DNA from: Oopsacas minuta
Lineage: Eukaryota; Animalia; Porifera
Direction of reading: 5' to 3'
Length of the DNA: 64,000 nt
Assembly (NCBI GenBank): GCA_024704765.1
Contig: JAKMXF010000343.1
Coordinates: forward strand, 310,001 to 374,000
The translations under genes and the position numbers were made by a program. Position 1 is the first letter of the stretch; each line of letters begins with the position of its first letter. The notes below the pieces were generated by a model. It was given only the letters and a program-made list of their open reading frames with translations, was not told where the DNA came from and did no database searches. Of the stretch, positions 1 through 64,000 are shown in pieces.

Positions 1-3000
1 TCAACACAGTAGGAAATATAAAGTCACTAGACTTATCTCACAATCAGCTGACTACAATTGAACATGTAACTCACCTGAGACAGATCCGATCACTCAGATT
101 AGATCACAATCAAATACAGGTGTTACCCTCTAGTTTACAGAATCTTAAACAACTACTAACTCTAACTGCAGCTAAGAATTATATTAATAAAATTAATGGG
201 TAAGATAATGTTTATCGATTTTCCATATATGTTCATATTTTCACACCTTTTCAGTGACAACTTTCTGATAGTTTTAATAATTCTCATTCGATATTATAGG
301 CTTCAAAATCTATCAATTAAACATCTCGACCTCCATGGCAACCAGATCAAGCGTGTGGAATCCCTCGAGGGTACACGCTACTTACAACACCTAGATCTAT
401 CTGAGAACTCCATCCAGTCTCTGAGAGGTTTACAGGGACATTCCTGCCTAGAAGAACTGTTGCTAAGCAACAATTCAGTATTAGATATAACAGAAATAAA
501 ATACATTATGGATCTCCGAGCTCTTAGAGAACTTAACTTAAAAGATAATCCAATACAAACACTAGCTGGATATAGAGCTAGTGTGGTGTTTAAGCTGAAT
601 CAGATTAGTTTATTGGATGAAGAAGTTGTTACACCAAAGGAAAAGGTCTGTAATACAGTCACCTCTCGTTACATCAAACACAAATGTATCGAGATACCCG
701 CTTATATCGATGTATGAAATTGTACAAATATAGTCCCAAACCGTCAAAGTTACATATATTCCATCAGTTAAGTAATTTTACAGCGACATGACGTCACTGT
801 TATTTGTCGTTGTACTAGTTTTCAAGGCTTTCCTCGACCTTTTTGGGGTAATTATCAGAAGTTACCAAATTCTACATAAGAAATATTTTATTACTTGATT
901 TCTAATTGTTCGAAATACAAAATTTCAAATTAACATTTGTTAAATTCTAATACTCCATAGACTGTGCTTGTTCCTCACAAGCTGTAACCAATTCCTTTCT
1001 AATCCTCTCGGAATGAAACTTTGCTCTCTCAAACATTTCAACTTTTCGTTCCCCCTCCAATCCAGCTCCTACAGAACTCATATAACTAATCCCACCTTTC
1101 TCAAGCGAACAAACAATTATACTTCCGGAACTCAACTTTTCCTCTTCTGTATTTGGGTCTATAATGACGTAATTCTCGCGAAACATCGCAGCTGTAACAC
1201 ACACTGGAATCTCACGTAGCACTAGCTCATGCTTAGTAACTGAATTGACAATAGGAATGTCCTCATCCTCATCTACAGTTACATGAGGTAATCGCGTGTT
1301 CTTCAGAGCTCCTACTAACGCTAACAGACAAGCATCTAATGCATTACCATCATTGTTACATATAATTATATCACAGAATAATACCCAACTCAATTTCTTA
1401 TGTTCAATACCCAAACTTTTTAAATCAAGCATTTTAGAGTTTGAGACCATTTCCTGTATGATTTGACTGATTGTGTAAGCCTCGTCGTCGTTTGTGTATT
1501 TCGTCAGTCCCTTGCTGATACCAGGGATATCAACGTTTATAACCAAATATCCATGGTTCGGTTTCAAAATAGGAGGGTTAGTTAGTTGTGCTCTTACCCC
1601 ACAGATCACGGTTGTTTTTCCTATTTTTAAAACAGCTGATCCATCAGCTGTTGATATGCTACCGATGCCAATGTTAAGATATCTGTACTCGTTAAGCTTT
1701 CTACCGTCTGGTCGTATTTCATGATCTAGAAATCTCTGGTAGTACTCATCCGGTTGACAGGATAGGAAATTTTCTGCCATATTATAGCTGTTCAATAGAA
1801 ACTGATATTACAGAATACTTCTTATAAAATTTAAAATTAGTAAAATATTTACTGAAAGAAGGTTTAAAGCAAAATAGTATCAATAATTGTATTTGCTTTA
1901 ATGGAAGTTTATTGGGAGAAAACTTGGTAATTGGCACATTTTGAAAGATTCTCACTCCAAGTTTTGTATTTCATTTTTATGAAGGATTACATAATCAGCA
2001 ATTCACAACCCTTTTCTACAGCTAATTAAACGCTAGCGCAATGATTTATCGCATTTTACTCTATTTCCTTTTACTAATTATATCTGTGTTTAGGTTAATG
2101 CAAAGAATGCACATGATCCTCCATTACAAGTACAAGCCAGTATACAACATATCAATAACTTGACCCTATCTGTACCCTTAGCTCATAAGATACTATATAG
2201 TACTCTATCTAATAATGACGAGCCGTATCCTATGTTGGTGAGTTAGTGTTAAGTGTATGGCAGGTGGGACGTGTAATATTAGTTTGTATATATGTATGTA
2301 CATTGTACAGATATTATACTCCAAAAGTGTGAAAATTCCGGTTTTTGTCAATTTCGGTGGGATGACATCAAAAAACGAGACGTCCAGTCAAAAATAGGCC
2401 ATAGGCAACACATTTGAATTATCCAGTTATCGCGAACATACCGGATATAACCACCATCCTCTAGAAAATGTTTACATCAATTCCGATATAATTCCTATTC
2501 CCCAAGAGTGTTCTTATAACCGGCATCCACTGTACAGTCTATTATACATACCCATTATATCTATTAGGTGCTTGTTGGTCCTATGGGATCAGGAAAGAAG
2601 CAGCTAGCCCTGAGACTAGCTGCAGAATACCCGTATATATTCGGGTATGTACCCTCACACACAACTAGAGCAATATACCCACATGAAGAGAGGAACAGAG
2701 AGTATGTATTCTGTTCTGAGAAAGAATGGGAGACTCAGTTTAGTGCTGGAATGTTCATAGAACATTACAGAGGACTTGTAAGTTATATATTTATTATAGA
2801 TAACGATCAATTCGGGAACATACCATTTCAAAGAGACTTTGTCATTTGAACTATGACAGAAATGTCATTGTGAAATTCTTACATATTTGTCTACTCCAGT
2901 AATATCGAATTACCCACTTATATCGTAATATGAAATTGTATGGATATTGTCCCAAATCGTTAAAGTAATTTCAATTTCTCGGTTATATCGCGGCAATTAT

Positions 3001-6000
3001 GGCAGTCCCTTGAGCTCCGATATAAAGAGAGTTTCCTATGCCATTATATTCAATTCATAACCAATAGTTACCATATTGTAATTATAATCCATAGTCCAGT
3101 GCACAATAACAAAATATCACTGAAATACAGCTAAAGACTCCCACATCTGTCTAACCTCTACCTCCATACTACCATCATACATCATACAATCTGCTCTATA
3201 ACCAGCTACACCCCTATAACCACCTCTACTTATAGTCTGTGTCTTAATGCTTAAACTCTGTCCATTGTCAAACCAATATTCTCCCGTGAGATTCGTGCCA
3301 GGAAGCTCTATACTTAAATAAGGAGATTGTGATATTGAATCCCAATTGTATTGAGTTAGACCTGTGTTAATGTATTTATTGATGACGTCACCGTAACACA
3401 TTTGTTCTGTCAGTTCTTCTTTACACTTGTCAAGTACACATCTGCCATCAGAGGTCATATTTTGACAGGTGAGGAAATATCCGTACCAGGGTAGACTAGC
3501 TACCAGATGGTCTATAGGGACACCAGCTTGAAAGTACTCCGTCAGGCCTAGAATGATATCAAAATGTAAATTTTGATTTGTTCTGCCAATATACAAATTG
3601 GAGAACCCGAGGTTAGCAAATACAATCTTGTGAAATTTATATAAATAACCAACTCACTTGACATAATCTTATAAATAGGAGCATTAGGTGCTGGATAACA
3701 AGGAGGCCCTGCTATTACACTAGACATATCATGCTCTCTAACCATAAAATAATCTACGTATTTTGATAGCTCTTTATAAATATCCCTCTCATCTGAATCA
3801 AGATACCAACTCACGCTGTAACTCAGTTCATAAGACGAACTCGCGGTTTTTAACACTGTATATAACTCCTTTACGAATTGTATTAATAAGGAATGTTTCT
3901 TAAGAGGAGCGTATTCCTGATAATTAACATTAATCCCATCTAGGTTTTGTTTCTTAATATTTGCAACCTGTTCTAATATCCACTTATCTTGAACAGTCTT
4001 TTCGTATATGACGTCACTTGTTATTTTAACATGATAATGTACTTGTACATTATTCACGTGTGCTAGGCAAATTAAATCAGGGTCGATCTGTTTAGAAGTT
4101 ACGATAATTTCGGTTATGAGGGAGAGATCGTATTTATGCCAGTCGGCATTCGCCGCGGAGTAGACTGCGATTATTTTGTTACCTTTCCTTCCTAAAGGTT
4201 GACAAAGTGTTTTATTATGACATAGACATTTGGCATTATAGGAATTGTGATTGAAGCTGATAGGCCAAGCATCTAGCGTGAATATACAAGCAAAAATGAG
4301 AAATATTTGAATATTCATTTTACGAATTAACTTAACAACTGTTACTCCAATTTTATACTAACCAGATACTTCCTTTTAATTGTTATAATGTGTAGTTAGT
4401 TCCTGAGGTTACCCGCTTAATTAGAATATAATTAAGATCTGATTTATAACAATAAGAGGATATTCAGGATTATAACGGAGGATATATGTTGAATTGTTTG
4501 GATTAATTAAACTCCCAATTACAAAAGTGTTAGTAAATGTCGACTACCGTTATATCAGTGTTCGATGTAACGGTAGTGACTGTATTTATGTTCACTACGC
4601 AACATTAGACTAATGATATAATTACAAAAAGTAATAGTCACTAACATTAATAATTTTGTATAATACAATCATACAGCTAATTTATATTATTGCTAGTTTC
4701 TATAAAAACTATTAACAACCTGATTTATAAGGTGTGAAAATACAAATTTTGCGATTAAAATCACATACAAACATCCTAATCCACCTTCAACACCAGTAGG
4801 CATAGCGAGTAATAACAGAATAACAGATGGTAACTTTAGTAAATATACGCTAGTGAGTATTGGAGTGTTCCTATAGACTACTATGAGTGAAAAATATGTA
4901 GTGTAAGTTATTACAGTGAAAGTGATAGGGAATAGTATAGGTATTCCGTAAGTGATGTAGTAAGAGAGTGAGATATCCTTTTCTTCTAACTCAAGCTGTA
5001 TTATCTTTCTATAGATAAAACATATAATACGTATTTGTACAGTCTACTCCAGTTATATCGAAGTTCAACTGGCCACCATAATTTCTTCGATAACAGAATC
5101 ACCGATGTTAATTTGACGGTTTGTGACCATATTTGTACAATTTTAAGCTTCGATATCAGCGAGTATTTCGAAATATCCGTGTTTGATGTAGCGGGAGTTG
5201 ACTGTATTTGAAATACCAATTTACTTTTTGATCAAATGCGGATATATCCATGGTGCAAATTCACAGTTAAATAATGTGATCAGTGCTACATTATCAAAAT
5301 GCAGTCTATTCCTGTTATATCAAACACGGATATTTCGAAATACCCGCTAATATCGAAGCTTAAAATTGTACAAATATGGTCACAAACCGTCAAAGTAACA
5401 TAATTAAATCTGGTATATAGAACTCTCGAAGTAATTATAGCTGTCCATTGAGCTCTGATATAACAGGAGTTGGCTGTATTTACCGATCTAATTTGGCAAT
5501 CTTTGGGAACTGATCTACGCTATGATAATTCCTCTTCTCAATCTCCAACTCTCTGATTTTATTCTGAATTTCTACAACTTTTCTGTAGTCACTACCGCCA
5601 AATATTCTCTGTAGAACATTAGTTATTCTGTTCATATGCAGTTTTATCTCCTCAAGTATTAGAATACTCAAGCATATAACTAACATCTGACTGTAGTTAA
5701 CTTCTATTAGAATTGTCATATCTAAATTATACAAAATATTTAAGTTAGTGTCAGCAGATAGTTTTTATCCAAAATTCATTATTGGCTGTTTAGACTTTAA
5801 GCATTATTTTATGAATTAATTAGTGTGTTTATACGTAAACAAAAATTACGCCATCAACTTGTTTGTTGTGATAGTAATTAATTTTAGAGTAATATATATA
5901 TATATATGTAAAAATTGGAGAAATAGCTCATCAGTTATTGTGTTAGAAATATTTGTAAATATTTGTATTTCTAGGCAGGTGGAGGAAAATACGGCCTGTC

Positions 6001-9000
6001 TATCAACACCATAGAGTCTATAGCAGCTCACGGACTAGCTAGCATTACATGCATGGAGTATGAGGGGGTATTAGTATTAAAGAGAACTCATTTTGAACCT
6101 CGTTATGTCCTGATACTACCTTACACTGAAAGAGATCATTGCAGCTATATGAAGGCTGCTAAGTTCTATACTGAAGTACAGATACAGCAATCTATTAACA
6201 GGTGGAGGTTCATTCATGTGAATCAACGGTCCTCTACCTGGGGTTCATTGGCCTATTGATGGTCCACGAACGACAGCCAATGGGTCCACAGGATCTCAAA
6301 ATGTGTATGCAGTCCATGGGAGGGTCAATATACTGTTATGAATTGGTATAGGAATTCTACGAGTAAAATGATTCTATGTTATACGAAACACAGGAAAATA
6401 CGTCAAATTTGCCCTCAATGCTTCTCCAAAGAGAATAAATACGAATACGAAAAAGTTGATTATTTCGACAACCCGTTCATGTTCATAATAACGAAAGCAT
6501 ATACAAGTATGCCGTACTCCTCCTGGGGTAATATTTAGCGAATTTTCGCATATGTAGAAAAAGTATTGTCGATTATATGAATAGAGCTCTGTCGAAGAAT
6601 TTCTGAATATGTCTGAATAGAAAGTAATAACAGCTTCTTAGCCATCTTACTATTGCTATACAAAACTTGCTTTTTCTTCAAGCAAAAGTGTTGAAACTAT
6701 TTCTCCACATCCACTTATTTAACACATATTATTTTCAGTACCGAATTGTTCAGTTCATTTGGCTAGTATGTATTTTTGTGAAACTAACCTTTATTGAAAG
6801 TTAAAGTGAAATATTTATGATTACTTCCATAAACTAGATACTCGGAATAGAATATTATATTATTGAAAGTAAAATAAGAGTGTGATTAATATTTTGATCA
6901 TAAGGTCATGTAGAGTATATACTTATTTCACTTTGCCTGCAGAAGGATTCATTTGGATTTTTCCAAATTCATGGATAGTTCTTTGGTGGCATATTGTGTA
7001 ATCCACATTTTACTACTTGTATAGTTTTCAATTATTTTAATGTACAGAGCGCGATAAGATAATCGAAGGGTCAAAAATTTTTTACATATTAACTGCTGTC
7101 CCAGTTTTCGAAGAATTCCGGATGAGAAACAAATTCATGGCCTAAAGGTATATTGTATATTTGATAAGGTGACGATGAGGAGTAGTAAATTGTTTGGAAT
7201 GCCAAGCTAGTTTGTAACAAATGGATAAATTCTTGAATCAGATGGCGGAATTTTTCGGTTACCACCATCTCCCAATTTTATAATTTTGTAATAGGAGAAA
7301 GATTTATAAGAATGTGAATCAAGACAGTCCTGGGTTCTTTGACATGATAATCAGCTGTTCCAGTATAGAAGAGAGTTATCAACAACTCAAACAACTAATT
7401 ATAGCTTACTGTGGACTCAGTACACAGACTTCTGAAGCAGGTTAATGTTAAATCTCCCCCTAATAAGTAAATACAAATCATTATAATAATTTCCTGGGAT
7501 TTTCCCAAAATACCCTCGATTTCCAAGTCTCACATTCATCAATAGCAATTCCAGGCTATTATTTGGGAAACACATATCAAAAATACCCGCTCATATCGTA
7601 ATCTTAAATTGCACAAATATGGCCCCCAAACCGTCAAAGTACATGAAAACCCATCTCTTATACCGAAGTAATTATCGCAATCTTTTGAACTTCGAAATAA
7701 CTGGAATTGACTGTATTTAGAATTATTATCAGTGAAATATAATATGAACTTATAATAAGCATTATTAATATATTTATCAACTTATAAGAATTACAATTTT
7801 CCGTCTACAATATCTGTTATGAAGATACACTTGTTTAACAAATTTCGGAATGAGTTTGGTGATTTGTGTATCTCCGTAGCTGTAGAAATTATATTAAATA
7901 TATATGGTTTTACAAGAAACCCAGGAAAATAATTACCAATTCAATATATGTAACTTTTAATATTACTGGAGTTGACTATGTTTAATATGAAATATGTTAT
8001 CACAATCTGTTCAAAGTATTCCCATTAGCTTATTATTACAACACACTACTATGTGGACAGAAATATTAGAGATTTTAGCTGGCTTTTTCGCATGCTACTG
8101 TATATTCTTCCTATACATCTGGATACGTAGTCGTATATGTAAGCGTATGATGCTATTAGATCGTCATATTGTTATAACAGGAGGTTCTGCAGGTATTGGA
8201 CTAGAATTAGCTAAGAAATCGTATTCGAAAGGTTGTTCTGTTACTATTATAGCAAGAGATCAGGGTAGGATAGACAAAGCTCTGGTAGAAATTGAGAAAT
8301 GTAAGGGAATACAGGCTATGGACAGAATATCAACATTCCGCGAGCCGTATAAACAAACTCTAAATGCATACTCCGTAGACCTATCTACACAACTTGATTG
8401 CACAGAGCTTATAGCTAAAATTGAAGAGAATGGTGGACCAATAGATGTACTTATAAATAACGCTGGGTTTGCGTATGTAGCTCCGTTTGAAACATCAGAT
8501 CTGAGTGAATTCAGACTAATGATGGATACAAATTATTTCCCAGGGGTGTATCTATCTCAAGCTGTAGTCCCCAGTATGAAAGATAGGAAATCCGGTAGAA
8601 TCGTATTCGTATCTTCACAAGCTAGTCAAGCTGGTATATACGGGTATACTGGTTATGCAGCAACTAAATGTGCTATAAACGGATTCGCACAAGTATTGCA
8701 GTCTGAATTGAAACCGTTTAATATACGAGTTTGCATATCATTTCCTCCAGATACAGATACACCGGGATTCGCGAAAGAAAATGAAATAAAGCCTGAGTTA
8801 ACGAAAATACTCTCTGAAACAGGAAGTGTGTTTAAACCGCAGAAAATCGCGGAAGATATTCTCAAAGGTATCGATTTCGGCCGGTTTTATATTTATCACG
8901 GTTTTGACGGGTTTTTCCTTGCAATGTTAAACAGTGGGATGTCTCCTGTACACAGTTTGTTAGAGGGGGTGAGACAAGTCGCACTGTTGAGTTTATTCAG

Positions 9001-9980
9001 ATTCATATCATTCTTCTATCTACTCGGATTTGATAGAACTATTGCAAGGAAACTAATGGAGAAAGAAAAGAATGATTAAATCATTTTTGGATTTGAATAG
9101 TAGAATTTTGTTATAAAAATTTGTATTTATCCTTTACTTTAAAATATTTTCTTTGCCAAGGATTATAGGTAATATAATACAGTGTCAACTCCATAAACGG
9201 AGTGCCAGAGAAGCCGAAAATTGGTATTATGGAATGATGATAAATCAGAAAGCTGTACTAATTATTGAAATTAAATTTTAGGATTTTCATCAGGAGTCAG
9301 TAGTTCAGAGAATTCAATATCCAGTACTCCAGAGCCTAGACTGTATGGAGATATTCCTACACACACAATGCGCAGCTCTACTTCTCATACAAAACATTCT
9401 GATACGGGTGATATAAACATTTTCTATAATTCTACACAAACAATTCACTTCTTACAACTTTCACATATGGCCATAGATGAAATAGAACTTTCTTAAATAA
9501 TTGCGTATCAAAATGATCATTAAATGATGTTAAAATTACTTTTGCATTATTTTTCACAAGTTGATACTGCCACGATAGAATCTGTCTGTGTTTGATTACA
9601 TGTTGCATAGCGTATATGGTAACCATGGTAACATAAGCCACTAGACAAAGGTATGTATTTATGAATTTATCGGATAAAATACTGTAGTTCTAGAGTGGGC
9701 AAATTTAAAATATGATATCAAATTTTTGAAGTGAAATATTTCTATAGGTGGGAGTTCTCAACCAGTTCTAGCTAGACCATGGTCTCGTCCTACATCTTCT
9801 AAGAATTCAAACCGAGAAGATATCAGTTTTTTTACAGTATCAGTAAGGTATGGAGGTTCTGAGATAAGTGCTTCTAACTTCTCAGAAATGTTACCTAATA
9901 AGATGGCTATGATGCGAGCTGCTGCTTCTGGGAAGCAGGAATCTTCCTCTTTCGTTTCTCTAAGCACAAAGTCCAGGAAG
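1..9980 (+). CDS. LRGUK: Leucine-rich repeat and guanylate kinase domain protein, 5'-partial, multi-exon host gene. Exons approx. <1-199, 300-645, 2094-2237, 2568-2777, 5975-6201, 7295-7440, 9282-9407, 9748-9980; terminal exon uncertain (possibly ~10450-10490)
   Basis: LRR repeats (LDLSHNQL, LDLHGNQI, LDLSENSI); HDPPLQV...PYPML-VLVGPMGSGKKQLA (P-loop); YGLSINTIESIA..GLA, FEPRYVLILP and PGFFDMII..YQQLKQLI match remembered LRGUK motifs. All GT-AG junctions are phase-compatible. The last two exons are supported by phase continuity only. Confidence 0.85.
947..1795 (-). CDS. EXOSC8: Exosome complex component RRP43 (RNase PH family), intronless, nested in LRGUK intron 646-2093
   Basis: IRPDGRKLNEYR, ISTADGSAVLKIGKTTVICGV, WVLFCDIIICNNDGNALDACLLALVGALKNTRLP and IIDPNTEEE motifs; complete ORF. 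Confidence 0.9.
   Translation of the reverse strand: MNSYNMAENFLSCQPDEYYQRFLDHEIRPDGRKLNEYRYLNIGIGSISTADGSAVLKIGKTTVICGVRAQLTNPPILKPNHGYLVINVDIPGISKGLTKYTNDDEAYTISQIIQEMVSNSKMLDLKSLGIEHKKLSWVLFCDIIICNNDGNALDACLLALVGALKNTRLPHVTVDEDEDIPIVNSVTKHELVLREIPVCVTAAMFRENYVIIDPNTEEEKLSSGSIIVCSLEKGGISYMSSVGAGLEGERKVEMFERAKFHSERIRKELVTACEEQAQSMEY
3117..4318 (-). CDS. CTBS: Di-N-acetylchitobiase-like GH18 protein with signal peptide and degenerate catalytic motif; exons 4318-3658 and 3547-3117; nested in LRGUK intron 2778-5974
   Basis: Signal peptide, CLCHNKTLCQP, WHKYDLSLIT, DLICLAH, LDGINVNYQE, LVASLPWYGY, WFDNGQSLSIK. Phase-1 GT-AG intron 3548-3657 joins the two track ORFs. Confidence 0.75.
4693..5719 (-). 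CDS. GET1: Tail-anchored protein insertion receptor GET1/WRB; exons 5719-5484 and 5008-4693; nested in LRGUK intron
   Basis: Coiled coil ending SVDQFPKIAKLDRR, then hydrophobic exon with YRNTPIL and AMPTGVEGGLGCLYVILIAKFV (WRB-like PTxVxGGxG). Phase-2 intron 5009-5483 contains two MITEs. Confidence 0.75.
5040..5476. mobile_element. Two family-A MITEs (5040-5204, 5302-5476) in the GET1 intron; Tc1/mariner-pogo-like
   Basis: Termini CAGTC(A/T)ACTCC..TTATATCGAA / GATATAAC.GGAGTTG(A/G)CTG, mostly TA-flanked, with shared core AAATTGTACAAATATGGTC(C/A)CAAACCGTCAAA. Confidence 0.8.
7994..9079 (+). CDS. KDSR: 3-ketodihydrosphingosine reductase (SDR), intronless, nested on the same strand in LRGUK intron 7441-9281; real start may be the second Met (MWTEIL)
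   Basis: HIVITGGSAGIG, VLINNAG, GRIVFVSSQA, YTGYAATK (YxxxK) and SFPPDTDTPGFAKENEIKP; N- and C-terminal hydrophobic segments. Confidence 0.9.
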   Translation: MLSQSVQSIPISLLLQHTTMWTEILEILAGFFACYCIFFLYIWIRSRICKRMMLLDRHIVITGGSAGIGLELAKKSYSKGCSVTIIARDQGRIDKALVEIEKCKGIQAMDRISTFREPYKQTLNAYSVDLSTQLDCTELIAKIEENGGPIDVLINNAGFAYVAPFETSDLSEFRLMMDTNYFPGVYLSQAVVPSMKDRKSGRIVFVSSQASQAGIYGYTGYAATKCAINGFAQVLQSELKPFNIRVCISFPPDTDTPGFAKENEIKPELTKILSETGSVFKPQKIAEDILKGIDFGRFYIYHGFDGFFLAMLNSGMSPVHSLLEGVRQVALLSLFRFISFFYLLGFDRTIARKLMEKEKND

Positions 9981-10040
9981 GTATACATTGCTACTGATTC
10001 GATTCTGCTTATTTGGATCAAATATCATATGACCCAATTA

Positions 10041-10175
10041 CAGTCAATTCCCGTTATATCGAAGTCTGAAATTATACAAATATGGTCGCAAACCATCAAA
10101 GCAATATAAATTATATCGGTTACATCAAAGTAATTATCATGGTCCCTTGAGTTTTGATATAACGGGAATTAACTG
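10041..10175. mobile_element. Family-A MITE; further copies at about 653-770, 2890-3040, 7575-7715, 10740-10905, 21910-22070, 24607-24785, 25225-25365, 61780-61945
   Basis: TA-CAGTCAATTCCCGTTATATC ... GATATAACGGGAATTAACTG-TA with the same core. Confidence 0.8.
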
Positions 10176-12060
10176 TAGTTGCATATTTGCTATAACTTGC
10201 AACCATTCTAGGATTCGACTTATATTCTAGGGGGAAAATTGAATATTTTTGGCTTTTTCTCATAAAGAGGGAAAATCATATAATTTGAAATTCAGGTATT
10301 TGGAGAATAATATCATGTAAACAGTTACGATGGGTTGTTAAGTATGAAATTGAATTATACGAATAATTAAACTTTCTATTAAATTTTGAATTATTGTTTA
10401 TTCATACAATTGTTTGCATATACAAAATTTATCTTTGATCATCTTTATAGAGTTCCAACGCATCTCACTCAGTACCTTCAATGGCATAAGTCACTTCTAT
10501 CGATACCTAGTGTATACAATTACTCCTGTACTTTGTTATTTAATTATTGTGTAACTCTTATACAAATCACTTTATTTATTTCGTATGTCTGTATTACTTT
10601 TGTAATCTTCGAAATACAAGTGAGCTTATAGAGCATAAGACTCAAATTCAGAGGACTTAACCGAGGCATTTGGAATCCATCAGTGTAAATGCTGATGGGC
10701 TATATTGATGAGTACAGTAGAAGCTCTATAAGTAGGGAAGTTTGGGACGGCGAATCTTATGATAAGCTCCGATTCCTCATTATTGTACAAATATGGTCCC
10801 AAACCGTAACTCGATAATTACTTCTATATAGTGGACGTAACTCCACTTACATTGAAGTAATTATCGCAGTCCTCTCTGAGCTTCGGTATAACGGGGAGTT
10901 GACTGTATTCTAAATTTGAATTAAGGCGCTCTTAGTCAATTCTAGTAATATATATTAATTGAGAAGTGGTGCTGGGTATAATTTATTGAATCATCTGTAT
11001 GTACATATGCGTAAAGTTATCTAACACAACACATTATCACATATGCATCATGGTCGAATCTTTGGTGTAAAGTTTATATACAATCAGTATCAGGCTTGTC
11101 AGCAAATCATGACCCGGCCCAAGCCTGATCAGTATGTTTATGGTATTAAACTGATGCGAAAATTTTCATTATTTATATTCTTAGTAATTTATTTATTATG
11201 ATTTCAATAAGTATACAATTTTGCTCTAAATTTTACAAACAGCATTACAGTTGACATCCGTTGTTTTATCGAAACCTCAGCTTGTGAGGAAATCCAAATA
11301 CATTCGAGATAGCGGATGGAGTGATAATTTCTGTACTACAAATAATCATATTTTTCGCTTGATTCGATAAAAACAAATGTTCAAACGAATTATTACACGC
11401 GAGAAATCTGTCAATTTGTTCTTATAAACGATATACGTATTTATTGATTTAGATCATTTGGCTGAAAAGAAACCTTTTCTGACACAACGTATTTCCACTG
11501 AAAATATCTAATATTTGCATTTGATATACTTTCTATTATACGTACACATTTCATCATCTGGAAAAGAATCTTATAAACTTTCATTGTGGATAGTATACTC
11601 CTAAGTGGCCGTTATTAAGCAATATCCTATTGAAAAAAATTGGTTAGATATGATATTTTACAGGACAACTCGGTTAAACTTATTTCCTCCAAAAGGGATT
11701 TTCAAATTATCGAATAAGACGTACTAATTATAGTTTCCCGAGGTGTTACGTTTTATCCGAGTTCTAATGTATATCTTCATTTCAGGAGGTATATTCTGGA
11801 AAATCTGCTGGGCGCTACCCGTCCGCATGGACATAAGGCCACCCTACGTGATACAAAATCTGTATTATATTATATAATAAGAATTTTACTTAATTCCTAC
11901 AGTCGATGATGAATCAAAATTACACTCACATTCCTATCAGCTAACTTACAAGAAATTAAACCTCAACTTGAAACTGATACATAAATGGTAATGATACAAT
12001 TACAATATACAGCTCTATAAATAGGTGAATTAAATATATTTTACAACATCAACAACTAGA

Positions 12061-13503
12061 ATGATATCTTCAATTGCTAACCCAACTTTTTATCAACAGA
12101 GCAGACAGCATACATTTACTAGCGTTGTACAATTAAGACCTGAAATAATCCCAACACCAGGCCGTACAACTCCAATCCCGTTCCCATTCCCTACACATGC
12201 GACACCCAGTTTCCCACCTCACCATACAAATATCCCATCATACGATCTTAGAAATGAATCCAATATGAATATTAACCCTTTTCACATGCAGGCATCACAA
12301 TATAATAATCCTTGTATTCCAATGTACCATACTAATTCACCTAATATCTCTCCTGTATGGGACTACCCTCAACATCAAACACCACCGCCAGTCCCTCCAA
12401 GACTCCATAGACCTATTATCAAACCTCCAACAATACAGCAACCGTACCCTCAAAATGGAATGTATCATAATAGTCCTTATTTAGAAACGATGCCTCCGTC
12501 TAGGATTAATATCCCGCCTGTACCCAATCTTTTGACACCTTCAGGTGATTTCGCGGGTTTTCGTGAAACAACGATAATCGGTTCTCCCCCGAGGACTGCA
12601 GAACACAAGTTTGAAGACATTCCATTATGGATGAATGAACAAGTCGTGCATTTGCCTCCTGACGTTCTGACATTTATATGCACACGGATAGACAACATGC
12701 CAGCTACTGGTACTACAAGAAATTGGCGGGATCTAGCCAAGAGAGCTGGTTTTCCCGTTCAAATGTCATATGCCAACCATCATACATCAATGCTATTGGA
12801 AGTCTGGCGACCCAGACTATGCATATTAATAGAGAAACTAATCGAGATGGACTGCAAAGAATTAGTCTCTGAGATTATACAAATGTTAAAATCAATCCCT
12901 CCACCAAACTATCCATATCAGCCAAACTATACAATACAAGCTCGTAATACAGTTGGATCAGATATGAGTACACAGCACTCAAAATTATTAAATAATACTG
13001 TGTGCTCGGCGGCTTTCAGTGAAGTATCCAAATATTCCGTTTTAAGGTCGATTTCCCCCTCTCCATCAACATCCACTTCATATACACGCTCTCCTTCTCC
13101 AGAGCTCCCGGAAGTTCAACCTGAAATATATGTTTCGTTTCATAAAAACGATGAAGAATTCGGGAAAGAAATAATACGACAAATCGAGTTATTAAACATT
13201 CCCGTTACTTCTAATCTAGCACTCGTACCAGGTACAAATGAACTCACAGAGATTACAGACAACATAGATAACTGTAAAAAGGTTATTGGTGTAATTTCAC
13301 CTGACTATCTTAGAGATGAAATGCCATTATATGAAGGTATGATTGGAATTAAGAAATCAATTACAGGGAAAAAAAGAACTTTTATTCCATTCCAAGTAAA
13401 ACCGACAGAAAAACTTCCTGGATATTTTTCTTCAATAAAAGCTATTCATTGGTCAGATGAGAGGAAATGGATAGCTTTGAAAATGTCACTCACAAAGAAA
13501 TAA
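12061..13503 (+). CDS. MYD88: MyD88-like adaptor: Pro-rich N-terminus, death domain, Ser-rich linker, C-terminal TIR domain; single coding exon
   Basis: Death-domain-like RNWRDLAKRAGF...LLEVW...LIEKLIEMDC; TIR-like IYVSFHKNDEEFGKEIIRQIE, LVPG, CKKVIGVISPDYL, FIPF. Orthology not tested. Confidence 0.7.
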   Translation: MISSIANPTFYQQSRQHTFTSVVQLRPEIIPTPGRTTPIPFPFPTHATPSFPPHHTNIPSYDLRNESNMNINPFHMQASQYNNPCIPMYHTNSPNISPVWDYPQHQTPPPVPPRLHRPIIKPPTIQQPYPQNGMYHNSPYLETMPPSRINIPPVPNLLTPSGDFAGFRETTIIGSPPRTAEHKFEDIPLWMNEQVVHLPPDVLTFICTRIDNMPATGTTRNWRDLAKRAGFPVQMSYANHHTSMLLEVWRPRLCILIEKLIEMDCKELVSEIIQMLKSIPPPNYPYQPNYTIQARNTVGSDMSTQHSKLLNNTVCSAAFSEVSKYSVLRSISPSPSTSTSYTRSPSPELPEVQPEIYVSFHKNDEEFGKEIIRQIELLNIPVTSNLALVPGTNELTEITDNIDNCKKVIGVISPDYLRDEMPLYEGMIGIKKSITGKKRTFIPFQVKPTEKLPGYFSSIKAIHWSDERKWIALKMSLTKK

Positions 13504-14868
13504 TAAATTCGTATTAAATTGTAATAATTGTATATTTATTTGATATAATAAATTTGAAATACCATCATCTTCCTGAATAAAATGAGAGTAAATGGAATAT
13601 CTTTGCTGTAATTTAGAATAAATTGCTAGAGAGAGAGAGAGAATGGGATGGGATGGGTTCAGAAATTACAAGCATTAGTTCCTCACTAAATGTTGTTGCA
13701 GAATGTATAGAGTATAGGTTTTTTGTGATTTTTTGCGATCTATAATCATTCCTAATAAGAAGTTATAATATTATTGGATCATATATTTTCTGATAAACAT
13801 TCAATAATCCACAATGAATTATATCAACAGGTTAAAGTGTAACCAGATAATATGCAAATAATAGACTCTAAATTAAATCGTGACATCTCTACTCTTATGC
13901 AAAAAGTTAATGAAACTTCATTCCAGAGCCTCTGTCATAAAGAGCGAGATTTCACCTTTAACCCAATTCTAATTAACACTTACCATAAGCGTACCAATAG
14001 GATAAATTAATGTAATTTTTCTGAGTTAAAGTTTAAGCCAAGTTAATTACAACTTTATGTTTCGTAGAGACACACATACAATGATACTGAGAATAAGTAA
14101 AGTTCATAGTAATACTTTCAGTTATAGACTATCGTTAGCAAACTATGAGCCAAGTCTTTCTATTATTAGAATATTAAGGTGGTAATGTGAGATCACCTGA
14201 GATATAGATTAATATAGAAATGTTACTATTATGCAAATCAGCAGGGAATTTCAATAATCATGTGAGATTGTAATTTGTACAATTTAGTTGTTTTGTATTT
14301 TTGCATTAATTGGTTCACTCCACCAAATTACACCGAAGGGACGATGTTTTCAAAGATATTGTTTAGTTGAAAATTGATTTATTCATTTTGAAATTCATCC
14401 CCTCACACGCGGGATTACATATTCAAGTTTGAAAATTTGCAAAATTGAAAATTCTTCCCCACATTTGCACAATCCTCATCGAATCTTAAACATTTTTGTA
14501 TAGGAAATTAGTAGAATATTCATCAAAACATCAAATTAATAATTAGACAATAGATATACATAAATAATATATTAAAATTAAAGTTAATACCAAATAGAGT
14601 AAGAAGTAAAGATAGACGAACTAAACTCTGGACCTTCCTGATTCCTGAGGGTCGAAGTGAACATGGATCTCAGGAATGGCCAAAGGGGAATAATTAAAAA
14701 TGGGAATCCATCTTCTCTTACCAATTGGCAGATTGCGGTAGCGATGAATGGAGCCTGAAGCAGGCATAGCAAGCAAGTGATAAAGTTTAAACAAACTTTT
14801 GATAGCTTTAATATACATAATTGTATATTGATATTGCAGTAAGCTGTAGCACGCGGTTCTATTATAAA

Positions 14869-17800
14869 TTACGAATTATTTGAAACGAGCAGACATGGAT
14901 TAATTGGACGTAGCTTGGGCAAGTCCCGGAAATCTAATTCTATTTGATCTGAAGGTCCGAAGCCGTTTGCTCTCAATTTTTTTATCGGTCTTAACTGTGG
15001 CATATCTCTATGCGGGCTGAACAGAGACCTCAACGGTGGCGGATCATCGTAATACTTTCTGTATAAATCAGCACATCTATTCTTCAAACCAATTTTAGCT
15101 TCGAAGAACTTTTCACGATCTTTAAGATTGAGCGGTGTTAACTTTGGAAGTTCAGAGATATTTACGAAATCATCTGAAAGCTTTCCATTCAAGAATTTAG
15201 TATCTTTTGAGAGTATTTGAGTTGGAATTCGAATCATAAGACACTCGTCATCTTCTTGTTTTTGTTTCTGTCCTGTACTAGGATCCCATACGACCGGTAC
15301 GTTCATATTTTGCGTCGGTTTTTGTTTGACAGGTGCAGTCTCTGTTTGACATTCAGAAGAGGTTGTAGTAGTTATAGCTGATTCGGTTTGTATTTCTAAA
15401 ATCGTGTCTAATTCCGGTTTTGAATTGTCCCATGTATCATCTCCGTCTGTTTGCATTACCCGGTCGACCATAATCGGTTTAAGGGGTTTGGGGACGATTT
15501 TTTGTGGCTGCGGGGGTGGAGAGGTGGAACAGCTGGTGGTCTGCTTCGTAATGGAAGGCTGAGGAGGGGGGCTAGTCGCTGTGCTCATTGTAGCTACCAC
15601 TGGTGATTGTGTCGGTTCAGAAAAATTGAAACTATTCTGTCTGTGTAATGACCCGTTTAATTGAGGTTGCGGAGCTGTTTCTAAGTCTGGAATCATACGT
15701 ACGGTTGCATTAAGATTTGCGATGTTGGTATCAAGGGGTGTACCTTGTAGGTTAGGAGTACTAAATTCAGAAAATGTCCGCGATAGAGAGTTTTTGTTAT
15801 CATTTTCTAAGAGGAGATTGTTGGGAGGAGCCTAGAAATATATTAATCATATTAAAGGCAATTATTCATTCGCCTCAGCAAAATTCCATTAACATAACAT
15901 CTTTCTATTCTGTAAGATGTAATGCTCGAATACTTCTTTCATTTTACAAAAATAGATTTGATTGAAAACATGTCTGAATACAATTACTAGTATTTCCCGA
16001 ATTCCCAAATTCTATATTGTGGCAATTTTCAAATAATAGGTCATTGAAGTAAATCACTTATAAGAACTAATTCTAATATCTCATCGATATCACCCAAACA
16101 GGTCCGCATTAAAGGGTGTGCTATGGGTGCTGCACCACCAGGCCCCCAGACGACTCTTAATGCGGCCAAGCTACCAAACTCTCTGGGATATGAACAATTT
16201 ACTATAATTTGGATACACTTACCAATTGTTGAGTAGGAATTCCATTGAAACGTATAGAATCTCCGTTAACATAGGTTGGTGCTAGTGGTCTATTCATGTG
16301 TGTGGGTAGAGTAGATTGTAGCGGGTAGGCCATCTCCTGGGGATTCTTGGACTCGTGTCTAGGTGTAGATATACGTGCATACCCTGGTGTATTATTCGTA
16401 TTAGGATAATACTGCCCATTGTTAGCTGTATGGTGCATACTTACTGGCATAGAATCTATTGGAAAACGTGATGTCATATCGGTTGCTAGGGTGGAATGCT
16501 CAGTAATGTATAAAGGACTAGAATCGTTATTATTAGACTGGGTATACGGGATCTGCTCTATTGGAGGTCGTATTAGCATTTGTGGATGTTTCTGTGATAA
16601 ATTACAATTCATATTTAATGTATTTATCGGGGGGGTGTTGGGATATGTTTGTTGTTTATTTTGATAGTAGTATGGTATGTTCATAGGATAACGTTGTTTT
16701 TGGTAAACACCTGTGTTTGAATCTATACTATCTTTCCTAGCACTACCTGGCAACATTCCAATCTCACCACTCTGTAACTCAGCTAGAGGAGGTTTGATAC
16801 AACTGGATCTTCTAGTGTCTGGAGTCCTGTAGGGAGCAGCTATAGCCTCATGTAGGGTACTAGGAATTTGTGAGGGGGTGGACCCTTGTATTTGTAACGG
16901 ATCCATTACTGTATTGTGTAGAGGCGTTCTAGAAGGTGAAGAATAGTGGGCTATATTTTCATGGTTAAATTGAGGTTGTTGAGGTAATGTTTGAAATGTA
17001 TAACCTCTGTTATCAAGAGGTGTTGATATATTCTGTTGCTGTTCTGTGTTCTGGAAATGATTTCCGTATGATGATTCGTTTGAGCTAGACCCAACAGGTA
17101 TAATTGTTGGTGTACTTTTGTTTGAACTACCAGGACGGTTTGATAGAGGATTTTGGTATGGAGATTCTCTATCAAATCTCGGAGTTATGTTAGGGACCGG
17201 CAAGGGGGGCGGTCTGGCCTGTAGTTGTAAGTCTAAGAGAGGAGAAATGGATGGACTATCTGACATAGGATAGGTATTCAATCCCTTGAGGATATTATCA
17301 AACTGTGGGGAAGTTGGGCGGGTGGAGAAATCATCACGAGAGTGTGTGTCGTCATCTTCATCAGGAGTACGGGGAGGCCGGGGAGCAGGGGGAGGCTTAT
17401 CGAAACTGTCAAATATTGTGTTATCATCACTTAATTCCTAAATGAATTACAGTGAACTTTGTTAAGTCAATTCAGGGGCACTGGAACAATTCGTCACTAG
17501 TATTTCACTGTTTTACATGGTTTTGTTTCTGGCCAATAGTGACCCGATTCCCTGACAACAGTAGGGAAATTTTGGAATTTTTATACCTGAAAAGTGTTAA
17601 ACTATCAAAATTCTCAGGGAATTGGGTAAACGCAGTGCCAAAATTTCGGTTAATAATTGGCACTACAGTCAATGCTGGTTATAAGGTTCCTATATCCGGT
17701 AAAAATTCAATGGAGTAAGATACAAAAGATTCGGTATATCGAGCTATGGTTCTTATAACCGGTGTTCTTATATCCGGAATCTACTGTATTAAACGAAGTT

Positions 17801-18159
17801 TACATACTACAAATAGCTTAATTCTAAATTCTAGGTAAAAATTTTTGTGGTAAATGGAGCAGGGAGACATAACAACGAATTTCATTTGATTTTGATATAT
17901 ACTTTTGCTAAAAATGGTCATATTTAGAACTGAAAGTTACAATCTAGATATCATGACAACCGGTATGTGTAATAGTTATGTAACATTTAAATAATAAGCA
18001 CAATTATTAATTTAATGCAAATCATATGGAAATGATTATCTTACTGGGTTCATATTATTTGACCACTACTGTATTTTAAACTTTCGAAGACGTATCGCTT
18101 CTCCAAGTATTCGCAGTATGTACCATCAACAAACCTTATCAGAAATACCATTTATTAAG

Positions 18160-18201
<42 letters not shown>

Positions 18202-21200
18202 GAAAGCTCTAAATGTTTAAGAGCTAATCCAGCTCCAGGAGTTTTCGGAACAATATTCATGTCATCCTGAACATCTGATAGATCTGAATCTCTTCCTGGA
18301 GTAACGTTCATTTGTGGTTTACCTCTAAATGGACGTTGTACTGATATATCCATCTCTGATTCATCATCTGATAGGTTAAATTTCATTCCAGGAGGCGGCC
18401 CGGGGGTCTTAGGGATCATTTGTTGTGGACTCATGAGGTCGTCTTGTTGGTCACTAGATGCGTCAGAATTATCATCCATTGGCTCTTCTATAGGGGGAGA
18501 TTCTATCGGGACAGGTTTATGGAGTGCAGGGGATTGAGCATGTGACACTTGTCCTGAGGACTCACTGTCCTCATCGGAAGAGGAGGTACTCTCACTGGAT
18601 GAAGTGTCTGGTGGGTGGAGAGCTTTATCTGCTATCTGTATGGTTAAATATTTCAATATACAAATAATAAAATGCCCAGCCGACAGACTGGTAGTATAGT
18701 TCGGCCTCTGGGTCGTGTTTTATGGACCGAGGGACGTCACACATCGTCCACACACTATTAGGGCATCTCCCTACAGGAGCTGCATTAAAAATTTTTTATT
18801 TAAATAGGCATTTAGTGCCTCAAATAAATATTGTCACTGATATGCTATACTGTCAGCACAGTATTCTAACTTAAATTCATAAATTTAGAATTCTATCAAA
18901 TACCTTCTTTCCCGAAATATTAGGAACATTCCCAGTCTGTGGAGATTTGTTTCTATTTTCTAAGTTCTGTCTTCGCTCATTAGATAGTTTAAGATGAGCT
19001 AGAGGGGGCTGATACTTCTGATGGAACTCTACAATAGTCTTCACTTCTCCTCGCCTAACTGCAGCAGCTGCCTTGTTAGCTAGCTCTGTAGTGAATACAT
19101 AGGCTACTCGTGGATGATCCTGTCCACTACGGGGAGGCTTTGTAACTATTAGAGATTATTTTGTATATGGAGAGACATAATTCTGATAGAAATTAGTGAT
19201 ACATTTAGTAATACATAAAGCGGAACATCAGAGTTATGGTCACCTTTGGGGCAGAAATGTATGGCCATAATTCTGGAATAAATTAATGTTAATGTATGTA
19301 GGAACTGGAATTAAAACGTGGCCGTTAAGCAGGGTGTTCCACTGTGATTACAGTAGATTATAGTGTATTCTGTATAGTAACAGTATAACTCGGATAAGAT
19401 GTACCCATTCGGGAAGCAAAATTCGCACGTAATACCCGAGTGTCAATTATAGTTAGAAAGAATAGTACGTCGTATTCGAGTACTATCGAATCATAATGGA
19501 AATACGTCAGTTTTGTATTAAATTGTTCCATACACAAAACATAAACAAAAATTGAAATCATTTCCAAGAATGAATTAGCGGAAATTACGAAAGGGCGAAG
19601 TACAACGCGAAAAAGTAGGAAATTATGAATTCAGTTCGCTTAATAATACAGCAAAATATGCTTAAACGGAAAGTATCCAAAATCATTATCCGGAAAATAA
19701 CAATCTGTCATTCAGATGTGCAAAAGTTCATATATCTAACCGGAAATCTTTCAAACTTGCAAAAATAGTTTCAATCTTAGACAATTATAATATTTCAAAA
19801 TGCGTAATTTTCTAATAAAATAACAATTCTATCATAAATATAATTATTACTTTCAAGGTAGAAATATTCTAAGAAACGAATAACCAATTTCCTATAACGA
19901 TTAGGTAATATTTCTGTATATGATATGTAGAATGATTATCAATGATATCATAAAACTATGCTAATTGGTATATTAAATATAAATAGGATACATAACATAG
20001 TGATAGATTGGTAACATAGTGTGAATTGTTACAATTAGTGAAGATTTCTAATAATTTTGTAGAGAGAATAAGCATTTTTCCAAAATTTTGTAAATAAAAG
20101 TTATTAACTTAAAGTAGCTAATTGTAGATTGACAGAATAGCAGTTCAGGTCTGGCTCTATTTCACGCGATTACCTTCAATAAGTGTGTGAAAATAGGAAT
20201 TATCGAAAATACCCGAAATTAGCCTGCTGAAAATGTTTAAAGCTACCTGTGAATTTTCCAAAAACTTTATCCAAAAAATATAAGTTTTCACCGCCAAACG
20301 GTTATCAACTACTCCCATGCCAATAAACCATCTCCCGATAAAATCAGATATATCGAACTCCGCATACAGCGGAACCTCGTTAATACGAACTCCAGCTAAA
20401 GCGGCCAATTTTGACCGTCCGTTGCTGTTTCTATTAACGAGATTCCACTGTACATCGAAGTATTTATCGCGGTCCATTTAGCTTCGATATAACTGGAGTT
20501 GATTGTATATTACTAATACATACCTGAACTAGCTTGAGAATTGATATTCTGTGATAGAGATGTAGAATCTGATATCTTAGTAGGAGAATCATCAGATTCA
20601 TCAGAGCTAGTAGATGAATCACTATCAGTACTATCAGTACTACTCTCTTCACTAGATTCTACTGCTGGTAATACAGGCTTAGTAGTGAGAGATGATTGTT
20701 TAGGTAGCTAGAGAGATAAACAATGAATAAACTTGGGCAGTTTCGGGAATTAGGTTTCAATCGATTCAGGGGAGGCCGGGGCCAGGATTTTCAAACTCGG
20801 GGCAAAAGGCAGTGGTGGTTCGAGGTCTAGCAGACCGGGGCAGGACGAGGCACAAAAGCTTTAACCCGGGGGTCAATCCTTTGTTCTTCTCTTTCCTCGC
20901 CTACACCCTCTAAATAAATGAGAGTGAATTTACCAAGAACTGTACCTTTTGTGATTCATTTGACTTTGGTCTAGACACCTGTTTCTGTCCTACAACATTA
21001 AACTTCCCTGCAGTAACAGATACTATCTTCTTACCAGAGAATGTAGCAGTTCGTGGACTCTTCGTTGGATAATCATGTGATTCAAATTGTTCAGGGTCGT
21101 TAGTTTTTTGTGTTTGTTTGTGAGGTGAGTTGTTGTTGTTTAGTTGTGGTCTCTGGAGTGAATGTTTCTTTGGCATATATTTACCACGAGAAGGAGCATG

Positions 21201-23929
21201 ACCAATTGGTATCGTGTCTGTTGTCTATAAAATGCAATATTAATAGTCGATAACTTGTACAGAATATACCATAGATTAATAGAATGATCCAGGTAATTAA
21301 AATATTACCTTTCTATATTCAGAAGTATTGCTCTTAATCTTTGAGGATTTATTGCTATCATTTTTGTTACCCACATCCATATCCCTCCATAGGTTAGGAG
21401 CAGAACTATTATGTCCTGGGGTCTTTGGAACTTCTGGATTATCAGATTCAGAAGATTTTGAGGACCGGAAATGTATAATTTTTGAAGGAGGAGGTTTTGA
21501 ACTAGAACTTTCTGAATCTTCGTTTTCAGAAGATGAACTTAACATAATTCTTATTTTCCTCGTAGGAGATTGCTTCATTTTAGAATTGTGTGAAATATAT
21601 TGAGAATTAGAGGGTTTCAGTACAGTTATCGGTTTTGATTTATCGTCTTTACGTTTCAAATCTAACCTGAAAAGCAATTGACTAATTCTATTCTCTGTAA
21701 AGTAATTATATTATGCTTATTTTAAGAATTCTTTATTTAAAATATGCAGGAATTATAAAATTTCTATTGTCAAGTTTGATTGTTTTTCCAAATAGAATGC
21801 ATTAATTAATGGAGCTTAATTATGTATACTGAGATTATTGCAATCGTAATGCAATTGCCAAAACGATTTTCAAGTTAGTTAGAGTGGTCATTAGTTATTT
21901 AAGTAAACACAATCAACTCCTGTCATATCGAAACTCATAGGATCGCGATAATTACTCCGATATAGCCTTTCATGTTACTTTGACGGTTTAGGATCTTATT
22001 TGTACAATTTCAAACTTCGATATAAGCTGGTATTCTGATACATCTGTGTTGGATATACGGGAGTTGACTGGTCCTATTTCGGTCAGTACGTCTTATTCGG
22101 GTTGTACTATAGTGATAATTATCCTACAACCTACCTTTTAATCTCATCACCATGCTTAGCAATATCCTCCTTTAACATACTATCAGAAGTCTCTTGTACT
22201 TCATATATGACTTTCTTATCAGTACTACTCTTCTGTTTCTTGAATTCATCAACAGTTACTCTAATTGGATTAGATAATCTCTTTGAATATTCTAATGTTA
22301 TATTAGGTGATCCTAGACTTGATTTGAGTTTGTTTAAGATAGGTAATGTGTTCTTCTTAGGTCGGCCACGGTTCGCTTGTACCAATAACGGTTTGTTGGC
22401 TAATTTCTTCTTCGTTTTGTCTGTGGGTCCAGGAGGTCTACCTCGCTTTTTACGTTGTGTAGGCGTGACATCATTAGGTATGTTAGATGGGTCAATGAGT
22501 TTAATATCGGCGGGAGAGTGAGTTGATTCGATTGAGTTGGGTTTTGAAGGTTTGTGTGGTGAATTTGAGAAGTCAGGTGATTGTTTGTGATCTCCTATGG
22601 TTTGTTTGTATAGATAAGGTTTCATATCTTTTGATTTGGGCAATATGCTAGAGTCTTTCTTTATGGAGGAAGCAACCTGGATAAAAATATGAACTGTTAA
22701 AAATTTTTGTTTGAATACATTTTACCAATGACAGAAACCCATGAGGCTATTCTGAGTACCCGACAGGGACCACTGGAAGTTGCTCTAACAAAGTAATTAG
22801 ATATGAAGGCATTGCATGATGTGTTTATCAGAAAACAGTAGTTAACAGTTATGTACAAGAAATACGTATATAGAAATTCGTGCATAAATACTGAGGAAAT
22901 CATATGTAAAGCAAGATATCGACATTTCGTTCCAGATATATATTGAATCAGGTCATTTTGAGGCACTACTCAAGTTGTTGGAGTTGGATTCGATATACCA
23001 TGAATTAGTGGAAATGTCGGAAGTCCAAATCCTGGATACAATTCTCATGAATATTCGGCCTCAAACTTATACTACATGTAAGTTACTAATAAATTGAGTA
23101 ATATTACCCAGTACCTGAATACGTCCATCAAAGCTTTTAGTTAGGCCAGATTCTGTTAATTTCTTATGTTTAGGTTTTTGCTTAGCTTCGAGAGAGGATT
23201 GAAATAATGTAGATGATGATGAATGTATTTTTTGAGATTTCTTGTCGTGATGATGTTTTGAATCAGAAGAACTCCATTCTGACTGTTCTTTGTGTTTCTA
23301 TAAGTTTGTTATGTCAAATATATAATTGAAAGTTCAGAAATTGAGCGGAACCTGGTCACCTCTAAATCACTAATAATAACTCCATTGGGGGTATCAAAAA
23401 GGTTATAATAACAGGAAAACCAGAATACAGTAGACTCCACTTAATAGAGCACATCGGGACTAGGACATTTTGATCCCATTATCCGGGATAAAGGTGTTTT
23501 CTCGCTTAACCCGAGTAAATTAACACTATTTGTATGGTTCAGTTTCTGGACAAGTGGCCCGATTAACCGGAACCTACTTTATATTAAAATAATAATATGA
23601 GTAATTGAGAACCGCACTTAAATCCATAGTATATTACACACAAGTATATTGATAAATATTTCATTACATTCAAACAACATCTTTGGTATATCTCATCTCT
23701 CATACGAAAACTATTAGTTGCAAATATTTACAAGTTAGCATATTTGACGAATTTATAATTAATAACCACTAATTTTGCGTTTTGCGTTTTCAAAGTTATT
23801 TCTATTTTAACACAGAATATAACAGAGTTATCTGAGATTACCACACACAAATTACCAGCTGTAGTATCCACAGCTGGGCTAGTGCAATGTCGCCCAGGCG
23901 GAGAAGTAAATAATAAGCTGACTGGTATA
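14869..23929 (-). CDS. Large low-complexity nuclear protein with AT-hooks and BCL9/Legless HD1 motif. Exons 23929-23856, 23297-23115, 22676-22135, 21687-21309, 21224-20946, 20707-20524, 19145-18904, 18635-18135, 17437-16223, 15831-14869 (about 1500 aa)
   Basis: All junctions are GT-AG and phase-compatible. Contains KKRGRPPG and RGRPKK AT-hooks, Ser/Asp tracts, three PKTPG motifs, Pro/Gln/Asn-rich region, and AYVFTTELANKAAAAVRRGEVKTIVEFH in exon 19145-18904. Confidence 0.75.
18162..18200 (-). repeat. Coding (GAT)n repeat giving a poly-Asp tract
   Basis: (CAT)n on + strand; SDDDDDDDDDDDDDLIN in exon 18635-18135. Confidence 0.9.
20367..20450. mobile_element. 84-bp TA-flanked MITE of a related family
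   Basis: TA-CAGCGGAACCTCGTTAATA ... TATTAACGAGATTCCACTG-TA; related ends near 27601 and 54817. Confidence 0.7.
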
Positions 23930-25399
23930 CTAAAAATGACATTCATTTAAAATAGATTGAAGGCATTTTCAGTGGTTGAACAAATATACTTGTCAATATT
24001 AAAAATTACGCAATGTTGGGTCTTTCATATTTAAGGTAAAATATATGGAAAGAGAGGTATGTAGTGTCGTCATGGCTCAGTGCAGTGGTGATAGAGATAA
24101 ATTCTCATGGTCTAGACATACAAATTAGCCGACAATCTGTTTTGAAATGGCTAACAAGAATAGTCAATAGTTGTAATACAGTGTAACTCAGATAAGACCT
24201 GAAGGAACAACAATTAGTACTATCCTAGAGTACGTCAATCAAATTCAGTTCGGTTCATGTATCACGACCTGGCCGGCTAGTTCCAAACCATTTTCACTTG
24301 TGGACCCAAGACCCTCTGTACTCCCACCTCTGCCACAGACTCGTATAGTATCGTACAATTCTAATGAATTAATAAATGTTTTCTTAAAACTTAATAAATG
24401 AATCGTTAAACTACCACAAGTGCTAGATTGGAATGTCACAATGGGAAAATAGAGAAACCACATAGCTAGTATACGTCTACAAGGAGTTCTCTGAAATATG
24501 GACTATACTGAGAATGTGAACAATAGCGGGATTAACCAACAAATTCATGTGTACAATACGAATATTTCAGAAAAGGAATTGTGTTTTTGGACAATGAATT
24601 TGCTAATACAGTCAACTCCCGTAATATCTAGCACAGATATAAAGAAATATCCGTTTATATCGAGGTCTGTAATTGTATGAATATGGTCCCAAATTGCCAA
24701 GTAATATATATTTTATGGTTTATATCGAACTCAGCTTATCGAAGTAATTATGTTCCCTTTAGCTTCGATAAAATAGGACTTGAATGTGATTAAAATGTAA
24801 AAGAGGAGATGGAATAAGATTTGCTGATCCATTCTAAATTGTATAAAGTTGAGTCGGTTCGGTTCGGTTTAATCGGGACACCGGTAAATAGGATAGGACA
24901 CTTTACCGAGACTCTTTTCAATGAAAGATGCATGCCCACATTGCCCGGTTATAGTACCGAAATTCTGTTTATCAGAAACTCTGCATAACTAGCTTAACAC
25001 AGCCATGAACAAATATGTTCCAAATGAATTAGTGTCGATTATATCAGCTTAATGACGGATTCAATACATTAACACGTCTACTACATACTAGTTTTAGTAA
25101 ATTCCTTTTGTTTTGAGGGGAAAGTATTTGTACTCTAGTTGATAATTATTAAAATTTGGAGGGTGACAACTACACAATAATAAAGGGATAAAAGGCTATT
25201 TCTAGTGCCATGCTATAATCAACTGATGTTATATGGAAGCTCTAGGGACCGCAATAATTACTTCCATATAACCGGTGTAATTCAGGTTACTTTGACTGTT
25301 TGGGATCATTAGTACAATTTCCGACTTCCGATATATTCGTGTTCGATCTAACGAGAGTTGACTGACACTTTCAACTAATGGTTGCATAAGCTATATAAT

Positions 25400-27300
25400 T
25401 TCCCACACAAATTGCATATGAACAAACAAGATATGGATTCATGTCCGGAATTGTACACTGCAATTTTATAACTACCAAAAATGGTAAAAATGATATTAAT
25501 GCTGGAGGAATTTATCAGAAGTGTTTTTACACAAAATTGTTGGAATATATTTTCTTTTGAAAATTTTGCGAAGAATCTATTAAAAGAATTTTACAATTCT
25601 TGTAACCTTAATCAATAATACTAGTTATTGACAAGATGAGAATCTACAAATATACTTATAGTGTTGTTGCTAGGACGAAAAGTTTGTTTAGCAATTAAGA
25701 GAGTAAAGGACGTTTCTGTTTTGGAGTTGTTCTCCATTAACCTCTTCCATATCTATAAATTATTTATCCGTGGTTGACAGTGGAATTTCATTGTTATTCT
25801 CTTAGTATTTCATAATTACGTATCAATAATGACAATAGACTATTCACATGTGTGTAAAGACGTTCGTTTCAGCTCCAAATCTGTGGGAGCGCCAGAGGGT
25901 TCGTGGCGCCTTTCGAGTATATTTCTCGAAATGCTCAACCTCCATAAAAGTTTGGTAGCGAGAACATAAAATCTTCAGAACTGTTCATCACAAATATATT
26001 TCGAGGAATATAATATGATTTATGGTCAGAAAATGTATAGAACATCAAGCCAAATCTGCTATTCAAATATATTAATTAATATTAGCAGTAAAACTGCGTT
26101 AAATAACGCGGAATTCGTTAGGTAATAAACATTCAAAGATGTGTAACAAACTATACGTATTGTAAATGCTTGCCTTATTCTTGGAGAAAAGTTGTATTTG
26201 AGGTAGAATACTCTCTTGTAGCTTAGAAATCAGATCTTGATTCTTAGAAGAATGACTCAAACTCCTAGCAATATACAAATATTAAAATGTGTGCATTTAT
26301 GTGTGCATTAACAATAAAATAATCAATATTTAAAATTAGAATTGAATAATAGAAAATACAAGAATACAGTCTTACATATTTGAGAGAGGAATTCCACAAA
26401 AAAATAATATCTCACAATATTCGCATTCACCAGACAAACGATTTTAGAGGTGATTTAACATTTATGCAAGTCGTACAAACACTAGATAATAAATTTGAAG
26501 TAGAGGTTTGCTGCTGCAGTGAGGCCTAACGCTAACGACACTTCGAATTGAATAAAGAACTCTGATATTCACATGGCTTTAGAACTGACTCGTGCTATCT
26601 AACTAGATATTTCCATTAGTTACGAATGGCCTCTTTCTACCACTGTGGTTATAATTATATGAACAGACTGATAATAATGTATTTTAGAATACTCAAACGG
26701 ATTCTTTAAAATTACAGTCTTGTACTGACTTCACGGTTAACTGGAGCATAACTTCCAATTTTTAAGCGGTCGGTAATGAAGCCTTAATCTAATTGAAAGA
26801 TAAATATTTGTTACAGCTTTAATGAGATGTAACAAATATTTATCTATCGATTAGATAGAGTAAAGAATTTTAGGTAAATTGGCAGACAGAAAATAGACAC
26901 TGAAACCTTTTTATGACGCCTATGAACTCTCACCCCATCACTCTAAAAGTGTGCTTAAAACACCTTCGATTTCAAGGGTAAGATTCATAACTAATCCGAA
27001 TATTTGAACATGTCAAAACTCGAGAAATGACAAATATCCAGTGAGGAAATCTGACAGATGTCAACTTCAAGAGTCTGATAAATACAGTGTGCCTGAAACT
27101 ATGGGGGATAGAGAATGTCTCTGGCCGTAAACAAAAGTTAAATAACCAAAATTCAAACTCACTTGATAAGTTTTGAGCATTCTTTGCTTCCGCTAGAAAC
27201 CTGAACTCTAGAAAAATTTCTGTTATCAAATGTAGCCATACAATATGAATAACTGAAAATTGAATTTTATTATTCAAATTTTACGCAAAATCATATTAAG
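25400..27300 (-). mobile_element. Possible highly degraded hAT (Buster/Charlie-like) transposase remnant
   Basis: Stop-interrupted fragments ISS*IARVSSKAM*I, FFIQFEVS and EILFFVEFL loosely resemble the LSNxTxxRRIxDM, FSLQLDES and EEFLFC motifs in order; weak. Confidence 0.3.
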
Positions 27301-27477
27301 TATGCACAAATAACTGCAAAACGATGAATGAAGTAATTATTCCCCATTCTAAATTTAGACTAATTATACGTAATAATATTAAGCAATTGTGGTGGATAAT
27401 AGACGTAATATTATTATTATTATTGCTAATAGTGAAAAAGTATGCATTTGAATTAATTAGAGATTAGTCTGTCTCAC

Positions 27478-30099
27478 CTGTTTTGTTGTCTAACTCCCAT
27501 TCTGTATATTTTCTTCCCTCCATCATACCAATATGAATCTCCATTCGAATCCTCTCCAATTTTGTCATCAATTTTCTACAGTGACCACACATATAGAAAT
27601 ACAGTAGACCCACGCTAATACGAACAGAGCATCAACAGGAATAAATGGTTCATACTGTTGAAAAAATAAACCTGCATCCACTAAAGTATTTAACGCTTAC
27701 GACAGCGGTTCCCAACCTGGGGTCCACAGAATGTGTTAAAATTGGCCCCGTGGGTGAAAAAAGTTGTTAACCGCTAGCTTACGTCATTCGGCAACATGTA
27801 TATATAATTTTAAAGTCCATTGAAAGTGCTAATTACTAACTCAAGTATTTCTTTGCAATCATAAACTGCAATATTTGTATAAATATACTCAAATCGCCCG
27901 CAAACCTCATTAGACATATATTTCTTCTCAGCTTTGGTCTTGAAGATGGAAGAAGCGTTTTGTTCATGAAAACTTGTTTTCGTGTGAGTTGTAGTGATAC
28001 TGGATGCGTTATGTTTAGTTTTTGTTTGTGTTTGTTTGAGTAGAGATTGCGGCGTTTCAGGAACGTTATATTTCTTCGATTTTGGTGTAATTACTGAGTG
28101 TAGCATTTCTATGAGAAAATAAAGCAAAATCTGAATATTTTCACTTTTGTACCAGTCAATAGCCTAACAGTCAACAAGATGATAGTCACAATTATAAGGT
28201 TCCGTATACGAATAACAAGTATTTTGAAAATCTAATGAATATAATTAGATAAAAGTCTTGCACACTAGAAATTTATCCAATTAAAGTAAGCAAAATAATA
28301 TTTGTGCGTACACATTACTTTTGCATACTAAGTACAGTATATCAACTACATGAAAGAGACTCGTAAACAACAAACTGTAATTATACACACAGTCATCGTA
28401 ATTAATCTAATTTTAACAAGAAATGTATCAAATGCAATCTAGCTGTTCCATATTATCACTCAAATTCAAGATAAAAGCAAACTAGCCTGCCAATTTATCT
28501 TATTTCCCAAAAGTGACCAATTGGAATTTTTTTTACCCAACAAGGACATAATATCTACAAATACACACATAATTATTCATACAACTTGCTGCAGCTAATC
28601 ACAATATAAGCAGTGGTTCCCAAACTGTGGTCCATCAATGGAACCCTTGGTGGTCCTTGGACGACAGCAGGGGCCCACAGGATCTCATAATTTGTATTGT
28701 AGGATATAGGAGGGATATAACACGCTTGGTGTAGGGGAGGCCCACTGGCGACAAACTATTGCAATACACGAACAAAACAGAATTAAAAGAATTGGCCACT
28801 AAAATATTTCAATTGGGAAACGTCACTGCTTAAAATGAGTCACTTATATTTGAATAACTTTAATAGAATTCATAATACATTTATTAGAACAAAGAAGCCC
28901 TCGATTCACAGATAAACCAAACTCAAGTAGACATAACGAGTCTGTAGCCGTCACAATGATTGGCATATTATACCGAAGTCAATTCTAAATATGTACACAC
29001 TTTTATGGCGAATTTTAATACAAGTAAATTCGTTCCGATTCAGCCTAATATAACCAAATATTATTACCTCTGAATTCAAAAGGTAATTAGTGTAATCAAA
29101 GTTGTTCTTGTATGGCAATTGCTTTGTGCTAAAGGAAGTATGGCAGGAGTTCGGAAGACAGGATAATAGGTTTATGGAAATTTTGTATAGGGAAGGCAAA
29201 GGGGTGGGAAAGTATCGTTAGATAAAATCGTGACCCTCAGTAGACGTCCGACAGTAATTGCCACTACAATTGGCTGTGCACCATCTACGGAGAAAAGGTA
29301 TATGGAACATTTGGTGATCCACGGACGACAGCAGGAGATATACAGGATCTCAAAATTTGTATTGCAGTCTATGGGTGCAAAAGGTTGGAAACCGCAGTAA
29401 TGAAATATTATCGGGGCAGTAAACAGAAATTTACATCAACAAACTAAAGAACACCTAAGTCCAGTAAAATACTAATTACTACTAAAGCAATTCATTTATC
29501 AACTATTCATGAATTCACCAAAATCATCGTTTTATATCAAGTTATTAACCACAATTAAACTTCAATAGCCTGCTAATTATCCGGAGATCTAAGAAATGGT
29601 AAAGAATGTAATTAAATGATCTGTAAAATTTGACTTGATTGACAACCACTAATGCATTTGGAATGTTGCACACTTGAATGGATTTATAAATTACACACGT
29701 AGCGTATGGATATTTGTAACACTATATCATAGATACTAACCACATAGGACTTGTATAAATTGATATTTTTGAGCAAAGTTGTCGAGAGTGAATTCATAAA
29801 AATATAATATACATGTGTGTACATGTATCTTTGAAACTCCTTTGCCTATATTTATATACCAAATTTGGACAAATTACATTCTAACTTGGTCCAAAAGTTG
29901 TACACATCAGTATTATGTAACATTTACCTGGAGGATTGTAATCTTTTTTCTTAGCCAGCTCATCTTGAGTAATTGCATGTGAGATCTCGCCAGCACGTAC
30001 AGACAATTCATTCGATTTTTTGCTCTGCTTCGTATCCAATTTAGAAATACTCAAACTCACGAGCGAACCTTTCTTCTTGCCTTGTTTGAACTGAGCCAT
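27478..30099 (-). CDS. Three linked exons (30099-29928, 28108-27906, 27575-27478), probably the 5' part of the BCL9-HD1 gene; linkage through 24-25 kb unresolved
   Basis: Phase-compatible GT-AG joins give MAQFKQGKKK...YNPP-EMLHS...MSNE-KIDDKIGEDSNGDSYWYDEGRKYTEWE; same strand and basic/Ser-rich composition as the downstream gene. Confidence 0.5.
28611..28710 (+). mobile_element. hAT-type (Charlie/Buster-like terminus) short element; related pieces at about 6225-6330, 27703-27730, 29300-29397 and 53040-53134 (reverse)
   Basis: Terminus CAG(T/C)GGT(T/A)CCCAA and shared internal GGACGACAG..CACAGGATCTCA(A/T)AAT.TGTA. Confidence 0.65.
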
Positions 30100-30893
30100 T
30101 CGCCTGCGATTAGATTGTTACTTTTGCGGCATAACTGTTCTACCAATGCTAGAAATATTCATACGTAATAATACCATATGACATTTGATACAGTAATTTT
30201 GATCGGCAAGTCTATGTAGGGAAATTATCGATATTATACAAACAATCAACAGCGGTTTTTAGGTTTCGAAGTAATTGTATAGATTATAAAGATTTACAAT
30301 ATAAGGAAGAGAATCTGAGCAATGCCACTTAAACCGACAAGAGTGCCTATTCTACGTACCATATTATTCACCAGTAATACATGGCATTATGGTATTATTA
30401 ATTTGATATACTTTATGCATACAATTAATAAATCAGACATGTAGAAATTTTTCATATGTATATTACCCTAGTGATTGAAATGGGTCAATGAAATGCCATT
30501 CGTAATGTATATGAGAGGGGAAATTAGAGAAGTGACCCAAGTTCATTACTTGTGTTTACTAATATTCAGTTGTATCACATGATGATATTATTATGTAATT
30601 ACTTAAGTTTACAAGCTAAGGGGGAAGGTATTCCGTTAATATAATATTCATACAAATTCAATGATTTAAAAGAGTGTAATGATTAATATATTATCAAAGC
30701 AAGTGTGCCTGTTTCCAGAAATAATCAATAACAAACAGGTATGAAGCAATTGCATTAGTGATTTTTTTGTGGAGAGAAATAAATATTTTTTATAGAATAA
30801 TATTTGTCATGAAAAGATACTATTAAACGTATTTTATCTATTATATTGTATGATTAAACATAGAAGGACAAAGGACAATTAGTAACAATTATG

Positions 30894-33800
30894 TCACCAA
30901 TCTTTGAAAGGGTCAGTCTTGTCTGCATCACTAAATCCGCCATAACTGACATCATCCGATTTCAAACTGACATCTAATCCACTTTGTATTTCATCATTTG
31001 CTTTCGTGCTTGTATTCTCTTCCTCTTGTGTTTTAGAACTTTTAGTTAATAGTTGCATGTATGTAGCCATTGGATCTATAGCCACTTGTTCATTTGATTT
31101 CACTGGGCTATCGGAATGTTCTGGGATGTTGGTTGATTCTTGAGAAATAATATCATCCGATTTTGCAGATAATTGGGTAGAATTAGGATTTGCAACAGCA
31201 CTAGGCTCCAATTCTTCTATGGGATTTGCAGGCGTTCCCACTTGTTGTAGTATAGGATTAGACATAGTGGGAATAATGGGAGTATTTATTAAATCTGTTT
31301 TTGGTTTAGCTGGTGTGTCCATTAGTAGCGGTGTATCCATTCGAAAAATCTCAGATTGGGGAATTATTTTTTTATCGAACTCATTAACAGTTTCTGCGGG
31401 TGTTTTCACTTGTTCAGATGTAGGAATCTCTTTATGAAACTGATCCATTTCTGCCTGTACTTGTTCGAGTTGTTCTGCTCTTTCGACAGCTAGCCTCACA
31501 GCTTCATCTCTAGCTTTTGCTCGTGCAGATATTTCATTAGTTCGAGAGATGATATCCAATGCTAGATAGTCCTCCATAGGAATAGTATTGGCATCGGGAT
31601 TGTGTTTAACCTCTGAAGAAATAAATTCTATTCGTTTGCCCGTGTTCTGTGTAATGTCAGTAGATTGGCCTAGTGTTACTGTGGGATTTGCTCTTTCATT
31701 TGATTGATGTGTAGGTACATTATCTAAAGGCAAATTTGATTCAGCATGTATTGTGCTTGTAACATCAATTGTTTGTAAGGCATTCGATTGATTATTAATA
31801 GGAATGTTATCTCGAGCAGAATATGTTGGCTCATTACCTGTTGTATCCTGTAACCGATGGAATAGCCTGATTGGATCTATTGAGGTGCTAGCAGTCAAAT
31901 CAGGTGACATACTCTCAACTAAGGGAGGGTTATCATTTAGTTGATTTGTCTGTATAACAAGTGGACTTACAGATGTATCATTTTCGTTCAGAGATACCTC
32001 ATATATCTGATTCATTTCCTCTTTGCTGTCAGAGGATAAACTAATATGTGTTGGGTTAGATAACAACTGATTGTAAGAAGGCATTGAAGGGAAGTTATCC
32101 TGTGTTGTGTAAGAAGAAAATACGCCTGTAGATTTATTTCGCTCATCTAGAGGAGATATATTCACACCGGCTGTAAGATTTATATCCGTCAGACTAGTAA
32201 GAGAGAAAGAAGGCAATGATTTATCAGTAGGTATTTCAGTGGGCAATTTAAGTTCTTTTCTGGATTGGAATTGAATTTGTTGTAGGAATGCATTTGGGTC
32301 GAGCGTGCTTGCGTAAGGAAAATCTTGGAATATATCGGTAGATTTGTAATGTTTATCCATGGCTGTGCCTCTGAGTATTCTACTATGAACCTGTTTGTAA
32401 GAATGTTCCAATTCCAGAGCCTCCCGTTCTAATCTTTCTAAAGATGATTTTGCTTCCTGAACGAAACTCACATCACTCCCAGCCAATGAAATATCACCAG
32501 TGTCATTGAAGGCAGTTTCCGTTATATTGTTAGTTGGCAGTTTGATACGAACCCTACTCAATTTCGGTTTGTTTAAGAGATCGGGTTGGTCCTTCGTATG
32601 TGTGAATAAGGGCGGTGCAGAGTGTAATGTTTGATTTCTAAGAGATGATTTGATTGGATGAGAATCGAAATGAGTTTCTCTAGTTCTTGTGCTATTAGCA
32701 GTCCGTACTCTAAGATCGGATAGCTCATGGTTAAGCTGCTTAACCAACATCTGATGATCCCTTAAGGTCTCTTTCAAGCATCTTTGTTGATAAACAGCTG
32801 TTTCAAGCTGTGATTGTAACTGTTTATTCTCTTGTTGTTGAAGGATTTGTTCTCTTTTATGGCTGTGTTTCTCACTGACAAGCTTGTTATGTAACTCACG
32901 TACATCTTCTGATGGTTCTTGAAGTTTAGATCTGAGTTCTGAAATAAGTATCTCGTACTCTCTCAATCTTTCATCTTTAATTGCTTGATTCTTGCCAACA
33001 TCAAGTTTAGTCATGTACAGTTCATTTTCAAGTCTTACAGTCTCACTTTTCAACACATTATAATCACCCATTCTTTCTAGATTTTCGCTCAAAATGGATT
33101 TGTCTTTCTCGGCTAAAAGTTGTGCCTCTGTAGAGACATATACAGCTTCTTGTAGCTTAAATAGCTGGGATCTGAGATCAGTAGTTTCTTTGATTTGGTG
33201 TGAACATATTCCTTCGAGCTGAGACAAGCTGCGTTTCTCCTCCTTCAACGTAGCTTCTTGTAGTTCTAGATATTTGAGTTTATCTTGATATTCCTTCTCT
33301 AAACGAACTTGTTTTGCTGATAAAGCGTGTTGATTTGTAATTTCATTCTGTTTATTCGTATTTTCTAAGTTCAATTCTCTAAGTTTGAGATTTTGTTCCA
33401 AACACATCAATCTTTCCCTCTCTCCCTTCACTCCCCTATCTTCTGCTTCTAGAATCCTCCTCGCTTCTAATTCGCGGTTTTTAACACTCTCAAGTTCATC
33501 TAAAATCTTCTGTCTCTGAGAAAATAGAGTAGCATCTAACTCAGTTTCACGTTTCTTCATGCCCTCCATCATATTTCTTTCCCTCTGTTGTAACCCTTTA
33601 AGTCTCTCTTGATAGAACATTTCAGTTTGTCGGCGAGTTTTCGCAATTTCATCCTGCATTTTACTTTCGCATTCAAGCCTCATTGAAGCCAATTCTCTCT
33701 CTTTGAATCGATTCATTTCCGATTTGACCTGCTCATTAGCTCTTGTTTGGCATTGTCGTTGAAATGCTAACATTTTCTCCTGCATAGAGTAGTGACTATA

Positions 33801-34638
33801 TTCTCTCTCTCGCTCTGACAATTCTGAATATGCATGTTCTATTTCCATTAGTTTATCTTCTAAACAGTCTCTCTGTGTGTGGCTTTTGTGTGTTTGAGTG
33901 TGTATGTCTCTAGAAGAATACAGAAGTAAAATTATATTCAGAAAACAAACCATGGAAAATATTGTATACTTGAGCTTAACTGAATTTATGGTAGAACTAG
34001 TTCTTTCGACTAACAAAACTTCCACCTTGGTGGATAGATTAACAGGGTTGTAGTGTAGGGACTAGGAAGCCCGTAGGAAGTGGGTGGCCATTATTGGCAT
34101 GGAAATGAAAAGTGGGGCCTACCAACAGCCAAATCACTTCTATGGGCATTAAATTTATAAGTAACGAATTCGAATTCGAAGTTACATAATTAGATAAGTC
34201 GAATGATTAGGTATTTCTAAAAATCCTGAAATACCTCTTCTGTATCCCTCTATTCTTGGTCATTTCTTCAACTAGAAAAGTCAAAACAGAATATTTTCCT
34301 CTAAGATCTGCGCGCAGTATATCTTCTATCTCTCCTCTACCCATGATACCTTCCCTTCCACAACCCCCTTCAATAAATAAAATTGATAAGGTGTATTCTA
34401 GTCCTGTTATCTCAAGATATTCTGCTAATATGCTCACACACAAACGCCCCCATCTCTGCGTGGCTGACTCGCAACTAATAGGTCTGTCCCTAACCAAGGA
34501 CTGTAGTTCTTGCACGACCTTGCCTCGTAGCTGCGCTTTTATTGAGGACAATACTCCCCTCTCCTTCAATTCGGAGAATAAAGTAGATCTCACATCTTCT
34601 TGTGAACTCTCAGTCACTGATACAGGAGAATCAGACAT
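30894..34638 (-). CDS. OFD1: Centriolar/ciliary protein OFD1; exons 34638-34235 and 33909-30894
   Basis: LFSELKERGVLSSIKAQLR and LisH-like LCVSILAEYLEITGLEYTLSIL; EKMLAFQRQC..EMNRFKERELASMRLE coiled coil; C-terminal IDPMATYMQLL. Phase-2 intron 33910-34234. Confidence 0.85.
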
Positions 34639-34678
34639 AAGCTATAAGTTTATGACAAAATTTCAATTGGAAATTGTG

Positions 34679-34823
34679 GTGGTTACTAAGCCACAGACGG
34701 GACATCCGGGGAAATAACGCTAAATGAAATATCCTTTTTAGGGGAAATTTACCCCTGTCCAATGTTTTAGTCATTTTCCGGGTGTCCCACCTCTGTTCCG
34801 TTCGTCCCAGATGTTAGTAACTA
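34679..34823. mobile_element. ~145-bp inverted-repeat element just upstream of the OFD1 start
   Basis: GGTTACTAA ... TTAGTAACT termini plus subterminal inverted repeat GGGACATCCGGG / CCGGGTGTCCC. Confidence 0.55.
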
Positions 34824-34955
34824 AATTGTCTACCTCTAGGAATGGAAACTGTAACGGACATACAAACGTACGGATTAGGAAGGTTTAGTAATTGTTGATA
34901 CCTAAATCAAGATGGAAGGAGTTTCATCCTACAAATAGTCATATAATACTACTAA

Positions 34956-35429
34956 AGTCGAGTGTGCATGCTCAGTAGTTGGAGTATGCATCTTATCTTT
35001 GGAATGCAGGATTATTGCGTTTTGTGACACAATTCTAATTATTGTTTGTTCTTGGGTGTTGTTTTATACCTGCTAGTTTTAGTTCAGGGCTTCTGAAGCG
35101 ACAGAAGGAATGTAAATGAAAATTTCTCAAATTAGCGAATTAAAGTTTATAAGTAGAGTATTATTTCACATTATGACACTATTCTAATTAGGGTTTTGAA
35201 TTTTGCCTTGGAATTGTATCAGGAATCACAGACCTATATGTATGCCATCATCATACTCGATCCGTTGAGCATGCAAGCACGGCTGCACGGATTTTGAAGT
35301 GGTCCGGTTAAACGATACCAGCTCTACCAAAGTGATCCGATTGAAATCTCACTTACCATCGAACTTTTTGGTGTACTGAAAGTACCAAAAGTGGTCTGGT
35401 GGCGCCTGCCCTGGCATACACACTCGACT
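34956..35429. mobile_element. ~470-bp element bounded by 16-bp inverted repeats
   Basis: AGTCGAGTGTGCATGC at 34956 and GCATACACACTCGACT ending at 35429 (15/16 match). Confidence 0.5.
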
Positions 35430-35434
35430 ATGTG

Positions 35435-35644
35435 AGCATGAACACTAAAAATACCAATACCCAGGTTGCTGTTGTAAATATGAAGAATTTGTCAGAGAAA
35501 GATGGAAATGATAGCTGCAGTTGGCTTGGAAAACCCAACATATAGATAGCAAGTAGGCATTTTCGTGAGTTGTTGTTTTCAGCTTGTAACTAATAGTGTA
35601 TCCAGCTGAGCAAATCAAACAAGTACATATATTATTCGTAGGTT

Positions 35645-35693
<49 letters not shown>

Positions 35694-35745
35694 ATTAGAA
35701 TTCACTGATAGTTAGATTTTATTCTCGTTTTGAGTGATTTGATGG
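35435..35745 (+). pseudogene. Orphan 3' remnant (cytoplasmic tail and 3' UTR) of a paralog of the CTL-Ig receptor
   Basis: ACCAATACCCAGGTTGCTG..AAATATGAAGAATTTGTCAGAGAAAGATG..CAGTTG.CTTGGAAAACC matches 46332-46406; GTTTTGAGTGATTT also matches ~46630. Confidence 0.75.
35646..35692. repeat. (TG)n microsatellite
   Basis: Perfect TG run of about 22 units. Confidence 0.95.
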
Positions 35746-36333
35746 AACTTGTTTTCCAAAAGCCTCCCAGAGGTTCTATTGTATTATTCTTCTCTATTAA
35801 ATAATATTGTAATTACAAAATCCTACAGCTTTACTATTTACGTCAAAATTGCCGTAGTGATAGACTCTAACAAGTTTATGTAATTACTCTTCAACATATT
35901 ACTTCTAATAACTGCCGAATGTAAAATAATAATCGAATATAACTTTAGTACGAAAATATTTGCAAGTGTAACAATATTATACAAATTTTAATTAATTAAA
36001 TTCAATCTGTTGATAAATTACGTAAAAATTGCCGTAGATAATGCTTTTAAGATAGAGTCACTAAACACCTGACTGGCCTGACCGTTTTCGCTGCCCCTGG
36101 AATTGTCTGATAAAATTACTCTGGATATATTACTTGATTATATTGATGTATATATTGCATGATGTATACTTTCAATATATTGAGTGTGTTATAATCACGT
36201 ACTAACTAGTGTTTTATGGGAGAGTCAACCCTTTTTTTTTTAACATTAATACAATATATATATTATAAATCATTGTACTTCAGCAATAGATTCGGAGTGT
36301 TTATTAATACTCGTAATAAATGCCGTAGGTAAA

Positions 36334-36432
36334 GAAAGCAATCTCCAAAACTTTCACCTACGAAAGCAATCTCCAAAACTTTTGTCCATGAAAGCAATCT
36401 CCAACTCGTCTCAAAGACAGCTATATATAAGC
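36334..36432 (+). promoter_or_regulatory. Three 28-bp-period repeats followed by a TATA-like box upstream of the CTL-Ig receptor
   Basis: GAAAGCAATCTCCAA at 36334, 36362 and 36390; TATATAA near 36425; ATG at 36501. Confidence 0.45.
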
Positions 36433-36500
36433 TATTGTTAATGTAAGTGACAACATTATAAAAATATTTCATTTGGTAAAGGAATATCAATCAAATTCAA

Positions 36501-39500
36501 ATGAAGTATATTTATTTCATTTTATCGCTATTGGTGCTTCAGTTGCATACACTAGTCTACTCACAAGGTAAGTAGATTGTGTTCATTACATAGATAATTA
36601 ATATACGGTAGAACTGGGATAAGACGTACTCCCTCGGGAAACTGACATTTGTATGTACTAACCGTAGTAGCCTCTTATTCAAATATTATTCCTATACAAT
36701 TAATACAAGAAATATATAATCATTTTTGGAGAAAGCCAACAACAAAATTGCTAATTGAACATACTAAATAATGCAAAATCTGATTTGGGAACTGAAAACA
36801 GGTTGTTGCTACTTGACAAATAAACGCTATTATTATTCAGAGCATTAATCTACCGTGTTCCATCTAAGAAACAGGACCGGAGGCCATCACCGGAGCACGC
36901 TCATATTTAATTGCAAACGATTTCCAATTTTATCGATATCCTACATAAAATTCAATATTGTTGCTGGGCCAATTTTCATAATCCACATTAAAATACGGAT
37001 TAGTTACAACTGGCTTGACATTACGCATTTTCTCTAATATATACTTTGCATTGATCCAATTCCATACTGATTATCTTGAATACAAATCCAATGTTATTGT
37101 AACTCTGGAGGATGAAAAGGAGTGCCCTCCATTTTTCTCGAGCAGGAGTGCGCTCCAAAAATGAGGAACGCAAAATCCTCTGCTATTATCAGATTTGCTT
37201 ATAAGCGCACTCTACTCTACACATATACTTAAACATACAAACTCGCGTTATAACTGAGTGATTCTTTACCCCCTGTAGCTTAAAAGTAATTGTTAATACT
37301 CCGCTCACAACGAAATGAAACCGTGATCCTAAACAATTGATTATAATGAGAGTTTACTGTAGTTATATTCTTACTATTGACATTTATCCAATGTATTGTA
37401 GCACCCACAACTGGTTGTGATGCAATAACAAGTGAAGGGACATGTTTCAGTTATTTTACAAGCTCTGGTCTTAATCAGGTGGATTCTAGACAACAGTGTC
37501 TTTCAAGTGGTTACGACTTAGCTACAATAACATCACTTGAAGATATGACACTACTGTATAGCACAAGTACAGGTTCAATAGATTGTTGGATAGGACTCAA
37601 TGATATAGACATTGAAGGGACATTTGTTTGGATAGATGGTAGTGATAGCACATATAGGAATTTTGCTAATGGTCAGCCTAATGGTGGACCAGGTGAAAAC
37701 TGTGTATTCCCAAGTCAGGGGAATTCAGGGCGCTGGATTGATATTCAATGTAGTGGAATAGTGACCTGCTACTTCTGTAGCACCAGTGGTAAGTGATTAG
37801 AATATAGTAGTTAGAATATAGGAATATGTCCAATTTTTTGAAGAGTCACAGTCGTAACCAGTTTTTTCAGCTATTTCTTTACAGGAAAATGTAACTAGAA
37901 TAAACGATAGTGATAATATACTGATGCAAATATATGTAAATCCCACATGCTGAGCAAGAAATATTGATAGAAAAATTTGATAGTAAGATAATACTAGTTT
38001 CTTTTTGAGAATTTAAGAACAGTACCATACATTTTACATTTTATCCTTTAGTGAACGCCTTTGGAGAAGTTATTGCATCAACAGCCTCACCCTTATCAGA
38101 CAATGCAATTATAACATCAGACACTACTCTCTACTGTATTACAGAGAATATGAACACACCAGAAGTGATGTGGAGTTATGTAGATCTATCTGGTATCAGA
38201 ACTGATCTCACTTCTACAACTGATCCTAATACAGGAGTTAGTACTATACAAGTGTACACTATTCAACCAGGATACTACAGCTGTAACGTTACAGAGAATG
38301 GAGGGATGAGCAGAACTTATACAGCTAATATACAAAATACTAATTTAAATGCAGGTAGATTATATTTCTCCTATCAGTGTTTTCCTGGCTGTTTTGGCGT
38401 ATCGCGCCTAACGCCTTAAACAGAGGCATTTATCATACAAGTAATATCAGGAATTATTCTACCATTGTGCTCCATTAATCTACTCTTAGATACTTCTCGT
38501 TGCTTTTAGTGTAGTTCCTATAGGAAGATGCCCTAATGGCATGGACGATGTGTTTCTTCCGTCAGTCCACACGGACGTACTGAATCTAGCTACCCAATTA
38601 ACAATTGATATACATATACATTCTGGGGTGTAGATTTGCAACGAGGGCTATGAATTTTTCTAAATTGTATTTTTGCATGCACATATAAATAATAGAATCC
38701 ATGTGCATTTTGAAATTACTTTATCTGTAAACCTAATTAAAATGATCATTTTCATTGACATTTATCCAATGTATTGTAGCACCTACAACTGGTTGTGATG
38801 CAATATCAAGTGAAGGGACATGTTTCAGTTATTTCTCGTTGGCAAATCCCGGTATTATCTTTGAAGATTCTAGACAGCAGTGTATTTCAAGAGGATATGA
38901 CCTAGCTACAATATCATCACCTGAAGAGAATGCATTGCTCGCTACTATAATTACCGTCACATCTGATTGTTGGATAGGACTCAATGATATAGACATTGAA
39001 GGGACATTTATTTGGGCAGATGGTAGTAATGATACATACAGGAATTTTAATGGCGGTGAGCCCAATGGGGGAACCAATGAAAACTGTGGACAATACAGAA
39101 CAGGGGGAGGATGGAATGATGCGCCATGCGGTGCACTACTTTGCTACTTTTGCGGCGTTGATGGTAAGTAACTAGTGACATTTTTATCGAATCATAGAAA
39201 TGTGCAAAATTGCTTGATTAATAAGAAAATTATCAATTTTTGCGAGTTATTAATTTATACAATATCTTGATACGATTTTTGAATTTAACAAAATATCTTT
39301 TAGTGGAAGTATTTGGAGAAGTACTTGCTTCAACATTTTCACCATTATCAGACAATACAATTCTAACATCAAATACTACTCTCTACTGTGTTACAGAGAA
39401 TATGAACACACCAGAAGTGATGTGGAGTTATGTAGATCTATCTGGTATCAGAACTGATCTCACTACTACAACTATAACTGACCCTAATACGGGAATCAGT

Positions 39501-42500
39501 ACTCTACTTGTATTCACTACTCAACCTGGATTCTACAGCTGTAACGTTACAGAGAATGGAGGGATGAGTAGAACCTATACAGCTGTAACATTTGACTCAA
39601 ATCCAAATACAGGTAAATTGCATTACTTTTACAATAGACTCTCGGTAATACCAGAGGACCTCCAATATTGGTACTATTTATCTGGCTATCTCGATCAGAT
39701 TTTGATTTCTATGAGTGCTCGAGTTACATCATGTTGACTGAATTTGCTTCGTATTTTTATGAGATTTTACCAAATATATGTACGTATACAGGATATGACC
39801 AATAATTTGATCCCTCATGTTATAAATATGTATTGTAGTGCCTACAACCGGTTGTGATACAATATCAACTGAAGGGACATGTTTCAGTTATTGGACAGGT
39901 TCTGGTATTAGCTGGGAAGAATCTAGATTACAGTGTCTTTCAAGAGGCTACGACCTAGCTACAATATCATCAGCTGAAGAGAATTCATTGCTCCTAACTA
40001 CAATTACAGGCTCAAATCGTTGTTGGATAGGACTCAATGATATAGACAATGAAATGGCATTTGTTTGGGTAGATGGCAGTGATAGTACGTATAGGAATTT
40101 TGCTAGTGGAGAGCCTAACAATCTAAACGATGAAGACTGTGTGCAATTTCAAGATGGGGTCTGGGCTGATACCCTATGCATATCAGTGGATTGCTACTTC
40201 TGCGGCACTGATGGTAAGTACTGTGTGAATTTATTGAATGACGGAAATCTGAAATATCGGTATTCACGAATGATGCTAAGATAAATCCTATTTTGAATTT
40301 AACCGATTACGACCGAAGTGATACGTTCGTAATGAAAAAGAACACTAAAATTTTACCACTTAGTTTGAACCAATTCCCACCTTCTAACATCGGTAAATTA
40401 CACATTCTCCCGGTCATATTCGGTTAACAATCTATTTCTTTAGTGAATGTATTCGGAGAAATAATAGCATCAACATACTCACCATTATCAGACAATGCAA
40501 TTATAACATCAGACACTACTCTCTACTGTATTACAGAGAATATGAACACACCAGAAGTGATGTGGAGTTATGTAGATCTATCTGGTATCAGAACTGATCT
40601 CACTTCTACAACTGATCCTAATACAGGAGTTAGTACTATACAAGTGTACACTACTCAGCCAGGATACTACAGCTGTAACGTTACAGAGAATGGAGGGACA
40701 AGTAGCACTTATACAGCTCTAATACCTGATACTGACCCAAATACAGGTAATTAGATTGCTTATGATACAGTACACTATGTGACTTTCATTTTACTTACCA
40801 CTCACATGCTTTCTTTGTATTGTAGTGCCTACAAGTGGATGTGATGCAATATCAAGTGATGGGAGATGTATTAATTATTTTACAGGCTCACTGGGCTGGG
40901 AAGATTCTAGACTACAATGTGTTTCAAGTGGTTACGACCTAGTTACAATATCATCAAGTGAACAGAATAACTTGTTGTTTAGCATAAATACTAGCTCAAT
41001 AGAATGTTGGATAGGACTGAGGGAGACAGACATTAACGGGAGATTTACTTGGGCAGATGGTACTGTTAACAATTTCAGGAGATTTGATACTGGTCAGCCC
41101 AATGGTGGACCTCCTGAACAATGTGTACATACTACGAATATCTTAGACACTTGGAATGATACACCATGTACAAACATATTGCCTTGCTACTTCTGTGGTA
41201 CTAAATGTAAGTGTTCTTGAAATTTGAATGATTCTATAGTCAGAAATTTGGAGTATGTAGTCCAAATTGTAAGACTTGTTTAAGGAATAATTGCCAATAT
41301 TTGATGTACGTGAGACGTTTATATTATATATATTGCTTGTTATCTTTAGTGGACGTATTCGGAGAAGTAATAGCATCAACATACTCAGCATTATCAGACA
41401 ATACAATTATAACATCAGACACTACTCTCTACTGTATTACAGAGAATATGAACACACCAGAAGTGATGTGGAGTTATGTAGATCTATCTGGTATCAGAAC
41501 TGATCTCACTTCTACAACTGATCCTAATACAGGAATTAGTACTATACAAGTGTACACTACTCAGCCTGGATCATATAGCTGTGAAGTTACAGAGAGTGGA
41601 GGGATGAATAGGACCTATACAGCTGTAATACCTGATACTGACCCAACTACAGGTAGAGTACATTGTTCGTAATTTTGAATCTTTGCGACTATATTAGACT
41701 CATACTCACCATTCACATGCTTTCTTTGTATTGTAGTGCCTACAAGTGGATGTGATGCAATATCAAGTGATGGGACATGTATCAATTATTTCACAGGCTC
41801 ACTCGACTGGGAAGATTCTAGACTACAATGTGTTTCAAGTGGTTACGACCTAGTTACAATATCATCAAGTGAACAGAATAACTTGTTGTTTAGCATAAAT
41901 ACTAGCTCAATAGAATGTTGGATAGGACTGAGGGAGACAGACATTAACGGGAGATTTACTTGGGCAGATGGTACTGTTAACAATTTCAGGAGATTTGATA
42001 CTGGTCAGCCCAATGGTGGACCTCCTGAACAGTGTGTACATACTACGAATATCTTAGACACTTGGAATGACACACCATGTACAGACATATTGCCTTGCTA
42101 CTTCTGTGGTACTAAATGTAAGTGTTTTTGTAATTTGAATAATTCTATGGTCAGAAATTTGGAATATGTAGCCTGAATTGTAAGACTTGTTTAAGGAATA
42201 ATTGCCAATATTTTGATGTACGTGAGACGTTTGTATTATATATTCTTCTTTAGTGAACGTATTCGGAGAAGTAATAGCATCAACATACTCACCATTATCA
42301 GACAATGCAATTATAACATCAGACACTACTCTCTACTGTATTACAGAGAATATGAACACACCAGAAGTGATGTGGAGTTATGCAGATCTATCTGGTATCA
42401 GAACTGATCTCACTTCTACAACTGATCCTAATACAGGAATTAGTACTATACAAGTGTACACTACTCAGCCTGGATCATATAGCTGTGAAGTTACAGAGAG

Positions 42501-45500
42501 TGGAGGGATGAATAGGACCTATACAGCTGTAATACCTGATACTGACCCAACTACAGGTAGAGTACATTGTTCGTAATTTTGAATCTTTGCGACTATATTA
42601 GACTCATACTCACCATTCACATGCTTTCTTTGTATTGTAGTGCCTACAAGTGGATGTGATGCAATATCAAGTGATGGGACATGTATCAATTATTTCACAG
42701 GCTCACTCGACTGGGAAGATTCTAGACTACAATGTGTTTCAAGTGGTTACGACCTAGTTACAATATCATCAAGTGAACAGAATAACTTGTTGTTTAGCAT
42801 AAATACTAGCTCAATAGAATGTTGGATAGGACTGAGGGAGACAGACATTAACGGGAGATTTACTTGGGCAGATGGTACTGTTAACAATTTCAGGAGATTT
42901 GATACTGGTCAGCCCAATGGTGGACCTCCTGAACAATGTGTACATACTACGAATATCTTAGACACTTGGAATGATACACCATGTACAAACATATTGCCTT
43001 GCTACTTCTGTGGTACTAAATGTAAGTGTTCTTGAAATTTGAATGATTCTATAGTCAGAAATTTGGAGTATGTAGTCCAAATTGTAAGACTTGTTTAAGG
43101 AATAATTGCCAATATTTTGATGTACGTGAGACGTTTATATTATATATTCTTCTTTAGTGACGTATTCGGAGAAGTAATAGCATCAACATACTCAGCATTA
43201 TCAGACAATACAATTATAACATCAGACACTACTCTCTACTGTATTACAGAGAATATGAACACACCAGAAGTGATGTGGAGTTATGAGATCTATCTGGTAT
43301 CAGAACTGATCTCACTTCACAACTGATCCTAATACAGGAATTATGTAGATCTATCTGGTATCAGAACTGATCTCACTTCTACAACTGATCCTAATACAGG
43401 AATTAGTACTATACAAGTGTACACTACTCAACCTGGATACTACAGCTGTGAAGTTACAGAGAGTGGAGGGATTAACAGAACCTATACAGCTGTAATACCT
43501 GATACTAATCCAATAACAGGTAGATTGCTCATCATGATATGTTAACCACGATTCGGGTACTACTTGTATGGTCGTAAATCTGTTGTCAGATAGTTGACGA
43601 AATTTTTCTCAGACTTAAGAACATACTGCTAAATGTATTATATTACATTGACATGCTAAATTCGTAGCTAGCATACCGACTGTGCATAGTAAAGGACTCA
43701 ATATTTAATGGACCACTCTTGTGCTGTATTATTATTTCTCATTGAAATTCAGTTAGCTTTTAGGAAACTTTTGAATCGTATAATGCGGGCAGAGGGTGCA
43801 ATAAGCATGAACTTACAACCTGAGTCAATAGCATAGTATATTTGTTGACTATTAATAGTGACTCTATTGTAGCAATATACATTGATAAATTCAACGAGAT
43901 TACATTTAGTGCCTCAAATCACTAAAGCTACTTATTAATGCGTAATTAAAGTAAATACATACTGTACTTCACTGTCGGCATACTTTTGTAATTTTGTAGT
44001 ACCTATAAGAGGATGTGATGCAGTATCAGATGAAGGAACATGCTTCAGTCATTTCACAAGATCTGGTCTTAACCAGGAGGATTCTAGAGTACAATGTGTT
44101 ACAATGGGCTACGATCTAGCTACAGTATCATCAGCTGAAGAGAATACTCTGCTGTATAGCACAAGTACAGGCTCTATTAATTGTTGGATAGGACTCAATG
44201 ACATAGACAATGAAGGGACATTTGTTTGGGTAGATGGTAGTGATAGCACATATAGGAATTTTGGTGATAGTGAGCCCAATGGTGGGACAGGTGAAAATTG
44301 TGTACGTCCAGATCAGGGGAGATCAGGAGGCTGGATTGATGTTCAATGTATCGCATTACTGAATTGCTACTTCTGTGGTAGCAATGGTAAGTGGTTATTG
44401 AAATTTGAATTTTCCAAGTCAGAATTTAGGAAATGATCACAACTTTAAGGTATCATCATTTTATTTATTTAGTGAATGTATTCGGAGAAATAATAGCATC
44501 AACATACTCACCATTATCAGACAATACAATTCTAACATCAGACACTACTCTCTACTGTATTACAGAGAATATGAACACACCAGAAGTGATGTGGAGTTAT
44601 GTAGATCTATCTGGTATCAGAACTGATCTCACTTCTACAACTGATCCTAATACAGGAGTTAGTACTATACAAGTGTACACTATTCAACCAGGATACTACA
44701 GTTGTGAAGTCACTCAGAATGGAGGGATGAATAGAACCTATACAGCTGGGATACTCAGCCCTGATTTGTATACAGGTAGGTTACGTTTGATTTCTTATAA
44801 TGAAACGAAGTACATATCATCCAATATTTGAGTGATTTACTTTATCTCTTGTATTTTATAGAAGCTGTAAATGGAAACAACTACAGTTACACGATTGGTG
44901 TGGATATTGAGGAGATCTATCTCATTTACATACCTGCTGATAACTCAATTCAGCTTACAGATATTCACTGGAGGAGGGAAGATCTACCTGGAGTCTTGTT
45001 CCCCAATCCAGTTAATATATACTCTCTAGCATATTATATTGGAAATGGAGAGTTTGTCACTCTACAATGCTACGATAAGAAATCTGGAATAAACTTTGTT
45101 AGTGTTGGACTCTTCGTTTATGGTTTGTTTAATCCTTAAAATTTTGGTTCATATAATATCTTCGAAGCGTTTGTTGCAATCCTTAATTTTTTAACTACTC
45201 CAATAGGTCCCCCTGTAATTATGCTGGGAGTCGAAAGAACCTTCTTTCTATTACCTCCTGATATTAACGAAGTTAATTTTACTGTACAATCATTGGATAT
45301 TGTCCTGAGCACAAATCTGGCAGGCCTTTGGCAGTGGCCAAATGGTAGCTCCACAGAAAGATATCTCATTTTCCAAACTTTCGAACAGTCTGATGAAGGA
45401 CTGTACATGTTCTATGTTATTGATTGGGATGGAGCAGACACATTGGCTATTCAGATAAACATTAGTGCTGTTGGTAAGAAATCTATAGCTTTAATTTCAT

Positions 45501-46430
45501 TCATACAATATATCCTCGCTAACCGAACAGCACTGTTCTAATTTAATACTTCATAAACGGGTTAATGTTTAATGCATTGAAACAATACTATAGGATCTAA
45601 GAACATATGTTTTCGAAAGTTGCACAAAGGATGGAAATGCTTCCAAAATTCTTCCTTGATCTGCTTAGAAATTTCATTGTTGGAAGCTTTAGTCATACTT
45701 TGCTGTTATATAAATTTTTGTATGTCATTAATCAACTTTTGTATATTTTCTAGAATCTACACAAAGCATTACAACATTAAGAACAGAAAGTTTAGGTGAA
45801 AATTCGATACTTGTTTTTTGGGGATTGTTTGAAACAAGTTCGGATTATTCAGGCATTTCATTTTCAATTTATTTGGGAGATGGAGCTAATGAATCTCTTG
45901 TTGGTACAACTACACTTTTGCACTATGAAATAACTGGTTTAACTCCAAATGTAAATTACACAATACAAATAGAATTTCAGATTCCAAACTCTTTACAAAT
46001 CATTTCAATCACAACTTATCATTATCTCGAACCAATTGAAATAGTTACTCCATCAGAAAGCATTACAACCGAACAAACAGTTTCCAATACAAATGACATC
46101 ACAAGTAATCCTACTGGTACTCCTACGAGTAGCGGTATAATTGATGTGTTGAATACACAGCCAGTTGCTCATTTTTCATCTTATCTCATCCTAGTCGGAA
46201 TAATTATCGTTATAGCACTATTAGTATTCTTGTGCATTTTAATAATAGCAGTGGTTACTTGGTACATTTTGAAGAAACATCGTGTGAAGAAAAATGATCT
46301 TTACGTAAACGCATACGCTACCACTAAAGCTACCAATACCCAGGTTGCTGCTATAAATATGAAGAATTTGTCAGAGAAAGATGCTACAGTTGACTTGGAA
46401 AACCAAACCAATACATATAGCACGACCTAA
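36501..46430 (+). CDS. Type I membrane receptor: signal peptide, 7x(C-type lectin + Ig-like), two further Ig-like exons, FN3, TM, cytoplasmic tail. Exons 36501-36567; CTL 37402-37788, 38780-39163, 39839-40213, 40826-41206, 41737-42117, 42641-43021, 44000-44386; Ig 38052-38354, 39304-39612, 40444-40746, 41350-41652, 42254-42556, 43158-43519 (disrupted), 44473-44775; 44862-45122; 45207-45473; 45754-46430
   Basis: MKYIYFILSLLVLQLH signal exon; CTLD motifs WIGL, WxDG, EPN/QPN, WND/WID/WAD; Ig motifs LYC..EVMWSY..GYYSC; FN3 SILVFW..GLTPNVNY; TM YLILVGIIIVIALLVFLCILIIAVVTWY. All introns phase 1. Confidence 0.85.
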
Positions 46431-47932
46431 CAACTAAGCCTTTTAATGAGTGTGTTTTTAGCATGATTGCATATTTAGCTCAACAGCTAGACAGCAAAAT
46501 AAGGATGAAATTGCATGGATTTTCTTAGTTAGTGTATTAGCCTGGTTTGTAGATTTATACATATCTTTTGGTATTTGTAGTTTAAATATGAACCAAATAC
46601 ATTTTTGTTTGCTTTGTGATAATGTTTGTGTTTTGAGTGATTTTATGTTTGTGTGATATTTTTGATTAAATATGCATCTTTGAAGTAACTTTTACAATAC
46701 AATATACTGCTAGCCACAACGACTTTTGAGAGACAATGATGCATTGACCAACACGTTAAACTATTGTATCTACTCAACCATACATATATAATGCAATATC
46801 GCATAAATTATAATAATTATACTGAGGCGTCCAAATGTATCTTTTCATGCAATAAATCATGCTTTGAAATCGTGTTTCATAGGCTGTTTCATTCGTACCA
46901 CGTATTTGGATACTTTATGCTGTAATTAGGCGACTATATATTTGGAAATTAGGCTTCCTATGTCACCTAACTGTGTCAAAGCCCAAAACGTCATATTTGT
47001 CTCAGTTTAGTCGCTTGGATTTATGATACTATGACAGGAGGGTCAGGCGACATCAGATACTAAATAGTCTAGGGTGAAACGTCCTGGGGCACGCTGACAC
47101 TTGTATGGGCAATCCCAGGGGAACAGGGGGCCGGCCCCCTTTTGACAAGTGATATAGCAAAGCTTTAATAACAAAACTCCATTATTAATGCGTTGACATT
47201 TAATTTCTGTAATTCTTGAATTCTGGATCCACTCTTCCCTGGGACCGCCCCTGGAATTGGACAACGGACAACTAACTTTACTTATTGCGTAATGTTATTG
47301 CTTGTTTCCTATCTGTACCTAGTTACTTGTGAATGTTATTGGCATTCACTAATCCATTGTGATATACTTGCATCTAAATAGGTAGAAAATATTTAGTGTG
47401 TTGTCTGATGAAGTGAAGCTAACTAGCAAACGTTTGTAGGATTAGCTCGTATAGTATACTAGGTCAACCTGACCAATTTAATTTTTCCGCCTATGCAGCC
47501 TCCTGAATTTCAGCTAATATATAATTAGGCGTATGGTAAAAGAAAATGCAATTTCGGGCGTGAAACCCTGGCGGTCACCAAGGAATTATTTAGGAGCACG
47601 AATTTTCAAACATTTAGCGATATCCGTGGTATCATGTCATAGCATAACTTTGTTGATTTAGGCGTACAAAAAATAACCCAGATCAATAATAGGAGCGCGT
47701 ACTGAAAGTCTGTATAATGCCCTGGTGGTCACCTACCTAAAACGATCACTGTTTAATAGAGTTTATGAATGGGGGGGGGCGGGGGCGGGCAAACTGGGCT
47801 TTAGCTCCAGGTGAATATTTTCTGCACCAAGCTGATCTGGCAGATCCGGTGATCGCTCCAGTTTATATCTTTATAACTGCTAGCAGATCAAGCAAGAATC
47901 TAAAATTATTTCTGATAACCTATAGCATTTAC

Positions 47933-50374
47933 ATGTCCAACTATACAACTTCTACTTCAAGTGGAGCAGATTGCAGCACTGTAACAACGACATACAAAGA
48001 TGAACAAGTTCTAATAATATTCTTATCTTCATTAGTTTTCGGTATATTCCTCTTCGTTATTTTCTTCATTCTACGTTTCATATTATGGGAGTTCGGTAAG
48101 CAGAATGTTTACAAATGGGGAAAAAATAAACAAACAGAGGAATATTCTGAAAATGACTCAGTAATTGCCGAGGATCTAACAACGGAATTGGAAGTAGCGC
48201 GGGAACATTCCTGCTTCAATTGGGTGAAAAACTATGTTAAATTTGGTCTACGTGGATTTCGTAAACGCGTGGGTGTGGATGCCTATCTCTACCATTTATT
48301 TCTACTGCATTTAGTCGTGCTAATGTGCTGCTATGTATTCGTATGTATTGTAGTGGTACTCACAGTAAATAAAGTGTATTGTAGTAAGAATCTAGTGAGC
48401 ACGAGTCTAATCACGCATACGTCAATATCGGCTTGTATCGCAGACTGTTCAGGGGAGCAATCATCAGCTGATATCATATGGCTACATTCCACAATGGCAC
48501 ATTTGTTGGTATTTATCGGCCTTATAATTGCATTAAACTACAGACGTATTCTATACCGTTACGAGCATAAAAGTAGATTTCAATTCAATGCTATACAAGT
48601 GCGAAACCTACCACGACCTCATAGTCAAGCTGAGGCTGATGATATCAAGAAATCTCTATGCAAACATTTCAGTGAAACGGAAGACGATGGTGAATCACCC
48701 ATTACAATTGACTTCGCTTATGACGTGGCTAAATACCATTCACTACGAACTAAGTATAATGATGCAGAGAAGAATCTACTTACATATGAAGGGCTAGATG
48801 GTCAGTATGGAGTGAAACAGTATATTTATCCGAGATTCGGGAAATTACTTGGCTGGGGTGAACCTGTATTAGCGACTGATTATTTCCGAGCTCAAAGCCA
48901 CGAACTCGCAAAAGAAATGCAAATTGAAAAGGAGAAGGCAATTGAATCACCGCAAAGTTTGGCTTTTATCGGATTCCCTGAAGGATTCGATGCCTTTTCA
49001 GTTTCCACAAAATATATTTTACTCTGTGGTCGTCCTAGATCATCACAATCTGTCTATCTTAAACAGAACCTTTGGCAAGTAAGACGTGCTCCTGCTCCAT
49101 CAGATATAAACTGGCATAACATCCGTACATCATGGTTCCGTATAGCAATCTGGTATATACGATGGTGTATAATAAATTTGTTCGTATTAATCCTATTACT
49201 TTTCTTTACAACTCCTGCGTCTGTATTCTCTATCCTTGATATAATACTTCGTTCAACCGGTGCTACAGGCAATACCACACATATCGATAACAATAAAGAA
49301 TCTGTTAACTTTATCATTGACTATGTACTGACACATATTGGGTTAGGCAATAGTACTGCATTCGACGCAGCAAGGTCTCTAGCATTAGCGTACGCGGCTC
49401 CATTACTACAGATATTAGTTGCTTCTATCATCCCGCTTATGGTGGCGTATGCTTCTTTCCTTGAATTCCATTGGACCAAATCTGATACCATGAAAGCTGC
49501 TATCTTGAAAACATATTCGTTTCTATTATTGATGCTTTTGATTTTCCCTTCGTTCACTCTGGTTAGTTTCAATCTCGTATTTGACCTCATCATAAAAGAA
49601 AGTACTAAAAATAGCTCTATTAGTCAGTTCACGAATTTAACTCTAATCGCATTCTCCCCAGACACTGGCATATTCTTCCTGAACTATTTGAATATTTCTT
49701 CATTCTTCGTTTTAATACAATTATTCCAAATTCCATCTCTTCTAATGTATCTCTATAGAAAGTTAAGTGCTCGTAACGAGGCTGAATCTTTACGTTCTCA
49801 TGAGAGCTATACGTACTATTTCAAGTTTGGTATTGAGTATGCCTGGGTTTTGGTTAAAATAACAATTGCGATTGTTTACGGGACTCTTTTTCCAATTATC
49901 ACGCTAAGCGGACTGTTATACTTGATAATGAAGATGGCTGTTGACCGCTATAACCTAATTTACCAAGCAAGATCACCACCAGAGTTTTCCGGACGTATTT
50001 CAGTGCATTTAAGAGCTCTCCGTTTTCTGCACGCATCCCTAGTCCTATCACAAATCTACATGTTGATCCTCTCCATTATTTTATACGGATACAGTCTCAC
50101 CAGGTCAGGCCTGCTAGCATTTAACGCTGCTATGCTGATATTAACTATCCTAGTTCTACTGGGTGTACAAGGCATTAGATGGTTCCAAAAGTATATTCAT
50201 GATTTCCGCATTAGCCTACGGACATTATTCACTCATTCACATGATATTCATCTCATGCGAGGACAAAGTAGTATATTCCAGCAATCTGGTAGGCACGCAC
50301 ACGCGTTTAGCTACTTTGATATTATAAACGATGCTACAAGTGATACTGATTCTCAAGATGCTCGAGTAGTGTAA
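47933..50374 (+). CDS. TMEM63: CSC1/OSCA/TMEM63 mechanosensitive channel, intronless; likely start MSNYTT at 47933 (track ORF begins 47765)
   Basis: GVDAYLYHLF, WQVRRAPAPSDINWHNI, LLLFFTTPAS, YFKFGIEYAW, YLIMKMAVDRYNL; about 11 hydrophobic segments. Confidence 0.88.
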   Translation: MSNYTTSTSSGADCSTVTTTYKDEQVLIIFLSSLVFGIFLFVIFFILRFILWEFGKQNVYKWGKNKQTEEYSENDSVIAEDLTTELEVAREHSCFNWVKNYVKFGLRGFRKRVGVDAYLYHLFLLHLVVLMCCYVFVCIVVVLTVNKVYCSKNLVSTSLITHTSISACIADCSGEQSSADIIWLHSTMAHLLVFIGLIIALNYRRILYRYEHKSRFQFNAIQVRNLPRPHSQAEADDIKKSLCKHFSETEDDGESPITIDFAYDVAKYHSLRTKYNDAEKNLLTYEGLDGQYGVKQYIYPRFGKLLGWGEPVLATDYFRAQSHELAKEMQIEKEKAIESPQSLAFIGFPEGFDAFSVSTKYILLCGRPRSSQSVYLKQNLWQVRRAPAPSDINWHNIRTSWFRIAIWYIRWCIINLFVLILLLFFTTPASVFSILDIILRSTGATGNTTHIDNNKESVNFIIDYVLTHIGLGNSTAFDAARSLALAYAAPLLQILVASIIPLMVAYASFLEFHWTKSDTMKAAILKTYSFLLLMLLIFPSFTLVSFNLVFDLIIKESTKNSSISQFTNLTLIAFSPDTGIFFLNYLNISSFFVLIQLFQIPSLLMYLYRKLSARNEAESLRSHESYTYYFKFGIEYAWVLVKITIAIVYGTLFPIITLSGLLYLIMKMAVDRYNLIYQARSPPEFSGRISVHLRALRFLHASLVLSQIYMLILSIILYGYSLTRSGLLAFNAAMLILTILVLLGVQGIRWFQKYIHDFRISLRTLFTHSHDIHLMRGQSSIFQQSGRHAHAFSYFDIINDATSDTDSQDARVV

Positions 50375-53240
50375 GGTTATTGTCTGTTACCGATAGGTTA
50401 GTATACTCACTTTTGTATGCTAAGATTTCTATCTTTGAGAGGCTATTTGGATTGAGTTTAGTATGTCTGGAATAATAATAATAATCAATTGTCCGTTAAT
50501 ATACATGCTCTCTCTATTGGTTTGGATTATATGCTTTATTAAATGCTTCATTGTCATTAACTTTTCTCTTAATTATGCACTATAGGGGTAGTTCAAACGC
50601 TACGTAACATTACAGCTCAATAGAGCTAATACAAAAATATGTGTGCGTCCCCCTGAATCGTTCAAATTGTTACAAGGTTCGGCGCCCTTAGATACAGGTA
50701 TAGTAGATGCCAGTTATAAGAACTCCGATATAAGAACATGCCTGATATAAGGAACATCCTCTAGAAAACGGTTCTTCACAATTATGTTATTCCTCCTATT
50801 TCTTACATATCTGTAATTTTCTACACACATTCTGACATTTCCACAGACCCAAATAATTCTGTTTTATTAATTAGAGTTAGACTACAATACGTATATTCAA
50901 CTATGGATACGATTATACAGATATTATATTCAGATATTTCGTCAGGTAATATTGGCATGGAATATTGGTATGCATATTCATTGTTGTATAACAATTGTTC
51001 CTTACTATGTATGTATGTATTGTATGTACTAAAAATATTTAGAATTCCATCGAATGGCTCATTCATGGAATATATAAACCTCTCCCCTTATTTATAATAA
51101 TTAGATTATATTATTCAAATTACTATTTTTCACCTTATCAGATGTTAACAATGCAATTTATTATAGATAGTATTACGTTTAGTAGTTAGCTGTGTACAGA
51201 CAGGCACTTAGTCAGGTACCGTAACAACTTTCAATTTTACAACACTTCACATGGTTCTTTCCCGTGGCCGGGCCCGTAAATCTGTTAAGCCTTTTACCCC
51301 CAGGGCTTTGCTTCTAGTATATATGTCACAATTGTTACATGTACGTGCGTAGCACAAGAATTGCGGCATATGCTATCCTTCATCTATGTATTATTTCTAT
51401 CTATTACTTATATTGTATATTTACAGTCATCCATAGTATCTCATAAGATGATATATTTAGCACGGACACTGTGATTTACATTTGAAGTTGATTAGCCCTC
51501 CTTAATGCAGTATATTTCACAAGAAATTGTTCCTCGTACATACACGGATGTTAAACCAGTAAGGTGAGATTATTCATTACCTCTCGAACTATAAAACCTC
51601 GATTCATCGAGAGTCTGGAGATTATATATACTTCTCATCAAGTAATTCATTACTTTTCTATCGATTTACTACATAGCCTCCGTCATGTGCGTTAATAAGA
51701 GTCAACTGTTTTGATCGACCAAGGATATATTACATATTGCCTGATTCGCCTCGTAAGTTGTCCTTGGCTTCATTTAATACAGAGATCAGTTTATTAACTT
51801 TATTCTTAATCTTTGTAACGTATAGTTACACGTGTAATTATCAACTCCTACAATCTACACTAGCGAGATCGTAAAATTTGTTTAGCCCTCAATTTATGTA
51901 AATTTATATTTGCTGTACAGATTTGCTAATTTAGCTGAGTAGTTATACTTCCAGCTCGTGCTTGCTTAATTATAATTCTATCCTAAATATAGCACAACCA
52001 CATAATCACGCAGAAATTATCTAATATTTGGCTTATCATATCACTAATGCAGTTCAGTCCTAGTATAAAGTTGAATTTCTCTATTGTATATCAAATAACA
52101 TTTAACCCTAAAGAGATTTCTATTAGGCATTGAAGCCTTCAGGTTACTCACTCATTTTCGTGGTGAAAAGTTTTATGAAACTAGTACTTTCAGTCTCATG
52201 GTTTCTAGTATAAATCAAAGAAATTATAATTACTTTCTTTGTAGTATAATGGTTGAGTTGTGTAGCATCAACTGCAGTTCAGTTGGTGGCGATTTTATGT
52301 GTGGTTTGGTGAACTCGAATATTTTGAGAAAATTGTAATTTATATGCGTATGGGAAATAACGATATATTGAGATTGACACTGTCTATATATCCAGTAGTG
52401 AGTAGCTGTTGTCTCATTATCCTGTACAGTCAACCAATTAGATGGAAATTGCAAATGAATTCATATTTGAGTAGGACATTGGAGATTGGACCATATAGAC
52501 CATTTCGTAGAGGTATTGTACTGAACATAAGTCCCAAAATCTGGATATTGGCGAGTATATAATCTTCCTAAAGTCATGGTCCTATAGCTATCACGTACAA
52601 ACCATTTTATTTGTTCGCGAATTGCACAATACACTGTTCGCACATTTGTTCAGATACATTTACCAATTCTTATTTAACCTTGCAGGATATGATTTCACTT
52701 CCACCCTCATGTCAAAGAACTATATCATATAACTACTTGGCGAAACCATTCATATAATCTACTACACAATATCCCTTTTTACTTACATACTTTTTCATAA
52801 TAACTTTTGAATATCATGGACCCCGCATCTCCACAACCACTCTTTATTCCCACTTTATAATGGAGTAGGCTTCCATTCTTATAAATTCATAAGCACAACC
52901 ACCATGAAATTACGGACATTTTTTGAGTTTGTTTTTTGAAAGTAATTCGTGGTTGTTTGATTAATCCAGCCGTTCGCAACCTCGTATGGACTTTCCTATA
53001 CTAATTTCAACACATTCTATGCTATGGACCCATCCCCTCTCATAGACTGCAATGCAAAATTTGAAATCGCGTGGACCTCTTCTGTCGTCCGCGGAACTCC
53101 AAGGGATCCATGGACACCAGGTTGGGTACCACTGGATTAACGAATAACGAATAAGATATTTTAAATTCTACAATTACTTCAATACAATATTTACCATGCA
53201 TTACATCTGCTTTTTACCTTATCAGCTAATAATATAATAA

Positions 53241-54380
53241 ATGGGTCTAAGTCTATCAGAGCCGATAACAACAAAGACGACAGATGCTCAGGAGAATGAA
53301 CAGTACAAAGTAGGTGTATCGTGTATGCAGGGATGGAGAATTGAAATGGAAGATGCTCACACTATTGAGATTGATTACATTGAAGATGATAAATCATGCT
53401 TTCTCGCGGTTTTTGACGGCCACGGTGGTACAAAGGTTGCGAAATATTCCGCCTCGAATCTCTACAAAGTATTTCCAAATCTCGATACTTTCTCGAAAGG
53501 TGACTACCATGCCGCCCTGAAAAAGAGTTTTCTCGATACGGACGTGAACATGTTAGCAGATGACGACATGCGTGACGATTCATCTGGAGCTACAGCTGTC
53601 GTTGTATATATCAAGAATAACAAATTATACTGCGCTAATGCTGGCGATAGCCGCGCGATTCTAAGCAAAAGTGGCACTGTATTTGAGCTATCACATGATC
53701 ATAAGCCTAATAACACAACTGAGCATCAGAGAATCAATAAAGCAGGAGGATATGTCGAATTTAACCGTGTGAACGGGAACCTCGCGCTTTCTCGAGCCCT
53801 TGGTGACTTCACGTATAAACATAATGATGCATTGGTGGCTGAGGAACAAATCGTTACAGCTGATCCAGATATCATTGAGAAGGAGCTCTCTTCTGATGAT
53901 GAGTTCATTGTACTAGCCTGTGATGGGATATGGGATTGTATGACAAATGAAGAAGTGTTAGATTTCGTGCGTACGCGTCTAGCTGAGGGGATACAGCCTC
54001 ATGTTATCTGTGAGAAGATAATGGATTTCTGTCTAGCTCCAGAAGTTAAGCCGGGTGGTGTAGGCTGTGATAACATGTCCGTTATTATCACCTGTTTATT
54101 GAATGGGAAAACATTCGAAGAATTTTGTGCAAAACTCTCATCTTCATCAAATATCAATTTGGATAAAGAACAGACTGAGCCGGTTAATCACACCGCAGAG
54201 AACCAGGTAGAAAACGGCGAAGAGACACCAAGTACGTCACAAACGGAGGAGAAAGAGGAATTGAAAGATCTTACATTCATTCCGCATAAATCACCGATAG
54301 ATATAGCCGATGAACTCTCCTCTCCCGTAACAGTCGTAAAAGAAGCAGAAATTCAGAGTTTACTAAATGGAAATTTGTAA
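53241..54380 (+). CDS. PP2C/PPM phosphatase of the Ptc2/ppm-2-like type, N-terminal Met-Gly, intronless
   Basis: MGLSLSEPIT, SCMQGWRIEMEDAH, VFDGHGG, ANAGDSRA, RVNGNLALSRALGDF, LACDGIWD, GCDNMS. Confidence 0.92.
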   Translation: MGLSLSEPITTKTTDAQENEQYKVGVSCMQGWRIEMEDAHTIEIDYIEDDKSCFLAVFDGHGGTKVAKYSASNLYKVFPNLDTFSKGDYHAALKKSFLDTDVNMLADDDMRDDSSGATAVVVYIKNNKLYCANAGDSRAILSKSGTVFELSHDHKPNNTTEHQRINKAGGYVEFNRVNGNLALSRALGDFTYKHNDALVAEEQIVTADPDIIEKELSSDDEFIVLACDGIWDCMTNEEVLDFVRTRLAEGIQPHVICEKIMDFCLAPEVKPGGVGCDNMSVIITCLLNGKTFEEFCAKLSSSSNINLDKEQTEPVNHTAENQVENGEETPSTSQTEEKEELKDLTFIPHKSPIDIADELSSPVTVVKEAEIQSLLNGNL

Positions 54381-55935
54381 TCCATACCTCCTATATACTC
54401 CTAAACCCCCAAAACATTAACTGTACATTTAGTGTAGCTGCTAAAGACTTCTCTCCAACTCTATATGTTACATTATATGAGATAAATATAATCAGTTTAA
54501 AATAGTAGCTAAACGTATTAACAAATGTCATTCGTTTACTTTGTATATTCAGAATCATTGTTTGTTTGTTTGTGAATTCTGTTTGTTTTCTTCAGCTAGG
54601 TTTACTGTATGTTGTTTGTTGTTTGTTGTTATTTCACACTTAGTTAGCACGTATTGTTAATAGTACTAGATTTGTCATATTTGTAATGTTTTTTGAAAAT
54701 GATAATTATTCGTTTACTCTCGTAATTATTTTGTTTAAGGAATTTAACCAAATTTAACACGACTGGAGGACATAACTTTAATTGACCGATATCTTAAAAT
54801 ATCGTTACTTTTACATACAATGACACCTCGTTAATACGAACACCCGGTAGTGATGTGAATTGATGGATTTCCCATTATAAAACTTGACAAAGCCTTGCTC
54901 TAGAAAGGCCGGTGAATATGAATGCCTCGGATGCCGACGAATTACATCATAATATTTCAGGAGTTTTTTTTAACGTTTTTCCTCAAATTTGCATGAGTAT
55001 CATTTGAAATTATCTAAGGCCCCTGGTACCAATTGTTTCGATGTTTACTGACTACGTGTATTCGTAAATATTATATCCCTAGTTAATGAATTCATGAAAC
55101 TGACAGCACTGATTGTATTCATTATACGTGTCTTGTAATATATTTTTTACATAATTATTATCCATATTATAAACCTTGTGATCAGTTTGTAACTCCCGTA
55201 ACATACGCTCTATAGAACTACAGGGAGGAGCTAATTGTTTAGCATAAAGGGATGGATTATTAATGTGTTGTAGGAGGTGATATAATACTTGAGGTACAAG
55301 GTTTGAATGGACTTAGCATATTATTTGTTTAAGATTTTAATCTTTGATTTCATATCGTAATTTTCTTATACTTCACTATAGCTATGGCTCCACTTATGAA
55401 GCTTATTTTCTGATTCAAACGGCAATCTATCCACAAATATTCCTTGGTTGTATCAGAAATAGATTTCTTGCCAAAAGCAACTCACGGCCACTTGTCTACG
55501 ATATTGATAACCAGTTAGAAATTAGGATTCAATTTTATTGTTAGGAGCGAATTTGCATTGTTTATAGAAAATCAGCAAATTCTCGTTGTTTATGTATGTA
55601 ATATAATTTCGGGATAGGTACTGATTAATGACCCCGAGCTACCGACTATTCTTAAATTACAGCAAATCGCGCTCACTTATACCGAGATAGACCTACACAT
55701 TATCTCTCTGGCAGTTTGGCTCTGATATAACGAGAGTGACTGTAATATGCAAAAATTCAAACACGGAAGATTGTTATTTTAATATTGTAATAGGTTAATT
55801 ATATTGAATTCTCATCTGTTAAGTGTAAATACACTTAACGATATTAGTACACATGATTCTTCTCTGAATATCGTTCCGTTTGTGAAGATTGGCTTAGCTG
55901 TAAGCAATCAATCTGTAATTATTTAGCAAATTTCA

Positions 55936-56832
55936 ATGCTTAGTTTATTAAGATTATATAATACTACACCACAGCTAAGTTACATACTGAATCCACACAA
56001 ACTACAGATTATGGCAAAATCTCGTTTTGAATACGTAAAAAAGTTTGAACAAGATGACAGATGTCTTTTAGGCTGCTGGATTGTTGTAAGAATTGACGGC
56101 AGATCTTTCCATAAATTCACAAGCGAACATTTATTCGCCAAGCCTAATGATTTGAGTGCTTTGAAATTAATGGATGTAGCCGCTTGTTCAGTTATGGAAG
56201 AATTCCGCGATATTATTTTCGCATACGGACAAAGTGATGAATATAGTTTTATATTCGATAGAAAGATGTCTCTTTTCAATCGAAGAAGTAGCAAAATTCT
56301 AACCAACCTCGTTTCCTTATTCACTTCAAGTTATACATACAATTGGCGGATTCACTTCCCAAATACAGAGCTAAAATACCCACCTGCGTTTGACGGGCGA
56401 GTAGTTTTGTATCCGAACACGATCGTACTTAAAGACTATTTAAGCTGGCGACAAGCTGATTGTCATATTAACAATTTATACAATACAGCTTTCTGGGAAA
56501 TTGTCAAATCAGGGAAATCACATGTTGAAGCTGCTGCTAGACTTAAAGATACTTTTTCATCTGGTAAAAATGAAATTTTATTTTCAGAATTTGGAATTAA
56601 TTATAATAAAATAGAGCCCCGGTATAGGAAAGGTAGTTGTTTATTTTGGATTGATAAAATGACTGAGAAATCACCAGAAGGTCCTGATACAGTAGGTGAA
56701 TTTATAACAGGAGGTGCGTGTAAAAAACCGCGAGTTTGTAGAGAAATAACTGTATCACATGAAGATATTATTTCAGAAGTATTTTGGTCTAATCATCCTC
56801 AAATATTAGGTCAAGATATAGTAAATAGTTAA
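55936..56832 (+). CDS. THG1L: tRNA(His) guanylyltransferase, intronless
   Basis: MAKSRFEYVKKFE, VVRIDGRSFHKF, AYGQSDEYSF, PPAFDGRVVLYP, YLSWRQADCHINNLYNT, KNEILFSEFGINYN. Confidence 0.95.
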   Translation: MLSLLRLYNTTPQLSYILNPHKLQIMAKSRFEYVKKFEQDDRCLLGCWIVVRIDGRSFHKFTSEHLFAKPNDLSALKLMDVAACSVMEEFRDIIFAYGQSDEYSFIFDRKMSLFNRRSSKILTNLVSLFTSSYTYNWRIHFPNTELKYPPAFDGRVVLYPNTIVLKDYLSWRQADCHINNLYNTAFWEIVKSGKSHVEAAARLKDTFSSGKNEILFSEFGINYNKIEPRYRKGSCLFWIDKMTEKSPEGPDTVGEFITGGACKKPRVCREITVSHEDIISEVFWSNHPQILGQDIVNS

Positions 56833-56924
56833 TGCTTAGTTTATTTACTTATTTTGTTATAAATATATTCTATTAATTTGGGTCTTTGTCAGTGAATTGA
56901 TGGAAATTTATTTTTGAAAATATA

Positions 56925-57073
56925 TAGTCAACTCCCGTCATATCGAAGTTCAAGGGACCCTGATAATTACTGATATAACCGATAATATATATATGTTACT
57001 TTGAAGGTTGGGACCATATTTGTACAACTTCAGACTTTGGTATATCCGTGTTCCATATAACGCGAGTTGACTG
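56925..57073. mobile_element. Family-A MITE downstream of THG1L
   Basis: AGTCAACTCCCGTCATATCGAAG ... ATATAACGCGAGTTGACTG with the reverse-complement core. Confidence 0.75.
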
Positions 57074-57379
57074 CACTTAATGAAAAGGAAATTCATGCTA
57101 TTAAACGCATTTAGGATAACTATTTTCTGGTACAAAAAATTGGGCCATACTCGGTTAAATAGTATTATTTCGACGATCCTTGAAAATGTCACCCCGTCCC
57201 CCATTTGTATGGGACTAGGAATTTGCCCTATTGATTTTTCACTCCGTTCCACATCACAGTCCCGTTTGTGGAGGTTGCACTGTATTCGGTTTGGCAGTTA
57301 TTCAATAGATATTCATTAATTATTCGGTTCGACTTTCGTATAATTATTAACTGTGTTTATTACTGGGAATATAGCTGGA

Positions 57380-57883
57380 ATGGATAAGACAAGAACAACT
57401 GAAGCAGCTTCACGGTCTGAATCTGGATCAAACACTTCAAGCTATGAAATACCCCGCAGACGTAAAGAGCGTTTTTCTGAGGAAGCAATCAATCAAAATA
57501 AATGGATGTCAAATACTAAACAAACTTCCTATTCAACTAATACACTAATAGGGAATTGGTATGAAGATGTATTCGATATTAAAAACCTAGCAAAATCCAA
57601 ATGTGTTCCATCACAATACAATCATTATTTCGAAACCACATACCGTAAAGATATCTCCAAGGAACGTCCCCCGGTACCAAAAGTACTAGCACAATACCGT
57701 CAGCCTGAGGCAGCTGCCTACCCAGCTCACCAACCTATTCTTGATACTTCTAGGGCTAAAGCTGAATACAACTCGTATATATCTAGCTATTCGTCTGCCT
57801 ATACCACGCTAAATACCGTGTCAGGTAAGCAGGAAGATAAAGGAGAACAGGTAGAAGATAATGGAGAAAGAGCTCTGAATTAA
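57380..57883 (+). CDS. CFAP68: UPF0686 family ciliary protein (C11orf1/CFAP68-like), intronless
   Basis: YSTNTLIGNWYE...VPSQYNHYFETTY matches the remembered CFAP68 core; ATG at 57380. Confidence 0.75.
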   Translation: MDKTRTTEAASRSESGSNTSSYEIPRRRKERFSEEAINQNKWMSNTKQTSYSTNTLIGNWYEDVFDIKNLAKSKCVPSQYNHYFETTYRKDISKERPPVPKVLAQYRQPEAAAYPAHQPILDTSRAKAEYNSYISSYSSAYTTLNTVSGKQEDKGEQVEDNGERALN

Positions 57884-58397
57884 AACTTGTACTATATGGA
57901 TCGGTAACACAATCACTTCGATTAATATCTACAAACACTTGTATCATATAATTAATACTATTATTTATCAAATATTCTGCTTATAACTTTAATATATTTA
58001 TTTGACCGAAATTTGGCGAGGAAGTTTTTGGTTTCATGTCGACAGTTTTTAACATTCTCCGCGACCTTTCCTTCATCCATTATTGGCCCCAAACCGAATA
58101 TTTATTTGCTGCTCAATACATTTACTCCATCCATATTTAATTTATAACAAAATGCTACCTAGTATGCTTATTAATTATATAACCATGGATAGTGGATTTA
58201 GTTTTTCTGCATGGATTTTGTCCTAGTTCATTTAGAGGCACTCTTCGCTTGATTTGACTGGGAAACTTGGATATAACATATAATAACAAATCCACCATCC
58301 ATGGTTACATAACTAATAATCATATAAAGGACCATTTTTGTAGGGAACCATCTACTTTAAATGCTTGTATAGCCATCCATACATTATTACTACACAA

Positions 58398-59207
58398 TCA
58401 ACTATTACTGTTATCATGCCATAGTAAACCACCGAATTCAGGGTCACTCTCTGTAAGTCGTATAACATTCTCTGCTATGTCACTCGGTCTCATCTGATCC
58501 TGTGTATTAGTATCTGTATCATTTGGTGTGTCTAATGACTGATTAATGTAGTTTACAAGTTTGTCTAGTAATGATTGATCATTCAAGATAGTGTCTATTA
58601 ATTGTGTCATATATTCGTCTTTTTCTGGCTGTACATCTTGAGATTGTGTAGGTTTTAACGGTGGGGTTAATTTCGATTTTTTCCGAGTAGGAATTGTACT
58701 TTTATGCTTCACCGAAGTTAACACTAAATTCTGTAAAGTTTTTTGTTGCATATTAGCTAACTGTACTAGATTTTGTATGGAAGTTTCATGTCGATCTATT
58801 TGTGTGATGACCTCCTGAATTTTATAATTAACATCTTTATTGCCATTTGAAAACTGCAATGGAATGCAAGCTAGTTGATCTACTCGCGTGGGTTTTCTCT
58901 TCCTACTGGTAGAAGTCTTCACAATCTGTAGCGAACTATTACAGTGTGGAATTGCAGCGTTGCTATTGTGGTTAACAATGGAATGTAGCCTGTAATAATC
59001 TCTAAGCAGTTCTTGTAGAGAAGTAGGGGGATTACATTGTGTGCAGGTGTGAGTGAAGAGAGATTTTATGGGTGATTCTAAGTGGAAATGTTGTTGTGAT
59101 TTATGACAGCCTTCTTTTTGTAGATAATCACTTACTATTCTAGCTGATAGCTGGTATATAGCATTATCTGTGTTGTTTGGTATTGTGCAAGTTGAATGCG
59201 ATTCCAT
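58398..59207 (-). CDS. NPAT: Short NPAT-like protein (269 aa) with LisH motif
   Basis: ARIVSDYLQKEGCHKSQQHFHLESP (LisH), ILNDQSLLDKLVNYINQ and VIRLTESDPEFGGL resemble three remembered NPAT blocks in the same order. Confidence 0.6.
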   Translation of the reverse strand: MESHSTCTIPNNTDNAIYQLSARIVSDYLQKEGCHKSQQHFHLESPIKSLFTHTCTQCNPPTSLQELLRDYYRLHSIVNHNSNAAIPHCNSSLQIVKTSTSRKRKPTRVDQLACIPLQFSNGNKDVNYKIQEVITQIDRHETSIQNLVQLANMQQKTLQNLVLTSVKHKSTIPTRKKSKLTPPLKPTQSQDVQPEKDEYMTQLIDTILNDQSLLDKLVNYINQSLDTPNDTDTNTQDQMRPSDIAENVIRLTESDPEFGGLLWHDNSNS

Positions 59208-59550
59208 TGCTAATGTATTATCTGTACGACCAGTATTCTAATATTAGAGAATTAAAGCACCATACACCGTACATACGAACTCAGGATAGACGAACACGTT
59301 TGGACTGTCCGTTGTTCGTTGGTGTTCGTATTAACTTAATTGTGCCCCTTATGCGTAGCTAAATCATGGCAGAATTGAAAAAGCGTTTTCTTAAGAACTG
59401 TTGCTAAATATACTCAATCCAATCAAATTAATACCAGCTATCTCATAAGACAAAAAACAGAATCAAATAATCTACACACAATATATATATATATATATAT
59501 ATACACACTATTCAGATATACATACAAATCAAACAATACACAAGGAGTTA

Positions 59551-61707
59551 TTATGGGCATATTCTGTTCAATGCTTGTTTAGCTTCCTGTCGAACAGCTG
59601 ATGCATCTATCACTTGAATATATTTTAATTGTGCGATAGATGGCGCATACTAAATAAATAGACGATATTAAAATTATGTATCCATATTAGTCCGGTAGAG
59701 AAACTCACTTTTATTCTACCGAGTGCTCTGCATGCGCCTTGTCTTATTGTCTGATCACTATGTTCCAGTATTGAAATGAAGTAAGTACCGACCTAATATA
59801 GTACAAACTCTATTATATTACATATAGTCACCGAACAGACCTTCGAAATTGTACTTTTTATCCAGAATAACCGAAGTTATTCACTCAATTACGTCATACT
59901 GATTTTCCCCGTATTATAATTTACAGTCAACTCCAGTTATATCCAAGCTCAAGGACGGGGCGATAATCACTTCGCTATGACCGATGAAATATATGTCGGT
60001 TTGTGACCATATTTGTACATTTTCAGCTCAGTCTTCGATATAACGGGAGTTGGCTATTTCCCTATGAATTACCTCTTCCAGTATTCTGGTATCTCTAGTT
60101 ATATTCTTGAGATAATTATCTAATGAAATAACAGAATTATATACATAATTCTATTTTTAGCATTCTAGAAATATTTAATGTTCAATCGCTCAAACTTGCC
60201 ATGTAGGAACCTATTCGAATTTAAAGAAGCATTGCTAGCATGGCGTAAACTAGATGACGTCATCGTGTATAGATTGAATACTTCACTACCAGTACGAGCT
60301 ATGAAAGAACATGATTTAGATCGGACTAAACAATGCAAAGATTTGTTTGATGATTTACAAGCTAACCATAACGCGAGGAAAACCGCGATTTCAGAATGTT
60401 TAAAAGAAAATGAGAGAATCGTCCATGAATTAGCTCAACAAAAGACAACAGGTGATTCAAGGACAAGTCAAGAAGTGAAAAAAGAAATGACAAAACTGAG
60501 ATTAATTCAAGCAGAACTCGGCGTAGAAGATGTTATTAGATCGAGAACAATGAAAATATATCATGAAAGATGTTGGAGTTTCTATCCACATGATAGTTAA
60601 TAATTTTAGGCACGATTAAGATAAATTAATGGTAACAAATCACATTAGAATGTTTTCATGTAAGATTTATATTATCGAATATTATTTTATAGTTTCATTT
60701 ACAATAGAATTACAATATACTGTGGATACGATACGTATTTCTTCTTAATGGCAGAAAGTTCGTTCCGGGGAAAATATGTTGCAGAAACATCCAAAAATGT
60801 ATCCAAACCCAACTTCAGCAGAGCTTTGGGTATCTCGTGACCTGGAACAACATCCAAGCAGGCGTAGCCACGAATCCAGGTTAATCGCCTGACCAACCAG
60901 CGAGGCAGCGAGTAATGCCTCTAAAAACCTATATCTACGACGAATTTTCCTCGAGACAAATTTCCATCAACGCAATATATATCATGTATGTATAATTACC
61001 TGCTATTTGACATGATTCATTAGGTTTAAGTAACATATGTGGAATAGCTCTGAGTATTCCTGTGTTGTAACCCATACCAGCCATTCTTTTAAGCTATAAG
61101 AAGAAGTAATACTAGATTAACATTTTCTAAATATTTCTACTCGTAAAATCACGTAATATGAATACTAGTCAGGGCGATTAAAAGAATTCAGTATTTTTCG
61201 CGCTATGTCTGAATTAATTATAAATATCACTGACCGTTACATTAACAATATATCTCTCTTCTGATGCTAATCCTTCATACAAACTCACTAAACAATAAGT
61301 TGAATAAAATCACATAAATACTGACAATATTATAACTCACAGTCTTCTGCTACTTCAGATACATACTCCTCTAGGCCTGATCTAAATTATACAGAATAAT
61401 TGAGTATTGGAATTTAGATATCCAAAAAGTGTAAAAATATCGAATTTTTGTGGAAATTGGGTAAAACGTAGTTCCGTAAAGCTCTTTACCGTTTCCAGAA
61501 GTTTCCAGTTGCCGTGTGTGGAGGTTATAATGTACTCGTAGCGCATATGAAGTATTTGATTAAATCAATATTATTACACAATTTAATCTTACATAATTTT
61601 AGTTTTGAAGTGATTATAGAATTGGAATATAGTTAAGTTTTGTACATCAGGTTGTTCTCCATCATCAAATGTAGTTGTAGTGATCTGATTAGCGATTGTA
61701 GGGAAGA
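59551..61707 (-). CDS. RIPOR/FAM65 C-terminal ARM/HEAT-like protein, 5' end not found. Exons 61707-61593, 61381-61341, 61287-61235, 61093-61000, 60119-60073, 59792-59709, 59649-59551
   Basis: Seven small exons join in frame: LTIFQFYNHF..GLEEYVSEVAED..GILRAIPHMLL..NYLKNITRD..YFISILEHSDQTIRQGACRALGRIKYAPSIAQLKYIQVIDASAVRQEAKQAL*, paralleling the RIPOR C-terminus. Not in the ORF track. Confidence 0.65.
59924..60055. mobile_element. Family-A MITE in a RIPOR-like intron
   Basis: TA-CAGTCAACTCCAGTTATATC ... GATATAACGGGAGTTGGCT. Confidence 0.75.
60178..60600 (+). CDS. MIX23: MIX23/CCDC58 mitochondrial intermembrane-space protein, intronless, nested antisense in intron 60120-60999 of the RIPOR-like gene
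   Basis: PCRNLFEFKEALLAWRKLDDVIVYRLNTSLP, CKDLF..AISEC, ELGVEDVIRSRTMKIYHERC. Confidence 0.88.
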   Translation: MFNRSNLPCRNLFEFKEALLAWRKLDDVIVYRLNTSLPVRAMKEHDLDRTKQCKDLFDDLQANHNARKTAISECLKENERIVHELAQQKTTGDSRTSQEVKKEMTKLRLIQAELGVEDVIRSRTMKIYHERCWSFYPHDS

Positions 61708-62146
61708 CTAAACGAATAGAATAAGATAATATATACTCAAATAATCGCTTCCCTGGGTTATTTATTAATTAATAAGACCACTGTTCCGGTCCTATCGAAG
61801 CTCAAGGGACCACGATAAGTACTCCGATATAACCAATGGAAGATCATGAAATATATGTAACTATGACGGTTTGAGTCCATATTTGTACAATTTTACGCTT
61901 CGATATTAATCCGGTATTTCGGTATATCCATGTTAGATGTAACGGAACAGTGGAGTTCGCCTATTAGCAATTATTTTGCATGAATTTCCCTTGTTAATAC
62001 GCGAACTTTCTAAAAGAAGAATTATTTCCAATTAAAATGAACGTCCTTGAATAAATTTGGTGTAGGCGAATCGCTGTTTCATGATCTCTAGCCTTTTCTT
62101 ATAAGTGTTATACGAACATTATCTAAGTATATTTGCTAGCAGATAA

Positions 62147-63430
62147 ATGAACTACAACAGACAGCTTAAAGAAGCAGACCGTATGTTACAAGAGGTAACC
62201 AGTACACATCATAACATCCTATCTATTGGAGGAGATCTATTCTCTAGATACGAAAAGTTATGCGAGGATAAGCTTAGACAAGCAGTAGAGGAGAATGAAG
62301 AGAAGTTATTACGTCATCATACTGAGCTTACACAACAAGCTGTAGCAGAGGCAGTTGAATTAGGTAAGTTTTAATAATTGTATTTATATGCCTTTTAACA
62401 CCCTTCATTAGAGGAATTGAGATATTTCAATAAAGTAGACATTTTGTATTTTGATTACGTCATAAAGTAATGAGGTAAAGATAATGAAATGCTGCTCGCC
62501 TGCATGCTTGATGGACATCATTTGGATCTGAAACGATTTTCTCATTATACAGGGGGCCTTTTTAATTATTCTGATGTAGGTAGGAGAGGGATGGAAACAG
62601 CTCTGATAGAAGCGAGGGTAGAGAGAGATAATGCAATTATTGAGAAAGAGAGAGAGGTTAGAGAGGATATGAATGAGATAGCAGATGCATTGGTTAGACA
62701 GGAGTATGAGAGAGGAAAATTAAGGTTATTTATTCAAATATTCATTACTAATGTTAGTTTAATACTTGTATAATTACTGTAGACTTACTTACCGACAATT
62801 TCCCCGGATTTTCCTTACCGAATTCCGAGATTTTCAAAAAAATTCAGAAAATTCCGTAGTACTAATACGTATTTTACATAATTGTTACACGGAATTTCCA
62901 GATCTACTGTAGTTATTATTCGATAATTCAGGAAACAAGAAGCAGTAGATGAAGCTAAAGAAATTTCTAGAATAGAATTAATTTCTAGAATTGAAGATGT
63001 TAGATTGGAAGAGAAAGAACTTTCAGGTGAGAAACTAGCTCAATTGAAAAGAGAAAATAATGAGGAAATACAACGAAAAGTAAGAGAAACTTTGGATAAC
63101 GATGAAATTATTTTAGGGCAGAAATTAAATGAATTGAGTGAACAGGATAATATATATTTGGAAAAAGTACGAGAAAATGATAGAACACAAGCTGAATTGA
63201 ATATACAAAAGATTGAATCGGAATTCAACTCGAAACTCTCTCTCAAACAAAACGAAATCGAAGTTTTACTCGCGAATATTCACAAATTAGAAGAAAATCT
63301 TAATTCAAAAGATGAACAAATTAACAAACTTGAAATTCAATACGAAAATTCTCGTATAGAATTCAGTCATTTTGTGGATACAATGAGTGAGATAGGAGGA
63401 GGTTACACGGTAAGAAAGGATCCGTCATAA
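62147..63430 (+). CDS. Coiled-coil protein, C6orf163-like; exons 62147-62362, 62580-62724, 62932-63430
   Basis: Phase-compatible junctions; THHNILSIGG and terminal SRIEFSHFVD resemble remembered C6orf163 segments; Glu/Lys/Arg heptads. Confidence 0.55.
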
Positions 63431-63697
63431 GATGACATCACGAAATCAACTATTATCACTCTCATTTACAACCTGTATTATTATTATTAATATGCTAGTA
63501 TAGGAATAATAATAATAATATTGATATTCATGGTTACTTAGTAGGGGATACTATTTGTTCTGTGGGAAATGAATGATATTTCTTTTGTTTCCTTGTCTAA
63601 GAATTCAGTTTATAGTCATTGCTTTATATTAAGAACACTTCAATTATAACATTTTAATATTATATACATAGTGGCCATCACATCAACAGACATCACA

Positions 63698-63964
63698 ATG
63701 GCAGAGAAGAATGGGGTAGCCAAGGAAGATGACGTCATTAAACTATTCGTAGGTCAGATTCCGAAACACTACGAACGAGAAGACATAGAAGAAATAATGT
63801 CAGAATTCGGAGAGATATTTGAGATTAATGTGATCAGGGATAAGATAACTAACGAACATAAGGGATGTGCTTTCATAACATATGTGTGTAGATCTGCTGC
63901 TACTAATGCTCAGATGGAATTACATGAGAAGAGAACTCTCCAGGGAATGTCACATGCAATGCAG
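63698..63964 (+). CDS. CELF: CELF/Bruno RNA-binding protein, first coding exon (RRM1), continues beyond window
   Basis: IKLFVGQIPK, KGCAFITY, LHEKRTLQGMSHAMQ followed by GTGAGG donor; not in the ORF track. Confidence 0.88.
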
Positions 63965-64000
63965 GTGAGGTTAAAACGTAGAATAGACATACGTACACTC

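Follow-up and report, generated by a model that had tools for sequence, protein, structure and literature searches.

A BCL9/Legless-type HD1 module in a predicted glass-sponge protein with no recognisable beta-catenin-binding site

The 64-kb stretch of Oopsacas minuta DNA analysed here (64,000 nucleotides, below called the window) contains a long gene, one exon of which encodes a true BCL9/Legless-type HD1 motif. From sequence comparison, we put the probability at roughly 0.6 that the predicted product, a glass-sponge protein of ~1,519 amino acids, is a divergent scaffold of the BCL9/Legless family that would have kept Pygo binding and in which beta-catenin coupling would be absent.

The gene and its HD1 exon

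The gene occupies positions 26264-14869 of the minus strand and is assembled from 10-11 exons with GT-AG splice sites. Nine GT-AG exons yield a continuous open reading frame of 1,488 amino acids, to which a tentative first coding exon adds ~31. The start codon is probably split between AT at 26377-26376 and G at 26264; the donor concerned (AT followed by GTAAGA) is seen in the related locus L001 as well. The parts of the gene are as follows.

26174..26264 (-): tentative first coding exon, (M)SLSHSSKNQDLISKLQESILPQIQLFSKNK, with a GC donor; conserved coding block, collinear in L001 and L005
23115..23297 (-): exon "up", basic/Ser-rich N-terminal region; splice sites kept in L001, continuous open frame
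22135..22676 (-): exon A, two AT-hooks, GRP cores conserved in relatives
22454-22425 (-): AT-hook 1, RKKRGRPPGP, in exon A
22373-22353 (-): AT-hook 2, NRGRPKK, in exon A
21309..21666 (-): exon B, acidic/Ser tract SSSSENEDSESSSS and the first VPKTPG (21431-21414)
20946..21224 (-): exon C, conserved block APSRGKYMPKK
20524..20707 (-): exon D, acidic/Ser tract, phase 1 at its end
18904..19145 (-): exon E, the HD1 exon, 242 nt, phase 1 in and phase 0 out
19021..19110 (-): HD1 core RVAYVFTTELANKAAAAVRRGEVKTIVEFH, predicted Pygo-PHD-binding strand and helix
18940..19020 (-): extension 3' of HD1, QKYQPPLAHLKLSNERRQNLENRNKSP, conserved in five sponge genomes
18135..18635 (-): exon F, acidic/Ser tracts, two PKTPG sites and a run of 14 Asp
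18416-18399, 18251-18234 and 18200-18159 (-): IPKTPG, VPKTPG and the 14 Asp of exon F
16223..17437 (-): exon G, 405 aa, P/S/N/Q-rich, short conserved blocks
14869..15831 (-): exon H with the stop codon, contains MQTDGDDTWDNS and PPPLR
15153-15127, 15006-14980 and 14925-14899 (-): three invariant PxLxP motifs of exon H
about 15126-15046 (-): helix DREKFF...KYY of exon H, predicted by AF2

Exon E is flanked by AG and GT, which match its limits, and has a single open frame, beginning at 19143, with the translation TKPPRSGQDHPRVAYVFTTELANKAAAAVRRGEVKTIVEFHQKYQPPLAHLKLSNERRQNLENRNKSPQTGNVPNISGKK. The sequence-only reading from which this work started had proposed that this exon splices in frame at both ends and belongs to a protein of at least 1500 amino acids with acidic tracts, PKTPG repeats and a pair of AT-hooks; the open frame is indeed continuous across the gene, and the spliced translation contains all of these elements, PKTPG occurring at three sites. 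Two details needed correction. The motif had been placed at 19101-19021, and its end is right, but AYVF...FH begins at 19104; the exon had also been described as missing from the track of open reading frames, which does not hold for its second half, spanned by a GTG-started frame at 18877-19044. The motif is present in one copy in the window (tblastn E = 8e-11; the second-best match has an E of 2.4).

Coding function of exon E was assessed by comparing the window with loci of four related genomes. The acceptor, donor and phases of the exon are identical in loci L001, L004, L005 and L006. Its pN, 0.12, is the lowest among the exons of the gene, and in the HD1 core pN falls to 0.058, compared with 0.21 for the whole gene; pS is ~0.75, so that synonymous sites are saturated. 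In L004, HD1 is 69% identical, and the gene as a whole ~45%. Sequencing reads from the organism itself (X1-X4) and from a relative diverged by ~4% (X5), all of them DNA, showed no splice joints, only repeat-derived ones within introns. Judged by comparative genomics, exon E is a real and probably constitutive coding exon.

Extra copies of exon E associated with transposable elements do exist in a related species (L003, P0019 and P0020), as might be expected if the exon were a pseudo-exon or non-functional remnant, that is, a chance or decaying open frame outside the translated mRNA. The splice sites and phases kept in five genomes argue against this, as do purifying selection that is the strongest in the gene, with synonymous sites saturated, and the dependence of the reading frame on exon E, whose skipping would break the frame since it is 242 nt long. 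We regard a remnant as exceedingly improbable. The copy in L003 lies between transposable elements and adjoins genes for reverse transcriptase and a DDE protein; the species that carries it has its true orthologue in L005. Had L003 been a retrocopy free of introns, it would have proved splicing, but this was rejected, similarity 5' of HD1 being too weak. The apparent lack in L004 of the intron after HD1 was likewise discarded: the intron is there, since the alignment, made with composition statistics off, passes through stop codons.

Relation to BCL9/Legless HD1 and the Pygo partner

Searched with phmmer against the PDB, the sponge motif matched HD1 chains of BCL9, B9L and Legless (E = 9e-8 to 4e-3), and 20 of 30 residues are identical to human BCL9 HD1 (E = 9e-8). 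The alignment of the sponge and human motifs scores 106, compared with 24.6 +/- 3.4 for shuffles. Divergence since the common ancestor is estimated at more than 600 Myr. The human HD1 sequence quoted when the exon was noticed agrees with PDB chains 2vp7_B and 2vpb_B, and the identity then claimed, about 19 of 28 positions, was reproduced as 19/28.

HD1 of BCL9/Legless consists of a beta strand (YVF) and a helix that bind the Pygo PHD finger, with T182, A185, N186, A189 and I200 invariant, and the contacts to the PHD finger are made by Y178, V179, F180, T182, A185, N186, A189, I200 and V201 of BCL9 (PMC2726290). All nine contact residues are identical in the sponge HD1, which also retains the residue at each of the eight columns that do not vary in an HD1 alignment of 22 sequences. 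With a significant phmmer match and every known PHD-contact residue intact, the motif of exon E is a true BCL9/Legless-type HD1, as had been suggested.

The predicted structure agrees with this assignment. AF2 modelled the HD1 helix of exon E with a pLDDT of ~90, and the best five Foldseek matches of the model were HD1 chains (rmsd 1.5-4.2 A); B9L HD1, further down the list, superposes at 0.6 A. The model also contains a short helix at exon E residues 55-64, inside the extension that follows HD1. This extension is as conserved as HD1 itself in the five sponge genomes, and its P...L.(L/V)S pattern can be aligned to the HD1 exons found in two further presumed-animal groups.

The conserved block measures ~59 amino acids, twice the canonical HD1 length, which could mean that an HD1-like module was kept for some other partner (another PHD finger or protein), Pygo perhaps having been lost and the resemblance to the Pygo-BCL9 pair being merely historical. 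A word-limited protein search with the human Pygo PHD (query verified against the PDB) returned six fragments, none from sponge assemblies; this is in line with such a reading, but the search is too insensitive to count as absence. On the other side, identity at 9/9 of the crystal-structure contacts to the Pygo PHD is not easily accounted for unless the partner surface has stayed the same, and Pygo orthologues have been reported as far down as sponges (PMC3851687). We consider a change of partner very unlikely.

Beta-catenin-binding elements

In BCL9/Legless proteins, beta-catenin is bound at its Armadillo repeat 1 by HD2 (Pfam PF11502), an amphipathic helix, and ChiLS is bound by HD3, a helix whose invariant Trp is followed by an F/Y doublet (PMC5352222). 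Pfam PF11502 matched none of the exons of the sponge gene, whereas the positive control, a human HD2 peptide, scored 66 bits; exons F, G and H had no match in the PDB. A 23-mer scan of five sponge loci in all frames gave scattered scores of 21-25 that are not collinear across species. As a control we used L007, an HD1 gene on an AT-rich contig of a metagenome scaffold, presumed to be from an animal. The same 23-mer scan recovered from it an HD2-like helix with a score of 38 (z = 6). Since both Pfam and phmmer miss this probable HD2, negative results obtained with them are weak for divergent sequences, and the apparent absence of HD2 rests mainly on the exhaustive scan with its positive control. 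The earlier statement that no clear HD2 follows HD1 was thus upheld by Pfam, the PDB search and the exhaustive scan. The HD3 pattern W...[FY][FY] was found neither in the window protein nor in that of L001; a Trp is present at the C-terminal helix in two orthologues and is not conserved.

A conventional BCL9/Legless orthologue, with the Pygo-beta-catenin link kept and HD2, perhaps also HD3, diverged past recognition, has to be weighed here, given that the probable HD2 of L007 escapes two of the methods. The best HD2 candidate would be the conserved C-terminal helix LTPLNLKDREKFFEAKIGLKNR, the only AF2 helix in exon H, with D, R and G residues that do not vary. In the 23-mer scan of the window it comes third, and it provides the sole hhalign alignment of the HD2 profile (on LTPLNLKDREKFFE), and glass sponges retain beta-catenin and TCF. 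The hhalign match is, however, not significant (probability 0.4%, E = 0.14), Asp replaces His of the HR pair, and its hydrophobic residues either fall out of register or vary among the sponges. The helix, at about residues 1391-1430 of the 1,488-residue frame, lies ~850 residues beyond HD1, compared with an HD1-HD2 gap of ~115 residues in L007, and glass-sponge TCF has been reported without a predicted beta-catenin-binding domain. Taken with these points, a conventional orthologue appears unlikely. A divergent scaffold with no recognisable HD2 or HD3, and therefore probably with no bridging of Pygo to beta-catenin of the BCL9 kind, remains our preferred reading.

Architecture, origin and Wnt context

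Outside HD1 the protein appears mostly disordered, as judged from AF2 models of exons E and H. For exon H the mean pLDDT is 44, and its sole helix spans exon H residues 236-262; with this pLDDT and a disordered model, the idea that the conserved C-terminal region is a folded domain was rejected. Invariant columns of exon H were taken from an eight-sequence alignment. A homology search with this exon retrieved six relatives, all of them from ENA assemblies bearing orthologous loci, and a search of the ESM Atlas gave low-score matches and no lead. Exon G has no match in Pfam or the PDB. Outside HD1, the relatives that were found all came from apparent glass-sponge assemblies. The G-R-P cores of the AT-hooks, with basic Arg/Lys flanks, are conserved in five genomes (the window, L001, L004, L005 and L006); they score 10.9-11 bits in Pfam AT_hook, below the cut-off of 17.4, as is usual for single hooks.

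Human BCL9 and BCL9L/B9L (PDB 2vp7, 2vpb, 2xb1 and 2gl7) share the predicted HD1 fold with the sponge protein, are of similar size (~1,400-1,500 amino acids) and are likewise largely disordered with short conserved motifs. They differ in having HD2 (PF11502) and HD3, neither of which was detected in the sponge protein, and in the position of HD1, at about residue 560 in the sponge and ~180 in BCL9. BCL9 is Pro/Met/Gly-rich, as is the product of L007; the sponge protein is rich in Ser, Pro, Lys and Asp. No AT-hooks, PKTPG sites or PxLxP motifs have been described for BCL9, whereas the sponge protein has two of the first, three of the second and, near its C-terminus, three of the last. The initial view that this is not the BCL9 architecture is only half right; it overlooks a protein that is also ~1,500 amino acids long, largely disordered by prediction and equipped with short conserved motifs.

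Drosophila Legless (PDB 3zpv), like the sponge protein, is a long adaptor, and its HD1 chain was matched by phmmer (E = 2e-3) and by Foldseek (TM 0.78-0.80 to the sponge model, target-normalised). Legless needs HD2 to recruit Armadillo, and the sponge protein has no recognisable counterpart. The BCL9-like gene compared beyond HD1 was that of L007. Its HD1 exon is 52-59% identical to the sponge HD1 over 29 amino acids, the P...L.VS extension being common to both, but it continues with an HD2-like helix, LTPERAKHRKNQLNKIEDLKTKI, ~115 amino acids downstream of HD1, for which the sponge protein shows no recognisable counterpart, an HD3-like stretch that includes a Trp, and tails rich in Pro, Met, Gly and His, and it has no AT-hooks. 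Because nothing aligns with L007 beyond HD1, orthology to BCL9 rests on ~45 residues. AT-hook chromatin proteins such as HMGA have R-G-R-P cores, basic flanks, disorder and acidic tracts in common with the sponge protein. HMGA proteins, which are small, lack HD1; what is shared is a short motif, and no common descent is indicated.

In the mechanism that we envisage, the sponge HD1 would dock on the rear of a PHD finger of the Pygo type. Its YVF strand would pair with beta5 of that finger, its helix would pack on alpha1 through T, A, N, A, I and V, and this contact would buttress the reading of methylated H3K4 by the PHD finger. On the Pygo side, HD1 is bound by T375, A378, L382, A388 and W390 of PHD loop2 in human numbering. 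The two AT-hooks may tether the protein to AT-rich DNA. Short motifs could recruit or regulate partners: the three PxTP sites are of a kinase type, the acidic Ser tracts are CK2-like, and the three PxLxP motifs, together with PPPLR, resemble ligands of MYND domains.

Regarding origin, HD2 may well have been lost rather than primarily absent. Since L007 carries an HD2-like helix, a secondary loss by glass sponges, in which Wnt is missing, is at least as likely as an ancestral state, and the original suggestion of an ancestral module is not favoured over it. In a bolder version of this reading, an HD1-Pygo chromatin-reader module would predate, and be separable from, Wnt/beta-catenin signalling, and the sponge protein would be an AT-hook-tethered BCL9 precursor that never had HD2, the helix having been added later toward other animals; we think this improbable.

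Among animals, glass sponges are the standard textbook example of a lack of Wnt ligands, Wntless and Dishevelled. A survey found them without wnt, wls, dvl and fzdA, with beta-catenin and TCF retained and TCF having no predicted beta-catenin-binding domain (PMC5684314). BCL9 and Pygo are unmentioned in the Oopsacas genome paper, the Aphrocallistes genome paper and the 2017 Wnt survey. A study of the mouse lens (PMC4197948) describes beta-catenin-independent roles of BCL9 and Pygo. A contact-complete HD1 that is the most constrained part of its gene, combined with the lack of a recognisable beta-catenin site in the protein, argues for a Wnt-independent BCL9-Pygo function and suggests that the HD1 module works without Wnt signalling in the glass sponge. 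The candidate partner motifs (AT-hooks and PxLxP) have no known counterpart in bilaterian BCL9, and the sponge protein may serve as a natural experiment, a concrete system in which a Wnt-independent function of BCL9 and Pygo could be probed.

HD1 exon and its match to BCL9/Legless

The minus-strand exon at 19145-18904, with AG on its acceptor side and GT on its donor side, is open in one of three frames, with the translation TKPPRSGQDHPRVAYVFTTELANKAAAAVRRGEVKTIVEFHQKYQPPLAHLKLSNERRQNLENRNKSPQTGNVPNISGKK. It had been described as missing from the ORF track, which needs qualifying since its second half is covered by a GTG-started ORF (18877-19044). When the 80-aa exon peptide was compared with all PDB chains by phmmer, the only matches were HD1 peptides, i.e., the Pygopus (Pygo) PHD-binding motif of BCL9/Legless: human BCL9 (2vp7_B, E = 9e-8; 2vpb, 2vpe), a fusion of B9L with the PYGO2 PHD (2xb1, 4up0) and Drosophila Legless (3zpv, E = 2e-3). 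The phmmer alignment contains 20 identities in 30 positions between human BCL9 and sponge HD1. The human sequence given in the sequence-only reading agrees with the PDB alignment, as does its estimate of about 19 identities in 28 positions (19 of 28 on that stretch); the motif it proposed is present, with its start at 19104, one codon ahead of the proposed 19101. The Smith-Waterman score against human HD1 was 106 (24.6 ± 3.4 for shuffled queries), and the match stood alone when the whole window was searched in all six frames (E = 8e-11; runner-up 2.4).

A profile search added HD1 exons from two further groups, on Logan, ENA and JGI contigs. The resulting alignment of 22 sequences has eight invariant and five near-invariant columns, every one of which is retained in the sponge exon; the alignment continues for about 12 residues beyond canonical HD1, where the pattern is P...L.(L/V)S. 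AlphaFold2, using this alignment, placed a helix at TELANKAAAAVRR (pLDDT ~90). When the model was compared with the PDB by Foldseek, the best five matches were BCL9 and Legless HD1 chains (target-normalised TM-scores 0.74-0.80), with E-values of only ~0.1 because the chains are short; the Foldseek score draws on sequence in addition to shape. The lower-ranked B9L HD1 superimposes on the model with an rmsd of 0.6 Å.

The HD1 residues that touch the Pygo PHD finger are listed by Fiedler et al. 2008 (PMC2726290): Y178, V179 and F180 make beta-sheet contacts, and T182, A185, N186, A189, I200 and V201 make side-chain contacts. The sponge HD1 has the same residue at each of the nine positions (numbering via the PDB alignment), and a change of HD1 partner appears distinctly improbable. 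No mention of BCL9, Legless or Pygo was found in the glass-sponge literature searched; Pygo orthologues are said to extend "all the way to sponges" (PMC3851687).

Gene model and conservation of the exon

Minus-strand stop-free segments were joined at splice sites conserved in the alignment to the orthologous sponge locus L001. In the resulting nine-exon set every intron is GT-AG, and the joined sequence is a single ORF of 1,488 aa.

Coding exons of the gene (all minus strand; splice sites of the nine-exon set conserved in L001)
26264-26174, tentative first coding exon; conserved coding block, collinear in L001 and L005
23297-23115, coding exon
22676-22135, coding exon
21666-21309, coding exon
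21224-20946, coding exon
20707-20524, coding exon
19145-18904, coding exon carrying HD1
18635-18135, coding exon
17437-16223, coding exon
15831-14872, last coding exon (exon H); stop codon 14871-14869

The tentative first exon has a GC donor at 26172-26173 (AAG|GCAAGC). Its start ATG is probably split between AT (26377-26376, ahead of a donor at 26375) and G at 26264; the AT|GTAAGA donor is also found in L001. This exon would tentatively add 31 aa, for a total of ~1,519 aa. Upstream of it, a stretch of ~85 nt (26509-26594) that holds a minimal upstream ORF (ATG-TGA) is ~85-100% identical to L001:1925-2010 in every frame; conservation is therefore at the DNA level, not coding, and the block could belong to the promoter or to the 5'UTR.

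In protein searches, several ENA assemblies gave matches to the HD1 exon and to the final exon, and their contigs yielded four collinear orthologous loci.

Orthologous loci
L001, ERZ25072730, 65% overall protein identity
L005, ERZ25071281
L006, ERZ25072740
L004, ERZ20067936, ~45% identity

The case for the exon being real is built on comparison of splice sites, phase and constraint across genomes. In all five genomes, that of the window included, the AG acceptor lies at the same position in phase 1 and the K|GT donor is in phase 0; given the 242-nt length and the upstream phase 1, skipping would shift 890 conserved downstream codons out of frame. Synonymous sites are saturated between the window and L001 (pS ~0.75). 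The non-synonymous proportion, 0.21 over the gene, falls to 0.12 in the HD1 exon (the lowest among exons) and to 0.058 in the HD1 core. Even the most distant orthologue retains 69% identity over the HD1 block. That the exon is a non-expressed one would, on this comparison, be extremely improbable.

The sequencing runs that cover the gene region are DNA, from the same organism and, in one run (X5), from a relative ~4% diverged; the only joints observed in them derive from intronic repeats. Intronic stretches at 17588-17784, 18573-18790, 20346-20542 and 21922-22118 reach 10-100x the depth of the local contig, with joints running between 20454 and 21972 in opposite strand orientation. These stretches are copies of one short, MITE-like element, highly repeated, that sits in several of the gene's introns. 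In X5, a DNA run of a diverged relative that is likely a sister species or divergent population, the gene (window 16800-22700) is found at ~96% identity with small intronic indels; the gap in its contigs at 18967-19163, at roughly 8-fold depth, carries no evidential weight.

A TIR-domain gene lies directly downstream in conserved synteny (window 12534-13497; L001:15524-16939; L005:11760-13244; L006:11664-12431), followed further downstream in L004, L005 and L006 by a short-chain dehydrogenase gene. In a related sponge assembly the HD1 exon by itself is present in at least three further copies (L003:9881-10228 of ERZ25071281, P0019 and P0020), adjoining reverse-transcriptase-like and DDE-transposase ORFs within a duplicated USP-like gene, an arrangement that resembles capture of the exon by a transposable element; the genuine orthologue in this species lies on a separate contig, L005. 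NCBI lists a sponge-type HD1 fragment, RVAYVFTTELANE...HLRLSAER, from a 278-nt contig (WP_411023847.1, GCA_046554155.1) under 'Salmonella sp. s51228', as a hypothetical protein; the contig is almost certainly eukaryotic and mislabelled.

HD2, HD3 and the rest of the protein

The beta-catenin-binding helix HD2 was searched for with Pfam PF11502, against which the human HD2 peptide (matched to PDB 2gl7 and 3sl9) scored 66 bits as a positive control; no sponge exon matched, even at E ≤ 10. As a control nearer the base of animals we used L007, an AT-rich (30% G+C), presumed animal scaffold found in ENA, JGI and NCBI metagenomes, which carries a BCL9-like gene with HD1 at 10586-10672. About 115 aa downstream of HD1 it has a helix-like stretch, LTPERAKHRKNQLNKIEDLKTKI (~11030-11110), that keeps the H-R pair and spaced hydrophobics of HD2, followed by a Trp-containing, HD3-like stretch. 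Neither PF11502 nor phmmer against the PDB detected this helix, so the sponge negatives carry little weight where they come from these two methods. The helix was found by an exhaustive scan, ungapped and in 23-mers, over every forward frame (score 38, z = 6.0; next best 21); run with the human and L007 queries together, the same scan reached scores of just 21-25 across the five sponge loci, at positions that do not correspond between species. A small HD2 profile aligned by hhalign to the C-terminal helix LTPLNLKDREKFFE gave a probability of 0.4% (E = 0.14). The main rival reading, a conventional BCL9 orthologue whose HD2 has diverged past recognition, seems unlikely. HD3, the ChiLS-binding helix, is recognised by an invariant Trp with an F/Y doublet downstream of it (PMC5352222); no counterpart was found in the sponge protein, and L007 did not align with that protein outside HD1.

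The protein is rich in Ser, Pro, Lys, Asp and Thr; no Pfam domains were found in it, and no PDB relatives outside HD1. Exon H is predicted to be disordered (mean pLDDT 44) with one helix, and its homologues were found only in ENA assemblies that also contain the orthologous gene.

Blocks conserved across the five genomes (window, L001, L004, L005, L006)
two AT-hook cores, RKKRGRPPGP and NRGRPKK
three [IV]PKTPG sites
acidic Ser tracts and a 14-Asp run
MQTDGDDTWDNS
three invariant PxLxP motifs (ELPKLTPLN, DMPQLRPIK, DLPKLRPIN) in the C-terminal 100 residues; also PPPLR

We read the PxTP sites as putative MAP-kinase-type sites and PxLxP/PPPLx as putative MYND-domain ligands.

Place in the BCL9/Legless family

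Because two of the three defining motifs, HD2 and HD3, were not found, we do not count the sponge protein among the canonical BCL9 members; it is a new form that has HD1 in common with the BCL9/Legless family. The sequence-only reading had proposed an ancestral module, which is possible but less favoured and rather improbable: at least one further contig with HD1 (the presumed animal L007) has the canonical HD1-HD2 order, and the Wnt components of glass sponges are thought to have been lost secondarily.

The G+C content of the window (35.1%) agrees with the published 36 ± 2.1% for Oopsacas minuta (PMC10280926). Glass sponges are reported without wnt, wntless, dishevelled and frizzled A; they retain beta-catenin, TCF, Groucho, GSK3, Axin and APC, and a beta-catenin-binding domain was not predicted in their TCF (PMC5684314). 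Placozoa are said to conserve enhanceosome components, and PMC4197948 describes a role of BCL9 and Pygo independent of beta-catenin in the mouse lens.

The most economical reading, to which we give a probability of about 60%, is a scaffold of the BCL9/Legless lineage in which a predicted Pygo-binding module is under strong selection, the coupling to beta-catenin and ChiLS is absent, most likely lost, and DNA-tethering and partner motifs are lineage-specific.

Follow-up and report, generated by a model that had tools for sequence, protein, structure and literature searches.

A glass-sponge gene with seven alternating C-type lectin and immunoglobulin-like exons: a candidate multivalent glycan receptor and its family

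The molluscan CREPs are secreted proteins with one or two N-terminal immunoglobulin (Ig) domains and one C-terminal lectin domain. Together with the FREPs, they combine Ig-superfamily and lectin domains in a diversified multigene family, for which a role in recognition has been proposed. Proteins of the mannose-receptor family (MRC1, DEC-205/LY75, PLA2R, Endo180, and the yolk-sac IgY receptor) are of type I, carry many lectin domains per chain, span the membrane once, and end in a short tail with tyrosine motifs. Within glass sponges, the sole characterized lectin is that of Aphrocallistes vastus (AvL), a C-type lectin that binds galactose in a Ca2+-dependent manner and has been proposed to act in cell aggregation (PMC4557014). 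C-type lectin genes are reported to be few in sponges (PMC10140915).

The gene considered here (the lectin/Ig gene) lies in the genome of the glass sponge Oopsacas minuta (GCA_024704765.1), in a window of 64,000 nucleotides that comprises positions 310,001-374,000 of the forward strand of contig JAKMXF010000343.1. The coordinates of all features are positions within this window. The gene lies on the + strand and runs from a signal peptide (SP) exon through seven pairs of exons, each a C-type lectin exon followed by an Ig-like exon, then through two further exons counted as Ig-like (X1 and X2), to a last exon. Its product is most likely a type I membrane protein of modular build, containing many lectin domains. 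We are inclined to regard this product of a transcribed member of a glass-sponge family, on the evidence of its sequence, as a multivalent, Ca2+-dependent, glycan-binding surface receptor; this is the reading we favor, though by no overwhelming measure. Its sugar binding, membrane topology, signaling, and biological role are all properties that we infer. The 5' end is marked by the following:

36501..36567, + strand: SP exon 1, with ATG at 36501, a 22-residue signal peptide with a hydrophobic core, and a phase-1 GT donor
36423..36431, + strand: candidate TATA-like element, about 70 bp 5' of the start codon, read from the letters
35444..35506, + strand: relic that duplicates part of the tail-coding sequence of the same gene, lying 1 kb 5' of the ATG (81% in tblastn across 21 residues)

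All 17 introns are of phase 1 and have GT-AG ends. With the exception of Ig-like exon 6 (362 nt), each internal exon begins and ends in phase 1 and is a multiple of 3 in length. Since symmetric phase-1 domain exons are the textbook rule for the extracellular modules of animals, the pattern is not unusual in itself. The initial annotation had seen here a modular receptor of alternating lectin and Ig exons extending from SP to membrane span, and the exon map, Pfam, and the exon phases all agree. Its further statement that every domain is one symmetric phase-1 exon holds for most exons but not for Ig-like exon 6, which carries a stop, nor for the 3' end, where a single exon encodes the FN3-like domain, membrane span, and tail together.

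Homology searches were made exon by exon. The lectin exons are:

37402..37788, + strand: lectin exon 1, QPN/WID, 387 nt, phase 1-1; Pfam Lectin_C E 4.3e-11
38780..39163, + strand: lectin exon 2, EPN/WND, 384 nt, all five Ca2+-site positions kept; Pfam E 3.2e-17
39839..40213, + strand: lectin exon 3, EPN/WAD, 375 nt; Pfam E 5.1e-17
40826..41206, + strand: lectin exon 4, QPN/WND, 381 nt, first of three near-identical units; Pfam E 3.3e-15
41737..42117, + strand: lectin exon 5, QPN/WND, 381 nt; exon map and alignment
42641..43021, + strand: lectin exon 6, QPN/WND, 381 nt; exon map and alignment
44000..44386, + strand: lectin exon 7, EPN/WID, 387 nt; Pfam E 5.1e-14; RNA joints on both sides

The five exons that were scanned (1, 2, 3, 4, and 7) match Lectin_C (PF00059) with E-values from 4e-11 to 3e-17 and scores of 44-64 bits against a cut-off of 22.6, and exons 5 and 6 are 98-99% identical in nucleotides to exon 4. 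All seven keep the WIGL core, as CWIGL, and the cysteine framework: the N-terminal Cys pair of the long form, the Cys within E-x-C, the one that follows W-x-D, and the CYFC at the C-terminus. The PDB matches of exon 2 are to the mannose-receptor family, CD23, DC-SIGN, and collectins, with EPN aligned with EPN. A word-based search with exon 1, confined to proteins of similar length, returned unnamed exon-sized open reading frames of ENA assemblies alone, AvL not being among them.

The sugar-site motifs tabulated above are, domain for domain, exactly those read by the initial annotation. The ligand positions (E/Q-P-N/D, the E before Cys, and the N and D of WND) were taken from Pfam and PDB alignments, using the established MBP-A numbering. 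The five positions of the sugar/Ca2+ site 2 are complete in four of the seven domains (2, 4, 5, and 6), with E replaced by Q in domains 4-6. We know of no established sugar specificity for QPN. Domains 1, 3, and 7 have I, A, and I, respectively, where WND has its Asn, and, judging from these residues, these three probably either bind in another way or do not bind. The stretch in which the lectin exons vary is the one between the E-x-C motif and the W-x-D motif, adjoining the sugar site. Values of dN/dS range from 0.34 to 0.76 among the old lectin exons and from 0.13 to 0.18 among recent copies.

Six of the seven alternating Ig-like exons are intact:

38052..38354, + strand: Ig-like exon 1, 303 nt, phase 1-1; sub-threshold Pfam Ig_3, ig, and I-set
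39304..39612, + strand: Ig-like exon 2, 309 nt; exon map and Pfam scan
40444..40746, + strand: Ig-like exon 3, 303 nt; exon map; query of the representative search
41350..41652, + strand: Ig-like exon 4, 303 nt; exon map and alignment
42254..42556, + strand: Ig-like exon 5, 303 nt; exon map and alignment
44473..44775, + strand: Ig-like exon 7, 303 nt; exon map; RNA joints

All seven are of one type. They fall below the Pfam cut-offs, with Ig_3, ig, I-set, and Ig_2 reaching 12.5-18.2 bits against 21.8-30. Nonetheless, C28, W40, Y75, and C77 of the Ig core are invariant or nearly so among 22 family sequences, and a profile of the family finds solved Ig structures in PDB: NCAM2 (6.9e-7) and MuSK (6.9e-6), and also titin, DSCAM, and hemolin. 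With the Cys-Trp-Cys core, its Y-x-C, and this similarity, the seven domains can be assigned to the immunoglobulin superfamily, I-set/C2-like. The search with Ig-like exon 3 returned no mollusc protein above generic Ig similarity.

The stalk, membrane span, and tail are encoded by the last three exons:

44862..45122, + strand: exon X1, beta-sandwich, probably Ig-like; alignment, model, RNA joints
45207..45473, + strand: exon X2, cysteine-free domain, Ig-like by predicted fold; alignment, model, RNA joints
45754..46430, + strand: last exon, with FN3-like domain and Ser/Thr-rich stalk, then the membrane span (beginning at about 46200) and a tail of 45 residues; stop at 46428-46430

Two Ig-like exons had been proposed to follow unit 7. 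For X2, this is upheld by the modeled fold (pLDDT 83), whose top Foldseek matches are Ig domains of NCAM, LINGO-1, LRRC4, and LAG3, with probability 1.0 and E from 1.5e-3. X1 is only probably Ig-like: its model (pLDDT 81) aligns by VIA-align with Z of 5-6, mostly to Ig-superfamily domains, and Foldseek gave no clear match. Distant paralogs of X1 keep Cys...Trp...Cys, with the first Cys being Tyr in the present gene. Neither exon matches a Pfam family, and a profile-profile comparison of the two was not significant. The fn3 match of the last exon is sub-threshold (E 7e-4), as are those in the other species (4e-4) and in a paralog (7e-5). In the putative membrane span, after which comes KKHRVKK, the best 19-mer averages 3.81 in hydropathy. 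A word-based protein search with the last exon, again among proteins of similar length, found no match.

The tail reads NDLYVNAY ... NTYSTT. Its YVN had been taken as a YxN motif of the Grb2 type; the motif is present, but it belongs to an insertion peculiar to this gene, none of the tails of the five O. minuta paralogs contains it, and it does not align with the YTNE in the tail of the other species. Three of the four family motifs have been lost, the tail lacking NPQL[FY], NETY, and LAYSPEKK, which the paralogs conserve, so its competence for signaling or endocytosis is doubtful.

Units 4-6 are a triplication of about 905 bp, 94-97.5% identical with introns included, and, judged by its sequence, recent. 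The identity comes from direct alignment, as the unit exceeds the longest period of Tandem Repeats Finder (500), which gave no match there. Lectin exon 4 is also 96% identical in amino acids to lectin exons of paralogs 200-260 kb away. Paralogs with the same head and stalk have 1, 3, 4, or 8 lectin-Ig units, and, together with the triplication, they bear out the earlier suggestion that the gene is diversifiable by copy number. Homologs of exon 1 open these paralogs (C343:555-570 kb, 583-592 kb, and 608-617 kb, and one on contig C88), with identities of 81-86% for SP, 75-84% for Ig, 61-64% for X1, 55-60% for X2, and 53-56% for the last exon. On the basis of these homologous exons, kept in order, the gene can be placed in a glass-sponge family defined here, SP-(lectin-Ig)n-X1-X2-FN3/TM. 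A second species has the same alternating lectin/Ig arrays and the same stalk exon. Across 61 Mb of O. minuta sequence, the family numbers at least 105 exons of the Ig type and at least 148 lectin exons, the latter a figure to be set against the few C-type lectin genes with which sponges are credited. The automatic names given by NCBI to the paralogs are of the mannose-receptor family, and we found no paper describing an SP-(lectin-Ig)n-Ig-Ig-FN3-TM family or this order of domains. A 565-residue match (P0004) was considered as the product of the gene and rejected, since it is the paralog on contig C88.

The 3' half of the gene is transcribed and spliced. RNA-like contigs (run X4), from the same sample as the assembly and hence not independent of it, contain five junctions, each exactly as predicted: 43519|44000, 44386|44473, 44775|44862, 45122|45207, and 45473|45754. 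The RNA continues unspliced from 45754 past 46500. Within these contigs there is one constitutive form from Ig-like exon 6 to the last exon and no joint indicative of skipping, which lends no support to the diversification by splicing that had been suggested.

The first of these junctions leaves an exon that is broken as assembled:

43158..43519, + strand: Ig-like exon 6, 362 nt; DNA alignment with Ig-like exons 4, 5, and 7

Compared with exons 4, 5, and 7, exon 6 lacks one base at its fourth position and bears an imperfect tandem duplication of 60 bp (43284-43343). Entered in phase 1, it meets a stop six codons in, and the lesion would thus end the frame before the membrane anchor. If the lesion is real, then the gene might encode a secreted, truncated lectin (SP, five lectin-Ig units, the sixth lectin domain, six residues, and stop), or it might be a decaying but transcribed pseudogene, and the membrane form would arise only from transcripts that skip exon 6, which would keep the frame. 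There is something to be said for this. The deletion and duplication together account for the 362 nt and the early stop; the exon is a mosaic, with a 5' half like that of Ig-like exon 4 and a different 3' half, and the duplication falls at the switch point, as in a recombination scar. In RNA, lectin exon 7 follows directly on the 3' end of exon 6, in a contig about as deep as its gene-specific neighbors, and the RNA joints listed include none that links lectin exons 6 and 7. Moreover, the tail is degenerate relative to the paralogs, and an in-frame stop occurs in two paralog Ig exons as well. However, all six exons 3' of the lesion are open, correctly spliced, and keep their domain signatures. 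The site lies within a tandem repeat of 94-98% identity, in a short-scaffold assembly that was gap-filled and polished with Pilon, where such errors are common. In one RNA contig, moreover, a lectin-exon donor is followed by an intact start, TGGACG, which fits unit 4 or a correct unit 6; the RNA contigs at exon 6 are short, and none is shown to span the duplication. We consider this reading unlikely, while giving it more weight than any of the alternatives taken up below.

On the preferred reading, that of a multivalent surface receptor, the protein would bind glycans on particles, microbes, or neighboring tissue in a multivalent, Ca2+-dependent manner. Its sugar sites vary, domain 2 being of the EPN type and domains 4-6 of the unusual QPN type. 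The Ig domains may act as spacers, in which case the many weak sites along a single long rod would together provide avidity. Further units would arise by tandem duplication of the lectin+Ig cassette of about 905 bp and by exchange between paralogs, which can work because every exon of the cassette is of phase 1-1. As to a role in immunity, feeding, symbiont recognition, or allorecognition, one can only speculate.

Perhaps the protein serves instead mainly in adhesion and self-recognition between cells and tissues, as the glass-sponge counterpart of the aggregation factors of demosponges. It would then bind the sponge's own glycans, or bind homophilically through its Ig domains, and its diversity would serve allorecognition rather than the sensing of microbes or food. 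Glass sponges lack the demosponge aggregation-factor genes yet discriminate self from non-self, and the putative aggregation factor of A. vastus is the galactose-binding lectin AvL (PMC5400394, PMC4557014). The family is large, clustered, and rapidly rearranged, with the exon counts given above and a variable number of units. Furthermore, dS is 0.18-0.31 among Ig exons versus 0.38-0.76 among lectin exons, which suggests that the Ig exons are homogenized while the lectin exons diverge. Against this, nothing in the evidence separates self from foreign glycans, and we think this role improbable. Less probable still is that the family is the system of recognition and aggregation long sought in glass sponges, deciding the fusion or rejection of syncytial tissue through unit number, sugar-site loops, and exon content that would vary between individuals by unequal crossing-over and gene conversion, with broken exons tolerated through in-frame skipping.

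Whatever the role of the receptor, glass sponges discriminate self without aggregation-factor genes, and the family thus offers concrete candidate genes for the question of self and non-self, and also for recognition of microbes and food by a syncytial filter feeder. At this locus, the duplication of phase-1 cassettes has been caught in the act, including what may be a dead exon in a transcribed gene.

Among known systems, the mannose-receptor family, which gives the best PDB sequence matches, resembles the lectin/Ig protein in the traits described at the outset and in keeping the sugar site in only some domains. The lectin/Ig gene differs in that Pfam finds no N-terminal ricin-type or FNII domain in any exon, an Ig domain always stands between its lectin domains, and its protein has an Ig-Ig-FN3 stalk and no FxNxxY endocytic motif. 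AvL, compared by its description, is a single domain of about 22 kDa calculated (34 kDa glycosylated) and, unlike the lectin/Ig protein, has no Ig, FN3, or C-terminal membrane span. The CREPs and FREPs are alike in the combination of domains and in belonging to a diversified family with a proposed recognition role, but the present gene has seven alternating pairs, a membrane span, and a tail; with seven lectin domains on a membrane stalk rather than one, its architecture is distinct, as originally noted. Other lectin/Ig receptors of O. minuta, which NCBI has annotated only automatically, are built of the same Ig-like, X1, X2, and FN3/TM exon types in one-domain phase-1 exons. Some subfamilies have lectin-lectin-Ig-X1-X2 repeats, an added SRCR domain, or tyrosine-phosphatase ends (P0040, P0002), as against the seven units and short divergent tail, without an enzyme domain, of the present gene. 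Its closest O. minuta paralogs share an identical architecture, with 1-8 units.

In window 36400-46600, translation in three frames and a scan for splice sites reveal one gene, on the + strand, with 18 exons. Seven lectin exons (375-387 nt each, with a whole C-type lectin domain apiece) alternate with seven Ig-like exons (about 303 nt each, of one domain type), a lectin exon and the Ig-like exon after it making one unit. Outside this array lie four further exons:

Window 36501-36567, + strand: exon 1, with the ATG start, a 22-residue signal peptide and a GT donor after the first codon base
Window 44862-45122, + strand: exon X1, after the lectin/Ig array
Window 45207-45473, + strand: exon X2, after exon X1
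Window 45754-46430, + strand: last exon, with an FN3-like domain, membrane span and tail

The 17 introns (79-834 nt) are without exception GT-AG and phase 1, and internal exon lengths are divisible by three except that of Ig exon 6. The initial annotation had proposed a signal peptide, seven lectin/Ig pairs, two Ig-like domains, FN3, membrane span and tail, each domain on one symmetric phase-1 exon. It was largely right, in that the gene is real and expressed and the intron phases are as described, but Ig exon 6 (362 nt) is broken as assembled, and the FN3-like domain, membrane span and tail, taken as separate exons, share the last one. Among the extracellular modules of animals, domain exons of phase 1-1 are the norm; such exons allow in-frame skipping or duplication but are no evidence that either occurs. 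By direct alignment, units 4-6 are a tandem triplication of about 905 bp, 94-97.5% identical including the introns. The neighbours of the gene are unrelated to it:

Window 30897-34641, - strand: ORF of a long coiled-coil protein
Window 47741-50371, + strand: ORF of an 877-residue multi-pass membrane protein
Window 53241-53999, + strand: ORF resembling a PP2C-type phosphatase, a likeness judged by eye only

Four sequencing runs of one sample contain the locus, and their contigs were mapped on window 42560-46500, the 3' half of the gene. Runs X1 and X3 are DNA-like, covering introns continuously. Run X4 is RNA-like, with spliced contigs and zero depth in the 43616-43879 intron, and one of its contigs (1,550 nt) runs from Ig7 through exons X1 and X2 into the last exon and continues unspliced past 46500. 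The joints of run X4 (43519|44000, 44386|44473, 44775|44862, 45122|45207 and 45473|45754) all fall exactly where predicted, which shows that the gene is expressed and verifies the exon model for its 3' half. Diversification by splicing, as first suggested, has no support so far, these joints being the predicted set and none that skips Ig exon 6 being listed among the run X4 contigs on window 42560-46500. Within the same interval, run X5 (2024, organism B label) contains only pieces of lectin and Ig exons, 95-99% identical, and lacks introns, exon X1, exon X2 and the last exon; its source may be either a closely related organism or a sample of low depth.

Alignment of Ig exon 6 (43158-43519), as assembled, with Ig4, Ig5 and Ig7 shows a single base missing at the fourth position of the exon, and entry in phase 1 gives six codons and then a stop. 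The exon is a mosaic: its 5' half, with the upstream intron, is 98.5% Ig4-like and its 3' half belongs to a different type, with an imperfect tandem duplication of 60 bp (43284-43343) at the switch between them. If the lesion is real, the product of the main transcript would be secreted and have six lectin domains, or the gene would be becoming a pseudogene, and the receptor form would arise only from transcripts skipping exon 6. Run X4 depth at the joint of Ig6 to lectin exon 7 is about that of neighbouring contigs, no contig spanning the duplication is shown on window 42560-46500, and in one contig a lectin-exon donor is spliced to an exon whose TGGACG start is intact, compatible with unit 4 or with a correct unit 6. 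The reads and the assembly come from the same sample, and gap filling and Pilon polishing were part of the published assembly (PMC10280926). Within a repeat of 94-98% identity, the break may be either a true lesion or an error of assembly. Broken Ig exons do recur in the family, since the Ig exon of each of two inverted stalk copies (Ig-X1-X2-last exon) on contig C343 of the O. minuta assembly is interrupted by a single in-frame TAA; the last exons of both copies encode the same protein:

C343:609950-610237, - strand: Ig exon with in-frame TAA
C343:618333-618620, + strand: Ig exon with in-frame TAA
C343:608051-608512, - strand: last exon
C343:620057-620518, + strand: last exon

The five lectin exons scanned (1, 2, 3, 4 and 7) score 44-64 bits against Pfam Lectin_C (cut-off 22.6), and lectin exon 4 shares 98-99% identity with lectin exons 5 and 6. 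The Ig-like exons score below threshold with Pfam Ig_3, ig, I-set and Ig_2. A Cys-Trp-Cys core and Y-x-C are kept in 22 of 22 aligned family sequences, and the family profile matches Ig domains of solved structures (NCAM2, 6.9e-7; MuSK, 6.9e-6; also titin, DSCAM and hemolin); these exons are therefore taken to be genuine Ig-superfamily domains. Exon X2 has no cysteines; its structure model (pLDDT 83) matches Ig domains of NCAM, LINGO-1, LRRC4 and LAG3 with Foldseek probability 1.0. Its profile (alignment A2, from window 45209-45472 and paralogs) also resembles the repeated Ig-like domains of the bacterial grappling-hook protein GhpA of Aureispira, with a summed E-value of 2.3e-30, although each stretch taken alone falls short; identity by Foldseek is 20-27%. 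The identity of exon X1 is less clear. Its model (pLDDT 81) had no clear Foldseek match, exhaustive structural comparison gave Z of 5-6, mostly to Ig-superfamily domains, and the Tyr...Trp...Cys of this gene is Cys...Trp...Cys in distant paralogs. The first 100 residues of the last exon match fn3 below threshold (E 7e-4), as do the homologous segments from another species (4e-4) and a paralog (7e-5). There follow a Ser/Thr-rich stretch, a 30-residue hydrophobic span (best 19-mer mean hydropathy 3.81), KKHRVKK and a 45-residue tail.

In alignments of the lectin exons with sugar-binding receptors, EPN lands on the canonical EPN. Under the MBP-A scheme, the established assignment of Ca2+/sugar ligand positions, domains 2 (EPN) and 4-6 (QPN) keep all five ligands, and in domains 1, 3 and 7 the Asn of WND is replaced by Ile or Ala. 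QPN has been reported from arthropod lectins, its specificity not settled. Variation among the seven domains peaks next to the site, in the loop that separates E-x-C from W-x-D. Since four domains keep all ligands and the exons align with sugar-binding receptors, the protein may be pictured as 17 domains strung into a long rod, held in the membrane by a single span, on which four or more weak predicted sites would bind by avidity. A sugar-binding receptor is plausible. The family could serve self-recognition or adhesion instead of foreign-glycan sensing, and nothing in the data favours either role; glass sponges lack demosponge aggregation-factor genes, yet tell self from non-self (PMC5400394).

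The tail carries YVN, first noted as a Grb2-type motif. Signalling through Grb2 is unsupported, because alignment to the tails of five paralogs and of the related species places YVN in an eight-residue insertion unique to this gene, and the conserved segments NPQL[FY], NETY and LAYSPEKK are missing, leaving only the C-terminal xYST. A 21-residue relic of the gene's own tail (window 35444-35506, + strand, 81% identity) lies 1 kb before the start codon and was probably left by a duplication of part of the gene's 3' end.

The assembly searched (61,460,524 bases, 365 contigs; published as 365 scaffolds, about 61 Mb, 36% G+C, PMC10280926) holds at least 105 matches to the Ig-like exon type, at least 148 to Lectin_C and 19 to the last exon. 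Mapping the gene's exons on the best paralog regions gave the order signal peptide-(lectin-Ig)n-X1-X2-last exon, with differing n:

C343:555-570 kb, - strand: paralog, 8 units
C343:583-592 kb, + strand: paralog, 3 units
C343:608-617 kb, - strand: paralog, 4 units
Contig C88, - strand: paralog, NCBI protein 'Lactose-binding lectin l-2-like', at least 1 unit
C343:618-620 kb, + strand: inverted partial copy, Ig-X1-X2-last exon only

In more distant members the Ig-X1-X2 set is repeated, an SRCR domain is added, or the protein ends in a pair of tyrosine-phosphatase domains. Because units 4-6 are triplicated and the protein encoded by the unit-4-type lectin exon shares 96% identity with that of paralog lectin exons 200-260 kb away, unit number and content do change by duplication and exchange. 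Diversity in unit number, as first suggested, exists between paralogs (n=1 to 8) but is not supported between individuals. Synonymous divergence over window 38052-44775 is 0.18-0.31 for Ig exons against 0.38-0.76 for the lectin exons of the same units, about half, which fits homogenisation of the spacers by gene conversion while the lectin heads diverge.

All searches were run exon by exon rather than with the joined spliced protein. A HMMER pass of one Ig exon against 1.84 billion representative proteins gave only 109 matches at E <= 0.001: long matches better than 1e-17 were from O. minuta only, those from about 1e-9 down were generic Ig proteins of insects and vertebrates, and short ones were exon-sized ORFs of ENA assemblies. 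Every long relative that has a name comes from O. minuta. One 577-kb contig of ENA assembly ERZ25071281 (ctg49532) contains (lectin-Ig)x5 with one further lectin exon and, elsewhere, lectin-Ig-lectin followed by a homologous FN3/TM exon:

L019:6439-16559, on ctg49532: alternating lectin/Ig array of the related species
L020:8618-20161, on ctg49532: alternating lectin/Ig array of the related species

The contig comes from another species, since at the DNA level it reaches at most 86% identity with O. minuta, in exons only; the family is thus older than O. minuta, but it appears confined to relatives of that sponge. The tail of the FN3/TM exon on ctg49532 is internally duplicated, each copy with YTNE and YEEI-type tyrosine motifs. 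A dispersed repeat (L001:7046-7450) is common to this other species and more than 40 O. minuta genome places, at 70-84% identity.

The word 'lectin' is absent from the genome papers of O. minuta (PMC10280926) and Aphrocallistes vastus, and literature searches on glass sponges, C-type lectins and immunoglobulins yielded no account of such receptors. The counts of Lectin_C and Ig-type exons in a 61-Mb genome contrast with a survey in which sponges have few C-type lectins (PMC10140915). The only characterised glass-sponge lectin, that of A. vastus, is small, galactose-binding and Ca2+-dependent, and was proposed as an aggregation factor (PMC4557014). The gene described here is a new architectural variant assembled from well-known domains.
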